64,000 nucleotides of DNA from the sequence record MZ436830.1. One strand, given 5' to 3'. Positions 1 to 64,000 of this stretch are shown piece after piece (the first letter of the stretch is position 1; the number at the start of each line of letters is the position of its first letter). The notes under the pieces were generated by a model. It was not told the DNA's origin. It ran no database searches and was given only the letters and a program-made list of their open reading frames with translations. The position numbers were made by a program, and so were the translations under genes. Source of the DNA: Escherichia phage JK1.

Positions 1-281
1 AAGCAAAATACAAATGATGTCACAGGAAAACTAATAATGTACCACAGAATCATAATTTTATCTGTGAACCAATCAGCATTTGTTAACTTAGCACGACCAT
101 TATGAATACACACGAATTTATCATCTGTTATAATAGATGGCTTAGCTGCTTGATATCCCATTCTAAACTCCCTAATCAACAAATTTTTCATATCTTCGGA
201 ACAACCATTCCAGTCAACTCTATTAACTGAAATGCCATCATCCCCATCATCTAAATCATACCAGCGAGTTTTTAAAATCAT
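1..281 (-). CDS. hypothetical protein, partial (N-terminal part; gene continues past window start)
   Basis: ATG at 281..279 overlaps the stop of the 278..640 ORF (ATGA); open minus-strand frame runs to position 1 (MILKTRWYDLDDGDDGISVNRVDW...). Absent from ORF track because no stop lies in the window. Confidence 0.4.
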   Translation of the reverse strand, partial: MILKTRWYDLDDGDDGISVNRVDWNGCSEDMKNLLIREFRMGYQAAKPSIITDDKFVCIHNGRAKLTNADWFTDKIMILWYIISFPVTSFVFC

Positions 282-640
282 TTAATTTTCCTACAATCAC
301 TCACAAACTCTTCCATTGATTCTTTTTCAATATAAGACATGTAGCTATTATATTCCTTTAATTGTATTTTGTAATCCTTTTTTCTTTGCCAATTTATTTT
401 AAAATTATCATAATGAAAATATAACATGGTACCAAAGAATGAAAATAATGAAATAATTTTAGTATAGTGAAGTTCACTCCAAACTTCTATTATATTTACT
501 GTGCCGTCAATGTTTAAAATAAGACAGTCAATTAACAATCCAAAAAGACTACCCGCAAGAGCTGCAGCCAACGCTACAGCAAAAATTAAAAATGACTCAG
601 GAAGAGAATATTTGACTTTATTTAGTTTTGGCTTTTGCAT
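278..640 (-). CDS. hypothetical small membrane protein (one hydrophobic helix)
   Basis: ORF track 120 aa; hydrophobic stretch SFLIFAVALAAALAGSLFGLLI; overlaps upstream gene by 19 nt, suggesting translational coupling. Confidence 0.5.
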   Translation of the reverse strand: MQKPKLNKVKYSLPESFLIFAVALAAALAGSLFGLLIDCLILNIDGTVNIIEVWSELHYTKIISLFSFFGTMLYFHYDNFKINWQRKKDYKIQLKEYNSYMSYIEKESMEEFVSDCRKIK

Positions 641-1014
641 CGTGATTCCTTAACAAATTTCATAATTTCATCAAATTCATGCGCAGCAAGTTTAAGCTGA
701 TGTTCCTTTTTAATCTTTTTACACTGAGCTTTCCAATCACGTACACGTTTACGATAGTGTCTTCCTTGATACCAGTATCCTATCCAATTTATAGGTACTA
801 ATAAAAGCGGAACTACCAATGGAAGAATTAGTGTTGCTCCAAATATTGCACCAGATTCAATATCAGTCATAACGTCTATAACTATTCCAGCAATCAGCAG
901 AATCACAAATGATACGGCTACCACAGGACCTATTAATACATCAGTAGGAATTAGCTGACGTTTTAGTTCATACTTCACAGGTTCACTTGGAAGGTATAGT
1001 GATGGCTTTGACAT
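622..1014 (-). CDS. hypothetical membrane protein (two predicted TM helices)
   Basis: ORF track 622..1035; start chosen at internal Met (MSKPSLYLP...) to reduce overlap with upstream gene; hydrophobic segments VVAVSFVILLIAGIVIDV and ATLILPLVVPLLLVPI. Confidence 0.45.
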   Translation of the reverse strand: MSKPSLYLPSEPVKYELKRQLIPTDVLIGPVVAVSFVILLIAGIVIDVMTDIESGAIFGATLILPLVVPLLLVPINWIGYWYQGRHYRKRVRDWKAQCKKIKKEHQLKLAAHEFDEIMKFVKESRCKSQN

Positions 1015-1588
1015 ATTCTCTACATTCCTTAACAAATTTTTCTAATAATAAATCGCTTTCAAAATTAGGATTTTCTACGAATTTATCAAAAAGATCATCA
1101 ACAATAGTTAAGATATTCTTTTTACTAAGAATACGTTTATTTTCATGCTTCGTTTCAGAATCAACTATAAGAGTAAAGAAATATTTCTTGCCCTGAAATT
1201 TTACAGTAGTATCAATATAGAATAAATTTGACTTTTGTAAATTACGTTTAAACCATGCATCACTTAAACTATAAACGCCAAGATAATCATAATCGTCGTT
1301 TAAATAACAGACCGTCCATTCAGGAGAAACAAAATCAGTAAATTCAACGTCAAAATCGCATGTTAATAAATGAATTGATTCAATACTGTTAATAAGTATT
1401 CCAGGACGTATTAAAGACTTTTTACCTTTATAAAATCCAGAAAGACTTTCATCAGTTTCATATGAAGAACCCCAATAATAATTACGTCCTTCTGCCATAC
1501 GTTTAAGAGCATTTAATAATTGGTCTGGAACATCAACCTGTCTTTGGAACTCTTCAAACATTGAATTGAAATCACTTTGCATTTTCAT
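983..1588 (-). CDS. hypothetical protein
   Basis: ORF track 201 aa, same strand and tight spacing as neighbours; no recognisable motif. Confidence 0.5.
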   Translation of the reverse strand: MKMQSDFNSMFEEFQRQVDVPDQLLNALKRMAEGRNYYWGSSYETDESLSGFYKGKKSLIRPGILINSIESIHLLTCDFDVEFTDFVSPEWTVCYLNDDYDYLGVYSLSDAWFKRNLQKSNLFYIDTTVKFQGKKYFFTLIVDSETKHENKRILSKKNILTIVDDLFDKFVENPNFESDLLLEKFVKECREYVKAITIPSK

Positions 1589-1606
1589 TCCTACTTACTT
1601 CAAGTA

Positions 1607-1626
1607 ATAGGGGCCGAAGCCCCTTA
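1607..1626 (-). terminator. GC hairpin GGGGC-CGAA-GCCCC immediately after the stop of the 1630..2223 gene
   Basis: Perfect 5-bp GC stem with tetraloop at 1610..1623; the same AGGGGCCGAAGCCCCT motif recurs at 41688 and 62402. Confidence 0.45.
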
Positions 1627-1629
1627 TCA

Positions 1630-2223
1630 TTATTTCAGAGAATTAATGTATTCCTGAACATCGGCAGAGGTAGTTTCAACCCCAGAAATATTGCCATTAA
1701 AGGTTTCAACTCGAGCAAGAGTATCTTCAATATCAACCTTAGTCAGTGCTGCAATTTCAACTACATCATCAGCAGTACTAATTCCGAGGGCATTCGCGGC
1801 GCGAGTTTCACGGATATATTCCAATTTAACTGCAAGTTCTTGGCGAGCATCATCTAACTCAACTACTTTCTTGGCGATTTCAATTCGCATTTCAGCATAA
1901 CCATCAGCTTTAGTAGTCAACTGCTCAGCTGTTCGACGATATAGTAAACCAAGTTTAGCATGCATTGTTACATCTTGACCTTCAGAAAGAAGCTTGCGAA
2001 TTTCACGCTCTTTTGATTCGGCCTGTCGATTCTTTTCGACAATAAGTTCACGAATACGTTTTTCTTCATTAATAGATTTAACAGAAGCAGTTTTTAGATC
2101 TTTAATCTTATCAAGTAGTTTTGCTGCCGCAGCAGTATACTGTTCTTCAACAGATAAATTTTTAGCCATAGCAGAACCAAGTTTAGTGCGAATAAACTCA
2201 ACAATTTTCTTCAGCATGTTCAT
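1630..2223 (-). CDS. hypothetical coiled-coil protein (weak PspA/IM30-like resemblance)
   Basis: ORF track 197 aa, charged/Ala-rich helical heptad character throughout ([27 protein letters not shown]...); canonical early promoter upstream at 2269..2298. Confidence 0.5.
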
Positions 2224-2268
2224 AGCATTTCCTTTAGTTAATTAAGGGTTTTTATAATCCGTGGGAGT

Positions 2269-2298
2269 ATTATACTCTACTCCCAAGAGTTTGTAAAC
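2269..2298 (-). promoter_or_regulatory. T4-type early promoter (GTTTAC-N18-TATAAT) for the 1630..2223 gene
   Basis: Minus strand reads GTTTAC (2298..2293), 18-nt spacer, TATAAT (2274..2269); -10 box lies in inverted repeat GGGAGTA/TACTCCC (2263..2284). Confidence 0.6.
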
Positions 2299-2631
2299 TT
2301 ATTCTTCGTCCAATTCATCAATAAATTTATCGATACTACTATTAATAGACTCATCGATGATTAACAAAGCATCATCATCCATAATATTAATATTTTCTAA
2401 AGCATCAATATAAGCTTGATTGACTATAGACCATGCCCTTTGAAAATATGGGGCTTCATCATCAGGACTGAACCAACGTACACCTTCAAAGATACGTTTG
2501 GCATAATCTAACACCCATTGTACAGGCATGTTTTGAGAACGTTCGTTAAACTCTTTAAAGTCCTTAGATTCAAAAAGCTCTTCAGGATAATAATTTCTAT
2601 TACAAAAAGCTTTACTAAAGTTACGTTTCAT
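2299..2631 (-). CDS. hypothetical protein with acidic C-terminus
   Basis: ORF track 110 aa; early-promoter-like element immediately upstream. Confidence 0.5.
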   Translation of the reverse strand: MKRNFSKAFCNRNYYPEELFESKDFKEFNERSQNMPVQWVLDYAKRIFEGVRWFSPDDEAPYFQRAWSIVNQAYIDALENINIMDDDALLIIDESINSSIDKFIDELDEE

Positions 2632-2657
2632 AATGTTCTCCTCAAAGTTATAGGCTC

Positions 2658-2687
2658 ATAATATCTCAATCATGAGCCTGTGTAAAC
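2658..2687 (-). promoter_or_regulatory. T4-type early promoter (GTTTAC-N18-TATTAT) for the 2299..2631 gene
   Basis: GTTTAC at 2687..2682 on minus, -10 TATTAT at 2663..2658; -10 flanked by 8-bp inverted repeat AGGCTCAT/ATGAGCCT (2652..2679). Confidence 0.55.
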
Positions 2688-2963
2688 TTATTTCATATTA
2701 TTGAAATATTCTTCTGCGATTTCATCGTTATCATGGTAAACTTTAGAAGACAGTTTAACATAACCTTCTGCTGTGAACATATTAATCACAACCTTTACAG
2801 TATACCACTGACCATCTTCATTACCCATTACTGCGTAAGTTTCAAACATCGGATGGTCAGGACCGATAACTTTAATATCATTCACTGTACGACCAAAATC
2901 TTCTGAAACACATTTCATAAAGAAGTTGAACAGTTCGCCGTAATTATCCATTTCATTCTCCAA
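2688..2963 (-). CDS. hypothetical protein
   Basis: ORF track 91 aa; early-promoter-like element upstream at 2995..3024. Confidence 0.5.
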   Translation of the reverse strand: MENEMDNYGELFNFFMKCVSEDFGRTVNDIKVIGPDHPMFETYAVMGNEDGQWYTVKVVINMFTAEGYVKLSSKVYHDNDEIAEEYFNNMK

Positions 2964-2994
2964 GTTGTTTTCTGTATCAGTAGTTGATAGTTGT

Positions 2995-3024
2995 ATAGTA
3001 CCATGGAAGGGTAAGGATGTAAAC
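2995..3024 (-). promoter_or_regulatory. T4-type early promoter (GTTTAC-N18-TACTAT) for the 2688..2963 gene
   Basis: GTTTAC at 3024..3019 on minus, TACTAT at 3000..2995. Confidence 0.5.
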
Positions 3025-3135
3025 TGTTTTGTGAAAAAAATTTTTAAAAAGTTTTGGGGAATTCTAGGGCAGGGAGGGGCAATTAAAAGATAGGATAATA
3101 TATTATAAAGGATAGAAACTAAATGATGTCTAGAG

Positions 3136-3186
3136 AGGCCCGGAAAGGCCTAGATACCAAAAAGCCCCAACCTTTTGGTCGGGGCT
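3136..3186 (-). terminator. tandem hairpins plus U-run after the 3194..3655 gene
   Basis: AGGCC-CGGAAA-GGCCT (3136..3151) then AGCCCCAACC-TTTT-GGTCGGGGCT (3163..3186); minus-strand RNA has the hairpin followed by UUUUU. Confidence 0.55.
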
Positions 3187-3193
3187 AAGAATG

Positions 3194-3655
3194 TTATTTG
3201 ATTTGTTTAGCAGACCAAATGCGATCTTTAATAATTTTTTGGATGTCTTCAACATACTCTAGGTCATGAGCATGTGGATTATCTTTGAAACTATGAGCTC
3301 GCGCAAGTTTCTGGCCTTCGGTCTTAATTATCAAAAGTTCTTTAAGAATTGCTTCATACCTAGAGATAATTCCTTTAGCAATATTTTTTTCTTGTGCTGC
3401 TTTAGGGTCAGCCTTAGGAGCAGGTTTACCAGAAGGTTTTTCGAAAGCCGCACCAGTAGCAACCAGGCTTTTCCAGGCGGTGGTAACATAGTTACCCACA
3501 AAGCCTTCAGCTCTCATATCGTCATAGAACTTGTACCGAGATTCGTCAGAAGCATCTTTATAAGAATATTTACCAGCTTTAATAGCAGCAGTTGCTACAG
3601 CGCGAACATCTGAAGCGGATGCTTCGGTCATTAAAAATTGAGCATAAGTTTTCAT
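3194..3655 (-). CDS. capsid-targeted internal-protein-like protein with divergent CTS (MKTYAQFLMTE)
   Basis: ORF track 153 aa; N-terminus resembles T4 internal-protein capsid targeting sequence MKTYQEFIAE with an L-x-E gp21 cleavage motif; late promoter TATAAATA 30 nt upstream; Lys/Ala-rich body. Confidence 0.55.
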   Translation of the reverse strand: MKTYAQFLMTEASASDVRAVATAAIKAGKYSYKDASDESRYKFYDDMRAEGFVGNYVTTAWKSLVATGAAFEKPSGKPAPKADPKAAQEKNIAKGIISRYEAILKELLIIKTEGQKLARAHSFKDNPHAHDLEYVEDIQKIIKDRIWSAKQIK

Positions 3656-3683
3656 TATTATTTCCTGTGTTAATTAACTCATC

Positions 3684-3691
3684 TATTTATA
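3684..3691 (-). promoter_or_regulatory. T4 late promoter TATAAATA for the 3194..3655 gene
   Basis: Plus strand tatttata is the reverse complement of TATAAATA, about 29 nt upstream of the ATG at 3655. Confidence 0.6.
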
Positions 3692-3721
3692 CCAAAAAGC
3701 CCCAACCTTTCGGCTGGGGCT
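3692..3721 (-). terminator. rho-independent terminator at the end of the tRNA/stable-RNA transcription unit
   Basis: AGCCCCAACC-TTTC-GGCTGGGGCT hairpin; minus-strand RNA has the hairpin followed by UUUUU; near-identical copy at 3157..3186. Confidence 0.6.
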
Positions 3722-3772
3722 AAGCCTTGCGGCAACCTTGTCGGGGTTCCACCTGCTAAGGCAAGTGTTTGT

Positions 3773-3864
3773 ACGAAACGCCGGGATTCGAACCCGGTTA
3801 TTAAGTAGTTGACGCTACTCAATATTTTTAAAAGGCCATATCTCGACCATATCCGAACGTTCCG
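3773..3864 (-). ncRNA. tRNA-like small stable RNA (possibly equivalent to T4 RNA C/D); 5' boundary uncertain
   Basis: Perfect T-arm CCGGG-TTCGAAT-CCCGG (3781..3797 rc) and a 7-bp acceptor-like pairing (3774..3780 with 3858..3864), but no canonical D or anticodon arm could be folded. Confidence 0.35.
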
Positions 3865-4035
3865 TCAAAAACGCTACTCGGCTTATGGCAAAGATATTTC
3901 CTCGAATCGATAATTCGGTGCGCCGTTTCTGCTGTGATGTAAGAGGGCATCAATAAACGTAAAGATTATTAACGCAATTCCTTACTCAGGGAACATCAGT
4001 CCGACGACTTGCCGGTAGCGACCCGGCTTCTTGTC

Positions 4036-4111
4036 TGGTCGAGGCAGTAGGGATCGAACCTACGACCCAGGACTTAGAAGGTCCTTGCTCTTCCTTCTGA
4101 GCTATGCCTCG
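4036..4111 (-). tRNA. tRNA-Arg (anticodon UCU)
   Basis: Cloverleaf folded by hand: acceptor CGAGGCA/TGCCTCG, T-arm GTAGG-GATCGAA-CCTAC, anticodon loop CTTCTAA, CCA encoded. Confidence 0.85.
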
Positions 4112-4115
4112 TATT

Positions 4116-4190
4116 TGGCGGACGTGATAGGATTCGAACCTATAACCAATCGCTTAACAGGCGATCGCTCTGCCATTGAGCTACACATCC
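4116..4190 (-). tRNA. tRNA-Asn (anticodon GUU)
   Basis: 5' GGATGTG-TA-GCTCAATGGCAGAGC D-arm, anticodon loop CTGTTAA, T-arm with TTCGAAT loop, CCA encoded. Confidence 0.8.
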
Positions 4191-4194
4191 AAAT

Positions 4195-4281
4195 TGGTGG
4201 GGAGTGGTGGAGTCGAACCACCCGAGTCGCAATGACAATGGATTTACAGTCCACACCGCTACCTCTACGGGATAACTCCCC
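4195..4281 (-). tRNA. tRNA-Tyr (anticodon GUA), type II with long variable arm
   Basis: 87 nt; acceptor GGGGAGT/ACTCCCC, anticodon loop CTGTAAA, variable-arm hairpin, T-arm GGTGG-TTCGACT-CCACC, CCA encoded. Confidence 0.7.
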
Positions 4282-4290
4282 AAATTAATT

Positions 4291-4365
4291 TGGTGGCCCT
4301 GGGTGGAATTGAACCACCATCTGGCGATTATGAGTCGCTTGCTTGAACCTTCCAGCTACAGGGCC
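4291..4365 (-). tRNA. tRNA-Ile (gene anticodon CAU; AUA-decoding type as in T4) or tRNA-Met
   Basis: Acceptor CAGGGCC/GGCCCTG, anticodon loop CTCATAA, T-arm GGTGG-TTCAATT-CCACC, CCA encoded; Ile assignment by analogy with T4. Confidence 0.7.
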
Positions 4366-4366
4366 T

Positions 4367-4442
4367 TGGTGCTGATTGACGGAATCGAACCGCCGACCTT
4401 CTCATTACAAGTGAGTTGCTCTACCTACTGAGCTAAATCAGC
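4367..4442 (-). tRNA. tRNA-Thr (anticodon UGU)
   Basis: Acceptor GCTGATT/AATCAGC, anticodon loop CTTGTAA, CCA encoded. Confidence 0.85.
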
Positions 4443-4447
4443 AAAAC

Positions 4448-4537
4448 TGGCGGAGGCGATAGGATTTGAACCTATGAGTCGCCGGAGCGACTGCCGGTTT
4501 TCAAGACCGGTGCATTAAACCACTCTGCCACGCCTCC
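4448..4537 (-). tRNA. tRNA-Ser (anticodon UGA), type II
   Basis: 90 nt; GGAGGCG-TG-GCAGAGTGGTTTAATGC D-arm, anticodon loop CTTGAAA, long variable arm, T-arm ATAGG-TTCAAAT-CCTAT, CCA encoded. Confidence 0.85.
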
Positions 4538-4539
4538 AG

Positions 4540-4613
4540 TCTCCATACAAGGATTTGAACCTTGGACCTCCTGATCCCAAATCAGGCGCTCTACCAAACT
4601 GAGCTACACGGAG
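4540..4613 (-). tRNA. tRNA-Pro (anticodon UGG)
   Basis: 5' CTCCGTG-TA-GCTCAGTTTGGTAGAGC, anticodon loop TTTGGGA, T-arm CAAGG-TTCAAAT-CCTTG; no encoded CCA. Confidence 0.85.
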
Positions 4614-4623
4614 TAAATTAAAT

Positions 4624-4697
<74 letters not shown>

Positions 4698-4702
4698 AAA
4701 TT

Positions 4703-4789
4703 TGGTGCGAGAAGTGGGACTCGAACCCACAAGGAAATCATTCCGCAGCATTTTAAGTGCTGTGCCTTTACCAATTTGACCATTCTCGC
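4703..4789 (-). tRNA. tRNA-Leu (anticodon UAA), type II
   Basis: 87 nt; acceptor GCGAGAA/TTCTCGC, anticodon loop CTTAAAA, T-arm GTGGG-TTCGAGT-CCCAC, CCA encoded; 1 nt from tRNA-Gln. Confidence 0.85.
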
Positions 4790-4790
4790 G

Positions 4791-4863
4791 CTGGGAATAA
4801 AGGACTCGAACCTTTGCATCCTGGAATCAAAATCCAGTGCCTTACCAACTTGGCTAATTCCCA
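4791..4863 (-). tRNA. tRNA-Gln (anticodon UUG)
   Basis: 5' TGGGAAT-TA-GCCAAGTTGGTAAGGC, anticodon loop TTTTGAT, T-arm AAAGG-TTCGAGT-CCTTT; no encoded CCA. Confidence 0.85.
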
Positions 4864-4949
4864 ATTATTAACAAAGGCTCTCAAACAAGAACCCTTGATG
4901 ATAGAGGGTATTAATCAGTGCGGTATGAGTTAATAATAACAAATAATTC

Positions 4950-5465
4950 TTAAAGCAAATTAAACATTTTAACGGTCGGCAAAACAATTTCTTTTTCTAT
5001 ATAAGAGTATTTAACACTCTCAACTACACGCAAAAAATCATAATCATAATACTCAGAAGCACTGCCTAAAATATTAATAAGTCCTTCAAGCACTTTATTA
5101 CCATTCACAAAGAATAAGTCAAATACGCGTTCTTCGTCTTCTTCGGATTTATTACCAAGGTCAACTTCTATATCAAAGACCTTTTTAATGAATTCTGGAT
5201 AAAGTTGTTCTGAGAACAGTCCTTCAACCAAGTATTCATAAATAAAAAGCGATTGCTCGCTGAACAAGCCATTACCACAATAACGTTCAGCTTTAGTACT
5301 AGAATGTCTACTTTTAAACTTCTTTAAAAGATATTGAAATTGTAAGATTTCATGCTCTTCTACGCCAAACAGTGTTTTAGTTTTATAGTTGTCACCATCA
5401 TTTTCCCAGGTAGTGACATCAATTACGTAACCCTGCGGAATTGTAGTACCTAAACAAATATTCAT
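4950..5465 (-). CDS. hypothetical protein
   Basis: ORF track 171 aa; in the variable block between tRNA array and gene 57B. Confidence 0.5.
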   Translation of the reverse strand: MNICLGTTIPQGYVIDVTTWENDGDNYKTKTLFGVEEHEILQFQYLLKKFKSRHSSTKAERYCGNGLFSEQSLFIYEYLVEGLFSEQLYPEFIKKVFDIEVDLGNKSEEDEERVFDLFFVNGNKVLEGLINILGSASEYYDYDFLRVVESVKYSYIEKEIVLPTVKMFNLL

Positions 5466-5755
5466 TTGCTCACCATATTAATGTAAGTATATTCAATACA
5501 TTCAAGACCCAAAGGATTCTTGAAAATATCATATTCAAGAGGACCTTTTTCCGTTTCAATAAAGAAATCAAAATTTACTGTATTAAATTTACGGTCTTCC
5601 TTCACTAATTTAACCTGAGAAGATGAACGGTCAATGTAAACCTTTTCAACTTCAAAACATGTTAAAATGCCATAATCATCAATCAAGGCTTTAGCTGCTT
5701 CTTGATCATATTTATATCCATTTTCAATGGATGATACTTTAGCATAAAGAATCAT
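5462..5755 (-). CDS. hypothetical protein
   Basis: ORF track 97 aa; 4-nt overlap with downstream gene. Confidence 0.5.
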   Translation of the reverse strand: MILYAKVSSIENGYKYDQEAAKALIDDYGILTCFEVEKVYIDRSSSQVKLVKEDRKFNTVNFDFFIETEKGPLEYDIFKNPLGLECIEYTYINMVSK

Positions 5756-5757
5756 TA

Positions 5758-6168
5758 TCAGCCTCTATCAACGATAGCATGAGTATGGGCATTTACGATT
5801 TGCCACCAGTCGAAACGATTGGAACCATAATCTGGTTTATTTTCATTTTCTTTAATGATATCACGCAGTTTATCTTCTGTTTCAGCATACGCAATTAAAT
5901 CATCATATCCGCCACAAGGATAATAATTATCACCTGCGAATAAAAGAAAATTTACCTTAGATGGATTTACGTAATAATGGTCTTTAGGATATTTAGTTCC
6001 TCTCCAATCAGTTACTTCAACATAACGGTAAGAAAATCCATTTTTACTTTCAATCCAACTCCACGCTTCAAAAGGAGTATTAAAAACTTTATCAGGTATT
6101 AAATTACCTTCAAAATGAGAAGGATTTGCATAATCCCCGGCATAAACATAATATTCGTTAATACTCAT
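5758..6168 (-). CDS. hypothetical protein
   Basis: ORF track 136 aa. Confidence 0.5.
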   Translation of the reverse strand: MSINEYYVYAGDYANPSHFEGNLIPDKVFNTPFEAWSWIESKNGFSYRYVEVTDWRGTKYPKDHYYVNPSKVNFLLFAGDNYYPCGGYDDLIAYAETEDKLRDIIKENENKPDYGSNRFDWWQIVNAHTHAIVDRG

Positions 6169-6354
6169 CTATTCACCTTTAGAAATTTTATCCATAACGA
6201 TAGCGATTAAACCAATTAAAAATGCTACTACAAGTGAAAACACATTTTCTGCTGTAGTCAATAATCCACATATAAATCCAACAAACATTGAAAAACTAAA
6301 AGCGGAAGCAGAAATTGCAATAGCAACATTTCGAATTAATTCACAACGTTTCAT
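6169..6354 (-). CDS. hypothetical small hydrophobic protein (two predicted TM segments)
   Basis: ORF track 61 aa, AIAISASAFSFSMFVGFICGLL and FSLVVAFLIGLIAIVM; early promoter upstream. Confidence 0.45.
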   Translation of the reverse strand: MKRCELIRNVAIAISASAFSFSMFVGFICGLLTTAENVFSLVVAFLIGLIAIVMDKISKGE

Positions 6355-6382
6355 TTTATTCTCCTCGGTAGTTGATAGGGTA

Positions 6383-6412
6383 ATAGTATCACTACCCTAT
6401 CTAAAAGTAAAC
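6383..6412 (-). promoter_or_regulatory. T4-type early promoter (GTTTAC-N18-TACTAT) for the 6169..6354 gene
   Basis: GTTTAC at 6412..6407 on minus; -10 lies inside perfect 9-bp inverted repeat GATAGGGTA/TACCCTATC (6374..6401). Confidence 0.55.
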
Positions 6413-6646
6413 TTATTTTTTACGAAAAATTGATTTATATTTATCAGCCCATTTCTCAATGACTTTTGCCGGGCCATAGATAACAAAGTAATCGCCAAAC
6501 TCTTCACCACCGAGTTGACCGAAATCATCTAATGCATCACGAAGAACTCCATGAGGCATTTCACCCATTTTATCTTTCTTGCCAGTGTAAATAAACTCAA
6601 CTTTTACATCAGCAGTTTCAGCAATAAATTCTTGATACGTTTTCAT
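6413..6646 (-). CDS. internal protein (IP) with canonical capsid targeting sequence MKTYQEFIAE
   Basis: ORF track 6413..6664; start set at second Met giving MKTYQEFIAE-TADVKV...; this decapeptide is the T4 IPI/II/III CTS cleaved by gp21; mature part differs from T4 IPI as recalled. Confidence 0.7.
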   Translation of the reverse strand: MKTYQEFIAETADVKVEFIYTGKKDKMGEMPHGVLRDALDDFGQLGGEEFGDYFVIYGPAKVIEKWADKYKSIFRKK

Positions 6647-6682
6647 TTTGTTCTCCAATTTCACATTTGTTTTGATAGGGTA

Positions 6683-6712
6683 ATAGTATCACTACTAAAA
6701 CCCCATGTAAAC
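6683..6712 (-). promoter_or_regulatory. T4-type early promoter (GTTTAC-N18-TACTAT) upstream of the IP gene
   Basis: Shares the 24-bp sequence TTGATAGGGTAATAGTATCACTAC with the element at 6372..6395. Confidence 0.5.
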
Positions 6713-6724
6713 AACTTTGTGAAA

Positions 6725-7421
<697 letters not shown>

Positions 7422-7422
<1 letters not shown>

Positions 7423-8147
7423 TATAGTACCTTTAGTGTATTTTTAATTTTAGAAAAAAGTTCTTCAAGAGAACCATCGTTTGTAATTACTAAATCGCCA
7501 TCACGAATTGGCAATCCAGCTTCTGTAATATGTGTATCATTGGATTTTTGACCAGGACGAACTACATGAATTACTGTAGCACCCATCGCCCTAGCCGCAT
7601 CCATTTCATGATCTTGACGAGTATCAGGAACGATATAATAATCATAACCTGAGTTAAATTTATCAAGATAATCTAAAGCAAATAATTTTACCCAATACAT
7701 GCGGTCGAAGTTATTAACAATCAAATCCGTACCTAGGGCTTGCATCAGACGACGGACTGACCATTGATCTTCAATATTATTTATAACGTCAATAATCTTG
7801 TTAAATGCTACGGAATTAACTGATTCTTGTCCTTCGTCATCAAAAACAAACACACCCTTAATTGGGCTTTTACCATTAAGATAGCAAAATGCTTGTTCCA
7901 TAATCGTGATTACTTCTGATTTAGTCAGATTTAAATTAGTCTCACGATCATAGTCAATTCCTTCAAACTCTTTACGAGTTAAGCAAGGATAGTCAGTGTT
8001 TGCTGCAAATACTCCCCATGCATAAGCCAATGCATCCTTAATAGGACCAGCAAGTTGGTATTTAACTGCAGAATAATTGCTCATGATAAAATCAGCAGTA
8101 GTATCTTTTCCACTACGCTTTACACCGCTTAAAAAGATTAGTTTCAT
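7422..8147 (-). CDS. 1: gp1 deoxynucleoside monophosphate kinase
   Basis: MKLIFLSGVKRSGKDTTADF... P-loop; ORF track 7422..8186 trimmed to ATG with GAGGAG SD; 241 aa as in T4. Confidence 0.9.
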
Positions 8148-8172
8148 GTGTTTCTCCTCAAATTTAATTAAG

Positions 8173-8196
8173 ATTATAACACACAAAACTGAAGCA
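8173..8196 (-). promoter_or_regulatory. MotA-dependent middle promoter for gene 1
   Basis: Minus strand TGCTTCA (MotA box), 11-nt spacer, TATAAT, then GAGGAG SD and ATG. Confidence 0.55.
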
Positions 8197-8727
8197 TTAA
8201 ACTTCTGCTATAATTTTTCCATCTTTTTCTACTTGAAAATATGTGTAAGGAATCGTTGCAGTACATACTAAAGCCGGGTCTGAATCTTCTGTGTAGCTAA
8301 ATTCTACTTCAGATAGGTCAGAAACCCAAGGCTTATAAAAATTTATTGACATCACGATTTCAGTTTTGCTATTATCTAAGATGTAAAGCGTAATGTACTC
8401 AGGACCTGTTTTTTGAGCAGTATTTTCACCTGTAAGATAGTTGCTAGTTCCTAGCATCCATTCATACATTCCTATCCATGATTTAAGTTCTTCATCAACT
8501 ATAAATCTCACAATGAGTGGATCATACTCGAATGTAACACCTGGACGTTGTGCTCGGCCCAGTCCAAACGGCCCAGTCACGGTATCAGTAACAGGTATTC
8601 TAATTCCTGGAATAGGAACTGACTGAGCATTTAAAGTAAAAGCAGATGTAGTATTACTATGTGGTATTGATAATACAAAGTTAGTTGTATTTGCTTGGTT
8701 AAAAATTTGTTGCAGAGCTTGCGACAT
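8197..8727 (-). CDS. 3: gp3 tail tube terminator / sheath stabiliser
   Basis: MSQALQQIFNQANTTNFVLSIP...; 176 aa after trimming ORF track 8197..8808 to the ATG with GAGGAA SD. Confidence 0.85.
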   Translation of the reverse strand: MSQALQQIFNQANTTNFVLSIPHSNTTSAFTLNAQSVPIPGIRIPVTDTVTGPFGLGRAQRPGVTFEYDPLIVRFIVDEELKSWIGMYEWMLGTSNYLTGENTAQKTGPEYITLYILDNSKTEIVMSINFYKPWVSDLSEVEFSYTEDSDPALVCTATIPYTYFQVEKDGKIIAEV

Positions 8728-8833
8728 ATATTCCTCATAATGCTTTATAACTGTTGGTGGTATAATGGGTCTAAGTCCCTTCCATTCAATTCCATTTAGA
8801 ACAAACAACAGAAAAGAATGGAAGATAATAGAA

Positions 8834-9658
8834 TTAGATATTTGACCAGACTTTGTTTGCAGAGAAACGTTTTCCTTTTGAAACGAACTGCTGAAGTGGC
8901 ATCAACACAACGTTCGCCCAGTCTTTCGGGGCGATTTCAACAAGGCTACCCATAATATTACCAGGTATATATGCCTTAATCATTTGGTCTGCACCCCTAA
9001 ATCCTTTCACTTGACTCCAATCAATTTTTAATTTCGTTTTATTAGTAATAGTAGGTGTATTTGCATATTGCTTTAAAAGCTCTTCTAGGAATTGCTGACG
9101 AGCTTTAGGTGGAATATAGTGCAAGTTTAATCCGTACATTAAATTATGCTTACCTAAACCAAGGTAAATTATCAAAGGAAATTTATCCCAGTAAGGAAGA
9201 GTTTCCTTGTGTTTAGCATCATAAGCAAAAGCATATATTCGTCCCGGCTGCGGGCGAACAACTTTATGTCCTTTTACTTGCTTAATAGTTTCAGCAAACC
9301 ACTTTCTGGTTTTATTATTAATTGCTGCACCTTCATTACGAATTTTATCGCGCAATGTTTGTCTGAATGAATTTATCATAAGCAGTTGTCTTTCTTGCTT
9401 ATTGAGCTTATTCATTGGTTTTGATTCAAGCTTTTGAATCTTTTCAGCTGTTTTAATTCCTGAAGCATATTTTGACATTGCCGAAGTAAACGTAGAGTAT
9501 TTGATTCCTCTTTCTTCAGCAAATTGCTTTCCTGTCATTCCTTTTGCTTTGGCCTTTTTATATTCAAGACCTATTTGAATCCATTTCTTTTCGTTTAATG
9601 ATTGCTTAACCTTTGGAACTTGGGGAGTGCTTTCATTAATTATTTGAAAAATAGCCAT
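8834..9658 (-). CDS. 2: gp2 DNA end protector protein
   Basis: 274 aa [16 protein letters not shown]...; T4 gp2 length and order. Confidence 0.9.
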
Positions 9659-10110
9659 TATGCCCCCTTAAAGCCAAGAGCTCGTAATCCATCTTCTGTT
9701 AGAATTCTAAATTTTATTCCACGCTTTTCAGCTAAAGCTTGCGCTGCTTTCCATTTGTCGGTATTAACGGAATATGTATAAATTTCATTCATAAATCTTT
9801 TCTTCGCTGCAGTTGTTAGATGTGCTGGTTTAACCGGTGGTTGTGTTTCTTTTTTAGGTTTTATTTCAATAAAAAATTCTTGCCCAGAAGAATCTTTCAT
9901 CCAAATATCCATGAAGTATCTACGTTTTTTCCCTTCTGCATTACAAAAATAAGGAATTACTGCTGTTTCACTACCCCATGCAATAATTTCTGGATTTTTA
10001 TCTAACCATTCAAAAAAGAATTTTTCCCAATTTGATCTATACGTAATTTTTTTAGGGTCACCTCTATACTTTGATATATTTTTAGGAACCCATTTTCCAG
10101 AATATGCCAT
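9658..10110 (-). CDS. 4: gp4 head completion protein
   Basis: 150 aa [21 protein letters not shown]...; T4 gp4. Confidence 0.9.
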
Positions 10111-10121
10111 TGGATTCTCCT

Positions 10122-10129
10122 TATAAATA
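10122..10129 (+). promoter_or_regulatory. late promoter TATAAATA for gene 53
   Basis: Exact TATAAATA 29 nt upstream of gp53 ATG. Confidence 0.6.
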
Positions 10130-10136
10130 GATAATA

Positions 10137-10144
10137 TATTTATA
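10137..10144 (-). promoter_or_regulatory. late promoter TATAAATA (minus) for gene 4
   Basis: Plus tatttata is the reverse complement of TATAAATA, 27 nt upstream of gp4 ATG; divergent with the gp53 promoter. Confidence 0.55.
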
Positions 10145-10157
10145 AACAGGAGGGCCC

Positions 10158-10748
10158 ATGCTCTTTACATTTTTTGATCCGATTGAATATGCGGCCAAAA
10201 CGGTGAATAAAAACGCGCCGACTATTCCTATGACAGATATTTTTAGAAACTATAAAGACTATTTCAAACGTGCTCTTGCGGGATACCGCTTACGTACTTA
10301 TTATATTAAAGGTTCACCACGCCCGGAAGAATTAGCAAATACTATATATGGAAATCCACAGTTGTATTGGGTTTTATTGATGTGTAATGATAATTATGAT
10401 CCATATTATGGATGGATTACTTCACAAGAAGCTGCTTATCAAGCATCTATACAAAAATACAAAAATGTGGGTGGAGATCAGATAGTATATCATGTGAATG
10501 AGAACGGTGAAAAATTTTATAATTTAATATCATACGATGATAATCCATATGTTTGGTATGATAAAGGCGATAAAGCTAGAAAATATCCTCAATATGAAGG
10601 AGCACTTGCTGCGGTCGATACGTATGAAGCTGCTGTTCTTGAAAATGAAAAACTTCGTCAAATAAAAATAATAGCAAAATCAGACATCAATTCATTTATG
10701 AACGACCTTATACGTATAATGGAGAAATCTTATGGAAATGATAAGTAA
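10158..10748 (+). CDS. 53: gp53 baseplate wedge subunit
   Basis: 196 aa; AGGAGGG SD; T4 order. Confidence 0.9.
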   Translation: MLFTFFDPIEYAAKTVNKNAPTIPMTDIFRNYKDYFKRALAGYRLRTYYIKGSPRPEELANTIYGNPQLYWVLLMCNDNYDPYYGWITSQEAAYQASIQKYKNVGGDQIVYHVNENGEKFYNLISYDDNPYVWYDKGDKARKYPQYEGALAAVDTYEAAVLENEKLRQIKIIAKSDINSFMNDLIRIMEKSYGNDK

Positions 10749-12459
10749 TAACCTTAATTGGTTTGTTGGTGTTGTTGAAGATAGAATGGACCCATTAAAA
10801 TTAGGTCGTGTTCGTGTTCGTGTGGTTGGTCTGCATCCACCACAAAGAGCGCAAGGTGATGTAATGGGTATTCCAACTGAAAAATTACCATGGATGTCAG
10901 TTATTCAACCTATAACTTCTGCAGCAATGTCTGGAATTGGAGGTTCTGTTACTGGACCGGTAGAAGGAACTAGAGTTTATGGTCATTTTTTAGACAAATG
11001 GAAAACTAACGGAATTGTCCTTGGCACGTATGGTGGAATAGTTCGCGAAAAACCGAATAGACTTGAAGGATTTTCTGACCCAACTGGGCAATATCCTAGA
11101 CGTTTAGGAAATGATACTAACGTACTAAACCAAGGCGGTGATGTAGGATATGATTCCTCTTCTAATGTTATTCAAGATAGTAACTTAGACACTGCAATAA
11201 ATCCTGATGATAGACCACTATCAGAGATTCCAACTGATGATAATCCAAACATGTCAATGGCTGAAATGCTTCGCCGTGATGAAGGATTAAGACTAAAAGT
11301 TTATTGGGATACTGAAGGATATCCGACAATTGGTATTGGTCATCTTATCATGAAGCAGCCAGTTCGTGATATGGCTCAAATTAATAAAGTTTTATCAAAA
11401 CAAGTTGGTCGTGAAATTACAGGAAATCCAGGTTCTATTACAATGGAAGAAGCGACGACTTTATTTGAGCGTGATTTGGCTGATATGCAACGTGACATTA
11501 AATCACATTCTAAAGTAGGACCAGTCTGGCAAGCTGTCAACCGTTCTCGCCAAATGGCATTAGAAAATATGGCATTTCAGATGGGTGTTGGCGGTGTAGC
11601 TAAATTTAACACAATGTTAACTGCTATGTTAGCAGGAGATTGGGAAAAAGCATATAAAGCCGGTCGTGATTCATTGTGGTATCAACAAACAAAAGGCCGT
11701 GCATCCCGTGTTACCATGATTATTCTTACGGGGAATTTGGAATCATATGGTGTTGAAGTGAAAACTCCAGCTAGGTCTTTATCGGCAATGGCTGCGACTG
11801 TAGCTAAATCTTCTGACCCTGCTGACCCTCCTATTCCAAATGACTCGAGAATTTTATTCAAAGAACCAGTTTCTTCATATAAAGGCGAATATCCTTATGT
11901 GCATACAATGGAAACTGAAAGCGGACATATTCAGGAATTTGATGATACCCCTGGGCAAGAACGATACAGATTAGTTCATCCAACTGGAACTTATGAAGAA
12001 GTATCACCGTCAGGAAGAAGAACAAGAAAAACTGTTGATAATTTGTATGATATAACCAACGCTGATGGTAATTTTTTGGTAGCCGGTGATAAAAAGACTA
12101 ACGTCGGTGGTTCAGAAATTTATTACAACATGGATAATCGTCTTCACCAAATAGATGGAAGCAATACAATATTTGTACGTGGCGATGAAACTAAGACGGT
12201 TGAAGGTAATGGAACTATCCTAGTTAAAGGTAATGTTACTATTGTAGTTGAAGGTAATGCTGACATTACAGTTAAAGGAGATGCTACCACTTTAGTTGAA
12301 GGAAATCAGACTAATACAGTAAATGGAAATCTTTCTTGGAAAGTTGCTGGGACAGTTGATTGGGACGTTGGTGGTGATTGGACAGAAAAAATGGCATCTA
12401 TGAGTTCTATTTCATCTGGTCAATACACAATTGATGGATCGAGGATTGACATTGGCTAA
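10732..12459 (+). CDS. 5: gp5 baseplate hub subunit and tail lysozyme
   Basis: 575 aa; lysozyme domain (GYPTIGIGHL...), C-terminal VxGxxxxx beta-helix repeats. Confidence 0.95.
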   Translation: MEMISNNLNWFVGVVEDRMDPLKLGRVRVRVVGLHPPQRAQGDVMGIPTEKLPWMSVIQPITSAAMSGIGGSVTGPVEGTRVYGHFLDKWKTNGIVLGTYGGIVREKPNRLEGFSDPTGQYPRRLGNDTNVLNQGGDVGYDSSSNVIQDSNLDTAINPDDRPLSEIPTDDNPNMSMAEMLRRDEGLRLKVYWDTEGYPTIGIGHLIMKQPVRDMAQINKVLSKQVGREITGNPGSITMEEATTLFERDLADMQRDIKSHSKVGPVWQAVNRSRQMALENMAFQMGVGGVAKFNTMLTAMLAGDWEKAYKAGRDSLWYQQTKGRASRVTMIILTGNLESYGVEVKTPARSLSAMAATVAKSSDPADPPIPNDSRILFKEPVSSYKGEYPYVHTMETESGHIQEFDDTPGQERYRLVHPTGTYEEVSPSGRRTRKTVDNLYDITNADGNFLVAGDKKTNVGGSEIYYNMDNRLHQIDGSNTIFVRGDETKTVEGNGTILVKGNVTIVVEGNADITVKGDATTLVEGNQTNTVNGNLSWKVAGTVDWDVGGDWTEKMASMSSISSGQYTIDGSRIDIG

Positions 12460-12493
12460 TATACTTCCAATGAGCGCTGATTTAGGAGAATCC

Positions 12494-12988
12494 ATGGAAG
12501 GTTCTTCTATCGACGTCACCTTTACCGCTCAATTAGAAACAGGTGAAACGTTAGTATCTATAAATATAACTAGTTACGAAGAAACTCCTGGGGTTTTAGT
12601 AGAAGAAAATCGCTTATATGGAACATATGAATCTGTATTTGGTTTCGGAAATGACGCGTTGAAATATCGTTTAGGCGATGAATTTAAAACTGCTGCTTCA
12701 TGGGAAGAACTTCCTACTGATTCTGATACTCAGTTGTATTTGTGGAAAGCTCCTCAGAATCTCCAGAAGACATTCACTTACGAAGTAACATTAATATATG
12801 ACTACCAAGAACAAAGTGAATCTGGAGGTTCTGGCAGTAATTCTAGGTCATCTTCTGATACTACTGAACCGACAGATCCTCCTGCTCCAGTAAGAAAAAC
12901 TCTCGTTAAAAATTATACTAAAACTATAGTTGGAAATTGGAGTCGTTGGGCTAATAAATTGAGAAGCTATGTGTATGAGAGGCCATAA
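12494..12988 (+). CDS. 5.1: gp5.1 conserved hypothetical protein (start uncertain)
   Basis: ORF track 12431..12988 begins at TTG inside gene 5; ATG at 12494 preceded by AGGAGA is preferred; acidic/Ser-rich C-terminus. Confidence 0.6.
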
Positions 12989-13282
12989 ATGTCAGGATTA
13001 AGTTATGATAAGTGTGTTACTGCTGGCCATGAAGCGTGGCCTCCAACAGTTGTGAATGCTACACAAAGTAAAGTATTCACTGGAGGAATTGCTGTTCTCG
13101 TAGCAGGTGATCCAATTACAGAACATACAGAAATTAAAAAGCCATATGAAACACATGGCGGAGTGACACAACCCAGAACTTCTAAGGTATATGTCACTGG
13201 AAAGAAAGCTGTTCAAATGGCTGATCCAATATCATGCGGTGATACTGTGGCTCAGGCATCATCTAAAGTATTCATTAAATAG
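12989..13282 (+). CDS. 5.4: gp5.4 PAAR-repeat spike tip protein
   Basis: 97 aa [24 protein letters not shown]...; matches T4 gp5.4. Confidence 0.85.
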
Positions 13283-13290
13283 GATTTAAA

Positions 13291-15273
13291 ATGGCAAATA
13301 CCCCTGTAAATTATCAATTAACAAGAACAGCAAATGCTATTCCCGAGATATTCGTCGGGGGTACGTTTGCTGAAATAAAACAAAACCTCATTGAATGGCT
13401 TAATGGCCAAAATGAATTTTTGGATTATGATTTTGAAGGCTCAAGATTAAACGTTCTGTGTGACCTTTTGGCTTATAATACATTGTACATTCAACAATTT
13501 GGTAATGCTGCTGTGTATGAAAGCTTTATGCGTACTGCTAACTTACGAAGCTCAGTTGTTCAAGCTGCGCAAGATAACGGATATTTACCTACTTCAAAAT
13601 CCGCTGCGCAGACCGAAATTATGTTAACATGCACCGACGCATTGAATAGGAATTACATTACAATTCCTCGCGGAACTCGCTTTTTAGCATATGCAAAAGA
13701 TACTTCTGTTAATCCATATAACTTCGTTTCTACCGAAGACGTTATTGCTATTCGTGATAAAAATAACCAATATTTTCCGCGTTTAAAATTGGCCCAGGGA
13801 CGTATAGTAAGAACTGAAATCATTTATGATAAATTAACACCTATTATCATTTATGATAAAAATATTGATAGAAACCAGGTTAAATTATATGTTGATGGAG
13901 CGGAATGGATTAACTGGACAAGAAAGTCAATGGTTCATGCTGGTTCAACATCAACGATTTATTATATGCGTGAAACTATTGATGGAAACACTGAATTCTA
14001 TTTTGGTGAAGGTGAAATTTCTGTTAATGCTTCTGAAGGAGCTTTGACCGCTAATTATATCGGAGGTCTTAAACCTACTCAGAACTCTACGATTGTTATT
14101 GAGTACATCAGTACTAATGGCGCTGACGCGAACGGAGCAGTCGGATTTTCATACGCAGATACATTAACAAATATAACTGTCATCAATATTAATGAAAATC
14201 CAAACGATGACCCAGATTTTGTTGGGGCAGATGGCGGCGGCGATCCAGAAGATATTGAACGTATTCGCGAATTGGGTACTATTAAACGCGAAACCCAGCA
14301 ACGCTGCGTAACTGCAACTGACTATGATACATTCGTTTCAGAGAGATTTGGTTCTATTATTCAAGCAGTTCAGACTTTCACTGATTCTACTAAACCTGGG
14401 TATGCATTTATTGCTGCTAAACCTAAATCAGGACTGTATTTAACTACTGTACAGCGCGAAGATATTAAAAATTATCTCAAAGACTATAATTTAGCTCCTA
14501 TTACGCCATCAATTATTTCTCCTAATTATCTTTTTATTAAGACTAATTTAAAAGTCACATATGCTTTAAATAAACTGCAAGAATCCGAACAGTGGCTTGA
14601 AGGTCAAATAATTGATAAAATTGATCGCTATTATACCGAAGATGTAGAAATTTTTAACTCGTCTTTCGCTAAATCTAAGATGTTGACATATGTAGATGAT
14701 GCAGATCATTCTGTCATTGGTTCATCAGCGACTATTCAAATGGTTCGTGAAGTACAAAACTTCTATAAAACGCCTGAAGCAGGTATTAAATACAATAATC
14801 AAATAAAAGATCGTTCTATGGAATCTAATACGTTTTCATTTAATTCTGGACGAAAGGTTATAAATCCTGATACTGGTTTAGAAGAAGATGTATTATATGA
14901 CGTTCGCATAGTATCAACAGACCGAGATTCTAAAGGAATTGGTAAAGTTATTATTGGTCCATTTGCTTCTGGCGATGTTACAGAAAATGAAAACATTCAG
15001 CCGTATACAGGCAACGATTTTAACAAATTAGCAAATTCTGATGGACGCGACAAATACTATGTTATCGGTGAAATAAATTATCCAGCTGACATGATTTATT
15101 GGAATATCGCTAAAATTAATTTAACATCTGAAAAATTTGAAGTTCAGACTATTGAATTATATTCTGACCCAACTGATGATGTTATCTTTACTCGCGATGG
15201 TTCACTGATTGTATTTGAAAATGACTTACGTCCACAATACTTAACTATCGATTTGGAGCCTATATCACAATGA
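13291..15273 (+). CDS. 6: gp6 baseplate wedge subunit
   Basis: 660 aa, T4 length and order. Confidence 0.9.
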   Translation: MANTPVNYQLTRTANAIPEIFVGGTFAEIKQNLIEWLNGQNEFLDYDFEGSRLNVLCDLLAYNTLYIQQFGNAAVYESFMRTANLRSSVVQAAQDNGYLPTSKSAAQTEIMLTCTDALNRNYITIPRGTRFLAYAKDTSVNPYNFVSTEDVIAIRDKNNQYFPRLKLAQGRIVRTEIIYDKLTPIIIYDKNIDRNQVKLYVDGAEWINWTRKSMVHAGSTSTIYYMRETIDGNTEFYFGEGEISVNASEGALTANYIGGLKPTQNSTIVIEYISTNGADANGAVGFSYADTLTNITVININENPNDDPDFVGADGGGDPEDIERIRELGTIKRETQQRCVTATDYDTFVSERFGSIIQAVQTFTDSTKPGYAFIAAKPKSGLYLTTVQREDIKNYLKDYNLAPITPSIISPNYLFIKTNLKVTYALNKLQESEQWLEGQIIDKIDRYYTEDVEIFNSSFAKSKMLTYVDDADHSVIGSSATIQMVREVQNFYKTPEAGIKYNNQIKDRSMESNTFSFNSGRKVINPDTGLEEDVLYDVRIVSTDRDSKGIGKVIIGPFASGDVTENENIQPYTGNDFNKLANSDGRDKYYVIGEINYPADMIYWNIAKINLTSEKFEVQTIELYSDPTDDVIFTRDGSLIVFENDLRPQYLTIDLEPISQ

Positions 15274-18200
15274 CAGTAAAAGCACCTTCAGTCACTAGTC
15301 TCAGAATTTCCAAGTTATCCGCAAATCAGGTGCAAGTACGCTGGGATGACGTTGGTGCTAATTTCTACTATTTTGTAGAAATCGCTGAGACAAAAACAAA
15401 CTCGGGGGAAAATCTCCCGAGTAATCAATACAGATGGATTAACTTAGGATATACTGCAAATAACAGCTTCTTTTTTGATGATGCTGATCCATTGACATCA
15501 TACATTATCAGAGTAGCTACAGCTGCGCAAGATTTTGAGCAGTCTGATTGGATTTATACCGAAGAGTTTGAAACTTTTGCTACAAATGCTTATACATTTC
15601 AAAACATGATTGAAATGCAATTAGCCAATAAATTCATTCAGGAAAAATTTACTCTTAATAATTCTGATTATGTTAATTTTAATAATGACACTATAATGGC
15701 TGCATTGATGAATGAATCATTTCAATTCAGCCCATCGTATGTTGATGTTTCATCAATAAGTAATTTTATTATTGGTGAAAATGAGTATCATGAAATACAA
15801 GGTTCTATTCAGCAAGTATGTAAGGATATTAACCGAGTTTATTTGATGGAATCAGAAGGAATTCTATATCTTTTTGAGCGCTATCAACCTGTAGTTAAAG
15901 TATCCAATGATAAAGGACAAACTTGGAAAGCTGTAAAGCTCTTCAATGACCGTGTAGGATATCCTTTATCTAAGACAGTATATTACCAATCTGCGAACAC
16001 AACATACGTTCTAGGATACGACAAGATTTTCTATGGCCGCAAATCTACTGATGTTAGATGGTCAGCCGATGATGTCAGATTTAGTTCTCAGGATATAACA
16101 TTTGCTAAACTTGGCGACCAACTTCATTTAGGATTTGATGTAGAAATTTTTGCCACTTACGCGACTTTGCCAGCGAATGTATACCGCATTGCAGAAGCTA
16201 TTACTTGCACCGATGATTACATTTACGTTGTCGCCAGAGACAAAGTTAGATACATAAAAACGAGTAATGCACCTATAGATTCTGATCCATTATCTCCAAC
16301 ATATTCGGAAAGACTTTTTGAACCTGATACTATGACTATAACCGGAAATCCTAAAGCGGTATGCTATAAAATGGATTCTATCGGTGATAAAGTTTTTGCT
16401 CTTATTATTGGTGAAGTTGAAACATTAAATGCTAATCCTAGAACATCAAAAATAATTGATTCCGCTGATAAAGGAATATATGTTTTAAATCATGACGAAA
16501 AAACATGGAAAAGAGTTTTTGGTAATACCGAAGAAGAAAGAAGACGTATTCAACCCGGATATGCGAATATGTCAACTGACGGTAAATTAGTTTCTCTGTC
16601 TTCGAGTAATTTTAAATTTTTAAGTGATAATGTTGTTAATGACCCTGAAACTGCAGCAAAATATCAGTTAATTGGTGCTGTCAAATATGAATTTCCTCGT
16701 GAATGGCTAGCTGATAAGCATTATCATATGATGGCATTTATAGCGGATGAAAAATCTGATTGGGAAACTTTTACTCCTCAACCAATGAAATACTACGCAG
16801 AACCGTTCTTTAACTGGTCTAAAAAATCTAACACACGCTGTTGGATAAACAACTCCGATAGGGTTGTAGTAGTTTATGCTGATTTAAAATACACTAAAGT
16901 TATAGAAAATATTCCGGAAACATCACCAGATAGATTAGTTCATGAATACTGGGATGATGGCGATTGTACTATAGTAATGCCAAATGTTAAATTCACTGGA
17001 TTTAAAAAATATGCATCTGGGATGCTTTTCTATAAAGCCTCTGGTGAAATAATTTCTTACTATGATTTTAACTATCGCGTGAGAGATACAGTAGAAATTA
17101 TTTGGAAGCCAACTGAAGTATTTTTAAAAGCATTTTTACAAAACCAAGAGCATGAAACTCCTTGGTCGCCTGAAGAAGAGCGTGGATTGGCTGACCCTGA
17201 TTTAAGACCATTGATTGGCACAATGATGCCTGATTCTTATTTGTTGCAGGATTCGAATTTTGAGGCATTTTGCGAAGCATATATTCAGTATCTTTCTGAT
17301 GGATATGGAACTCAGTATAACAATTTACGAAATTTAATTCGTAACAAATATCCACGAGAAGAGCATGCATGGGAATATTTGTGGTCAGAGATATATAAAA
17401 GAAACATTTATTTAAATGCTGACAAACGTGATGCTGTTGCAAGATTTTTCGAATCACGTAGCTATGATTTTTATTCTACTAAAGGAATTGAAGCATCATA
17501 CAAATTTCTTTTTAAAGTTCTTTATAATGAAGAGGTTGAAATTGAAATTGAATCTGGGGCTGGTACTGAATATGATATAATCGTTCAATCTGATTCTTTG
17601 ACTGAAGACTTAGTAGGACAAACGATTTATACAGCTACAGGAAGATGTAATGTTACTTATATAGAAAGAAGCTATTCTAATGGTAAATTGCAATGGACCG
17701 TAACTATTCATAATCTTTTGGGACGATTAATTGCTGGCCAAGAAGTTAAAGCAGAAAGACTTCCTAGTTTTGAAGGCGAAATTATTCGTGGGGTTAAAGG
17801 AAAGGATTTGCTTCAAAATAATATAGACTATATTAATAGAAGTCGATCATATTATGTAATGAAAATTAAATCCAATTTACCTTCTTCTCGTTGGAAATCT
17901 GACGTTATTCGTTTTGTTCATCCAGTAGGATTTGGATTTATAGCAATTACCCTTTTAACGATGTTTATTAATGTTGGTTTAACTCTTAAACACACAGAGA
18001 CTATAATTAATAAATACAAAAACTATAAATGGGATTCTGGATTGCCTACTGAATATGCTGATAGAGTAGCTAAATTGACTCCAACTGGTGAAATTGAGCA
18101 TGATTCGGTAACAGGCGAAGCAATTTATGAGCCTGGCCCAATGGCTGGTGTAGAATATCCTCTTCCTGATGACTATAATGCTGAAAATAATAATTCAATA

Positions 18201-18368
18201 TTTCAAGGTCAATTGCCGTCTGAACGACGTAAATTAATGAGTCCTTTATTTGATGCATCTGGAACAACATTTGCGCAATTTAGAGATTTAGTTAATAAAC
18301 GTCTAAAAGATAATATAGGAAATACAAGAGACCCTGAAAATCCAACACAGGTTAAAATAGATGAATGA
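15270..18368 (+). CDS. 7: gp7 baseplate wedge initiator
   Basis: 1032 aa, T4 length and order; ATGA overlap with gene 6. Confidence 0.9.
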   Translation: MTVKAPSVTSLRISKLSANQVQVRWDDVGANFYYFVEIAETKTNSGENLPSNQYRWINLGYTANNSFFFDDADPLTSYIIRVATAAQDFEQSDWIYTEEFETFATNAYTFQNMIEMQLANKFIQEKFTLNNSDYVNFNNDTIMAALMNESFQFSPSYVDVSSISNFIIGENEYHEIQGSIQQVCKDINRVYLMESEGILYLFERYQPVVKVSNDKGQTWKAVKLFNDRVGYPLSKTVYYQSANTTYVLGYDKIFYGRKSTDVRWSADDVRFSSQDITFAKLGDQLHLGFDVEIFATYATLPANVYRIAEAITCTDDYIYVVARDKVRYIKTSNAPIDSDPLSPTYSERLFEPDTMTITGNPKAVCYKMDSIGDKVFALIIGEVETLNANPRTSKIIDSADKGIYVLNHDEKTWKRVFGNTEEERRRIQPGYANMSTDGKLVSLSSSNFKFLSDNVVNDPETAAKYQLIGAVKYEFPREWLADKHYHMMAFIADEKSDWETFTPQPMKYYAEPFFNWSKKSNTRCWINNSDRVVVVYADLKYTKVIENIPETSPDRLVHEYWDDGDCTIVMPNVKFTGFKKYASGMLFYKASGEIISYYDFNYRVRDTVEIIWKPTEVFLKAFLQNQEHETPWSPEEERGLADPDLRPLIGTMMPDSYLLQDSNFEAFCEAYIQYLSDGYGTQYNNLRNLIRNKYPREEHAWEYLWSEIYKRNIYLNADKRDAVARFFESRSYDFYSTKGIEASYKFLFKVLYNEEVEIEIESGAGTEYDIIVQSDSLTEDLVGQTIYTATGRCNVTYIERSYSNGKLQWTVTIHNLLGRLIAGQEVKAERLPSFEGEIIRGVKGKDLLQNNIDYINRSRSYYVMKIKSNLPSSRWKSDVIRFVHPVGFGFIAITLLTMFINVGLTLKHTETIINKYKNYKWDSGLPTEYADRVAKLTPTGEIEHDSVTGEAIYEPGPMAGVEYPLPDDYNAENNNSIFQGQLPSERRKLMSPLFDASGTTFAQFRDLVNKRLKDNIGNTRDPENPTQVKIDE

Positions 18369-19365
18369 TTCAAGTGTTATCTATCGTGCGATAGTTACTT
18401 CAAAATTTAGAACAGAAAAAATGTTGAATTTTTATAATTCAATTGGAAGTGGTCCGGATAAAAACACTATCTTTATCACATTTGGAAGATCAGAACCGTG
18501 GTCATCAAATGAAAATGAGGTGGGCTTTGCCCCACCTTATCCTACCGATTCTGTATTAGGTGTAACTGACATGTGGACTCATATGATGGGAACAGTAAAG
18601 GTTCTTCCATCAATGCTTGATGCTGTTATTCCTCGTAGAGATTGGGGAGATACTAGATATCCGGATCCATACACATTTAGAATTAACGATATTGTAGTGT
18701 GTAACTCAGCTCCTTACAACGCTACTGAATCAGGCGCAGGCTGGTTAGTATATCGTTGTTTAGATGTTCCTGATACCGGAATGTGTTCAATCGCATCTTT
18801 AACTGATAAGGATGAATGCCTTAAGTTAGGTGGAAAATGGACTCCTTCTGCTAGGTCAATGACTCCTCCTGAAGGTCGAGGAGATGCTGAAGGAACAATT
18901 GAACCTGGGGACGGATATGTTTGGGAATATCTATTTGAGATTCCGCCTGATGTATCTATAAATAGATGCACGAATGAATATATCGTGGTTCCTTGGCCTG
19001 AGGAATTAAAAGAAGACCCGACTAGATGGGGATATGAAGATAATCTCACTTGGCAGCAAGATGATTTTGGATTAATTTACCGTGTTAAGGCAAATACTAT
19101 CCGTTTTAAAGCATATTTAGATTCAGTTTATTTTCCTGAAGCTGCATTGCCAGGAAATAAAGGATTTAGACAAATATCAATAATCACGAATCCTCTTGAA
19201 GCTAAAGCTCATCCAAATGACCCAAACGTTAAAGCTGAAAAGGATTATTATGATCCGGAAGATTTAATGAGGCATTCGGGCGAAATGATTTATATGGAAA
19301 ATAGGCCACCTATTATTATGGCAATGGATCAGACAGAAGAAATCAATATTCTGTTTACATTTTAA
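18361..19365 (+). CDS. 8: gp8 baseplate wedge subunit
   Basis: 334 aa, T4 length and order. Confidence 0.9.
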   Translation: MNDSSVIYRAIVTSKFRTEKMLNFYNSIGSGPDKNTIFITFGRSEPWSSNENEVGFAPPYPTDSVLGVTDMWTHMMGTVKVLPSMLDAVIPRRDWGDTRYPDPYTFRINDIVVCNSAPYNATESGAGWLVYRCLDVPDTGMCSIASLTDKDECLKLGGKWTPSARSMTPPEGRGDAEGTIEPGDGYVWEYLFEIPPDVSINRCTNEYIVVPWPEELKEDPTRWGYEDNLTWQQDDFGLIYRVKANTIRFKAYLDSVYFPEAALPGNKGFRQISIITNPLEAKAHPNDPNVKAEKDYYDPEDLMRHSGEMIYMENRPPIIMAMDQTEEINILFTF

Positions 19366-19370
19366 ATTAA

Positions 19371-19396
19371 GGGAGCCCATGGGCTCCCTTTTTCTT
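19371..19396 (+). terminator. terminator after gene 8
   Basis: Perfect palindrome GGGAGCCC-AT-GGGCTCCC followed by TTTTTCTTT. Confidence 0.7.
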
Positions 19397-19404
19397 TATA
19401 AATA
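19397..19404 (+). promoter_or_regulatory. late promoter TATAAATA for gene 9
   Basis: Exact TATAAATA 25 nt upstream of gp9 ATG. Confidence 0.65.
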
Positions 19405-19428
19405 CTATAAACTCATAAGGAAACCGCT

Positions 19429-20295
19429 ATGTTCATTCAAGAACCAAAGAAATTGATTGATACCGGCGAAATTGGTAACGCTTCTACTGGTGATATCTTA
19501 TTCGACGGTGGTAATAAAATTAATAGTGATTTTAACGCAATTTATAATGCGTTTGGCGATCAACGTAAAATGGCAGTAGCAAATGGCACCGGAGCAGATG
19601 GTCAAATTATCCATGCTACTGGATATTATCAAAAACACTCTATTGCAGAGTATGCAACTCCAGTAAAAGTTGGCACTAGGCATGATATTGATACCTCTAC
19701 TGTAGGTGTTAAAGTTATCATTGAAAGAGGCGAACTCGGCGATTGTGTTGAATTCATTAATTCTAACGGATCAATATCAGTTACTAATCCTTTGACAATT
19801 CAAGCTATTGATTCAATTAAAGGTGTTTCAGGTAATTTAGTAGTAACTAGCCCATATAGTAAAGTTACTTTACGCTGTATTTCATCTGATAATTCTACGT
19901 CGGTTTGGAATTATTCTATTGAAAGTATGTTTGGACAAAAGGAATCACCAGCTGAAGGTACATGGAATATTTCTACATCTGGATCAGTTGATATTCCACT
20001 ATTTCATCGCACTGAATACAATATGGCTAAATTACTAGTTACATGCCAATCGGTAGATGGAAGAAAAATTAAAACAGCAGAAATAAATATTCTTGTGGAT
20101 ACTGTCAATTCAGAGGTAATTTCTTCTGAATATGCTGTCATGCGAGTTGGGAATGAAACCGAAGAAGACGAAATCGCTAATATTGCATTTAGTATTAAAG
20201 AAAATTACGTAACGGCGACTATAAGTTCTTCAACTGTCGGTATGAGAGCAGCAGTTAAAGTTATCGCTACGCAGAAAATCGGGGTGGCTCAATAA
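19429..20295 (+). CDS. 9: gp9 baseplate wedge tail-fibre connector
   Basis: 288 aa, T4 length and order. Confidence 0.9.
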   Translation: MFIQEPKKLIDTGEIGNASTGDILFDGGNKINSDFNAIYNAFGDQRKMAVANGTGADGQIIHATGYYQKHSIAEYATPVKVGTRHDIDTSTVGVKVIIERGELGDCVEFINSNGSISVTNPLTIQAIDSIKGVSGNLVVTSPYSKVTLRCISSDNSTSVWNYSIESMFGQKESPAEGTWNISTSGSVDIPLFHRTEYNMAKLLVTCQSVDGRKIKTAEINILVDTVNSEVISSEYAVMRVGNETEEDEIANIAFSIKENYVTATISSSTVGMRAAVKVIATQKIGVAQ

Positions 20296-22103
20296 TGAAA
20301 CAAAATATTAATATCGGTAATGTTGTAGATGATGGTACCGGTGACTACCTGCGTAAAGGTGGTATAAAAATAAATGAAAACTTTGATGAGCTTTATTATG
20401 AACTCGGTGATGGTGATGTTCCATATTCAGCCGGTGCCTGGAAAACTTATAATGCTTCATCAGGACAAACATTAACAGCAGAATGGGGAAAATCGTACGC
20501 TATTAATACATCTTCTGGAAGAGTGACTATAAATCTTCCAAAGGGCACAGTTAATGATTACAACAAGGTAATTAGAGCTAGAGACGTATTTGCTACATGG
20601 AACGTCAACCCAGTTACACTAGTAGCTGCTTCCGGAGATACGATTAAAGGGTCTGCAGTACCAGTTGAAATTAATGTTCAATTCAGCGATTTAGAACTAG
20701 TGTATTGTGCCCCAGGACGTTGGGAATATGTCAAAAATAAACAAATTGACAAAATTACCAGTTCAGACATTAGTAATGTAGCTCGTAAAGAATTTTTAGT
20801 CGAAGTCCAAGGACAAACAGACTTTTTAGATGTTTTCCGTGGAACCAGTTATAATGTAAATAACATCAGAGTAAAACATCGTGGTAACGAATTGTATTAT
20901 GGCGATGTGTTTAGCGAAAACAGTGATTTTGGCTCTCCGGGCGAAAATGAAGGAGAACTAGTTCCTCTTGATGGATTTAATATTCGATTAAGACAGCCTT
21001 GTAATATTGGTGACACTGTTCAAATTGAAACATTTATGGATGGTGTATCGCAGTGGAGAAGTTCATATACAAGACGTCAAATTAGATTGTTAGATTCAAA
21101 ATTAACGTCAAAAACTTCTTTAGAAGGAAGCATTTACGTTACTGATTTATCAACAATGAAATCAATTCCATTTTCTGCTTTTGGATTAATTCCAGGAGAA
21201 CCTATTAATCCTAACTCTCTTGAGGTTCGTTTTAACGGGATTTTGCAGGAATTGGCTGGCACAGTTGGAATGCCATTATTTCATTGTGTTGGTGCCGATT
21301 CAGACGATGAAGTAGAATGCTCTGTTTTAGGTGGAACTTGGGAACAATCTCATACCGATTATTCAGTTGAAACTGATGAAAACGGCATACCGGAAATTTT
21401 ACATTTCGATAGAGTATTTGAGCATGGTGACATTATCAATATCACCTGGTTTAATAATGATTTAGGTACATTATTAACAAAAGATGAGATTATTGATGAA
21501 ACTGATAATCTCTATGTATCGCAAGGACCAGGAGTAGATATTTCCGGTGATGTAAATTTAACAGACTTCGATAAAATTGGTTGGCCAAATGTAGAAGCAG
21601 TTCAATCTTATCAACGCGAATTTAATGCTGTTTCAAATATCTTTGATACGATTTATCCTATTGGAACTATATATGAAAACGCTGTTAATCCAAACAACCC
21701 TGTTACATATATGGGATTCGGCTCATGGAAATTATTTGGGCAAGGAAAAGTTTTAGTTGGATGGAATGAAGATATTTCGGACCCTAACTTTGCTCTAAAT
21801 AACAACGATTTAGATTCGGGTGGAAATCCTTCGCATACTGCAGGTGGAACAGGTGGTTCTACTTCTGTTACATTGGAAAATGCTAATCTTCCTGCAACTG
21901 AAACAGATGAAGAAGTTCTAATAGTTGATGAAAATGGATCAGTCATTGTTGGTGGGTGTCAATACGATCCAGATGAATCCGGTCCAATTTACACTAAATA
22001 CCGTGAAGCTAAAGCATCTACTAACTCTACTCACACTCCGCCAACATCAATAACTAACATTCAACCATATATTACAGTTTATCGTTGGATAAGGATTGCA
22101 TAA
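20295..22103 (+). CDS. 10: gp10 baseplate wedge subunit and tail pin
   Basis: 602 aa, T4 length and order. Confidence 0.9.
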
Positions 22104-22762
22104 TGAGTTTACTTAATAATAAAGCGGGAGTTATTTCCCGCTTAGCCGATTTTCTTGGTTTTAGACCTAAAGCTGGTAATATAGATGTAATGAATCGTCA
22201 ATCAGTTGGGTCAGTGACAATTTCTCAATTAGCGAAAGGATTCTATGAACCAAACGTAGAATCAGCTATTAATGATGTTCATAATTTTTCTATAAAAGAC
22301 ATTGGTACAATTATTACTAATAAAACTGGTGTTTCTCCTGAGGGTGTTTCTCAAACTGATTATTGGGCATTTTCTGGAACTGTAACAGACGATTCTCTTC
22401 CTCCGGGTTCTCCTGTTACGGTATTAGTATTTGGTCTTCCAGTTTCAGCAACTACTGGAATGACGGCAATTGAGTTTGTTGCAAAAGTTCGTGTTGCCCT
22501 TCAAGAAGCTATTGCGTCATTTACTGCTATTAACTCATATAAAGACCATCCAACAGATGGTAGTAAATTAGAAGTTACTTATTTAGATAATCAAAAACAT
22601 GTATTAAGCACATATTCTACATATGGAATAACTATTTCACAGGAAATTATTTCTGAGTCTAAACCTGGCTACGGTACATGGAATTTATTAGGCGCACAAA
22701 CTGTAACTTTAGATAATCAGCAGACTCCTACAGTACTTTATCATTTTGAGAGAACAGCATGA
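22103..22762 (+). CDS. 11: gp11 baseplate wedge subunit and tail pin
   Basis: ORF track 22085 begins at TTG; ATG at 22103 (TAATG overlap with gene 10) gives [20 protein letters not shown]..., 219 aa. Confidence 0.9.
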
Positions 22763-24342
22763 GTAATAATACATATCAACACGTTTCTAATGAATCTCGT
22801 TATGTAAAATTTGATCCAACTGGTACAAATTTTCCGGAAGAGATTACTGATGTTCAGGCTGCTATAGCAGCCATTTCTCCTGCTGGCGTAAATGGAGTTC
22901 CTGATGCATCGTCAACAACAAAGGGAATTTTATTTCTTGCCACTGAACAGGAAGTTATAGATGGAACTAATAATACCAAAGCAGTTACACCGGCAACGTT
23001 GGCAACAAGATTATCATATCCAAATGCTACCGAAGAAGTTTATGGACTTACACGTTATTCAACAGACGATGAAGCTGTAGCTGGTGTTAATAATGAATCA
23101 TCTATAACTCCGGCTAAATTTACTACAGCAATTAATCACATTTTTGATACACGAATTTCTTCTGAAAGTTCACTTGGCGTTATTAAGTTATCATCTCTAC
23201 CGCAAGCATTAGCTGGTGCAGATGATACTACTGCAATGACTCCATTAAAAACGCAGCAGTTAGCTATTAAATTAATTGCGCAAATTGCTCCTTCTGAAAC
23301 CACAGCTACCGAATCGGACCAAGGTGTTGTTCAATTAGCAACAGTAGCGCAGGTTCGTCAGGGAACTTTAAGAGAAGGCTATGCAATTTCTCCTTATACG
23401 TTTATGAATTCATCTGCTACTGAAGAATATAAAGGCGTAATTAAATTAGGAACACAGTCAGAAGTTAACTCGAATAATGCTTCTGTTGCTGTTACTGGTG
23501 CAACTCTTAATGGTCGTGGTTCTACAACGTCAATGAGAGGCGTAGTTAAATTAACTACAACTGCCGGCTCACAGAGTGGAGGTGATGCTTCATCAGCACT
23601 AGCTTGGAATGCTGATGTTATCCACCAAAGAGGTGGTCAAACGATTAATGGAACACTTCGCATTAATAATACGCTTACAATAGCTTCAGGTGGAGCAAAT
23701 ATTACCGGAACAGTTAACATGACTGGCGGTTATATTCAAGGTAAGCGTGTCGTAACACAAAATGAAATTGATAGAACTATTCCTGTCGGAGCTATTATGA
23801 TGTGGGCCGCTGATAGTCTTCCTAGTGATGCTTGGCGTTTTTGCCACGGTGGAACTGTTTCAGCGTCAGATTGTCCATTATATGCTTCTAGAATTGGAAC
23901 AAGATATGGCGGAAGCTCATCAAATCCTGGATTGCCTGACATGCGTGGTCTTTTTGTTCGTGGTTCTGGTCGTGGCTCTCACTTAACAAATCCAAATGTT
24001 AATGGTAATGACCAATTTGGTAAACCTAGATTAGGTGTAGGTTGTACTGGTGGATATGTTGGTGAAGTACAGAAACAACAGATGTCTTATCATAAACATG
24101 CTGGCGGATTTGGTGAGCATGATGATTCTGGGGCATTCGGTAATACCCGTAGATCAAATTTTGTTGGTACACGTAAAGGACTTGACTGGGATAACCGTTC
24201 ATACTTCACCAATGACGGATATGAAATTGACCCGGCATCACAACGAAATTCCAAATATACATTAAATCGTCCTGAATTAATTGGAAATGAAACACGTCCA
24301 TGGAACATTTCTTTAAACTACATAATTAAGGTAAAAGAATGA
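22759..24342 (+). CDS. 12: gp12 short tail fibre
   Basis: 527 aa, T4 length and order. Confidence 0.9.
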
Positions 24343-25802
24343 CAGATATTGTACTGAATGACTTACCATTCGTTGACGGCCCTCCTGCAGAGGGCCAGAG
24401 CCGCATTTCCTGGATTAAAAACGGCGAAGAAATATTAGGAGCTGACACACAGTATGGAAGTGAAGGTTCAATGAATAGACCTACAGTTTCTGTACTAAGA
24501 AATGTTGAAGTTCTCGATAAAAACATTGGAATACTTAAAACATCTTTAGAAACCGCAAATAGTGATATTAAAACAATTCAGGGCATCTTAGATGTATCTG
24601 GTGATATTGAAGCTTTGGCCCAAATAAGTATCAATAAAAATGATATTTCTGACCTTAAAACGCTAACCAGTGAACATACAGAAATATTAAATGGGACTAA
24701 TAGTACAGTTGACAGCATTCTTGCTGATATTGGTCCATTTAACTCCGAGGCCAACTCTGTATACAGAACGATCAGAAATGATTTACTATGGATAAAGCGT
24801 GAACTTGGACAATACACAGGTCAAGATATTAATGGTCTTCCTGTTGTAGGAAATCCTAGTAGTGGAATGAAGCATCGTATTATTAATAATACTGATGTCA
24901 TTACTTCACAGGGAATACGTTTAAGCGAATTAGAAACAAAATTTATTGAATCTGATGTAGGTTCTTTGACTATTGAAGTTGGCAATCTTCGCGAAGAGCT
25001 TGGACCGAAACCACCATCATTTTCACAGAACGTTTATAGTCGTTTAAATGAAATTGACACTAAACAGACAACAGTTGAGTCTGACATTAGTGCTATTAAG
25101 ACCTCAATAGGATATCCAGGAAATAATTCGATTATCACGAGTGTTAATACAAACACTGATAATATTGCATCTATTAATTTAGAGCTAAATCAAAGTGGAG
25201 GTATTAAACAGCGTTTAACCGTTATTGAAACTTCTATTGGATCAGACGATATTCCTTCAAGTATTAAAGGCCAAATCAAAGATAATACAACTTCAATCGA
25301 ATCTCTAAATGGAATCGTCGGTGAAAACACTTCATCTGGTTTAAGAGCGAATGTTTCGTGGTTAAACCAAATTGTTGGAACTGATTCTAGCGGTGGACAA
25401 CCTTCTCCTCCTGGGTCTCTTTTAAACCGAGTTTCTACAATTGAAACTTCTGTTTCAGGCTTGAATAACGATGTTCAAAACCTACAAGTAGAGATTGGTA
25501 ATAACAGCACAGGAATTAAAGGACAAGTTGTAGCGTTAAATACTTTAGTAAATGGAACTAATCCAAACGGTTCAACTGTTGAAGAACGCGGATTAACCAA
25601 TTCAATAAAAGCTAACGAAACCAACATCGCATCAGTTACACAAGAAGTAAATACAGCCAAAGGTAGTATATCTTCTCTGCAAGGTGATGTTCAAGCTCTA
25701 CAAGAAGCAGGTTATATTCCTGAAGCTCCAAAAGATGGTCAAGCTTACGTTCGTAAAGACGGCGAGTGGGTATTACTTTCTACCTTTTTATCACCAGCAT
25801 AA
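24339..25802 (+). CDS. wac: fibritin (whisker antigen control) neck whiskers
   Basis: 487 aa, heptad-rich coiled coil, C-terminal foldon-like [27 protein letters not shown]. Confidence 0.95.
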
Positions 25803-25805
25803 CAT

Positions 25806-25832
25806 GGGGCCGCAAGGCCCCAAAGGATTTTT
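25806..25832 (+). terminator. hairpin after wac
   Basis: GGGGCC-GCAA-GGCCCC followed by AAAGGATTTTT; weak U-run. Confidence 0.5.
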
Positions 25833-25834
25833 AA

Positions 25835-27536
<1,702 letters not shown>

Positions 27537-27577
27537 TAAATATTATAAACTAATTAAAGCCCAGATTAGGAGAAATC

Positions 27578-30718
<3,141 letters not shown>

Positions 30719-30746
30719 TATTAAAGCATATTAAAGAGGATTAAAA

Positions 30747-32726
30747 ATGACTTTATTATCTCCGGGCATTGAGCTCAAAGAAACTACGGTTCAAAGCACC
30801 GTGGTTAATAACTCTACTGGTACAGCAGCTTTGGCCGGTAAATTCCAGTGGGGTCCTGCTTTTCAGATTAAACAGGTTACAAATGAAGTAGATTTAGTTA
30901 ATACTTTTGGTCAACCAACCGCTGAAACTGCTGACTATTTTATGTCTGCGATGAATTTCTTGCAGTACGGAAATGACTTACGAGTAGTTCGTGCTGTTGA
31001 TAGAGATACCGCTAAAAACTCATCTCCGATTGCTGGTAATATTGAATACACAATTTCTACCCCAGGTAGTAACTATGCAGTTGGAGATAAAATCACGGTC
31101 AAATATGTTTCAAATGATATTGAAACTGAAGGTAAAATTACTGAAGTAGACGCAGATGGAAAAATTAAGAAAATTAATATTCCTACTGCAAAAATTATCG
31201 CTAAAGCTAAAGAAGTCGGTGAATACCCAACATTAGGTTCTAACTGGACTGCAGAAATTTCTTCGTCTTCCTCTGGTTTAGCCGCAGTAATAACTCTTGG
31301 AAAAATTATTACTGATTCTGGTATTTTATTAGCTGAAATTGAAAATGCTGAAGCTGCTATGACAGCGGTTGACTTTCAAGCAAATCTCGAAAAATACGGA
31401 ATTCCAGGAGTAGTAGCTCTTTATCCAGGCGAATTAGGCGATAAAATTGAAATTGAAATCGTATCTAAAGCTGACTATGCAAAAGGAGCTTCTGTATTAC
31501 TCCCAATTTATCCAGGTGGTGGTACTCGTGCATCTACTGCTAAAGCAGTGTTTGGATATGGACCACAAACTGATTCACAGTACGCTATTATAGTTCGTCG
31601 TAATGATGCTATTGTTCAAAGTGTTGTTCTTTCAACTAAGCGTGGTGAAAAAGATATTTACGATAGTAACATCTATATCGATGACTTTTTCGCAAAAGGT
31701 GGTTCAGAATATATTTTTGCAACTGCACAAAACTGGCCAGAAGGCTTCTCTGGAATTTTAACTCTTTCTGGTGGATTATCATCAAATGCTGAAGTAACAG
31801 CAGGAGATTTGATGGAAGCTTGGGACTTCTTTGCTGACCGTGAATCTGTAGATGTTCAACTGTTTATTGCGGGTTCTTGTGCCGGTGAATCTTTAGAAAC
31901 AGCATCTACTGTCCAAAAACATGTTGTTTCAATTGGGGATGCTCGTCAAGATTGCTTAGTATTGTGCTCACCACCACGTGAAACTGTAGTTGGAATTCCT
32001 GTAACTCGTGCAGTAGATAATTTAGTTAACTGGAGAACTGCGGCAGGTTCATACACTGATAATAACTTTAATATCAGTTCAACCTATGCAGCAATCGATG
32101 GCAACTACAAATATCAGTATGACAAATATAATGATGTGAATCGTTGGGTTCCATTAGCAGCTGATATTGCTGGTTTATGCGCAAGAACTGATAACGTATC
32201 TCAGACTTGGATGTCTCCAGCTGGTTATAATCGTGGCCAGATTCTTAACGTTATTAAACTGGCTATTGAAACTCGCCAGGCTCAGCGCGACCGTTTATAC
32301 CAAGAAGCTATCAACCCGGTAACTGGTACAGGTGGTGATGGTTACGTATTGTATGGTGATAAAACAGCTACTTCTGTTCCTTCTCCATTTGATCGTATTA
32401 ACGTTCGTCGTCTGTTTAATATGTTGAAAACGAATATCGGACGTAGTTCAAAATATCGTTTGTTCGAATTAAACAACGCGTTTACTCGTTCATCATTCCG
32501 CACAGAAACTGCCCAGTACTTACAGGGAATTAAAGCTCTCGGTGGAATTTATGAATATCGTGTAGTTTGCGATACAACAAATAACACTCCGTCAGTAATT
32601 GATAGAAATGAGTTTGTTGCAACATTCTACATCCAACCGGCTAGAAGCATTAACTACATTACCTTAAACTTCGTAGCAACTGCTACTGGTGCAGATTTCG
32701 ATGAGTTAACTGGTCTTGCAGGTTAA
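30747..32726 (+). CDS. 18: gp18 tail sheath protein
   Basis: 659 aa, T4 length and order. Confidence 0.95.
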   Translation: MTLLSPGIELKETTVQSTVVNNSTGTAALAGKFQWGPAFQIKQVTNEVDLVNTFGQPTAETADYFMSAMNFLQYGNDLRVVRAVDRDTAKNSSPIAGNIEYTISTPGSNYAVGDKITVKYVSNDIETEGKITEVDADGKIKKINIPTAKIIAKAKEVGEYPTLGSNWTAEISSSSSGLAAVITLGKIITDSGILLAEIENAEAAMTAVDFQANLEKYGIPGVVALYPGELGDKIEIEIVSKADYAKGASVLLPIYPGGGTRASTAKAVFGYGPQTDSQYAIIVRRNDAIVQSVVLSTKRGEKDIYDSNIYIDDFFAKGGSEYIFATAQNWPEGFSGILTLSGGLSSNAEVTAGDLMEAWDFFADRESVDVQLFIAGSCAGESLETASTVQKHVVSIGDARQDCLVLCSPPRETVVGIPVTRAVDNLVNWRTAAGSYTDNNFNISSTYAAIDGNYKYQYDKYNDVNRWVPLAADIAGLCARTDNVSQTWMSPAGYNRGQILNVIKLAIETRQAQRDRLYQEAINPVTGTGGDGYVLYGDKTATSVPSPFDRINVRRLFNMLKTNIGRSSKYRLFELNNAFTRSSFRTETAQYLQGIKALGGIYEYRVVCDTTNNTPSVIDRNEFVATFYIQPARSINYITLNFVATATGADFDELTGLAG

Positions 32727-32761
32727 TACAGTGCATTCTAAAGGCCTGTTTCGGCAGGCCA

Positions 32762-32828
32762 TATAAATACACTATATCCTTAATTCTTTAATTCTATATG
32801 CCCTAGGTTAAACATAGGGATATAAATA
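32762..32828 (+). promoter_or_regulatory. two late promoters TATAAATA upstream of gene 19
   Basis: Exact TATAAATA at 32762..32769 and 32821..32828; hairpin GGCCTG-TTTCGG-CAGGCC at 32743..32760 just before. Confidence 0.6.
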
Positions 32829-32842
32829 CTACAGAGGCTAAT

Positions 32843-33334
32843 ATGTTTGTAGATGATGTAACACGAGCGTTTGAATCTGGTGATTTTGCTCGACCTAACT
32901 TATTCCAAGTAGAAATTTCTTATCTTGGACAAAATTTTACGTTCCAATGTAAAGCCACTGCTTTACCAGCTGGTATTGTAGAAAAAATTCCAGTCGGATT
33001 TATGAACCGTAAAATTAACGTAGCAGGTGATCGTACATTCGATGACTGGACTGTTACAGTAATGAACGATGAAGCTCATGATGCTCGCCAGAAGTTTGTT
33101 GATTGGCAAAGCATTGCTGCAGGACAAGGAAACGAAATTACTGGTGGAAAACCTGCAGAGTATAAAAAGAGCGCTATCGTTCGTCAATATGCTCGTGACG
33201 CTAAAACAGTAACAAAAGAAATTGAAATTAAAGGTCTGTGGCCTACTAACGTGGGTGAACTTCAATTAGATTGGGATTCAAATAATGAAATCCAAACCTT
33301 TGAAGTAACTCTTGCTCTCGATTATTGGGAATAA
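32843..33334 (+). CDS. 19: gp19 tail tube protein
   Basis: 163 aa, T4 length and order. Confidence 0.95.
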   Translation: MFVDDVTRAFESGDFARPNLFQVEISYLGQNFTFQCKATALPAGIVEKIPVGFMNRKINVAGDRTFDDWTVTVMNDEAHDARQKFVDWQSIAAGQGNEITGGKPAEYKKSAIVRQYARDAKTVTKEIEIKGLWPTNVGELQLDWDSNNEIQTFEVTLALDYWE

Positions 33335-33366
33335 AATGAATGGGGAGAAATCCCCATCCTGCTTAA

Positions 33367-34991
<1,625 letters not shown>

Positions 34992-34992
<1 letters not shown>

Positions 34993-35240
34993 TGGAAGGT
35001 TTAATTGAAGCTATTAAATCAAACGACCTCGTAGCCGCTCGTAAATTATTTGCTGAAGCCATGGCTGCAAGAACGACTGATTTAATTAAAGAAGAAAAAA
35101 TCGCTATCGCTCGTAATTTCTTAATCGAAGGTGAAGAACCTGATGACGAGGATGATGACGAAGACGAAGATAGTGATGATAAAGACGACAAAAAAGACAA
35201 AGACTCTGATGAAGATGACGAAGACGAGGATGATGAATAA
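34992..35240 (+). CDS. 67: gp67 prohead core protein (polyacidic C-terminus)
   Basis: 82 aa; MEGLIE N-terminus, Asp/Glu-rich tail; T4 position between 20 and 68. Confidence 0.85.
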
Positions 35241-35665
35241 TGCTTCTGATCCCTGAAACTCATGAATTAGTTCTCGAGAATGTCGAAGCACTTATTCCTG
35301 AAGCACAGGGTCGCTTTGACGAATTGTCTTCTGCTTTAAATAAAGACGATATAAATACAATTGTCGAGAATATGCTTGATGATGAAACTGATTTAGCGGT
35401 TGCATTAGCTTCTATTAATGAAAATATGCCGTTAAATGAATTTATCGTTAAACATGTTTCTGCCCGTGGTGAAATTACTCGCACTAAAGATCGCAAAACC
35501 CGCGAACGTAATGCATTTCAAACTACCGGGTTGTCTAAAGCAAAACGTAGACAAATTGCTCGTAAAGCTACCAAAACGAAGATTGCCAATCCAGCAGGTC
35601 AATCTCGTGCTCAGCGTAAGCGTAAAAAAGCTCTTAAACGCCGTAAAGCATTAGGATTAAGCTAA
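35240..35665 (+). CDS. 68: gp68 prohead core protein
   Basis: 141 aa, T4 length and order. Confidence 0.85.
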
Positions 35666-36303
35666 TGAATGAACCCCAATTACTAATTGAAACTTGGGGT
35701 CAACCTGGCGAAATTATTGATGGCGTACCAATGCTTGAATCTCATGATGGAAAAGACTTAGGTTTAAAACCTGGTTTATACATCGAAGGAATATTCATGC
35801 AAGCGGAAGTCGTCAATAGAAATAAACGTCTTTATCCAAAACGTATATTAGAAAAAGCGGTAAAAGACTATATTAATGAGCAAGTTTTAACTAAACAAGC
35901 TCTCGGAGAATTAAATCATCCTCCACGCGCTAATGTTGACCCGATGCAAGCCGCTATCATTATAGAAGATATGTGGTGGAAAGGAAATGACGTATACGGA
36001 CGAGCTCGTGTTATTGAAGGTGACCATGGTCCTGGAGATAAATTAGCAGCTAATATTCGTGCCGGATGGATTCCAGGAGTTTCTTCTCGTGGATTAGGTT
36101 CATTGACTGACACAAATAAAGGTTATCGTATCGTAAACGAAGGATTCAAATTAACTGTAGGTGTTGATGCAGTATGGGGTCCAAGTGCTCCAGATGCATG
36201 GGTAACTCCTAAGGAAATTACCGAATCACAGACGGCGGAAGCCGATACAAGTGCCGATGACGCCTATATGGCTCTCGCAGAGGCCATGAAAAAAGCGTTA
36301 TAA
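35665..36303 (+). CDS. 21: gp21 prohead core scaffold protein and protease
   Basis: 212 aa, T4 length and order. Confidence 0.9.
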   Translation: MNEPQLLIETWGQPGEIIDGVPMLESHDGKDLGLKPGLYIEGIFMQAEVVNRNKRLYPKRILEKAVKDYINEQVLTKQALGELNHPPRANVDPMQAAIIIEDMWWKGNDVYGRARVIEGDHGPGDKLAANIRAGWIPGVSSRGLGSLTDTNKGYRIVNEGFKLTVGVDAVWGPSAPDAWVTPKEITESQTAEADTSADDAYMALAEAMKKAL

Positions 36304-36333
36304 ATATTATTATCTAAACAACAGGACTACAAA

Positions 36334-37143
36334 ATGCTTAAAGAACAACTGATTGCTGAAGCGCAGAAAATTGATGCTTCCGTTGCTCTTGATAGTATTT
36401 TCGAATCAGTTAATATTTCTCCGGAAGCAAAAGAAACTTTCGGCACTGTATTCGAAGCTACCGTCAAGCAGCACGCCGTTAAATTAGCTGAATCTCATAT
36501 CGCTAAAATTGCTGAAAAAGCAGAAGAAGAAGTAGAAAAAAATAAAGAAGAAGCAGAAGAAAAAGCTGAGAAGAAAATCGCTGAGCAAGCTTCTAAATTC
36601 CTTGACCATCTTGCAAAAGAATGGCTCACTGAAAATAAATTAGCAGTAGATAAAGGCATCAAAGCCGAACTGTTTGAATCCATGCTTGGTGGATTGAAAG
36701 AGCTCTTCGTTGAACACAACGTTGTTGTTCCAGAAGAATCAGTTGATGTTGTAGCTGAAATGGAAGAAGAACTGCAAGAACATAAAGAAGAATCAGCTCG
36801 TCTGTTCGAAGAACTCAATAAGCGTGACGCATATATCAATTATGTGCAGCGTGAAGTGGCATTGAGCGAAAGTACTAAAGATCTGACTGAGTCTCAAAAA
36901 GAAAAAGTCTCTGCTCTGGTCGAAGGTATGGATTATTCAGATGCATTCTCAAGTAAATTGAGTGCAATCGTAGAAATGGTGAAGAAATCTAATAAAGATG
37001 AAAGCACTATTACTGAGAGTATAAATACTCCTGATACTGAAGCAGCCGGACTGAATTTCGTCACTGAAGCTGTAGAAGATAAATCTGCACAAGGTGCAGA
37101 AGATATTGTAAGTGTATATGCGAAAGTCGCATCTCGTTTCTAA
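36334..37143 (+). CDS. 22: gp22 prohead core scaffold protein
   Basis: 269 aa, Glu/Lys-rich helical, T4 length and order. Confidence 0.9.
   Translation: MLKEQLIAEAQKIDASVALDSIFESVNISPEAKETFGTVFEATVKQHAVKLAESHIAKIAEKAEEEVEKNKEEAEEKAEKKIAEQASKFLDHLAKEWLTENKLAVDKGIKAELFESMLGGLKELFVEHNVVVPEESVDVVAEMEEELQEHKEESARLFEELNKRDAYINYVQREVALSESTKDLTESQKEKVSALVEGMDYSDAFSSKLSAIVEMVKKSNKDESTITESINTPDTEAAGLNFVTEAVEDKSAQGAEDIVSVYAKVASRF
37020..37027 (+). promoter_or_regulatory. late promoter TATAAATA (P23) inside the 3' end of gene 22
   Basis: Exact TATAAATA about 135 nt upstream of gp23 ATG. Confidence 0.55.
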
Positions 37144-37161
37144 TTTTAAAGGTTAACACAA

Positions 37162-38727
37162 ATGACTATCAAAACTAAAGCTGAACTTTTGAACAAATGG
37201 AAGCCATTACTGGAAGGTGAAGGTTTACCGGAAATTGCTAATAGCAAACAAGCGATTATCGCTAAAATCTTTGAAAACCAGGAAAAAGATTTCCAGACAG
37301 CTCCGGAATATAAAGACGAAAAAATTGCTCAGGCATTCGGTTCTTTCTTAACAGAAGCTGAAATTGGTGGTGACCACGGTTACAATGCTACCAACATCGC
37401 TGCAGGTCAGACTTCTGGCGCAGTAACCCAGATTGGCCCGGCTGTTATGGGTATGGTACGTCGTGCTATTCCTAACCTGATTGCTTTCGATATTTGCGGT
37501 GTTCAGCCGATGAACAGCCCGACTGGTCAGGTATTCGCACTGCGCGCAGTATATGGTAAAGACCCAATCGCTTCCGGCGCTAAAGAAGCATTCCACCCAA
37601 TGTATGGTCCAGATGCAATGTTCTCTGGTCAGGGTGCTGCTAAGAAATTCCCAGCTCTGGCTGCTAGTACTGAAACTGTTGTAGGTGATATCTATACTCA
37701 CTTCTTCCAGGAAACCGGTACTGTATATCTGCAAGCTTCAGCTGTTGTGACAATTGATTCTAGTGCAAATGATGCAGCTAAATTAGATGCTGAAATTAAG
37801 AAACAAATGGAAGCAGGTGTACTGGTAGAAATCGCTGAAGGTATGGCTACTTCTATCGCTGAACTTCAGGAAGGTTTTAACGGTTCTACCGATAACCCAT
37901 GGAATGAAATGGGCTTCCGTATCGATAAACAAGTTATCGAAGCTAAATCTCGTCAGCTGAAAGCTGCTTACTCTATTGAATTAGCACAAGACCTTCGCGC
38001 TGTTCACGGTATGGATGCTGATGCTGAACTGTCCGGTATTCTGGCTACCGAAATTATGCTGGAAATCAACCGCGAAGTTGTTGATTGGATTAACTACTCC
38101 GCTCAGGCTGGTAAATCTGGTATGACCCTGACTCCGGGTTCTAAAGCTGGTGTATTTGACTTCCAGGACCCAATCGATATTCGTGGTGCTCGCTGGGCGG
38201 GTGAATCCTTTAAAGCTCTGTTGTTCCAGATTGACAAAGAAGCAGTTGAAATTGCTCGTCAGACCGGTCGTGGTGAAGGTAACTTCATTATCGCTTCCCG
38301 TAACGTAGTTAACGTTCTGGCTTCAGTTGATACTGGCATTTCTTATGCTGCACAAGGTCTGGCTACCGGCTTTAACACTGATACTACCAAGTCAGTATTT
38401 GCTGGTGTTCTGGGTGGTAAATACCGCGTATATATCGACCAGTATGCTAAACAGGATTATTTCACTGTAGGTTATAAAGGTCCGAACGAAATGGATGCTG
38501 GTATTTACTATGCTCCATATGTAGCTCTGACTCCGCTGCGTGGTTCCGATCCGAAGAACTTCCAACCGGTAATGGGGTTCAAAACTCGTTACGGTATCGG
38601 TATCAACCCATTTGCAGAATCCGCTGCTCAGGCTCCGGCTTCTCGCATCCAGAGCGGTATGCCTTCTATTCTGAATAGCCTTGGTAAAAACGCTTACTTC
38701 CGCCGTGTATATGTTAAAGGTATCTAA
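37162..38727 (+). CDS. 23: gp23 major capsid protein
   Basis: 521 aa, T4 length and order; high-expression codon usage. Confidence 0.97.
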   Translation: MTIKTKAELLNKWKPLLEGEGLPEIANSKQAIIAKIFENQEKDFQTAPEYKDEKIAQAFGSFLTEAEIGGDHGYNATNIAAGQTSGAVTQIGPAVMGMVRRAIPNLIAFDICGVQPMNSPTGQVFALRAVYGKDPIASGAKEAFHPMYGPDAMFSGQGAAKKFPALAASTETVVGDIYTHFFQETGTVYLQASAVVTIDSSANDAAKLDAEIKKQMEAGVLVEIAEGMATSIAELQEGFNGSTDNPWNEMGFRIDKQVIEAKSRQLKAAYSIELAQDLRAVHGMDADAELSGILATEIMLEINREVVDWINYSAQAGKSGMTLTPGSKAGVFDFQDPIDIRGARWAGESFKALLFQIDKEAVEIARQTGRGEGNFIIASRNVVNVLASVDTGISYAAQGLATGFNTDTTKSVFAGVLGGKYRVYIDQYAKQDYFTVGYKGPNEMDAGIYYAPYVALTPLRGSDPKNFQPVMGFKTRYGIGINPFAESAAQAPASRIQSGMPSILNSLGKNAYFRRVYVKGI

Positions 38728-38743
38728 TCTTTGACGATTTAAG

Positions 38744-38770
38744 GGACCTTCGGGTCCCTTTAGTTGTTTT
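38744..38770 (+). terminator. terminator after gene 23
   Basis: GGGACC-TTCG-GGTCCC followed by TTTAGTTGTTTTTAT. Confidence 0.7.
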
Positions 38771-38775
38771 TATGG

Positions 38776-38783
38776 TATAAATA
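38776..38783 (+). promoter_or_regulatory. late promoter TATAAATA for gene 24
   Basis: Exact TATAAATA 28 nt upstream of gp24 ATG. Confidence 0.65.
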
Positions 38784-38810
38784 AATCATATAAACCAAAA
38801 GGAAAGCGCA

Positions 38811-40094
38811 ATGGCTAAAATCAACGAACTTCTGCGCGAATCAACCACAACGAATAGCAACTCAATCGGTCGCCCAAATCTCGTTGCTTTGACTCGCGCT
38901 ACCACTAAATTAATATATTCTGACATTGTAGCAACGCAAAGAACTAATCAACCTGTTGCTGCTTTTTATGGTATCAAATACCTTAACCCAGACAACGAAT
39001 TTACATTTAAAACTGGTGCTACTTACGCTGGCGAAGCTGGATATGTAGACCGAGAACAAATCACAGAATTAACAGAAGAGTCTAAATTAACTCTCAATAA
39101 AGGCGATTTATTCAAATATAATAATATCGTTTATAAAGTATTAGAAGATACTCCATTTGCTGATATTGAAGAAAGCGACTTAGAGTTAGCTCTTCAGATT
39201 GCAATTGTTCTTTTAAAGGTTCGTCTATTTTCTGATGCTGCAGTAACAAGCAAATTTGAAAGCTCTGATAGTGAAATTGCGGATGCTAGATTCCAGATTA
39301 ATAAATGGCAAACCGCAGTTAAATCTCGTAAACTTAAAACTGGCATCACAGTTGAATTAGCACAAGATTTAGAAGCAAACGGATTCGATGCTCCTAATTT
39401 CTTGGAAGATTTGCTTGCAACTGAAATGGCGGATGAAATCAATAAAGATATTTTGCAGTCTTTGATTACAGTGTCAAAACGCTATAAAGTTACAGGAATT
39501 ACTGATACTGGATTCATTGATTTGAGTTATGCATCTGCACCTGAAGCCGGTCGTTCATTATACCGAATGGTATGCGAAATGGTTTCACATATCCAGAAAG
39601 AATCAACTTATACAGCAACGTTCTGTGTTGCTTCAGCTCGTGCCGCTGCGATTCTTGCTGCATCAGGTTGGTTAAAACATAAACCAGAAGATGACAAATA
39701 TCTTTCACAAAATGCCTACGGGTTCTTAGCTAATGGTTTACCGCTTTATTGCGATACCAACAGCCCATTAGATTATGTAATCGTTGGCGTAGTAGAAAAT
39801 ATTGGTGAAAAAGAAATTGTTGGATCAATTTTCTATGCTCCGTATACAGAAGGTCTTGACTTAGATGACCCTGAACATGTAGGTGCATTTAAAGTTGTAG
39901 TTGATCCAGAAAGTTTGCAGCCATCTATCGGTTTATTAGTTAGATATGCTTTATCTGCAAATCCTTACACTGTAGCAAAAGATGAAAAAGAAGCAAGAAT
40001 AATTGATGGTGGAGACATGGATAAAATGGCGGGTCGTTCAGATTTGTCTGTTTTATTAGGTGTTAAGCTACCAAAAATTATCATTGATGAATAA
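38811..40094 (+). CDS. 24: gp24 capsid vertex protein
   Basis: 427 aa, T4 length; follows gene 23 directly with no intervening ORF. Confidence 0.95.
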   Translation: MAKINELLRESTTTNSNSIGRPNLVALTRATTKLIYSDIVATQRTNQPVAAFYGIKYLNPDNEFTFKTGATYAGEAGYVDREQITELTEESKLTLNKGDLFKYNNIVYKVLEDTPFADIEESDLELALQIAIVLLKVRLFSDAAVTSKFESSDSEIADARFQINKWQTAVKSRKLKTGITVELAQDLEANGFDAPNFLEDLLATEMADEINKDILQSLITVSKRYKVTGITDTGFIDLSYASAPEAGRSLYRMVCEMVSHIQKESTYTATFCVASARAAAILAASGWLKHKPEDDKYLSQNAYGFLANGLPLYCDTNSPLDYVIVGVVENIGEKEIVGSIFYAPYTEGLDLDDPEHVGAFKVVVDPESLQPSIGLLVRYALSANPYTVAKDEKEARIIDGGDMDKMAGRSDLSVLLGVKLPKIIIDE

Positions 40095-40100
40095 AACAAA

Positions 40101-40125
40101 GGGACCTTTCGGTCCCTTTTTATTT
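40101..40125. terminator. bidirectional terminator between gene 24 and rnlB
   Basis: GGGACC-TTTC-GGTCCC with T-run on plus (TTTTTATTT) and on minus (TTTGTTTTAT); rnlB stop abuts it. Confidence 0.7.
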
Positions 40126-41128
40126 AACTTACCAATTCAATCCAAGCCGGACGAAGTACATCTTGTACCATTTTAACTAATTCCTTCTTAATCAAAGAAG
40201 GATTATCCGCTTGAGTTAGAGTAATACCTTCACGAGAAGTTTCTTCCAAAATATCTTGAACCGTTAGTCCCATCACCTTTCCAAAATCTTTTGGACCAAT
40301 TTCACCAATTTTAGAAATAACGTTATTTACTCGATTCAGTGTAACGTAACAAGCTAAAATTCCCAGCAATTTGTTATCAGCTTCTGACAGTTTAACTTTA
40401 GCTTTAATAGGCTTGTCAGACTTTTTCTTTTCACTAAATTTAGAATTCTTGCATTTGATGGCTACACGATTGCGATTAGGCAGCCAAGAAGGATAACAAG
40501 GTTTCAATACATATCCTTCAGCGGTAAATACTTCGCCTTTGGCTTCAGCTTTCCAAACACATTTGTTAGCGTCAATTAAACCTGCATTATCTACGGTAAA
40601 ATTATAAGACGGAACAACAGAATCCAAATCATTTGGAAGTTTAATAAGATCTTCAAATTTACCACGACCCAAAAGTGGAGCGATTTTAAACCCAAATGAA
40701 TTACAAAACGATTCCATCATGTAATCATCAACATAAGTTACATCACCACTTTCGGTAGTGACAATAATGTCAAATACATAAAAATCTTTATCGCCATAAT
40801 CAACATTCTTCTGAATGCCAGGTCCAGCGAATTCGCCAAAAACTTGATAAGTCACAACAGCTGAAGTTTCCATAATTTCTTGGACAGCTTTAATAGAATC
40901 TTCGTAATTCTTTAAAATAATTTCATAACCGAAGAAATCTTCAGCAGGAAGAATCGGTCCAGTACGTTTAGCGCAAGTTACTTTATCACGCTCAATAATC
41001 AATGAGAAATTTGTGCCGTGAATCTTTTCACGAGCTACCCATTCGCCGCCAGTCAATCCTAAGCTATAAATTTTTTCAATAAATTTAGAGTTGTAATGAT
41101 TTTCAAGACTGCTATACTTTTTAAACAT
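40124..41128 (-). CDS. rnlB: RNA ligase 2
   Basis: 334 aa; adenylylation motif KIHGTN near N-terminus; T4 Rnl2 length and position. Confidence 0.9.
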
Positions 41129-41137
41129 AATTAATCC

Positions 41138-41416
41138 TCAAAATGTAATTTCTAACCAATCACCATCACGCTGATCACTATTGACTTTAAAATTAAATCC
41201 TTCTTTTCTCAGCCAATCACCAATTTCCTCAGTAATCAATTTATCGCGAGCAGTACAATAATAACTAAAATATGTTTTACCTTGTTCAGCTGCTTTATTA
41301 GCAAGTTCCGAAAAATCTTTAATAAAACACTCTAGCTTAAACTGTTTACTTTTTAATGCTTTTTCACGTAATTGATTAGCAAAAGATTCATTTTCATAAA
41401 GATCATACTGTTCCAT
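41138..41416 (-). CDS. hypothetical protein (T4 24.2-like by position)
   Basis: ORF track 92 aa between rnlB and hoc. Confidence 0.6.
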   Translation of the reverse strand: MEQYDLYENESFANQLREKALKSKQFKLECFIKDFSELANKAAEQGKTYFSYYCTARDKLITEEIGDWLRKEGFNFKVNSDQRDGDWLEITF

Positions 41417-41618
41417 TTTTCACCTTTTTATTGATATGTCTTTTTCTATAGACAACTTTTTCTCGAGTTTCAAATTTATTCTTAGCAGTCATAGCTCGAG
41501 CCCATAATACAGCCACTTCTTTCGCCTGTAAGTTTAATTCACGAGCAATTTCAATGAATGACTTTCCAGACTCATGAAGAGTAAACACCACAACCTCAGT
41601 TCTCATAATCAATCTCAT
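41403..41618 (-). CDS. hypothetical protein (T4 24.3-like by position)
   Basis: ORF track 71 aa; overlaps downstream gene by 14 nt. Confidence 0.55.
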   Translation of the reverse strand: MRLIMRTEVVVFTLHESGKSFIEIARELNLQAKEVAVLWARAMTAKNKFETREKVVYRKRHINKKVKNGTV

Positions 41619-41687
41619 GTTATCGAGTTGGTGCCATTATATACATCATTTTCTGAGTGTGTTTTGTGTGCTTTCAAAATGAAGAAA

Positions 41688-41701
41688 GGGGCCGAAGCCC
41701 C
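41688..41701 (-). terminator. GGGGC-CGAA-GCCCC hairpin after hoc
   Basis: Second copy of the AGGGGCCGAAGCCCCT motif; sits just 3' of the hoc stop on the minus strand. Confidence 0.45.
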
Positions 41702-41707
41702 TTATGA

Positions 41708-43126
41708 TTATGGATAGGTATAGATGATACCAGTTTCTAAAGCAGTTTTATGAATGATGTATCCATTACGCGATTCTTGGACATCAACTTCTGGATAGTC
41801 TTTCATCATCTTCTGAAGAGTGTAACGATGCAGGTAGTATTTACTATCTGGATCTTCAGTTTTCCAATCTTTACCTTCTTCAGTCATTTTTTGAATTTCA
41901 TCCATAACCCACCAACCGCACCAGATGTAAGCTGAGCTACGGTGTGGAAGAGGATGAACATAAGGTAATTCACCTTCTGGTTCTGGAGCAACTTTATCAG
42001 TTACCTGAACTTGACCTTCTGCTGTAATAGTTTTGCTATCATAATCAGTAGCAGTAACAATTGCCGTAACTTCAATAGTTTGACTTCCAATAGATGAGGT
42101 ATCAACGGTATATACATTAGTTGACCCTTCTACAGGAGAAGAATCTTTCTTCCATGAATACGCAATTTGCGCTTCTTCTGGAGCATCAGTGACATTAGCA
42201 GTAAATGTAGCCGAAGCATCTTGTTGAACGTTAATAGAAGGAGGAGTCAATGTAACCTGTGGATTCATTGTCTTCTTATTAACCGTTAATGATACTTCAT
42301 TCGAAGTAACCTCCTTTTCATTGTAATTTTCTGCAGTTACTTGCGCTACACATTTAATTCTTTTTACTCCACTTGTAGTTGGAGTATAGTTAAATGTAGC
42401 AGAAGTTGCTTCACCAATTTGAGAATCATCTACATACCACTGATACGTAGCAGATGCTCCACCAGGTTGAGAAGCTAAGGCAGCAGTAAATTGAACTGGG
42501 GTTCCAATTACTCCAGCTGGAGGACTATCAGGAGTTACTGCCAAGGTAGTTGTCTGTGTCTTTTTATTAACAGTCAGTGACACTTCATTAGAAGTAACTT
42601 CCTTTGCATCATAATCTGTCGCGGTTACTTGAGCTACACACTTAATTGTTTTAACTCCGCTTGCGTCAGGAGTGTAATTGAATGTAGCAGAAGTTGCTTC
42701 GCTTACAGGAGAACCGTCAACGTGCCATTGATACGTAGCAGACGCTCCTGGTGGCTGTGAAGCCAAGGCAGCAGTAAATTCAACGGCTGTTCCGATTACT
42801 CCTTCCGGAGGACTAGCAGGAGTTACGGCTAATGTAGTTGTTTGTGTCTTATTTTGAACTGTGATAGTTGTACTAATTTCTGCTGTTTCAGGTTCAGATT
42901 CTGCAACTTGATTGGTTGCAACTACTTTAATAGTCTTTTGACCGGCAGGTCCTTTTAGTACATAACTAAAAGTTGCTGACGTTTCTTCCTGTGGAGCGTC
43001 GTCTACAGTCCAAGCATATGTAATAGGTCCATCTCCAGTTTGACCACTGGGTGTAGCAGTAAACTGCTGAGTCTGATCTATAACTCCAGTAGGTGTTTTA
43101 GGAGTTATATCAACTGTAAAAGCCAT
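41708..43126 (-). CDS. hoc: Hoc highly immunogenic outer capsid protein, extended form with duplicated Ig-like domain
   Basis: 472 aa (T4 Hoc recalled as 376 aa); Ig-like repeats; two adjacent 96-aa units almost identical (KTQTTTLAVTP...SNEVSLTVNK). Confidence 0.85.
   Translation of the reverse strand: MAFTVDITPKTPTGVIDQTQQFTATPSGQTGDGPITYAWTVDDAPQEETSATFSYVLKGPAGQKTIKVVATNQVAESEPETAEISTTITVQNKTQTTTLAVTPASPPEGVIGTAVEFTAALASQPPGASATYQWHVDGSPVSEATSATFNYTPDASGVKTIKCVAQVTATDYDAKEVTSNEVSLTVNKKTQTTTLAVTPDSPPAGVIGTPVQFTAALASQPGGASATYQWYVDDSQIGEATSATFNYTPTTSGVKRIKCVAQVTAENYNEKEVTSNEVSLTVNKKTMNPQVTLTPPSINVQQDASATFTANVTDAPEEAQIAYSWKKDSSPVEGSTNVYTVDTSSIGSQTIEVTAIVTATDYDSKTITAEGQVQVTDKVAPEPEGELPYVHPLPHRSSAYIWCGWWVMDEIQKMTEEGKDWKTEDPDSKYYLHRYTLQKMMKDYPEVDVQESRNGYIIHKTALETGIIYTYP
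42275..42850. repeat. in-frame 288-bp tandem direct repeat (2 copies) inside hoc
   Basis: Copies 42275..42562 and 42563..42850 encode near-identical Ig-like domains (aa 93-188 and 189-284); DNA similarity visible, e.g. around 42250..42300 vs 42550..42600. Confidence 0.8.
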
Positions 43127-43135
43127 AAGTTATCC

Positions 43136-43816
43136 TTATTTTAATGTTACGAAAGAAGAATTACGTGTTTCACGAATTAGAACTGATCCGTCGCGATTAA
43201 TGTAATAAATTAAGCTAAATAAAGTTTGGTGCGCCGACGCGTGTTCAAAACTAGTTGGGTGAGATTTCCAATCCGGAGTTTCAGCAATCCACTGGTAAAT
43301 CCACCAAGGAACAGTGCAGAATCCTGGATTTTTTCCAATCAGCTGAAGATTCGGACTAAAGTTTTCCGGAAGAGTAAATACAGACGGCTTTTCAGATTCA
43401 ATAATCTCAGCTACAGCCTGCTCAAATTTTTCTTCAACAAAAGGAGTATCTTCAATCAAAACATCGGTATTTTCAGGAATTTTATCCGTTTCTACTACTT
43501 CAATTTTAATGTCAGATTTAACCGGAGAATCAATCAGAAGTGCTGCCTCTGGATTGACTTCTTCATCGTCATATTTTAATCCGTCTGCAGCATCAGCAGC
43601 ATCAATTAAGTCTTTAATAGATAACCCATCAGTCTCTGGCATAGGTTCACTAGCGAGCTTCTGGAGGGCTTCTTCAATATCATTAACGATATTATCAAAA
43701 GATTTATTCTTTTTGACCTTTATACCAAACTGTTCAGCATATTCAGCTAATTTAGCTTTAGCTTCTTTATTATCATCAAGAGCCTTCAGCTCTGCAATAT
43801 AATCTTTATCTATCAT
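43136..43816 (-). CDS. inh: Inh inhibitor of prohead protease gp21 (hoc.1)
   Basis: 226 aa MIDKDYIAELKALDDNKEAKAKLAEY...; T4 Inh length and position. Confidence 0.85.
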   Translation of the reverse strand: MIDKDYIAELKALDDNKEAKAKLAEYAEQFGIKVKKNKSFDNIVNDIEEALQKLASEPMPETDGLSIKDLIDAADAADGLKYDDEEVNPEAALLIDSPVKSDIKIEVVETDKIPENTDVLIEDTPFVEEKFEQAVAEIIESEKPSVFTLPENFSPNLQLIGKNPGFCTVPWWIYQWIAETPDWKSHPTSFEHASAHQTLFSLIYYINRDGSVLIRETRNSSFVTLK

Positions 43817-43829
43817 AATATTTCCTCAG

Positions 43830-43837
43830 TATAAATA
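43830..43837 (+). promoter_or_regulatory. late promoter TATAAATA upstream of uvsW
   Basis: Exact TATAAATA 30 nt upstream of uvsW ATG. Confidence 0.55.
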
Positions 43838-43866
43838 TAGATATATTTATTACATGGTATTTAGAC

Positions 43867-45378
43867 ATGACTGACATTAAAGTACATTTTTATGATTTTA
43901 GTCACGTGAGAATTGATTGTGAAGAAAGTACATTTCATGAACTCCGTGATTTCTTTAGCTTTGAAGCTGATGGGTATCGTTTTAATCCGAAGTACAAATA
44001 TGGCCACTGGGATGGACGAATCCGTCTTTTAGATTATAATCGCCTTCTTCCATTCGGTTTAGTCGGGCAAATTAAAAAGTTCTGCGATAACTTTGGCTAT
44101 AAAGCCTGGATTGACCCACAGATTAACGAAAAAGAAGAATTATCAAGAAAAGATTTTGATGAATGGCTTTCTAAATTAGAAATCTATTCAGGAAATAAAA
44201 GAATTGAACCGCATTGGTATCAAAAAGATGCAGTGTTCGAAGGATTAGTTAATCGTCGTAGAATTCTTAATCTTCCAACATCCGCAGGTAAATCTTTAAT
44301 TCAAGCTTTGCTTGCTCGGTATTATTTGGAAAATTATGAAGGCAAAATTCTTATCATTGTTCCAACAACTGCTCTGACAACTCAGATGGCTGATGACTTT
44401 GTTGACTATCGTTTATTCAGTCATGCAATGATAAAGAAAATCGGCGGTGGAGCATCAAAAGATGATAAATATAAAAATGATGCACCAGTCGTTGTTGGTA
44501 CATGGCAAACTGTAGTAAAACAACCGAAAGAATGGTTCTCACAGTTTGGAATGATGATGAATGATGAATGCCATCTTGCTACAGGAAAAAGTATTTCATC
44601 TATCATATCAGGTTTAAATAACTGTATGTTTAAATTTGGTTTGTCTGGTTCATTACGTGATGGCAAAGCTAATATCATGCAGTATGTTGGAATGTTTGGT
44701 GAAATATTTAAGCCAGTAACGACTTCTAAATTAATGGAAGATGGACAAGTAACTGAGTTAAAAATTAATAGTATTTTTCTTCGCTATCCAGATGAGTTCA
44801 CTACTAAATTAAAGGGAAAAACTTACCAAGAAGAAATAAAAATTATTACTGGACTCAGTAAAAGAAATAAATGGATCGCTAAATTAGCTATTAAGCTTGC
44901 GCAAAAAGATGAAAACGCTTTTGTCATGTTTAAACACGTATCGCACGGTAAAGCTATTTTCGATTTAATTAAAAATGAATACGATAAAGTTTATTACGTA
45001 TCAGGGGAAGTTGATACCGAAACCCGCAATATAATGAAAACCTTAGCTGAAAATGGTAAAGGAATAATTATAGTAGCTAGTTATGGTGTATTTTCTACTG
45101 GTATTTCAGTTAAAAATCTGCATCACGTTGTTTTAGCGCACGGTGTTAAATCAAAAATCATTGTATTACAAACAATCGGTCGTGTATTACGTAAGCATGG
45201 TTCTAAGACAATAGCAACCGTCTGGGACCTCATAGATGATTGTGGCGTTAAGCCAAAATCTGCTAATACGAAAAAGAAATATGTTCATTTGAACTATCTT
45301 TTAAAACACGGCATTGATCGTATTCAGCGCTATGCAGATGAAAAATTTAATTACGTAATGAAAACAGTTAATTTATAA
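43867..45378 (+). CDS. uvsW: UvsW SF2 DNA/RNA helicase
   Basis: 503 aa; Walker A PTSAGKS, DEAH-like MMNDECH; T4 UvsW. Confidence 0.95.
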   Translation: MTDIKVHFYDFSHVRIDCEESTFHELRDFFSFEADGYRFNPKYKYGHWDGRIRLLDYNRLLPFGLVGQIKKFCDNFGYKAWIDPQINEKEELSRKDFDEWLSKLEIYSGNKRIEPHWYQKDAVFEGLVNRRRILNLPTSAGKSLIQALLARYYLENYEGKILIIVPTTALTTQMADDFVDYRLFSHAMIKKIGGGASKDDKYKNDAPVVVGTWQTVVKQPKEWFSQFGMMMNDECHLATGKSISSIISGLNNCMFKFGLSGSLRDGKANIMQYVGMFGEIFKPVTTSKLMEDGQVTELKINSIFLRYPDEFTTKLKGKTYQEEIKIITGLSKRNKWIAKLAIKLAQKDENAFVMFKHVSHGKAIFDLIKNEYDKVYYVSGEVDTETRNIMKTLAENGKGIIIVASYGVFSTGISVKNLHHVVLAHGVKSKIIVLQTIGRVLRKHGSKTIATVWDLIDDCGVKPKSANTKKKYVHLNYLLKHGIDRIQRYADEKFNYVMKTVNL

Positions 45379-45390
45379 GGGCTTCGGCCC
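45379..45390 (+). terminator. UUCG-tetraloop hairpin GGGC-TTCG-GCCC between uvsW and uvsW.1
   Basis: Immediately after the uvsW stop; followed by TTTGGAGAAAAAG and the uvsW.1 ATG, so probably an attenuating or stabilising hairpin. Confidence 0.4.
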
Positions 45391-45403
45391 TTTGGAGAAA
45401 AAG

Positions 45404-45634
45404 ATGTTACTAGAATTTAAACAATTTCTTTATGAAGCTTCTATTGATGAATTTATGGGTAAAATTGCCTCTTGTCAAACATTAGAAGGTTTAGAAGAAC
45501 TTGAAGCTTATTATAAGAAAAGAGTTAAAGAAACTGAATTAAAAGATACTGATGACATCTCAGTCAGAGATGCTTTGGCAGGAAAAAGAGCTGAATTAGA
45601 AGATTCAGACGATGAAGTAGAAGAAAGCTTTTAA
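45404..45634 (+). CDS. uvsW.1: UvsW.1 small acidic protein
   Basis: ORF track 45392 begins at TTG; ATG at 45404 with GGAG SD gives MLLEFKQFLYEAS..., 76 aa. Confidence 0.8.
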   Translation: MLLEFKQFLYEASIDEFMGKIASCQTLEGLEELEAYYKKRVKETELKDTDDISVRDALAGKRAELEDSDDEVEESF

Positions 45635-45679
45635 ATTAAAAAAGGCCCAACCAAAAAGGAAGGGCCAAAACTATAGACT

Positions 45680-45857
45680 AAAGGTCACACTATAGCAAAA
45701 GTTGTGTTTCATTTAATTGTTCTTCCGAACTTTCTGAAACTGGTAGTTCTTTAATGTAATTATAGCAAGGCCCAGGATGTACAGGACCTTTGTCTGTTTC
45801 AACAACCAATGCAGAATCGATTGGAGTTTTACAGACAACACAAATCTTATCTGACAT
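45680..45857 (-). CDS. small Cys-containing ORF below ORF-track threshold (uvsY.-2-like by position); boundaries approximate
   Basis: ATG at 45857..45855 with GGAGACAATC upstream; hand translation MSDKICVVCKTPIDSALVVETDKGPVHPGPCYNY...; my count and the labelled coordinates differ by about 10 nt so the frame needs recomputation. Confidence 0.3.
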
Positions 45858-45890
45858 GATTGTCTCCTCTGAATTATATATATATTCTAT

Positions 45891-46115
45891 TTATACAACT
45901 CTCATATGCATATCAATGCCCATATCTTTAGAATAAAAATATTCATCAAGATATCCGGCAAATTTTCCTTTAATATAAATGACATCTTCACCACACGGGT
46001 GGTCGGCCAGGATACGAATATCCTGACGCTTAAGATTATACTTTTTCATTAAGAATTGAATTTCCGTTTCAAATTCTTCTTCATAATTAAAAGCATCATC
46101 AATGCTATATCTCAT
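45891..46115 (-). CDS. hypothetical protein (uvsY.-1-like by position)
   Basis: ORF track 74 aa immediately downstream of uvsY. Confidence 0.65.
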   Translation of the reverse strand: MRYSIDDAFNYEEEFETEIQFLMKKYNLKRQDIRILADHPCGEDVIYIKGKFAGYLDEYFYSKDMGIDMHMRVV

Positions 46116-46528
46116 TATTTTCCAGCCTCAAATGCTCGCATGTCTTGAATATGCTTAATAGCAAATCCACGTGATTTGATAGCATCAAGAGCTCCGCTAC
46201 AGAAATCTAATAAAATCCCCCAATACTGTAACGAGGTATCAATCTTTAAAACATCCTTATCAGCTGATAGAACTGTCTTCATTTCTGATTTCTCGTAACG
46301 ATCCATACTAAATTCATCACCATCTCCTCGTCCCGAGTAGTAGTCTAATTTAGCTTTAAGAGCAACTTTTTTCTGTGCATCAATTCTAAGCATTTCCTTT
46401 TTAATACTTGAATGCTTATTAAGCCATTTACTATATAACATCACATTATTAGCTGCTTCATACTGTAATTTAGTCGAATCTATAAACACATCTTTCTTCA
46501 ATTCTTCTTGAAGATCTTCTAATCTCAT
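46115..46528 (-). CDS. uvsY: UvsY recombination mediator protein
   Basis: 137 aa MRLEDLQEELKKDVFIDSTKLQYEAANN...; T4 UvsY. Confidence 0.95.
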   Translation of the reverse strand: MRLEDLQEELKKDVFIDSTKLQYEAANNVMLYSKWLNKHSSIKKEMLRIDAQKKVALKAKLDYYSGRGDGDEFSMDRYEKSEMKTVLSADKDVLKIDTSLQYWGILLDFCSGALDAIKSRGFAIKHIQDMRAFEAGK

Positions 46529-46568
46529 ATTGTTCTCTATTCAATTGTTATTGGATGGACTTAGATTC

Positions 46569-46594
46569 ATTATACCACGTTTATACGTGAAGCA
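46569..46594 (-). promoter_or_regulatory. MotA-dependent middle promoter for uvsY
   Basis: Minus strand TGCTTCA (46594..46588), 13-nt spacer, TATAAT (46574..46569). Confidence 0.55.
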
Positions 46595-46993
46595 TTATAC
46601 TCTATTACTGGAAGCCAGTTGTAGTTTTATCTGCTCAATGTCATCAGGGTTATCAATGACCGAAAAGCGTATTTCTACTATCAGAGTATAATCATCATAA
46701 ACTGGTATAACATTAACTGCTAATTTATCAATACGTGGCTCATAGTTTCTTACTGCGCTTTCGATATTACGCTCAACCGTGTCAGCAGTAAGAGGAGTCA
46801 TATTCTCAAAAAGTTGGTCAGATAAATCACATCCAAATTCAGGGTCAAACGGTCTTGAACCTTTTCTTGTTGTAATAATTCCTAAAAGACTATTTTTAAT
46901 TGACCTTAATCCAAGTGATCTTGAAACGTCTTTGTTCCAATCCATTTTCATCTCTGGGTCAATATCAGAATAAAGCTTATTAATATTTGCCAT
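46595..46993 (-). CDS. 25: gp25 baseplate wedge subunit
   Basis: 132 aa [28 protein letters not shown]...; T4 gp25. Confidence 0.95.
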   Translation of the reverse strand: MANINKLYSDIDPEMKMDWNKDVSRSLGLRSIKNSLLGIITTRKGSRPFDPEFGCDLSDQLFENMTPLTADTVERNIESAVRNYEPRIDKLAVNVIPVYDDYTLIVEIRFSVIDNPDDIEQIKLQLASSNRV

Positions 46994-47619
46994 TACAATA
47001 GCTCAAAGAATTCTTTGAGTCCTCTTATTACATGAGCGTGAGTTTTTCCACACTCTGGACACTTAATTGGAACAGCCAAATAAACGGTAGGCTTTAAAAG
47101 CATATCTTTTATAGCTACAATATCTGACTCTGTGATGATAGAATATAAATCTTCCAGTTCTTTTTCATTTAAGTCTTCAACTGGAATGCTTTCACCGTTA
47201 GCATGAATCGTTTCTATGCATGATACTATCATGTGGGCTATATTTTTATCATCAAAAATTTTAGGGTAATGGAATTTAATTTTAATGTCACCCAGTGTAT
47301 ACCAGAGGTCTTCTGGTGCATCTATTTGTGTATGTAATAGATTTATATGGGTTGGTATTTCAGTTCCACAGGTGCACTTCCAGGAGTTTTCGTGATTAAC
47401 TTCTCCAAGAGAATGCGCCCATAAATGAATCAACAATAGTTCTGATTCTTGGCGGTTTAAATCTTTTGCATTTGTGCAGTCTTTGATTAGCTTTTTAACA
47501 ATTACTTCTACGGAACCATTATTTTTGGCAGTAATAAGTTCTAGATATTCTTTAAGCGTGAATGCGCGACAATTGATTATTTTAGAACCAACTCTCACAT
47601 CAAATTTGTATTCATACAT
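46993..47619 (-). CDS. 26: gp26 baseplate hub subunit
   Basis: 208 aa, T4 length and order. Confidence 0.9.
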
Positions 47620-47640
47620 ATTTAGCTCCTTTATTTATCA

Positions 47641-47652
47641 TATTTATAAATA
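47641..47652. promoter_or_regulatory. divergent overlapping late promoters (TATTTATAAATA) for genes 26 and 51
   Basis: TATAAATA on plus at 47645..47652 and on minus at 47648..47641, sharing a palindromic core. Confidence 0.6.
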
Positions 47653-47669
47653 GAATAAAAGGAGCATCT

Positions 47670-48419
47670 ATGGCAAACATTATTCGTTGTAAATTACCAG
47701 ATGGTGTTCATCGTTTTAAACCATTTACGGTAGAAGATTATCGAGATTTTTTGTTAGTTCGAAACGATATAGAACATCGGTCACCACAAGAACAAAAAGA
47801 AATAATTGCTGATTTAATTGCCGATTATTTTGGAGACTATCCGAAGACTTGGCAACCATTTATATTTTTGCAGGTATTTGTAGGGTCAATAGGTAAAACT
47901 AAAGTACCGGTCACATTTGTATGTCCAAAATGTAAAAAAGAAAAGACAGTTCCATTTGAAATATATCAAAAAGAATTAAAGGAACCTGTTTTTGATGTAG
48001 CTAATGTTAAAATTAAATTAAAGTTTCCTTCTGAGTTTTATGAAAATAAAGCAAAGATGATTACTGAAAATATTCATTCTGTTCAAGTAGATGAAATATG
48101 GTATGATTGGAAGGAAATTAGCGAGTCCAGTCAAATAGAACTAGTTGACGCCATCGAGATAGAAACATTAGAAAAAATTCTCGATGCAATGAATCCTATT
48201 AATTTAACTCTACATATGTCATGCTGTAATAAGTACATTAAAAAATACACTGATATAGTAGACGTGTTTAAGCTATTAGTTAACCCAGATGAGATATTTA
48301 CTTTTTATCAAATTAATCACACACTCGTAAAAAGTAATTATAGCTTAAATTCAATAATGAAAATGATTCCTGCCGAGCGCGGATTCGTATTAAAACTGAT
48401 TGAGAAGGATAAACAATAA
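47670..48419 (+). CDS. 51: gp51 baseplate hub assembly catalyst
   Basis: 249 aa, T4 length and order. Confidence 0.9.
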
Positions 48420-49594
48420 TGAGTATGTTGCAACGCCCCGGATATCCAAATCTCAGCGTTAAATTATTTGATAGCTACGACGCTTGGAGTAATAATAGAT
48501 TTGTTGAATTAGCTGCTACTATTACCACATTAACTATGCGGGATTCTCTTTATGGACGAAATGAAGGAATGCTGCAGTTTTATGATTCTAAAAATATCCA
48601 CACAAAAATGGATGGAAATGAAATAATTCAAATTTCTGTAGCTAATGCAAACGATATTAATAATGTTAAAACACGAATTTATGGATGCAAGCATTTTTCC
48701 GTGTCAGTAGATTCAAAAGGTGATAACATCATTGCTATTGAATTGGGAACTATTCATTCTATAGAAAATCTTAAATTTGGTAGACCATTTTTCCCTGATG
48801 CAGGTGAATCTATAAAAGAAATGCTTGGTGTCATTTATCAAGACCGCACATTATTAACTCCAGCAATAAATGCTATAAATGCTTATGTTCCTGATATTCC
48901 ATGGACTAGTACATTTGAAAATTATTTGTCCTATGTAAGAGAAGTTGCTCTAGCTGTAGGAAGTGACAAATTTGTATTTGTGTGGCAAGACATCATGGGA
49001 GTTAACATGATGGACTATGATATGATGATAAATCAAGAACCATATCCAATGATTGTCGGCGAGCCATCTTTAATAGGTCAATTCATCCAAGAATTAAAAT
49101 ATCCATTAGCATATGATTTCGTTTGGTTGACTAAATCGAATCCTCACAAACGTGACCCAATGAAAAATGCTACTATCTATGCGCATTCATTTTTAGATTC
49201 TTCATTGCCAATGATTACTACGGGAAAGGGCGAAAACTCTATTGTAGTGTCAAGGTCAGGTGCTTATTCTGAAATGACTTATAGGAATGGCTATGAAGAA
49301 GCTATTCGTCTTCAAACTATGGCGCAATACGATGGCTATGCTAAATGTTCTACTGTCGGTAATTTTAACTTGACTCCTGGCGTTAAAATTATTTTTAATG
49401 ATAGTAAAAACCAATTTAAAACAGAATTTTACGTTGATGAAGTCATCCATGAATTATCCAATAATAATTCAGTAACTCATCTATATATGTTCACTAATGC
49501 AACGAAACTGGAAACAATAGACCCAGTTAAGGTTAAAAATGAATTTAAATCTGATACTACCACTGAAGAAAGTAGTTCTTCCAATAAGCAATAA
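48419..49594 (+). CDS. 27: gp27 baseplate hub subunit
   Basis: 391 aa, T4 length and order. Confidence 0.95.
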
Positions 49595-50072
49595 AGAAGT
49601 TTCTATTCCTAAAATGGGTCTTAAACACTATAACATTTTAAAAGATGTTAAAGGTCCTGATGAAAATTTAAAACTTCTTATTGATTCTATTTGTCCGAAT
49701 TTATCACCGGCAGAAGTTGATTTCGTTTCTATTCATCTATTGGAATTTAATGGAAAGATTAAATCTCGTAAAGAAATAGATGGTTATACTTATGACATTA
49801 ATGATGTTTATGTATGCCAAAGATTGGAATTTCAATACCAAGGAAATACATTTTATTTTAGACCTCCTGGAAAATTTGAACAATTTTTAACTGTAAGCGA
49901 TATGTTATCCAAATGCTTGCTTAAGGTCAATGATGAAGTTAAAGAAATTAATTTTCTTGAGATGCCAGCATTCGTTTTAAAATGGGCAAATGATATTTTT
50001 ACAACTTTAGCAATTCCTGGCCCTAATGGTCCAATAACCGGAATTGGCAATATTATTGGATTATTTGAATGA
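49539..50072 (+). CDS. 28: gp28 baseplate hub distal subunit
   Basis: 177 aa; ATG at 49539 overlapping the 3' end of gene 27 by 56 nt. Confidence 0.85.
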
Positions 50073-51841
50073 AAAAGCCACAAGAAATGCAAACGATGCG
50101 TAGAAAAGTTATTTCAGATAATAAACCAACACAGGAAGCGGCTAAATCCGCTTCCAACACTTTATCTGGACTTAACGATATATCTATGAAATTGGATGAT
50201 GCTCAAGCTGCCTCTGAATTAATAGCTCAAACTGTCGAAGAAAAATCGAATGAAATAGTTGGAGCAATTGACAACGTAGAAAGCGCAGTGAGTGATACTA
50301 CCGCAGGTTCTGAGTTAATTGCCGAAACTGTTGAAATTGGCAATAATATCAATAAAGAAATAGGCGAATCACTCGGAAGCAAATTAGATAAATTAACGAG
50401 TTTATTAGAACAAAAAATTCAGACAGCTGGAATTCAACAGACTGGAACGAGTTTAGCAGTAGTCGAAAATGCTATTCCTGTTAAAGTTGTTGAGGATGAT
50501 ACAGCTGAATCTGTGGGTCCTTTATTACCGGCCCCTGAAGCAGTTAATAATGATCCTGACGCTGATTTTTTCCCTACCCCTCAGCCAGTTGAACCCAAAC
50601 AAGAATCGCCAGAAGAAAAACAGAAAAAAGAAGCATTTAACTTAAAATTATCTCAAGCTTTAGATAAATTAACGAAGACTGTTGATTTTGGATTTAAAAA
50701 ATCCATTTCAATTACTGATAAAATATCAAGCATGCTATTTAAGTACACCGTCAGTGCTGCTATTGAAGCTGCTAAAATGACTGCAATGATATTGGCTGTT
50801 GTTGTTGGAATAGACCTGTTGATGGTTCATTTTAAATACTGGTCAGATAAATTTTCAAAAGCCTGGGATTTATATAGTGGCAACTTTACTAAATTCTCTA
50901 GCGAAACTGGAACATGGGGTCCTTTATTACAGAGCATCTTTGATTCTATTGATAAAATTAAACAACTTTGGGAAGCGGGAGATTGGGGTGGATTGACAAC
51001 AGCTATTGTTGAAGGGCTCGGAAGTGTTCTTTTTAATTTAGGAGAGCTTATTCAATTAGGTATGGCTAAATTATCTGCAGCAATTCTTCGAGTCATTCCT
51101 GGCATGAAGGATACTGCTGATGAAGTAGAAGGAAGAGCACTGGAAAATTTCCAAAATACTACTGGAGCATCTCTCAATAAAGAAGACCAGGAAAAAGTTG
51201 CAAATTATCAAGATAAACGAATGAACGGAGACCTTGGTCCGATAGCAAAAGGATTAGATAAAATTGCTAATTGGAAAACTCGTGCATCTAATTGGATTCG
51301 TGGGGTTGATAATAAAGAAGCACTAACTACCGACGAAGAACGTGCAGCAGAAGAAGAAAAATTAAAGCAACTTTCACCTGAAGAAAGAAAAAATGCTTTA
51401 ATGAAGGCTAATGAAGCCCGTGCCGCAATGATTCGCTTTGAAAAATATGCTGATTCAGCTGATATGAGTAAAGACTCAACGGTTAAATCTGTTGAATCTG
51501 CCTATGAAGACCTTAAAAAACGGATGGATGACCCGGATTTAAATAATTCACCGGCAGTTAAAAAAGAACTTGCTGCTAGATTTTCTAAAATTGATGCTAC
51601 TTATCAAGAGCTCAAGAAAAATCAGCCTAATGCCAAACCTGAAACTTCTGCTAAATCGCCAGAAGCAAAACAAGTCCAGGTAATAGAAAAGAACAAAGCA
51701 CAGCAAGCTCCTGTTCAACAAGCATCTCCTTCAATCAACAATACTAATAATGTTATTAAGAAAAATACTGTCGTTCATAATATGACACCTGTCACAAGCA
51801 CAACTGCTCCTGGTGTATTTGATGCGACTGGGGTTAATTAA
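50069..51841 (+). CDS. 29: gp29 baseplate hub subunit / tail length determinator
   Basis: 590 aa, T4 length and order. Confidence 0.9.
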   Translation: MKKPQEMQTMRRKVISDNKPTQEAAKSASNTLSGLNDISMKLDDAQAASELIAQTVEEKSNEIVGAIDNVESAVSDTTAGSELIAETVEIGNNINKEIGESLGSKLDKLTSLLEQKIQTAGIQQTGTSLAVVENAIPVKVVEDDTAESVGPLLPAPEAVNNDPDADFFPTPQPVEPKQESPEEKQKKEAFNLKLSQALDKLTKTVDFGFKKSISITDKISSMLFKYTVSAAIEAAKMTAMILAVVVGIDLLMVHFKYWSDKFSKAWDLYSGNFTKFSSETGTWGPLLQSIFDSIDKIKQLWEAGDWGGLTTAIVEGLGSVLFNLGELIQLGMAKLSAAILRVIPGMKDTADEVEGRALENFQNTTGASLNKEDQEKVANYQDKRMNGDLGPIAKGLDKIANWKTRASNWIRGVDNKEALTTDEERAAEEEKLKQLSPEERKNALMKANEARAAMIRFEKYADSADMSKDSTVKSVESAYEDLKKRMDDPDLNNSPAVKKELAARFSKIDATYQELKKNQPNAKPETSAKSPEAKQVQVIEKNKAQQAPVQQASPSINNTNNVIKKNTVVHNMTPVTSTTAPGVFDATGVN

Positions 51842-51849
51842 GGAATAAT

Positions 51850-52944
51850 ATGGCAATTGTTAAAGAAATAACTGCTGATTTAATTAAAAAGTCCGGTGAG
51901 AAAATTTCAGCCGGACAGAGTACTAAATCAGAAGTAGGAACTAAAACATACACAGCCCAGTTTCCAACTGGGCGTGCTAGTGGTAATGACACTACAGGGG
52001 ACTTCCAGGTAACAGATCTATATAAGAATGGATTATTATTTACTGCATACAATATGTCATCTAGGGATTCTGGAAGTCTTAGATCGATGAGATCTAACTA
52101 CTCTTCTTCATCTTCGAGTATTTTACGTACAGCCAGAAACACTATCAGTAATACAGTATCAAAACTGTCAAATGGATTAATATCAGATAATAATTCAGGA
52201 ACAATAAGTAAAGCCCCTGTTGCAAATATTCTTTTACCAAGATCTAAATCCGATGTTGATACATCATCACATAGATTTAATGATGTTCAAGAAAGTCTTA
52301 TCAGCAGAGGCGGAGGTACTGCTACTGGTGTGCTAAGTAATATTGCTTCAACTGCAGTATTTGGAGCACTGGAAAGTATAACACAAGGTATAATGGCTGA
52401 TAATAATGAACAAATATACACTACGGCTCGAAGTATGTATGGTGGTGCTGAAAATAGAACTAAAGTGTTTACTTGGGATTTGACTCCACGTTCAACAGAA
52501 GATTTAATGGCTATTATTAATATCTATCAATATTTTAACTATTTTTCTTATGGTGAAACTGGTAAATCTCAATATGCTGCTGAAATAAAGGGGTATTTAG
52601 ATGATTGGTATCGTTCTACGTTAATTGAACCTTTATCTCCGGAAGACGCAGCTAAAAATAAAACACTATTTGAGAAAATGACATCGAGTTTAACTAACGT
52701 TCTAGTAGTTTCAAACCCGACAATTTGGATGGTGAAAAACTTTGGTGCAACATCTAAGTTTGATGGAAAAACGGAAATATTTGGCCCATGCCAAATACAA
52801 AGCATCAGATTTGATAAAACACCTAATGGTAACTTTAACGGATTAGCTATTGCTCCAAACCTCCCTAGTACATTTACTCTTGAGATTACTATGAGAGAAA
52901 TTATCACGTTAAACCGTGCTTCTTTATATGCGGGGACTTTTTAA
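51850..52944 (+). CDS. 48: gp48 baseplate tail tube cap
   Basis: 364 aa, T4 length and order. Confidence 0.9.
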   Translation: MAIVKEITADLIKKSGEKISAGQSTKSEVGTKTYTAQFPTGRASGNDTTGDFQVTDLYKNGLLFTAYNMSSRDSGSLRSMRSNYSSSSSSILRTARNTISNTVSKLSNGLISDNNSGTISKAPVANILLPRSKSDVDTSSHRFNDVQESLISRGGGTATGVLSNIASTAVFGALESITQGIMADNNEQIYTTARSMYGGAENRTKVFTWDLTPRSTEDLMAIINIYQYFNYFSYGETGKSQYAAEIKGYLDDWYRSTLIEPLSPEDAAKNKTLFEKMTSSLTNVLVVSNPTIWMVKNFGATSKFDGKTEIFGPCQIQSIRFDKTPNGNFNGLAIAPNLPSTFTLEITMREIITLNRASLYAGTF

Positions 52945-53909
52945 TGTATTCTTTAGAGGAATTTAATAATCAAGCAATAAACGCAGATTTCCAACGTAAT
53001 AATATGTTTAGCTGCGTTTTTGCGACAACTCCATCAACTAAAAGCTCTTCGTTGATAAGTTCAATTAGCAACTTTTCTTATAATAACTTGGGCCTAAATT
53101 CAGATTGGTTAGGATTGACTCAAGGTGATATTAATCAGGGAATTACCACGCTAATTACTGCTGGCACACAAAAACTGATAAGAAAATCAGGGGTTAGTAA
53201 ATATCTTATTGGTGCCATGAGTCAACGTACAGTTCAAAGTTTATTAGGCTCATTTACAGTTGGTACATATTTAATTGACTTCTTTAACATGGCATATAAC
53301 TCATCTGGATTGATGATATACTCTGTAAAAATGCCAGAGAATAGATTATCCTATGAAACTGACTGGAACTACAATTCTCCTAATATTCGCATAACCGGGA
53401 GAGAATTAGACCCTTTGGTTATTTCATTTAGAATGGATTCAGAAGCTTGTAACTATCGTGCAATGCAAGACTGGGTTAACTCCGTTCAAGACCCAGTAAC
53501 TGGATTACGCGCTTTGCCACAGGATGTCGAGGCAGATATTCAGGTTAATCTTCATTCTCGTAATGGATTGCCTCATACTGCGGTGATGTTCACCGGATGC
53601 ATTCCAATATCAGTGAGCGCTCCTGAGTTATCATATGATGGAGATAACCAAATAACTACATTTGATGTTACTTTTGCGTACAGAGTGATGCAGGCTGGAG
53701 CGGTTGATAGGCAAGCTGCGCTTGAATGGCTTGAATCTGCTGCTATAAATGGTATTCAAAGCGTTCTCGGAAATAGTGGAGGTGTTACTGGACTATCTAA
53801 TTCGCTTTCACGACTTAGTAGATTAGGAGGGACTGCTGGAAGCATTTCAAACATTAATACTATGACAGGAATTGTTAATTCGCAGAGTAAAATATTAGGA
53901 GCAATATAA
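52944..53909 (+). CDS. 54: gp54 baseplate tail tube initiator
   Basis: 321 aa, T4 length and order. Confidence 0.9.
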   Translation: MYSLEEFNNQAINADFQRNNMFSCVFATTPSTKSSSLISSISNFSYNNLGLNSDWLGLTQGDINQGITTLITAGTQKLIRKSGVSKYLIGAMSQRTVQSLLGSFTVGTYLIDFFNMAYNSSGLMIYSVKMPENRLSYETDWNYNSPNIRITGRELDPLVISFRMDSEACNYRAMQDWVNSVQDPVTGLRALPQDVEADIQVNLHSRNGLPHTAVMFTGCIPISVSAPELSYDGDNQITTFDVTFAYRVMQAGAVDRQAALEWLESAAINGIQSVLGNSGGVTGLSNSLSRLSRLGGTAGSISNINTMTGIVNSQSKILGAI

Positions 53910-53913
53910 CAAT

Positions 53914-53945
53914 GGGGACCTTTCGGTCCCCATATTTTTATTTAC
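53914..53945. terminator. bidirectional terminator between gene 54 and the minus-strand alt region
   Basis: GGGGACC-TTTC-GGTCCCC followed by ATATTTTTATTT on plus; on minus it lies just 3' of the 53938..54228 gene stop. Confidence 0.7.
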
Positions 53946-54228
53946 GGAATGAAATGAAAGCAGAAACTGAAGCAACTAAACTGTCTTCAATATAAACTTC
54001 AATTTTTACCGGAGCTTCTGACTCGAATTTACCTGTTACTACACCTTGGAAAATACTTTCAGTTTGTTCTGGCTTTGAAAAATTTTCAGAAGGAAAAATT
54101 CCGAACTTTTTATCTGTTCCAAAAATTTTGATAAATTCATCATAAACTGCTTCATTAAAAGCATTATCAGCAGGAATAACGCCTTCAACTACAAGTTCTT
54201 GACCCAAAAAGCGCAAAGAAGATTTCAT
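53938..54228 (-). CDS. hypothetical protein (alt.-3-like by position)
   Basis: ORF track 96 aa, downstream of the alt genes. Confidence 0.6.
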   Translation of the reverse strand: MKSSLRFLGQELVVEGVIPADNAFNEAVYDEFIKIFGTDKKFGIFPSENFSKPEQTESIFQGVVTGKFESEAPVKIEVYIEDSLVASVSAFISFRK

Positions 54229-54288
54229 TTTGTGTTCCTCATGTTATGTCAGTAAGACTACTATAACACAACACGAGGGACTTGTAAA

Positions 54289-56346
54289 CTACATCTTGAA
54301 CTTTTTAGACATTCCGTTGATGTTAACCAAAGAAGCCAAGATTTGAGAAACTTCGTTTTCCTCTTCTTTTGATTCTTCTACAAGGAATTGATTAAATCCA
54401 GCCATTGGACGAACTTCACCAGTTTCCATTAAATGGTCGCCATCATATACTGATTCTTCTAATTGTTCAGAAGGAGGAACGATTGTACCTTCTATTAGAT
54501 ACTTGTTATAAGCAGTTTCTTTCATAAAGTACGTGCTCACTTTATTAATCTTCAGTAAAATTCCACGCGGTAGAATAACTTCAGCTTCTGATGGAAATCC
54601 TGATAAATGACCTGGAACGATAACTTTGATTCGCTCAGCTCCTTTAATTACCATACCCACGCTAGTTTCAGCATCTTCATTAGCATATGTAGAATGACTA
54701 CCCATATGCATCAAATCTTCTGCATCAACGGAACCTTCTCCTTCACCAGAAAATACTGCGCCGGAATCATCTAGAGCCATATAGTTTTTACCATGCTCAC
54801 CGAAGATATTTGGTTTAAGCGATGTGGATACGAAGTTCTTGAAATAGAACATTTTATTTTCAATGTTATGACGCAAAGTTTTAAAGGTAACTTCTTGCCC
54901 ACGATAAAGAGTAGTTCCTGGAGGAAGAACAGAACCTTTAGCAAATGCAGAATCCAACGTCTCGATGTGTTTAATAGCTCGTTCCATATATTCTTCACGG
55001 GTAGAATCAGGTTTACCTAAAAGGAACGAGTTCATTTCAACATATGAATCTGCACAATAATCTTCAATTACATCAGATTCAGCTTGGGTTAATCCTTTTG
55101 GAGTTACTTCGGTGCTTGCGTATTCATATGCCTGAGCAGCAGATTCATTAATCAATTTATAAATGCCATTCATTACAAATTGAATAATAGCTGTCTTTTC
55201 ATCTGGCGTAGCTTTAGAACCTTTAACCAAATCATTGATAATTTTCTTAATAACATCAAAGCTATTAGAAATATTAATGTCAGCAAGATCGCTTAAAATT
55301 TTATCAGTTTTATAATCAAAGAATTCTTTATTCTTTAAATATTCTTGAGAACCTTGATATGTTATATCGCTCTGCAACTTGATGGATGGATCACGTAAAC
55401 GTGCATGGGCTAATGCAATATGATTTCGGAAACTTTCTAGTTCATAATCGTTAGATTTAAAACGAGAAGCACTCCTCATACCACCGATAGCTCCTTTGCT
55501 GAAGTTTGAACCAATCTGAATAACGCCAGAGTTCATTGGTCCTTCTGCTTTATATACCGGAACTTTAGATTCAAACTCTTGATATTTCTTAGCAGCGAAG
55601 CTATCACCCTGAAGTGAAGCATCAACAGTAGAATATTGAGCTTGTGCTGCTAATCGACGACTAATTTTAGTTTTCTGAATAACAGCTTGATCCGTGCGCT
55701 TATCATTTTCTAAAGCAATAGAAGCAGCGACAGCGACAGCTTTAGGAACAGCATTACCTGTTTTAACGTCTACATAAACATCACCAACCTTTGATTCAAC
55801 TTTTGTGAATAACTCAGTTGAAATAGGAGGTACACCTGGAATGTCTTCTAAATTGGCATTTTTACGGTAAACCATAATATATGCATATTTCTTATCATAG
55901 TCCCAGATTTCCTTTAAAAGAACATATCGACCTGCTCCTTTAGTACGTACTAAACGGTCAGCAATAACTTGCATTTGACGAGCTGCGCCATTTGTTTTAC
56001 TTTTTAGTACGCGGAATAGGCATGCGTCGATTTTATACTGTTTCATTGTTTGAAGAGCAGTATCAAAAACAGCATTAATGACGCCAATTGGATTTCCACC
56101 CAAGTTTCTAAGCTTGACTAACGATAATTTCTCGTTGACACCTATCATTACGATATGCATCATTTTGTCGCCTGGCTTAACGTTTTTATTCGTATCACCG
56201 CCAGAGGTGTATGTACAAAATCTAAATCCAGGAAGAACGCTTTCTTCACCGGCTTGAATAGCAAAAATTTGTGGTATTTTATGCTTAGGATTTAAGTTAA
56301 CAACCGGCGCCGAAGCGCCGTCAAATAATTCTGTAATAAGTTCCAT
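54289..56346 (-). CDS. Alt-family ADP-ribosyltransferase paralogue (685 aa)
   Basis: N-terminus MELITELFDG... like Alt; C-terminal R-S-EXE-type elements YRGQEV, FVSTSL, EAEVILPRG; central region differs from the adjacent copy. Confidence 0.8.
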   Translation of the reverse strand: MELITELFDGASAPVVNLNPKHKIPQIFAIQAGEESVLPGFRFCTYTSGGDTNKNVKPGDKMMHIVMIGVNEKLSLVKLRNLGGNPIGVINAVFDTALQTMKQYKIDACLFRVLKSKTNGAARQMQVIADRLVRTKGAGRYVLLKEIWDYDKKYAYIMVYRKNANLEDIPGVPPISTELFTKVESKVGDVYVDVKTGNAVPKAVAVAASIALENDKRTDQAVIQKTKISRRLAAQAQYSTVDASLQGDSFAAKKYQEFESKVPVYKAEGPMNSGVIQIGSNFSKGAIGGMRSASRFKSNDYELESFRNHIALAHARLRDPSIKLQSDITYQGSQEYLKNKEFFDYKTDKILSDLADINISNSFDVIKKIINDLVKGSKATPDEKTAIIQFVMNGIYKLINESAAQAYEYASTEVTPKGLTQAESDVIEDYCADSYVEMNSFLLGKPDSTREEYMERAIKHIETLDSAFAKGSVLPPGTTLYRGQEVTFKTLRHNIENKMFYFKNFVSTSLKPNIFGEHGKNYMALDDSGAVFSGEGEGSVDAEDLMHMGSHSTYANEDAETSVGMVIKGAERIKVIVPGHLSGFPSEAEVILPRGILLKINKVSTYFMKETAYNKYLIEGTIVPPSEQLEESVYDGDHLMETGEVRPMAGFNQFLVEESKEEENEVSQILASLVNINGMSKKFKM

Positions 56347-56349
56347 GAT

Positions 56350-58443
56350 TTATCCTTGAACGAACTTGTAAGGCATGTTTGTAATATCTATGCAAGACGC
56401 AATAATTCCAAGAGATGATTCTACTTTCTGTTTAACGTTTGATGAAACAAATGATGCAAAGTCAACTTTGTCTTCTATTTCAATATCACCTGTCATTGCA
56501 ACTACTTCGCCGGTTTCCATTAGATGGTCACCGTCATAAATTACCGATTCGGTGAGTTCTTCTGTGGTCATAACTTCAGCTTGAATAAGTTTTGTATTAT
56601 TAGATGTTGTTCCGTCATTATTAGAAGCATCAGTTATTTTATTAACTTTAACCATCAATCCGCGCGGTAGAATAACTTCAGCTTCTGTTGCTATTCCTAG
56701 ACTTCCTGGATATACAACATTAACTTTATGTGCGCCGTCAATTGCCCATCCTATTTGAACTTTAACGTATTCAGGATTTTCTTTATACGCTCTTATTTCG
56801 TTTGGATTAATAGTTATTCCTTCTTCATTTTTATCAACTGTTAATTCATTGCGAGCTTCTGGTTCTAAAAGACCAATACCAGCATGTGTAATTCCAAAAC
56901 GTCCAAAAATGATAGGAGTTAAAGAAGTAGATACAAAATTTCTGAAGTAGAACACTTTATTTTTAACTAACGCTTCATATATAGGAGCAGTCATACTTTG
57001 AGCACGATAAACTGTAATGCCTTCTGGTATACGGTCACCATTTTCAAAAGCTGAATCTAAGTTATTTATAGCAGATTCAATTTCTTTTTCACTCATTACA
57101 TCATATCGTTCTGGATTGTAACGACCTAAAAGAAGATTATTGATGTCAGTATATCCTGAACCGCAATATTCTCTAATGCCACGCTTTTGTGATGGAGTAT
57201 ATTTAGAACCATCGCGGGCAATAGTAATATCAATCATTGGACCAGCACCAATTCCAGAAAAACTGTAAATCATTCGTTTGAGGAATTTAGTTTTTGCTGC
57301 GTTCCAGGAATTTTTAGTTATTTCTTCCCAGACTTCATCTGGTTGTCCTTTACGATTTTTATTATGATTAGCAAGCCATTTATCTTTATAATCTTCAAAG
57401 AATTGATTTACAGCTGCTGCGTATTTCTCTAAACATTTTATTGAAGTAGTTGGTTCATTTTTAATTGCATTAAAAATTACTTCTTTAATTTTTTCTGAAA
57501 CTTCACCGACTTGACTCATTGGAAAGAATTTATAATCATAGTGAAGTTCATCTGCCGTTCCTTCAGCAATAATTTTTGCTGCCTTTGTTTTAGAAGCTAA
57601 TGAATTAATTCCAATTTTCATTTCTTCTGCTTCGGGAATTAAAGGTGCAGTAGCTGGTTTATTAAAATTAGCTGCTGTAGATTCATACTTCTGGAATAAT
57701 TCACTTTCAAATCTAGAAGATTCCAATGACTGACTTTGTGCAATTGCTCTACGGGAAATTTTAACTTTAACGATTACAGCTTGGTCAGAACGTTTATCGT
57801 TTTCTTGCGCAATAGATGCTGCAATTGCCTCATTTTTAGTTACTTGGGCTCCAGTATCTTTATTGATATAAACATCACCAACCTTCGATTCAACCTTAGT
57901 AAAGAGTTCAGTACTAATTTCTGGAACTCCTGGAATGTCTTCTAGTGATACGTTTTTACGATGTATAAGAATATATGCATACTTTTTATCGTAATCCCAG
58001 AGTTCCTTAAGAAGGACGTATCTGCCACCTGAACGACTACGGATAAGTCTATCAGCAATAACTTGAATTTGTCGAGCTTGACCAGCGGTTTTAGACTTAA
58101 GAATACGAAGCATACAAGCATCAATTTTATATTGACGCATTGTTTGCATTGCAACAGTAAAAACTGAATTGATATAATTAATTGGGCTTGGACCAAGACC
58201 TTTCAATTTAGCAATTGAACCTTTAGCAGTTAATGTAAAAGGAACAATATGCATCATTTTGTCGCCCATTTTTAAATCACGATTAGTATCACCTCCAGAT
58301 GTATAGGTACATAAACGAAAGCCTGGTTGTTCAATTGCATCATCAACATGAACTGAAAAAATTTGTGGTATTTTCTTCTTTGGATTTAAGTTTGTAATCG
58401 GAAGAGTAGTATCTTCGTCAAATAATTCTGTAATGAGTTCCAT
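56350..58443 (-). CDS. alt: Alt ADP-ribosyltransferase (packaged, injected); likely T4 alt orthologue
   Basis: ORF track 56350..58446; second ATG preferred for SD spacing; MELITELFDEDTTLPITNL...; YRAQSM, FVSTSL, EAEVILPRG motifs; 697 aa. Confidence 0.85.
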   Translation of the reverse strand: MELITELFDEDTTLPITNLNPKKKIPQIFSVHVDDAIEQPGFRLCTYTSGGDTNRDLKMGDKMMHIVPFTLTAKGSIAKLKGLGPSPINYINSVFTVAMQTMRQYKIDACMLRILKSKTAGQARQIQVIADRLIRSRSGGRYVLLKELWDYDKKYAYILIHRKNVSLEDIPGVPEISTELFTKVESKVGDVYINKDTGAQVTKNEAIAASIAQENDKRSDQAVIVKVKISRRAIAQSQSLESSRFESELFQKYESTAANFNKPATAPLIPEAEEMKIGINSLASKTKAAKIIAEGTADELHYDYKFFPMSQVGEVSEKIKEVIFNAIKNEPTTSIKCLEKYAAAVNQFFEDYKDKWLANHNKNRKGQPDEVWEEITKNSWNAAKTKFLKRMIYSFSGIGAGPMIDITIARDGSKYTPSQKRGIREYCGSGYTDINNLLLGRYNPERYDVMSEKEIESAINNLDSAFENGDRIPEGITVYRAQSMTAPIYEALVKNKVFYFRNFVSTSLTPIIFGRFGITHAGIGLLEPEARNELTVDKNEEGITINPNEIRAYKENPEYVKVQIGWAIDGAHKVNVVYPGSLGIATEAEVILPRGLMVKVNKITDASNNDGTTSNNTKLIQAEVMTTEELTESVIYDGDHLMETGEVVAMTGDIEIEDKVDFASFVSSNVKQKVESSLGIIASCIDITNMPYKFVQG

Positions 58444-58476
58444 CATATCCTCTCTAGTGTTTATTCTATTTATAAA

Positions 58477-58492
58477 ATTAAAGGCCCGAAGG
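58477..58492 (-). terminator. hairpin AGGCC-CGAA-GGCCT after the 58496..58684 gene
   Basis: On minus strand the stem-loop is followed by TTTAATTTTAT. Confidence 0.5.
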
Positions 58493-58495
58493 CCT

Positions 58496-58684
58496 TTAAT
58501 AATCTATTGGTAAGAGAGTACGATATATTTCAAACTTTGGACCTTTTTCATAGGCATCAAATGTTTCTGTGAATTTATTATAAGCATATGCATCTATAAA
58601 TTCAATCATGATTTGTGATACAGAAGTAGAAACATCTCCACCTTCTTTTTGAGCCACGACAATTGTTTCTAAGTAAGCTTTCAT
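58496..58684 (-). CDS. hypothetical small protein
   Basis: ORF track 62 aa; 4-nt overlap with the ligase gene upstream. Confidence 0.55.
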   Translation of the reverse strand: MKAYLETIVVAQKEGGDVSTSVSQIMIEFIDAYAYNKFTETFDAYEKGPKFEIYRTLLPIDY

Positions 58685-60144
58685 AGACCAGTTACCTCAT
58701 GAAAATCACCAAATACATCTTCGAATGTATTAGCTTTAGTTTTATCTTCACGCAAACGAATCGCAATTGGAAGAAATAATTTAACGTAATCAGTGCGGCC
58801 ATCGGATTTTAACCAACCGTTGCATTCGCACTCTAGAATTTTTCCAATATAATAATTTTGGTTTTCCATAATGCGAGTACGGTCAAGTTCATGTGATTTT
58901 ACGCCGGCTTTATCTTTTAAGCCTGAACCGGCATTTACCTTAATTTTTCCACACTCTGACTCAAGAATAAATCCACCTGCTTTAGTAGGGTCTTTACGGT
59001 GAGGATAAATTCCTACAATTTTTAAATCAACATCAATTACTTCTTTAAATTTATAGAGATTTTTTGAACGAGCATTTTCCCATAATCCATCGATATTTTT
59101 GAGAATAATACCTTCAAGACCTTGATCAATATACTTTTTGTAAATTACCTTAGCTTCATCTAGGTTATTTACTACTTGGTTTTCAATTAAAATTACTTTA
59201 TCATAGCCTGATGTCATTTGTTCTAGTTTAGAAAAACGTACATCATACTTTAAACGAAATGCAGGAAGACCATATATTTCTACTAATGGAACATAATCCC
59301 AGACCTGAAACTTCATGCATTGTGCTTCTTTTTCGGAAATGGTTCCCTTTAAAGATTTATTAGCGATTCCATTAGAAGTAGTACGTGATTCAGCTACTTC
59401 GGCGAATTCTTTAGCTTTACTAATTTCAGGATAAGCATCAAAAAGAAAATCTAGGCCTTCTGGCTCCTTTTTAACTTGCTCATGGTATACCAATTCGCCA
59501 TCAATTAACACACCTTCTGGATGAATCTGGCGGGCTTCAGCGGTCATTTTGATTAACTCTTCCTTAAGAAGATCTAATCCTAGATATTCATTACCAGCTC
59601 GTGATAAAAGACGGACATCATCTAATTCATCACCTCTAACTTCAGCAAAACACCGAGCTCCATCTGCTTTTAATTGTGCAAAGGCTGGAAATTTGATATT
59701 CTTACTAATGCCTTTTTCATCATAAGAACTTGCGAGCATTTGAGGTTGTTCAGGAATTAAACCTGGCCAAACTTTGTTTGCAATAGATACTGAAGCACCA
59801 CATTCAAGGTCTCGCATCATCACTCGACGCAAAACTTCAACATCATCTTTTTTACCATCGGTGATATATCCAGTTAATTCCTCAATTGCCGCATTTCCAG
59901 TCAATTTCCGAGTAGCTAACGTGAATTCAATGAAGTCAAGCATATCGGTAAGAGTCAACATTCCAAAACTCTGGGTAGCAATACCAGGTTTAGGCCATTT
60001 CTTGATATAATACTGTAACCCACGAGAATAAGTCAGACGATATACTCGTTTAAGCAATTCATTATCTTTATTCTTTTCAAGAATTGCTTGCTTCTGCTTA
60101 GTTGAACCAATAGATGCTATTTCGTTCAGAATTTTAAGAATCAT
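58681..60144 (-). CDS. 30: gp30 ATP-dependent DNA ligase
   Basis: 487 aa MILKILNEIASIGSTKQKQAILEKN...; adenylation motif KADGAR; T4 DNA ligase. Confidence 0.97.
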   Translation of the reverse strand: MILKILNEIASIGSTKQKQAILEKNKDNELLKRVYRLTYSRGLQYYIKKWPKPGIATQSFGMLTLTDMLDFIEFTLATRKLTGNAAIEELTGYITDGKKDDVEVLRRVMMRDLECGASVSIANKVWPGLIPEQPQMLASSYDEKGISKNIKFPAFAQLKADGARCFAEVRGDELDDVRLLSRAGNEYLGLDLLKEELIKMTAEARQIHPEGVLIDGELVYHEQVKKEPEGLDFLFDAYPEISKAKEFAEVAESRTTSNGIANKSLKGTISEKEAQCMKFQVWDYVPLVEIYGLPAFRLKYDVRFSKLEQMTSGYDKVILIENQVVNNLDEAKVIYKKYIDQGLEGIILKNIDGLWENARSKNLYKFKEVIDVDLKIVGIYPHRKDPTKAGGFILESECGKIKVNAGSGLKDKAGVKSHELDRTRIMENQNYYIGKILECECNGWLKSDGRTDYVKLFLPIAIRLREDKTKANTFEDVFGDFHEVTGL

Positions 60145-60410
60145 TGTTCATCCTTTAGAGTTTGGTTTACAGCTCTATTATAAATCAATTCATCATTAAG
60201 CTCAGTCAAAGACCTGTGGTACGTTGTTCTAACTTTATTTCCTTGCATCCAGTGCTTGACGTAAATGAAACCTTGCTCTACACATTTTTTAAAAATTCGT
60301 TCGTCTTTTTGAGCTCGGAATTCTGGATTGCATCTAAAAAATTGATTTACGTGACCGTAATCACGTGTAGTATTACCTTCATTTTCATAAATAGTGTGAA
60401 CGACAAACAT
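60141..60410 (-). CDS. hypothetical protein (30.1-like by position)
   Basis: ORF track 89 aa. Confidence 0.6.
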   Translation of the reverse strand: MFVVHTIYENEGNTTRDYGHVNQFFRCNPEFRAQKDERIFKKCVEQGFIYVKHWMQGNKVRTTYHRSLTELNDELIYNRAVNQTLKDEQ

Positions 60411-61249
60411 TAGAATGCTCCTTGGAAAATATTATCACCACTAGTAGGTCTATTATACAAATACTCTATGCCACCAGGTTTAATATAGTTCCATGTCTGA
60501 AACGGATGTGTCTGATATGGATGATATAGATGATTATAAGGATTAAATCCAGGAGTTCTCCAGGTAGTGTTCCAAGGAAAAGAATCGTTTTTGATCATCT
60601 TCTCAATTACATCTTTTATAAATTTTTCACTATCAAAACTTTCTTTATTTTCCTTCGATGGAAAAAGCTTATTCTCTACATCATTCCATGTATAAACTCG
60701 CTGTGCAGTTTTTGGAATACTGTCACGCTCTCCTCGAGCCATCCAATAAACTGGAACATTTAATATTTCACTCGCATGATCGCAGTGGTGAGCGAGATCG
60801 TCAATATAACAAATTACGTTATATTTCTCTTTTGCCTTTTTGAACAACTCTTCTTTTGAAGAATCATGGCCACACATCAATACTTCTGAGAAGGCACCAG
60901 GAAAAAGAGCATTCAAATTAAATTGACGATTCAGCAGAGCGTCAATAGAATCACCCAATGCTGTAACAGCTACAAAATTATAATCTTCTTTTAATTTGTT
61001 AATTACACACAGAGCATCTTTATATGGAGACAAGTAACGAATAAAATCTGAACGATTATATTTTTCAATTAACTTGACACCAAGTTCTTCATCGCAATTA
61101 AAGAGCTTACCAGGAGAAATAAATTTTTCGTCCTGAATCATTTTTAAAATATGTTCTAATGGAAGATTATATTTTTGGGCAAAATAAGGAAGACCTGATT
61201 GCCAGCTTAAACATACACCATCAATATCAGTCAAAATAGTAGGCTTCAT
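60410..61249 (-). CDS. HAD-superfamily hydrolase-like protein (30.2-like by position)
   Basis: 279 aa; N-terminal ILTDIDGV resembles HAD motif I (DxDG), later ICYIDD acidic motif. Confidence 0.6.
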   Translation of the reverse strand: MKPTILTDIDGVCLSWQSGLPYFAQKYNLPLEHILKMIQDEKFISPGKLFNCDEELGVKLIEKYNRSDFIRYLSPYKDALCVINKLKEDYNFVAVTALGDSIDALLNRQFNLNALFPGAFSEVLMCGHDSSKEELFKKAKEKYNVICYIDDLAHHCDHASEILNVPVYWMARGERDSIPKTAQRVYTWNDVENKLFPSKENKESFDSEKFIKDVIEKMIKNDSFPWNTTWRTPGFNPYNHLYHPYQTHPFQTWNYIKPGGIEYLYNRPTSGDNIFQGAF

Positions 61250-61710
61250 AGAGAGTCTCTTAGTAGGTTTAACACATCAATAAATTCAGCTTCGGTTAGT
61301 ATTGTATCATCTTTTGTTAGACCACTAGCCATGCTGTGCTTCAAAACTTTTCCTTTCGAGGCTTGTAATGCATCACGAAAGCCCTTGTTTTGGATCGCTG
61401 CTTCAAAATATGCATTTGTGTATAATTCTTTCCACGCCGGGGAGTATCTTGAAAACGGAACTCCGAGCCAGAAGAGGGTCCCACGGTCCTGAGCTCTTGC
61501 ATAAGACCTTCCAGCTTGCTGTGCGGCAAGCCCGGATAACCCAAATATACGACGTTGTTGTTCAACATTTTTCACCTTGCACCCTTGGAGGAATCCTTCA
61601 AGACCTCCAAATTGAATACCATCCATAACGAAAGGCCATTTGGCGAAATTACTTAATGCACATGATGGCCACCTAAAATTGCTTCTAATCTCTAACTCAG
61701 ACATTTTCAA
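61246..61710 (-). CDS. NADAR/YbiA-like (DUF1768) domain protein (30.3-like by position)
   Basis: 154 aa; LSNFAKWPFVMDGIQFGGLEGFLQGCKV parallels the YbiA core SNFA-WP-DG...E..Q..K as recalled. Confidence 0.55.
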   Translation of the reverse strand: MKMSELEIRSNFRWPSCALSNFAKWPFVMDGIQFGGLEGFLQGCKVKNVEQQRRIFGLSGLAAQQAGRSYARAQDRGTLFWLGVPFSRYSPAWKELYTNAYFEAAIQNKGFRDALQASKGKVLKHSMASGLTKDDTILTEAEFIDVLNLLRDSL

Positions 61711-61903
61711 TGCTTATAATTTCAACATCAGCCCAATGACCATAGCAAGGAAGACGAAATTCAACTGGCCAGTTAGGGTCCTTTTCTAATATAATAGACT
61801 TAACTTGTGGTTCTTCATGTTCATCAGTATATGGATTTTTATCTGTTACTTTATATGTGACCTTAATGTACTGAATTCCAAAAATCTTATTAATTATATT
61901 CAT
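61697..61903 (-). CDS. hypothetical small protein
   Basis: ORF track 68 aa, in 30.x string. Confidence 0.5.
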   Translation of the reverse strand: MNIINKIFGIQYIKVTYKVTDKNPYTDEHEEPQVKSIILEKDPNWPVEFRLPCYGHWADVEIISIENV

Positions 61904-62097
61904 ACTAGTTCCTTTAATCCGTAAATAGGAGATAATTCATCACCCATACGAAGGTCTTCATTTCCATCTACCCAGGAAACAATATAAGCCTCTTTTATTT
62001 GAACACCACTCCATTTAAATGGAGGTAGAACCTTAGAAATTAATCCAGGTATACCAACTCCCTTTAATTCAACAGTTTGACCTAAAAAGAATTTCAT
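61900..62097 (-). CDS. hypothetical small protein
   Basis: ORF track 65 aa; 4-nt overlaps with neighbours. Confidence 0.5.
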   Translation of the reverse strand: MKFFLGQTVELKGVGIPGLISKVLPPFKWSGVQIKEAYIVSWVDGNEDLRMGDELSPIYGLKELV

Positions 62098-62384
62098 TAG
62101 AACCTCATCTGAAAACCGTGCGATTTAACATTACCGCCGCCAATATCAGAAATGTTAATTTCACGCGCAATTGAAGGGTCAATGTCAATTTCGCGATTGA
62201 GTTTAGTGATAGCTAAAGTATCACGCCCATTTACAGTACGGAATTCTAAAGGACAAACCACATCAACGTAATTTTTAATCGATTCACTGGTAGGTTGCAA
62301 ATGAGCAGGAAGGTCTTTGGGCGCCTTTGAGAAAACCACTTCACAGAAATTTTTACGGGTATCAAAATAAGTAGTCATAAACAT
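62097..62384 (-). CDS. hypothetical protein
   Basis: ORF track 95 aa; GAGGAAAA SD upstream. Confidence 0.55.
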   Translation of the reverse strand: MFMTTYFDTRKNFCEVVFSKAPKDLPAHLQPTSESIKNYVDVVCPLEFRTVNGRDTLAITKLNREIDIDPSIAREINISDIGGGNVKSHGFQMRF

Positions 62385-62401
62385 GGTATTTTCCTCAGTA
62401 A

Positions 62402-62415
62402 GGGGCCGAAGCCCC
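62402..62415 (-). terminator. GGGGC-CGAA-GCCCC hairpin between two 30.x genes
   Basis: Third copy of AGGGGCCGAAGCCCCT; lies between the stop at 62426 and the start at 62384. Confidence 0.4.
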
Positions 62416-62425
62416 TCATTTTATT

Positions 62426-62803
62426 TTAAATATCAAATTCATTAAGAACTACATCAAAGATTGCTTCGAGATGTTCAGGTTTAGCTCTGTTACTCAGAAT
62501 ATGACGAATCCAAGTTTTAACCAAAAGCTTGCGATTAGCACCATTCCAACAAGGATGAGTCCCTAAATCGCGTTGACGGAAATCATCATCCAGAGCGATT
62601 TTAAAGTTGGAACCTTCCATTGTGATTGAAACCGTGATGCCATTTTCAAATCGCATATAAACGTAATTAGGAGTCATATACTGTTCAATTTCGCATACTG
62701 ATCCATTTTGATGTTTCCAAAGGCAGATAGTATCAATAGAACCTGCAATACCATTAGAAACATATTTACGTTCAAAGTTGATGTAGTTCATTTTATTCTC
62801 CAA
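62426..62803 (-). CDS. hypothetical protein
   Basis: ORF track 125 aa. Confidence 0.55.
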   Translation of the reverse strand: MENKMNYINFERKYVSNGIAGSIDTICLWKHQNGSVCEIEQYMTPNYVYMRFENGITVSITMEGSNFKIALDDDFRQRDLGTHPCWNGANRKLLVKTWIRHILSNRAKPEHLEAIFDVVLNEFDI

Positions 62804-62860
62804 GATGTTTAATTGCGGTACAGGTATATAATATCATATCCTGTACCAAAGTAAACTATT

Positions 62861-63229
62861 TTATGCAACTTTAATCCAATTATCTAAATTTAATTCACCT
62901 TTGGCTTTCATTTTTTCAATCAAGAGGTCAGCGGTAATACGACCATTTTGATACCACGTAACATCTTCAGAGTAACCAGTTTCTTTATCTTCATAAGTCT
63001 CACAACGAATTTTACCAATAATCAAAGTTTTCAATTCGTATGTATCTCCAGTAAAAAAGTTAGTTAACATTATTTTCCAAGAGAAATCATCAGAAGGACC
63101 TTCAGGAGTCATGCAACCTACAAATTCAAATTGTTCTTTGTATAAGTGCCACTGAAGTTCTTTAGTTTCGATAGCTTTATAGCCGTCGTGATCTTTACCT
63201 TTGATGTATGAGTTAAGATTGATTTTCAT
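62861..63229 (-). CDS. hypothetical protein
   Basis: ORF track 122 aa. Confidence 0.55.
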   Translation of the reverse strand: MKINLNSYIKGKDHDGYKAIETKELQWHLYKEQFEFVGCMTPEGPSDDFSWKIMLTNFFTGDTYELKTLIIGKIRCETYEDKETGYSEDVTWYQNGRITADLLIEKMKAKGELNLDNWIKVA

Positions 63230-63315
63230 TTTATTCTCCTTTGTTTGTGTAAGATAATACTATCACAAAGGAACTATACTGTAAACAACTTTATGCAATC
63301 TTTGGAAAATAAAAA

Positions 63316-63335
63316 AGGACTCCCGAAGGAGTCCT
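63316..63335 (-). terminator. rho-independent terminator after the 63340..63516 gene
   Basis: GGACTCC-CGAA-GGAGTCC hairpin; on minus followed by TTTTTTATTTT. Confidence 0.7.
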
Positions 63336-63339
63336 CAAC

Positions 63340-63516
63340 TTATGCTTTCTGCTTACCAAAACGAGAAGCATCATCTCGAAGAACCGCACGTGCTCGACGC
63401 ATGATCTTCTCAACAGTTTGATTAATACGAGAGTTCGACCCACGCTTGTAGCCAGCGCGTTTAGAATCACCAACTTTCTTTTCAACTGCTTTCTTTGCTT
63501 TAGCTTGTTTTGCCAT
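63340..63516 (-). CDS. small highly basic protein
   Basis: ORF track 63340..63558; start set at MAKQAKAKKAVEKK (58 aa) because the longer form has no SD; Lys/Arg-rich. Confidence 0.5.
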   Translation of the reverse strand: MAKQAKAKKAVEKKVGDSKRAGYKRGSNSRINQTVEKIMRRARAVLRDDASRFGKQKA

Positions 63517-63635
63517 TATAAATTCTCTTTTAAATGAAAATGCAGGACTTATTGGCATTGCCTGCGCAAGCCCTCAAGGGGTACTTAGGTTTTGAATATT
63601 TACCGACAGGATAACCATAAACCTCGTCAACATAA

Positions 63636-63884
63636 TTACTTCAGTGTTACCACAAAGTGACGAACTGCTTTTCGTGCAGCAGAAGCCAAAGGCTTAGCAT
63701 ATTTAAGCTCATCTTTTTCCTGGAGCTCAGCGGCTAATGCAGTTTGAGCAGGATTCAGATGTTTGAAATAACGCAGGATTTCAAGAGCTTCGGCTTCAAC
63801 ATCAATAGATGCGCCATAGTTTTCGTGACCATTATTCCATGCGTTTCGTTGCAGTTCAAGAGCGTGTTGTAATTGTTTAATCAT
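63636..63884 (-). CDS. rIII: rIII lysis inhibition accessory protein
   Basis: 82 aa MIKQLQHALELQRNAWNNGHENYGASIDVEAEALEILRYF...; T4 rIII length and position upstream of the 30.x genes. Confidence 0.85.
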   Translation of the reverse strand: MIKQLQHALELQRNAWNNGHENYGASIDVEAEALEILRYFKHLNPAQTALAAELQEKDELKYAKPLASAARKAVRHFVVTLK

Positions 63885-64000
63885 TTAAAAATTCTCGTTA
63901 GAGATTAAAACTCGGTAGTCACGTTCTTCTGAATTTCATCTTCTTTCGACAGATCTCTCAGTTGTAGACTACCACATAGAATTGTTCGGTTAACTTATTA

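Follow-up and report, generated by a model that had tools for sequence, protein, structure and literature searches.

The Alt protein of bacteriophage T4 (gpAlt, NP_049811) is a head-packaged, gp21-processed arginine ADP-ribosyltransferase that modifies host proteins, RNA polymerase alpha among them; ADP-ribosylation of this subunit at Arg265 is known for T4 Alt only. Mass spectrometry located its cleavage at ITE-6 and LTE-619, the latter event removing 63 C-terminal residues (PMC5694885). Two further T4 proteins, ModA and ModB, share with Alt the R-S-E clade of ADP-ribosyltransferases (ARTs) and a role in host takeover (PMC5512222). T4 also carries alt.-1 and alt.-2, a region that the T4 GenBank note takes for a partly duplicated alt; Nolan 2006 (PMC1524935) also mentions the duplication. 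Our picture of injected phage ADP-ribosyltransferases is drawn almost wholly from T4, a phage without the second enzyme described here.

Results

Layout of the alt locus

The window, that is, the whole 64,000-nucleotide stretch of DNA that was analysed, comes from another mosaic Tequatrovirus, its closest record match over 25 kb being 97.5% identical at best. The locus occupies the same place as T4 alt, with alt.1 and gene 30 on one side and alt.-3 and gene 54 on the other (synteny). A sequence-only reading had claimed that two intact Alt-family ARTs with MELITE and ART motifs lie here 3 nt apart, and the ORFs, BLASTP and PF03496 all agree with it: altA and its downstream neighbour altB (Table 1) are separated by positions 56347-56349. 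In the ORF list altA runs over 56350..58446(-) as a 698-aa product starting MMELITE; the second ATG, at 58443, yields the 697-aa protein used here, and GAGG is spaced 5 nt from this ATG versus 2 nt from the first.

Upstream of altA stands the motif TATAAATA, which, from established T4 knowledge, we take to be a late promoter. Both genes would be transcribed from it, altB by co-transcription; directly 5' of altB no late promoter of its own was found. A second TATAAATA at 57063-57070, within altA, was weighed as a promoter for altB alone but dropped as evidence, since one such 8-mer per 2 kb of 65% A+T DNA is, by a rough estimate, about what chance provides. A sigma-70 scan returned 18 promoter-like sites where 19.6 were expected, and hence no excess. 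The hairpin that precedes the promoter is a probable terminator upstream of alt. It was absent from the output of a simple scan; a conserved terminator 5' of alt has been described by Nolan 2006 (PMC1524935).

Table 1. Features of the tandem alt locus, in window coordinates.
Feature	Position	Strand	Remarks
Hairpin, GC-rich (AAAGGCC-TTCG-GGCCTTT), then T-run	58480..58497	-	Overlaps alt.1 stop codon
T4-type late promoter core, TATAAATA	58467..58474	-	Exact motif, 24 nt 5' of altA start codon
altA	56350..58443	-	697-aa A-class Alt ADP-ribosyltransferase, T2-type alt allele; stop codon included
altA N-terminal propeptide MELITE, gp21 site ITE-6	58426..58443	-	E6 invariant in 18 sequences
altA conserved N-terminal alpha/beta domain, residues 7-238	57730..58425	-	PF26846 Tevenvirinae_ADPRT
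altA variable all-helical central domain, residues 239-410	57214..57729	-	Secondary structure; divergence from T4 Alt
altA ART domain, residues 411-632	56548..57213	-	R480, S505/S507, E587/E589; ends at predicted gp21 site LTE-632
altA predicted C-terminal propeptide, residues 633-697	56353..56547	-	Begins SVIYDGDHLMETGE; alignment to T4 Alt site
altB	54289..56346	-	685-aa B-class Alt paralogue; stop codon included
altB N-terminal propeptide MELITE, gp21 site ITE-6	56329..56346	-	
altB conserved N-terminal alpha/beta domain, residues 7-235	55642..56328	-	PF26846
altB variable all-helical central domain, residues 236-415	55102..55641	-	
altB ART domain, residues 416-631	54454..55101	-	R482, S507/S509, E587/E589; ends at predicted gp21 site LEE-631
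altB predicted C-terminal propeptide, residues 632-685	54292..54453	-	Begins SVYDGDHLMETGE
A5 run in altB, gene nt 160-164	56183..56187	-	A4 in T4 = -1 frameshift (alignment)
9-bp direct repeat ACTTTTTAG, copy 2	55999..56007	+	altB codons 114-116; other deletion end point
9-bp direct repeat ACTTTTTAG, copy 1	54300..54308	+	Last altB codons; end point of T4-type deletion

Two Alt-family ADP-ribosyltransferases with predicted gp21 sites

The Pfam family PF03496 (ADPrib_exo_Tox) matched altA with E = 1e-37 (129.9 bits) and altB with E = 6e-20 (71.9 bits), both above the gathering cut-off of 23.4 bits, and phrog_802 was matched over the full length of each product (E = 4e-273 for altA and 3e-256 for altB). 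The motifs YR(A/G)Q, FVSTSL and EAEVILPRG are present in both. The catalytic set of altA comprises R480, S505-T-S507 and E587-A-E589, and an alignment check confirmed that the altB product keeps its own, R482, S507-T-S509 and E587-A-E589; R, S-x-S and E-x-E are invariant across 18 diverse Alt-family sequences, and the ART fold was found for the pair as well. By these features altA and altB belong to the Alt family of arginine mono-ADP-ribosyltransferases, and altB is probably enzymatically active. A PDB sequence search with altB matched nothing, and with altA it returned just weak matches to CDTa and iota in the ART domain; NCBIfam gave zero matches. No solved structure is known for Alt.

Aligned to T4 Alt, the gp21 sites fall at ITE-6 and LTE-632 in altA and at ITE-6 and LEE-631 in altB. 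Among 18 sequences, the N-terminal site has an invariant E6 with L or I at position 4, while the C-terminal site, ~60 residues from the C-terminus, has an invariant E with L, I or M at P3 in every case. The two predicted tails are modelled with little confidence, pLDDT being below 50 for altB residues 631-685 and low in altA from residue 652 on. PF26846 was assigned to both proteins from precomputed Pfam annotation of the 99%-identical P0001 and of homologues. Taken together, the protease sites and this N-terminal domain suggest that altB is packaged in the virion. The searchable literature yielded neither virion proteomics nor data on the activity or targets of altB, and searches on a second Alt gene, Tequatrovirus virion proteomics and T2/T6 Alt found nothing specific. 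A GNAT acetyltransferase fold for the N-terminal domain was also considered and is without sequence support: there was no Pfam match with E < 0.1 and no PDB profile match with E < 1.

Divergence of the effector modules

altA and altB are 41% identical overall (BLASTP, E = 5e-159), with 68% identity over the N-terminal ~238 aa, ~21% over the central ~170-180 aa, 36% in the ART domain and 44% in the C-terminal tail; their DNA is 65% identical over the first 750 nt and the longest exact common stretch is 25 nt. The sequence-only reading had described similar N-terminal parts, as is indeed the case, and a strongly diverged middle of ~250 aa; the divergence holds but the length does not, the middle measuring ~175 aa and the catalytic domain itself having diverged. 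A search of 1.84 billion cluster representatives with the altB central region by itself (180 aa) found no match, so this domain has no detectable relatives beyond the Alt family. At the 50% level, the cluster that contains the family is probably represented by an A-class protein.

Sequence comparison divides the effector modules into two old classes, A and B, that are ~20% identical. The residue at position -3 from ExE is F or Y in 15/15 B-class sequences, F584 being this aromatic residue in the altB ARTT loop, and P, Q or I in 106/106 A-class sequences, altA having I584. The position corresponds to the ARTT turn-1 substrate-recognition position of the C3 and iota toxins (Han et al. 2001). By analogy with these toxins, the class-specific residue may be an indication of different specificity.

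Natural hybrids of the two classes exist as well. In phages PST and ECML-134 the sole Alt protein is a single-gene A-N::B-C hybrid with an altA N-terminus and an altB body. Three complete isolate genomes, together with exact common stretches of no more than 25 nt, make assembly chimerism unlikely as the source of these genes. T4-type phages have A only and PST and ECML-134 only the B effector; since natural phages can do without the one or the other, neither altA nor altB is essential and some redundancy is possible.

Within the A class, altA is the counterpart of T4 Alt, but by sequence it is a T2-type alt allele, not T4's alt. It matches T2 alt (X69893) at 97.6% identity. Against T4 Alt, its N-terminal 250 aa and C-terminal tail reach 94-100% (N-terminal ~100%), whereas identity is 23-47% in the centre (32% of amino acids, domain-wise), 67% in the ART region and ~49% for the central and ART regions together. 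Likewise, dS between altA and T4 Alt is 1.3 (saturated) in the effector part versus 0.17-0.22 in the flanks (0.17 N-terminal). The effector cassette of altA has been exchanged relative to T4.

altB is intact in most relatives and decayed in T4

The suggestion that the extra copy might be the intact form of T4 alt.-1 and alt.-2 proved correct. Together the two T4 ORFs correspond, at high DNA identity, to altB codons 1-116: altB residues 1-56 match phrog_23015 at 2e-40 and residues 62-117 match phrog_15247 at 1e-37, while altA matches the same families more weakly (1e-21 and 2e-19). At residue level the T4 remnant DNA is collinear with window 55999-56346 and differs by scattered substitutions only. 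Beyond it, T4 DNA joins the equivalent of window position 54308 straight to 55999 at the common 9-bp repeat, a deletion of 1,699 bp that comprises window 54309-55998 and one repeat copy; a -1 frameshift splits alt.-1 from alt.-2. T4 therefore does not carry the same two intact genes, its second gene being reduced to the alt.-1/alt.-2 stub, and the T4-type junction is present in 91/501 records. Contrary to the partial-duplication reading, alt.-1/alt.-2 is the deletion remnant of a full-length paralogue.

The intact pair is the majority state in Tequatrovirus and not unusual, about four in five sequenced genomes keeping altB. Full-length altB at least 90% identical to ours occurs in ~400 phage records, T2 and T6 among them. 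Purifying selection on altB is strong (dN/dS 0.06-0.12), with values of 0.063 against phage WL-3 (dS 0.21), 0.12 against an orthologue, 75% identical and likewise in tandem, and 0.10-0.16 for the central domain. As a sequence feature the tandem pair is ordinary, and the arrangement is already known and annotated: RefSeq labels it 'Alt-like ... (x2)', RB14 has 'alt.-2', and altB of T2 and T6 is a 'hypothetical protein'.

Discussion

We consider it likely that the locus encodes two functional, head-packaged paralogous Alt ARTs, A being the counterpart of T4 Alt and B an old paralogue. The proposed common layout consists of a 6-residue propeptide, the alpha/beta PF26846 domain, a fast-evolving helical domain, an R-S-ExE ART domain, the L-x-E site and a C-terminal propeptide of ~55-65 residues. 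Both proteins would be built into the prohead core, where gp21, the prohead protease, would trim both ends to give ~69-70 kDa products. The trimmed proteins would then be injected with the DNA, and the injected enzymes would ADP-ribosylate host proteins on arginine. In T4 the B gene has been destroyed by the -1 frameshift and the 1,699-bp deletion between the 9-bp repeats, and alt.-1/alt.-2 are what is left of it. Since the helical and ART parts of altB are ~20% identical to those of A, it is plausible that altB has a different set of host substrates and that the two enzymes have distinct host targets.

It is improbable, in our judgement, that altB is a functionally redundant second copy, one that lacks targets of its own and adds dosage or cover for one and the same modification of RNA polymerase alpha. 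The two proteins do have in common their architecture, the arginine-type E-x-E motif and 68% identical N-terminal domains, and natural phages cope with the altA or the altB effector alone. However, the helical and ART regions are ~20% identical between classes that are each conserved under purifying selection, the ARTT residue is class-specific, and redundancy would be expected to end in decay or in homogenisation by gene conversion, yet ~400 genomes hold both genes in distinct form. We think it very unlikely that altB is not a virion protein at all, acting late in the producing cell like ModA/ModB, or that it is what a duplication left behind, without function. The searchable literature gave no direct evidence for packaging of altB, and T4 lost the gene with no obvious harm in the laboratory; against this stand the conservation of PF26846 at the N-terminus and of the two gp21 sites, the dN/dS of 0.06-0.12 and the invariant catalytic residues, and the hybrids of PST and ECML-134, as the only Alt of these phages, argue that the B effector works in packaged format. 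That the pair is an artefact of assembly or annotation, such as a duplicated contig segment, is excluded for practical purposes: nothing was found in its favour, DNA identity between the copies is just 65% in the first 750 nt, with no exact common stretch beyond 25 nt, and hundreds of complete genomes that were sequenced independently, those of T2 and T6 among them, show the same arrangement.

A more ambitious reading of the paralogous pair is offered tentatively, and we regard it as rather doubtful in its full form. B-class Alt might be a second capsid-delivered effector with targets other than RNA polymerase alpha, such as part of a defence system or of the translation apparatus, and overlooked since T4 deleted the gene; the alt locus might be a recombining effector-cassette system; and the N-terminal domain might be GNAT-like, catalytic or ligand-binding, and so more than a packaging handle. 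If the targets of B do differ, the alt locus would combine a constant packaging module with exchangeable helical/ART modules, and if altB has host targets of its own, the textbook account of T-even takeover at injection is incomplete. With its constant N-terminal module, exchangeable effectors and hybrids, the locus would be a convenient natural system for studying the swapping of packaged effectors.

Among the closest known systems are the T2 pair (X69893; AP018813, EcT2_00209/00208) and the T6 pair (AP018814, EcT6_00198/00197), each of 2094 + 2058 nt with 3-nt spacing, as in altA/altB; the proteins of T2, T6 and RB14 ('alt.-2') are 97-99% identical to ours, with no essential difference. T4 Alt agrees with the pair in domain layout, in its ITE-6 and L-x-E sites, in the R-S-ExE residues and in having a late promoter, but it is 42-44% identical to altB overall and ~23% in the effector part. 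T4 alt.-1 (NP_049810, phrog_23015) and alt.-2 (NP_049809, phrog_15247) are frameshifted and lack 1,699 bp, whereas altB is intact. ModA and ModB of T4, in contrast to altA/altB, are early-expressed, unpackaged proteins of ~200 aa without PF26846 or gp21 sites. Finally, the R-S-E toxins of the C3, VIP2, iota and Vis type (PF03496) are without the ~410 extra N-terminal residues of altA/altB; unlike these toxins, the Alt pair has PF26846, a helical domain and two propeptides predicted to be removed by protease, and would be delivered from inside the capsid rather than by a toxin translocon.

A tandem pair of intact alt genes

The sequence-only reading described two adjacent long Alt ORFs on the minus strand, and this observation is confirmed: altA, the upstream A-class gene, and altB, its downstream B-class paralogue, are separated by 3 nt in a T4-like (Tequatrovirus) genome segment, where the genes run 48, 54, alt.-3, the two long ORFs, alt.1 and 30 (DNA ligase). 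Both products pass the Pfam PF03496 profile, both match PHROG 802 ('Alt-like RNA polymerase ADP-ribosyltransferase') along the entire protein, and they are 41% identical to each other (BLASTP, E = 5e-159). An additional in-frame ATG 3 nt upstream of altA would give MMELITE, but GAGG is placed 5 nt ahead of the second of the two ATGs. The phage collection has no identical record for the window, the closest reaching 97.5% over 25 kb.

Features of the alt region (window coordinates unless another locus is named)
Feature	Position	Strand	Details
altA	56350..58443	minus	697 aa
altB	54289..56346	minus	685 aa
altA catalytic residues			R480, S505-T-S507, E587-x-E589 (alignment)
altB catalytic residues			R482, S507-T-S509, E587-x-E589 (alignment)
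alt.1 homologue	58496-58684	minus	62 aa; Pfam PF24647 'Phage_blade', E = 7.5e-29
alt.-3 homologue	53938-54228	minus	96 aa; PF17602 DUF5498; directly downstream of altB
Second exact TATAAATA, inside altA	57063-57070	minus	~715 nt upstream of altB start
Promoter-like site	54260-54288	minus	TTTACA-17 nt-TATAGT with TG extension; begins at altB stop codon
Perfect hairpin, 9-bp stem	53912-53933		ATGGGGACC-TTTC-GGTCCCCAT; between converging alt.-3 and gene 54
Single-gene hybrid, L003	5001-7055
Single-gene hybrid, L009	3501-5561
Single-gene hybrid, L004 (Yersinia phage PST)	1501-3561

Identity between the two products is 68% over the first ~238 residues, ~21% over the next ~175, 36% in the ADP-ribosyltransferase (ART) domain and 44% in the C-terminal tail; the N-terminal likeness and strongly differing middle noted earlier therefore stand, but the latter spans ~175 residues rather than ~250. 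In AlphaFold models (pLDDT 76 and 73) both proteins share a four-part layout: an alpha/beta N-terminal domain (~residues 12-200, with linker helices) is followed by a central domain made up of helices only, then by the ART domain and a tail modelled at low confidence. The catalytic residues, present in the altB product as in altA, are invariant across an 18-sequence family alignment. Precomputed Pfam matches place PF26846 'Tevenvirinae_ADPRT' on the N-terminal part of homologues. In this domain strand 108-114 and helix 122-136 are connected by a loop with the sequence K117-T-N-G120-A-A, and K117 and G120 are invariant in the same alignment. The loop resembles GNAT motif A, which we offer as a lead only; sequence-level searches (Pfam, PDB profiles) gave no support for a GNAT likeness.

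T4 carries the remnant of altB

T4 DNA is collinear with the window to 54308 and again from 55999, and the 9-bp sequence ACTTTTTAG occurs at both break points. A deletion between short direct repeats has thus removed 1,699 bp of altB from T4. In addition, the A5 run of altB at window 56183-56187 is aligned with A4 in T4, and the resulting -1 frameshift terminates alt.-1, with a restart at the next ATG giving alt.-2. The PHROG families of both small ORFs match altB much more strongly than altA. The T4 GenBank note calls them 'an old duplication of the first part of gene alt'; our comparison identifies them as the stub left from a full-length paralogue. The suggestion that the extra copy is the intact form of alt.-1 and alt.-2 is hence borne out, and T4 does not carry two intact genes. 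The T4-type junction is found uninterrupted in 91 of the 501 records that matched, so natural isolates have it too.

altB itself is being maintained rather than decaying, given that dN/dS is 0.063 (dS 0.21) against its orthologue in phage WL-3 (97% amino acid identity) and 0.12 against a 75%-identical orthologue, and that it is full-length and at least 90% identical in ~400 phage records. The latter orthologue lies on a metagenomic contig of a more distant T4-like phage (L005 2242-6423, Logan SRR23924977), which has no alt.1 gene between ligase and altA. There, the altA-like gene upstream is 65% identical to that of the window, and the spacing of the pair is also 3 nt, so the tandem state predates the divergence of this lineage.

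Packaging and transcription

Mass spectrometry of T4 Alt placed the cuts made by gp21, the prohead protease, at ITE-6 and LTE-619, so that 6 residues are lost from the N-terminus and 63 from the C-terminus (Ali et al., 2017, PMC5694885). These sites align with ITE-6 and LTE-632 of altA and with ITE-6 and LEE-631 of altB; all 18 proteins in the family alignment keep the glutamate and have L, I or M two residues before it. The predicted mature masses are 70.1 kDa (altA) and 69.2 kDa (altB). The best-conserved stretch outside the catalytic core, S-V-x-YDGD-x-L-M-E-T-G-E, follows the C-terminal site and in both models falls within the disordered tail. altA is preceded, at a distance of 24 nt, by a T4 late-promoter core, TATAAATA, which comes immediately after a GC-rich hairpin overlapping the alt.1 stop codon. 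altB lacks a separate signal directly upstream, and we infer that it is co-transcribed with altA. By our rough estimate, the second TATAAATA, inside altA, is close to chance expectation in A+T-rich DNA. The motifs give good support for packaging of both proteins and, with the promoter features, make it likely, although these features fall short of proof.

The promoter-like site at the altB stop codon, with its preceding G, reads GTTTAC, the T4 early-promoter -35 consensus as quoted in Nolan 2006 (PMC1524935); an early promoter of its own may therefore drive alt.-3 independently of the late alt genes. C-terminal extension mutants of T4 Alt.-3 evade the CmdTAC defence, blocking CmdA degradation (Vassallo et al., 2024, PMC11618068). 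The hairpin beyond alt.-3 gave a terminator score on both strands and probably terminates transcription in both directions, marking the end of the alt transcription unit. The T6 alt.1 orthologue in places bears unrelated automated names, for example, 'siderophore-interacting protein', and many other names in the T2 and T6 records look unreliable.

Effector classes and exchange

altA is not the T4 allele. Its first 238 codons and tail are 94-100% identical to T4 (dS 0.17-0.22), whereas the central part is 32% and the ART part 67% identical (dS ~1.3), the jump covering window 56548-57729 (altA residues 239-632) against the T4 locus (L001 3455-5503). It is instead 97.6% identical to T2 alt (X69893). 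The phage collection holds 316 records with this allele at ≥90% identity and 212 with alleles at 60-80%, and Tequatrovirus has at least three alt allele groups. The effector part of the gene (central region plus ART) thus moves as a cassette that is exchanged between conserved flanks.

When this region was clustered for T4 Alt, the two window genes and the 120 closest proteins in the database, two old classes emerged, an A group (T4-type, T2-type, P0016/P0018; 41-49% identity within) and a B group (altB, P0009, JS10-type P0011/12, P0013-15; 29-64%), with ~20% identity between them. An outlier, P0017, is 22-27% identical to the B group and ~20% to the A class, and was counted with the B class solely for comparing the substrate-recognition (ARTT) loop. 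Three residues before E-x-E, F or Y stands in 15 of 15 B-group sequences (P0017 included) and P, Q or I in all 106 A-class sequences. This corresponds to the aromatic position of ARTT turn 1 in C3 and iota-type toxins, where the aromatic residue reportedly contacts the substrate protein (Han et al., 2001). By this analogy, the class-specific residue is the most concrete sequence hint at differing substrates, and a difference in target specificity between altA and altB is plausible.

In four hybrid database proteins (P0003-P0006) an N-terminus of altA type is joined to an altB body, the crossovers lying near residues 55, 105, 195 and 225, with exact nucleotide-identity islands of 18-20 nt at least at the first and third crossovers. 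Where context is present (L003 and L009), the hybrid is the sole alt gene between alt.1 and alt.-3, and the same single hybrid occurs in the complete genomes of Yersinia phage PST, ECML-134 and SCS4. These natural hybrids stand in place of the tandem pair, consistent with unequal crossing-over at short identical stretches. They show that a phage can have a B effector as its sole Alt protein and that N-terminal modules can be exchanged.

Relation to known alt loci

The deletion and PHROG matches linking altB to alt.-1 and alt.-2, and the gp21 motifs in both proteins, uphold those parts of the sequence-only interpretation. Searches of the searchable literature yielded no experiments on the B-class enzyme, whose gene is missing from the model phage. 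The arrangement itself is already known and is the majority state: T2 (AP018813) and T6 (AP018814) have an intact 2094-nt and 2058-nt pair whose second gene is annotated 'hypothetical protein', RB14 labels it 'alt.-2', RefSeq entries for many phages read 'Alt-like RNA polymerase ADP-ribosyltransferase' (x2), and alt paralogues in T4-like phages, one of them full-length in 44RR, have been noted (Nolan et al., 2006, PMC1524935). Common, annotated and mentioned in the literature, the pair is not novel as a sequence feature.

Follow-up and report, generated by a model that had tools for sequence, protein, structure and literature searches.

One of the two genes analysed here has its closest described relative in gene 30.3 of phage T4, whose product was assigned bioinformatically to the NADAR superfamily by De Souza and Aravind (as cited in PMC11825919, PMC11543638 and PMC11125620). 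Purified T4 gp30.3 strips ADP-ribose from guanosine, not from thymidine, in DNA (Cihlova et al. 2024, PMC11125620), and according to a paper of 2026 G-ADPr is hydrolysed by the T4 enzyme, with phage NADARs absent from that paper's table of C-ADPr removers (PMC12945103). The demonstrated NADAR substrates are all nucleic-acid bases, namely G-ADPr and, for some enzymes other than that of T4, C-ADPr, on DNA or RNA (PMC11543638, PMC11125620, PMC12945103). A glutamate and a lysine form the conserved catalytic pair of the superfamily, and a histidine at a third position, where the YbiA type carries glutamate and DarG1 aspartate, marks the phage NADARs (Schuller et al. 2023, PMC11543638; Cihlova et al. 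2024, PMC11125620). Johannesman et al. 2025 traced the resistance of T2 and T4 against DarTG1 to gene 30.3 and renamed it adfN (anti-DarT factor NADAR); the unmodified T4-GT7 strain became sensitive to DarTG1 once adfN was deleted, and the gene was termed necessary against DarT1 during infection (PMC11825919). The substitutions E36A and K43A weaken rescue, and the same work names these two residues as conserved and key to catalysis, with contacts to ADP-ribose in the structure of a related NADAR (PMC11825919). RB69 is sensitive to DarTG1 because a frameshift in its adfN copy removes the last 15 residues of the protein, and T4 adfN works in RB69 (PMC11825919). T4 AdfN is fully effective only in T-even infections and rescues non-T-even phages weakly, and an additional T-even factor has therefore been postulated (PMC11825919). 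Uninfected E. coli gets no protection from DarT1 by T4 gp30.3 (PMC11125620). A transposon study, HIDEN-SEQ, adds that insertions in 30.3 are lost on a DarTG1 host (log2FC -7.25, adjusted p 0, in its supplementary table).

We analysed a stretch of 64,000 nucleotides from Escherichia phage JK1 (MZ436830.1), hereafter the window, in which the region of interest gave hundreds of matches to Tequatrovirus genomes at 95-98.5% DNA identity. Its gene order is, gene for gene, that of phage T4 (NC_000866): alt, alt.1, 30 (DNA ligase), 30.1, 30.2, 30.3, 30.4 and onward. By sequence, the genome is that of a Tequatrovirus and the two open reading frames (ORFs) under study are the early genes 30.3 and 30.2 of T4, with products identical to the T4 proteins at 150/152 and 270/279 positions, respectively. 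All genes described below lie on the minus strand. Gene 30.3, or adfN, occupies 61246..61704 and is predicted, from its identity to the T4 protein, its match to PF08010 and its AlphaFold2 (AF2) model searched with Foldseek, to encode a phage-type NADAR DNA ADP-ribosylglycohydrolase of 152 aa. The ORF finder had taken a TTG at 61710 as its start, which gives 154 aa, whereas the T4 annotation and the alignment point to the ATG at 61704. The adjoining gene 30.2 (60410..61249) encodes a 279-aa protein that its motifs and predicted fold mark as phosphatase-like and of the HAD superfamily.

The flanking genes are equally recognizable. Gene 30.4 (61697..61903; phrog_2042) encodes an uncharacterised product of 68 aa; gene 30.1 (60141..60410) encodes an 89-aa DUF3045 protein (PF11243, E = 2.9e-64); gene 30 (58681..60144) is the ATP-dependent DNA ligase, identified from its ORF and the T4 annotation. 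Two tandem Alt-like ADP-ribosyltransferase genes, at 54289..56346 (685 aa) and 56350..58446 (698 aa), together spanning 54289..58446, were assigned from their ORFs and the T4 alt annotation. From 30.4 to alt.1 the stop and start codons overlap without a break: the stop of 30.4 and the start of adfN share 8 nt (ATGTCTGA), 30.3 overlaps the start of 30.2 (ATGA), 30.2 that of 30.1 (TAATG), 30.1 that of the ligase gene (ATGA), and the ligase gene that of alt.1 (ATGA). A scan of 58300-63700 for sigma-70 promoters and terminators found sites no more often than in shuffled sequence, and thus gave no usable boundaries of transcription units. A further T4-annotated ORF, 30.3' (61341..61568, 75 aa), lies out of frame within adfN; its frame is open in 11 of the 12 relatives checked, of which 8 have another codon in place of its ATG. 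The pair of genes is already labelled 'putative phosphatase' and 'NADAR domain containing protein' in at least one public record.

The original prediction had called the product of the larger-coordinate gene NADAR/YbiA-like on the basis of a core motif, and this holds. The motif is present, and the YbiA sequence that had been quoted for comparison agrees with PDB entry 2b3w. Window gp30.3 scores 234 bits against PF08010 (Phage_30_3), for which the curated cut-off is 36, and this is its sole Pfam match; PF08719, the Pfam NADAR family, does not match it at E values up to 1. In the profile search that had been proposed as a check, the connection to this model runs through the family and not the single protein: in a set of 52 full-length homologues (35-88% identity), all match PF08010 and 21 also match PF08719 (best E = 1.5e-7), which provides a transitive link to NADAR. 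NCBIfam holds no model that matches gp30.3, gp30.2 or the third protein searched. Searches of PDB sequences with the single gp30.3 and gp30.2 sequences returned matches at chance level only, so that profiles were needed, and the gp30.3 family profile reaches E. coli YbiA (2b3w) at E = 0.0076, across the SNF...EGFLQ..K motif. Structure prediction was more direct. The AF2 model of gp30.3 (pLDDT 93.9) has the NADAR (YbiA) fold, a helical core with small flanking sheets, and its top three Foldseek matches in the PDB are all NADAR structures, namely 2b3w (YbiA), 8bau (Phytophthora NADAR with ADP-ribose) and 8bat (Geobacter DarG1-type NADAR), at probabilities of 0.99-1.00 against 0.03 for the next match. 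E36 (codon 61597-61599) and H123 (61336-61338) are invariant among the 52 homologues and K43 (61576-61578) is at least 90% conserved; E36 and K43 correspond to the glutamate and lysine of YbiA ...sEHYFQAQKF and to E88 and K95 of the E. coli C7 NADAR. Sequence profiles and the predicted model together identify gp30.3 as a genuine member of the NADAR superfamily.

Among single structures, E. coli YbiA (2b3w, PF08719) matches the model best (Foldseek E = 1.8e-4, TM 0.69); it shares the SNF...E..FQ..K motif and is 17% identical to window gp30.3. Since YbiA-type NADARs have been linked to riboflavin metabolism (PMC11825919, PMC11125620), gp30.3 might be read as a housekeeping N-glycosidase of that type, acting on intermediates of the riboflavin pathway and not on DNA. 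We give this reading practically no chance. The glutamate of the YbiA family, like the aspartate of DarG1, is replaced by histidine (H123) in all 52 homologues, which by the rule of PMC11543638 places them apart from YbiA; insertions in T4 30.3 have no phenotype in minimal medium in the HIDEN-SEQ values consulted (log2FC +0.12); and DNA de-ADP-ribosylation is backed directly in vitro and in vivo (PMC11825919, PMC11125620, HIDEN-SEQ), so that the riboflavin reading has already been effectively refuted by published assays. The antitoxin of the DarTG1 system, DarG1, itself a NADAR (BC4488 family, 8bat), and the Phytophthora NADAR (8bau) share with gp30.3 the fold and the Glu/Lys pair (PMC11543638). 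They also share the reaction on guanine-N2-ADPr, which was demonstrated for the T4 phage protein and would extend to the window copy. The phage protein differs from DarG1 in being a bare core domain that lacks the N-terminal extension, in its histidine at the position of the DarG1 aspartate and the glutamate of other NADARs, in not lying next to a toxin gene and in having no antitoxin action in uninfected cells.

Compared with T4 AdfN itself, the window copy has the same length of 152 aa, the same E36, K43 and H123, the same C-terminal helix and the same place between 30.4 and 30.2. It differs by Q22K and I125M, neither of which falls at a conserved catalytic position. The window protein is full length, with its C-terminal helix (residues 138-151) intact and its frame free of the RB69 frameshift; we confirmed that RB69 30.3 ends at residue 137. 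Because the window gene is full length and retains E36, K43 and H123, it is predicted to be active, the chemistry and the phenotype having been demonstrated for the 99%-identical T4 protein. The expected course is that the host DarT1 toxin would ADP-ribosylate guanine N2 in replicating phage DNA, and that AdfN would hydrolyse the N-glycosidic bond, with E36 and K43 as the key residues and H123 standing in for the Glu or Asp of other NADAR families, so that ADP-ribose is freed, guanine is restored and replication becomes possible in hosts that carry DarTG1. The enzyme on its own is probably not the whole account, given that T4 AdfN does not rescue uninfected E. coli and is weak in non-T-even phages, which leaves a mechanism in which the enzyme alone suffices incomplete. 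The suggestion that the NADAR might process host DarT-type modifications was thus correct, as was the NADAR assignment itself, and both were already known for T4 AdfN (PMC11825919, PMC11125620).

The transposon data offer one lead on the postulated additional factor. Among the HIDEN-SEQ values for most genes of the DarTG1 sheet, significant depletion on DarTG1 was seen, apart from 30.3, for gene 30.4 alone (log2FC -1.79, adjusted p 0.014), and the consulted values show no effect of 30.4 insertions in M9 or on a clinical isolate. Gene 30.4 lies directly upstream of adfN in the close relatives of T4, RB69 included, and was not detected beside distant NADARs, in a search that is insensitive for a 68-aa query. 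One explanation is that gp30.4 is the T-even-specific factor required for full AdfN activity, to which we assign an outside chance. The simpler and more likely explanation is lost translational coupling: adfN has no good Shine-Dalgarno sequence upstream, and insertions in 30.4 would for this reason impair its translation from a weak ribosome-binding site. The main text of the HIDEN-SEQ preprint is silent on 30.4; its authors argue against widespread polar effects and used a transposon without a terminator.

The second gene had been predicted to encode a HAD-like protein from a DxDG motif, and this was borne out. The motif, ILTDIDGV, is found at residues 5-12 of gp30.2, and all four HAD motifs can be placed: motif I with D8/D10 (codons 61220-61228), motif II with T96 (60962-60964), motif III with K132 (60854-60856) and motif IV with D150/D151 (60797-60802). 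Across 41 homologues D8, D10, K132, D150 and D151 are invariant, T96 is conserved in at least 90% and G11 is conserved alongside. The AF2 model has a Rossmann-like HAD core and a C1 cap, which together take up residues 1-195 (60665..61249) and are predicted with confidence over approximately that span (block-mean pLDDT 91-98 over residues 1-190); the cap is helical and separates motif I from motif II. The remainder, residues 196-279 (60413..60664), is a poorly predicted tail rich in Trp, Tyr, Phe and Pro, with three segments in residues 225-279 below pLDDT 50. Among homologues the length of this tail ranges from 0 to about 150 residues, and its end falls into at least three recurring motif classes, of which the window protein has the GIEYL..PT class. 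Pfam and NCBIfam gave no match to window gp30.2 at E values up to 1, and here, too, profile support comes from the family: 12 of the 41 homologues match PF00702 (HAD) weakly (best E = 3.5e-4), and 8 of the 41 match PF06941 (NT5C) at E up to 1 (best 1.2e-4). Motifs and model agree that gp30.2 truly has the HAD fold, complete with the four catalytic motifs and a cap domain.

Its closest known likenesses are the 5'(3')-deoxyribonucleotidases (NT5C: cdN 2jao and 2i7d, mdN 1q92, and 3bwv; HAD subfamily I), with which it shares the DxDGV form of motif I, motifs II-IV and the helical C1 cap; it differs from them in having only 15-20% identity and the extra variable tail of about 85 residues. The gp30.2 family profile reaches the mouse cytosolic enzyme (2jao) weakly (E = 0.018), in an alignment that starts at motif I, extends into the cap and pairs W16, F43 and Y64 of gp30.2 with F20, F46 and Y67 of mouse cdN, aromatic residues that we take to bind the base in cdN and mdN. 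The highest target-normalised TM-scores for the model (0.63-0.70) also belong to 5'(3')-deoxyribonucleotidases, in structure searches that do not separate nucleotidases from other HAD subfamily I enzymes. Given this likeness, gp30.2 most likely dephosphorylates a small, nucleotide-like phosphomonoester, and it would do so as a Mg-dependent HAD phosphomonoesterase through an Asp8 phospho-enzyme intermediate. A literature search on gp30.2 returned nothing relevant.

A rival reading gives gp30.2 a different substrate. Of 67 gp30.2 loci whose flanks are complete, 57 have DNA ligase directly downstream of the HAD gene, within 1.5 kb and in the same orientation, and 53 have an Alt-like gene within 8 kb of it. 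In this reading gp30.2 would be a 3'-phosphatase of DNA ends that prepares nicks for the ligase, the two forming an end-healing and sealing pair. T4-like gene order is broadly conserved, however, which makes the adjacency of gp30.2 and the ligase weak evidence, and in the gp30.2 model the helical C1 cap that separates motif I from motif II is closed. Such HAD caps go with small substrates, and the phosphatase of PNK is capless. The sequence links of gp30.2 are, moreover, to nucleotidases, T4 already has PseT, and in the HIDEN-SEQ data used here 30.2 is dispensable where the ligase is essential. We therefore regard a role in DNA-end healing as unlikely and retain the nucleotidase-like activity as the working assignment.

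Another possibility is that gp30.2 serves AdfN, either as the T-even factor on which its full activity depends or by clearing the ADP-ribose that AdfN releases. Several facts would fit: the stop of 30.3 overlaps the start of 30.2 (ATGA), in 20 of the 67 HAD loci the gene just upstream is NADAR, both families occur in approximately 1,450-1,500 phage records with nearly identical host genera, RB69, in which T4 adfN works, has 30.2, and a T-even factor has been postulated (PMC11825919). The published HIDEN-SEQ values speak against it. On K-12 gene 30.2 is non-essential, insertions being present at 72 of 72 TA sites, and insertions in it are neutral in the conditions consulted, with log2FC -0.12 on DarTG1 (p = 0.61, 71 sites), -0.10 in M9 and -0.21 on a clinical isolate. 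Gene 30.2 insertions are thus not depleted on DarTG1 and gp30.2 is not the missing helper. The T4 Nudix gene nudE, too, is dispensable on DarTG1 in these data. Synteny points the same way. Among 80 phage loci with a gp30.3-type NADAR, a gp30.2 match lies within 10 kb in 19 (one of them weak, at 26% identity) and approximately 60 have no HAD gene within that distance. We consider a helper or ADP-ribose-clearing role for gp30.2 very improbable; the protein is dispensable, also on DarTG1 hosts, and is not required for AdfN function. No functional tie between the two genes was seen, the log2FC on DarTG1 being -0.12 for 30.2 and -7.25 for 30.3 in the HIDEN-SEQ values. The NADAR and HAD genes both seem to be widespread in T4-like phages and to owe their adjacency in T4 to lineage, and the conserved neighbour of gp30.2 is the DNA ligase, not the NADAR gene.

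The original prediction had also noted two Alt-like ADP-ribosyltransferase genes about 3 kb away, which are indeed present, and had proposed from this a writer-eraser arrangement, in which the NADAR erases or tunes the ADP-ribose marks made by the phage's own Alt, ModA or ModB and the genes lie together for that reason. The NADAR and Alt-like genes of the window share a strand, with about 3 kb between them, and an Alt-like gene lies within 10 kb of the NADAR in 14 loci, which belong to the closer relatives of T4 and a few more distant phages. The guanine N2 amine and the guanidino group of arginine are, in addition, chemically related acceptors. Our literature search found no paper testing a NADAR on arginine-ADPr. 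However, these 14 are out of 80 NADAR loci, and at least eight complete T4-like genomes have 54-69 kb between the NADAR and the block of HAD, ligase and Alt genes, as in loci L042 and L096, which share one contig. The known substrate is guanine-ADPr on nucleic acid and Alt is annotated as modifying proteins. In the consulted part of the HIDEN-SEQ data, adfN insertions are tolerated without cost on plain K-12, a host in which Alt is active, and no effect on DarTG1 was seen for insertions in alt (log2FC -0.01), modA (+0.11), modB (+0.13), nudE (-0.03), pseT (+0.01) or 30.1 (-0.01). Alt insertions being unaffected on DarTG1, Alt is not needed for AdfN function, and a writer-eraser pairing is very unlikely indeed. 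The closeness of both genes to alt most probably reflects the gene order of the closer relatives of T4 and not a writer-eraser module. On the same values, with log2FC near 0 on DarTG1, Alt, ModA, ModB, NudE (the T4 Nudix protein) and PseT also drop out as helpers of AdfN, each considered as a single non-essential gene.

Overall, the observation of a NADAR gene and a HAD gene at this locus is confirmed and its interpretation is partly supported. We are confident in the combined reading, in which AdfN counters DarTG1, gp30.2 is a dispensable, predicted Mg-dependent HAD phosphatase and proximity to alt is gene order without a module. Nothing new is added here for the NADAR gene, whose in vitro chemistry, genetics and part in overcoming host defence are all published. 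The negative result on Alt keeps an attractive, unsupported writer-eraser annotation from spreading. Gene 30.2 is among the T4 genes still without an assigned function, and its fold, catalytic residues, nucleotidase-like cap, dispensability and linkage to the ligase narrow the biochemical screen for one. For the phage itself, adfN is intact here, unlike in RB69, and the phage is hence predicted to plate on hosts that bear DarTG1.

Between 58496 and 61903, the stop codon of each gene in a run of six (30.4, 30.3, 30.2, 30.1, 30 and alt.1) overlaps the start codon of the next, and the junctions from 30.4 to alt.1 read, in order, ATGTCTGA, ATGA, TAATG, ATGA and ATGA. These overlaps suggest translational coupling across the whole 30.4-alt.1 block, including the essential ligase. 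Gene 30.4 (61697..61903, minus strand) overlaps the start of adfN, the gene (30.3) for the phage-type NADAR protein gp30.3. In the published table of HIDEN-SEQ, a transposon-insertion study of T4, insertions in 30.4 show significant depletion on DarTG1 (log2FC -1.79, adjusted p 0.014), which the entries for M9 and a clinical isolate do not; the main text of the preprint does not mention the gene. The depletion on DarTG1 could arise from altered translational coupling to adfN, or 30.4 could have a genuine accessory function.

Within adfN lies a putative out-of-frame ORF of 75 aa, 30.3' (61341..61568, minus strand), which is annotated in T4. Its frame is open in 11 of the 12 relatives checked, at AdfN identities down to 84-86%, and its ATG is replaced in eight of them. 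Separately, some database proteins matched in the homologue search (P0014, P0015, P0016, P0051 and P0094) carry a gp30.3 fragment fused to a domain of a second Pfam family (PF11097, PF06919, PF06019 or PF26911), and these composites look like products of recombination or frameshift.

The HAD-fold protein gp30.2, encoded by gene 30.2, ends in a Trp/Tyr/Phe/Pro-rich tail (residues 196-279; 60413..60664, minus strand) that is poorly predicted, with three segments of pLDDT <50, all within residues 225-279. The tail is hypervariable across homologues: it can reach about 150 residues, and many distant homologues have none at all. Its end nevertheless falls into recurring motif classes, of which there are at least three (GIEYL..PT, ...SYRNVKP.DLRAYY and ..DY.LLNK..AND). 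One public record names a HAD homologue "DNA ligase".

A DNA ligase gene directly follows the HAD gene in 57 of the 67 loci with full flanks from the set centred on gp30.2 (L082-L159, gp30.2 at about 8001). This order extends to distantly related T4-like phages (of Aeromonas, Acinetobacter and Vibrio) in which 30.1, alt.1 or an adjacent NADAR gene is missing.

Whereas T4 has a single alt, accompanied by remnants (alt.-1 and alt.-2) that its annotation describes as an old partial duplication, the window holds two full-length Alt-like ADP-ribosyltransferase genes in tandem on the minus strand, the first of 685 aa (54289..56346) and the second of 698 aa (56350..58446). Two copies also appear to be present in several relatives, judging from separate tblastn match positions for the two queries. 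In eight same-contig locus pairs of T4-like genomes (L042/L096, L059/L102, L068/L109, L080/L114, L056/L115, L029/L123, L041/L157 and L028/L147), the NADAR gene lies 54-69 kb from the HAD-ligase-Alt block, and its genomic position therefore differs between lineages.
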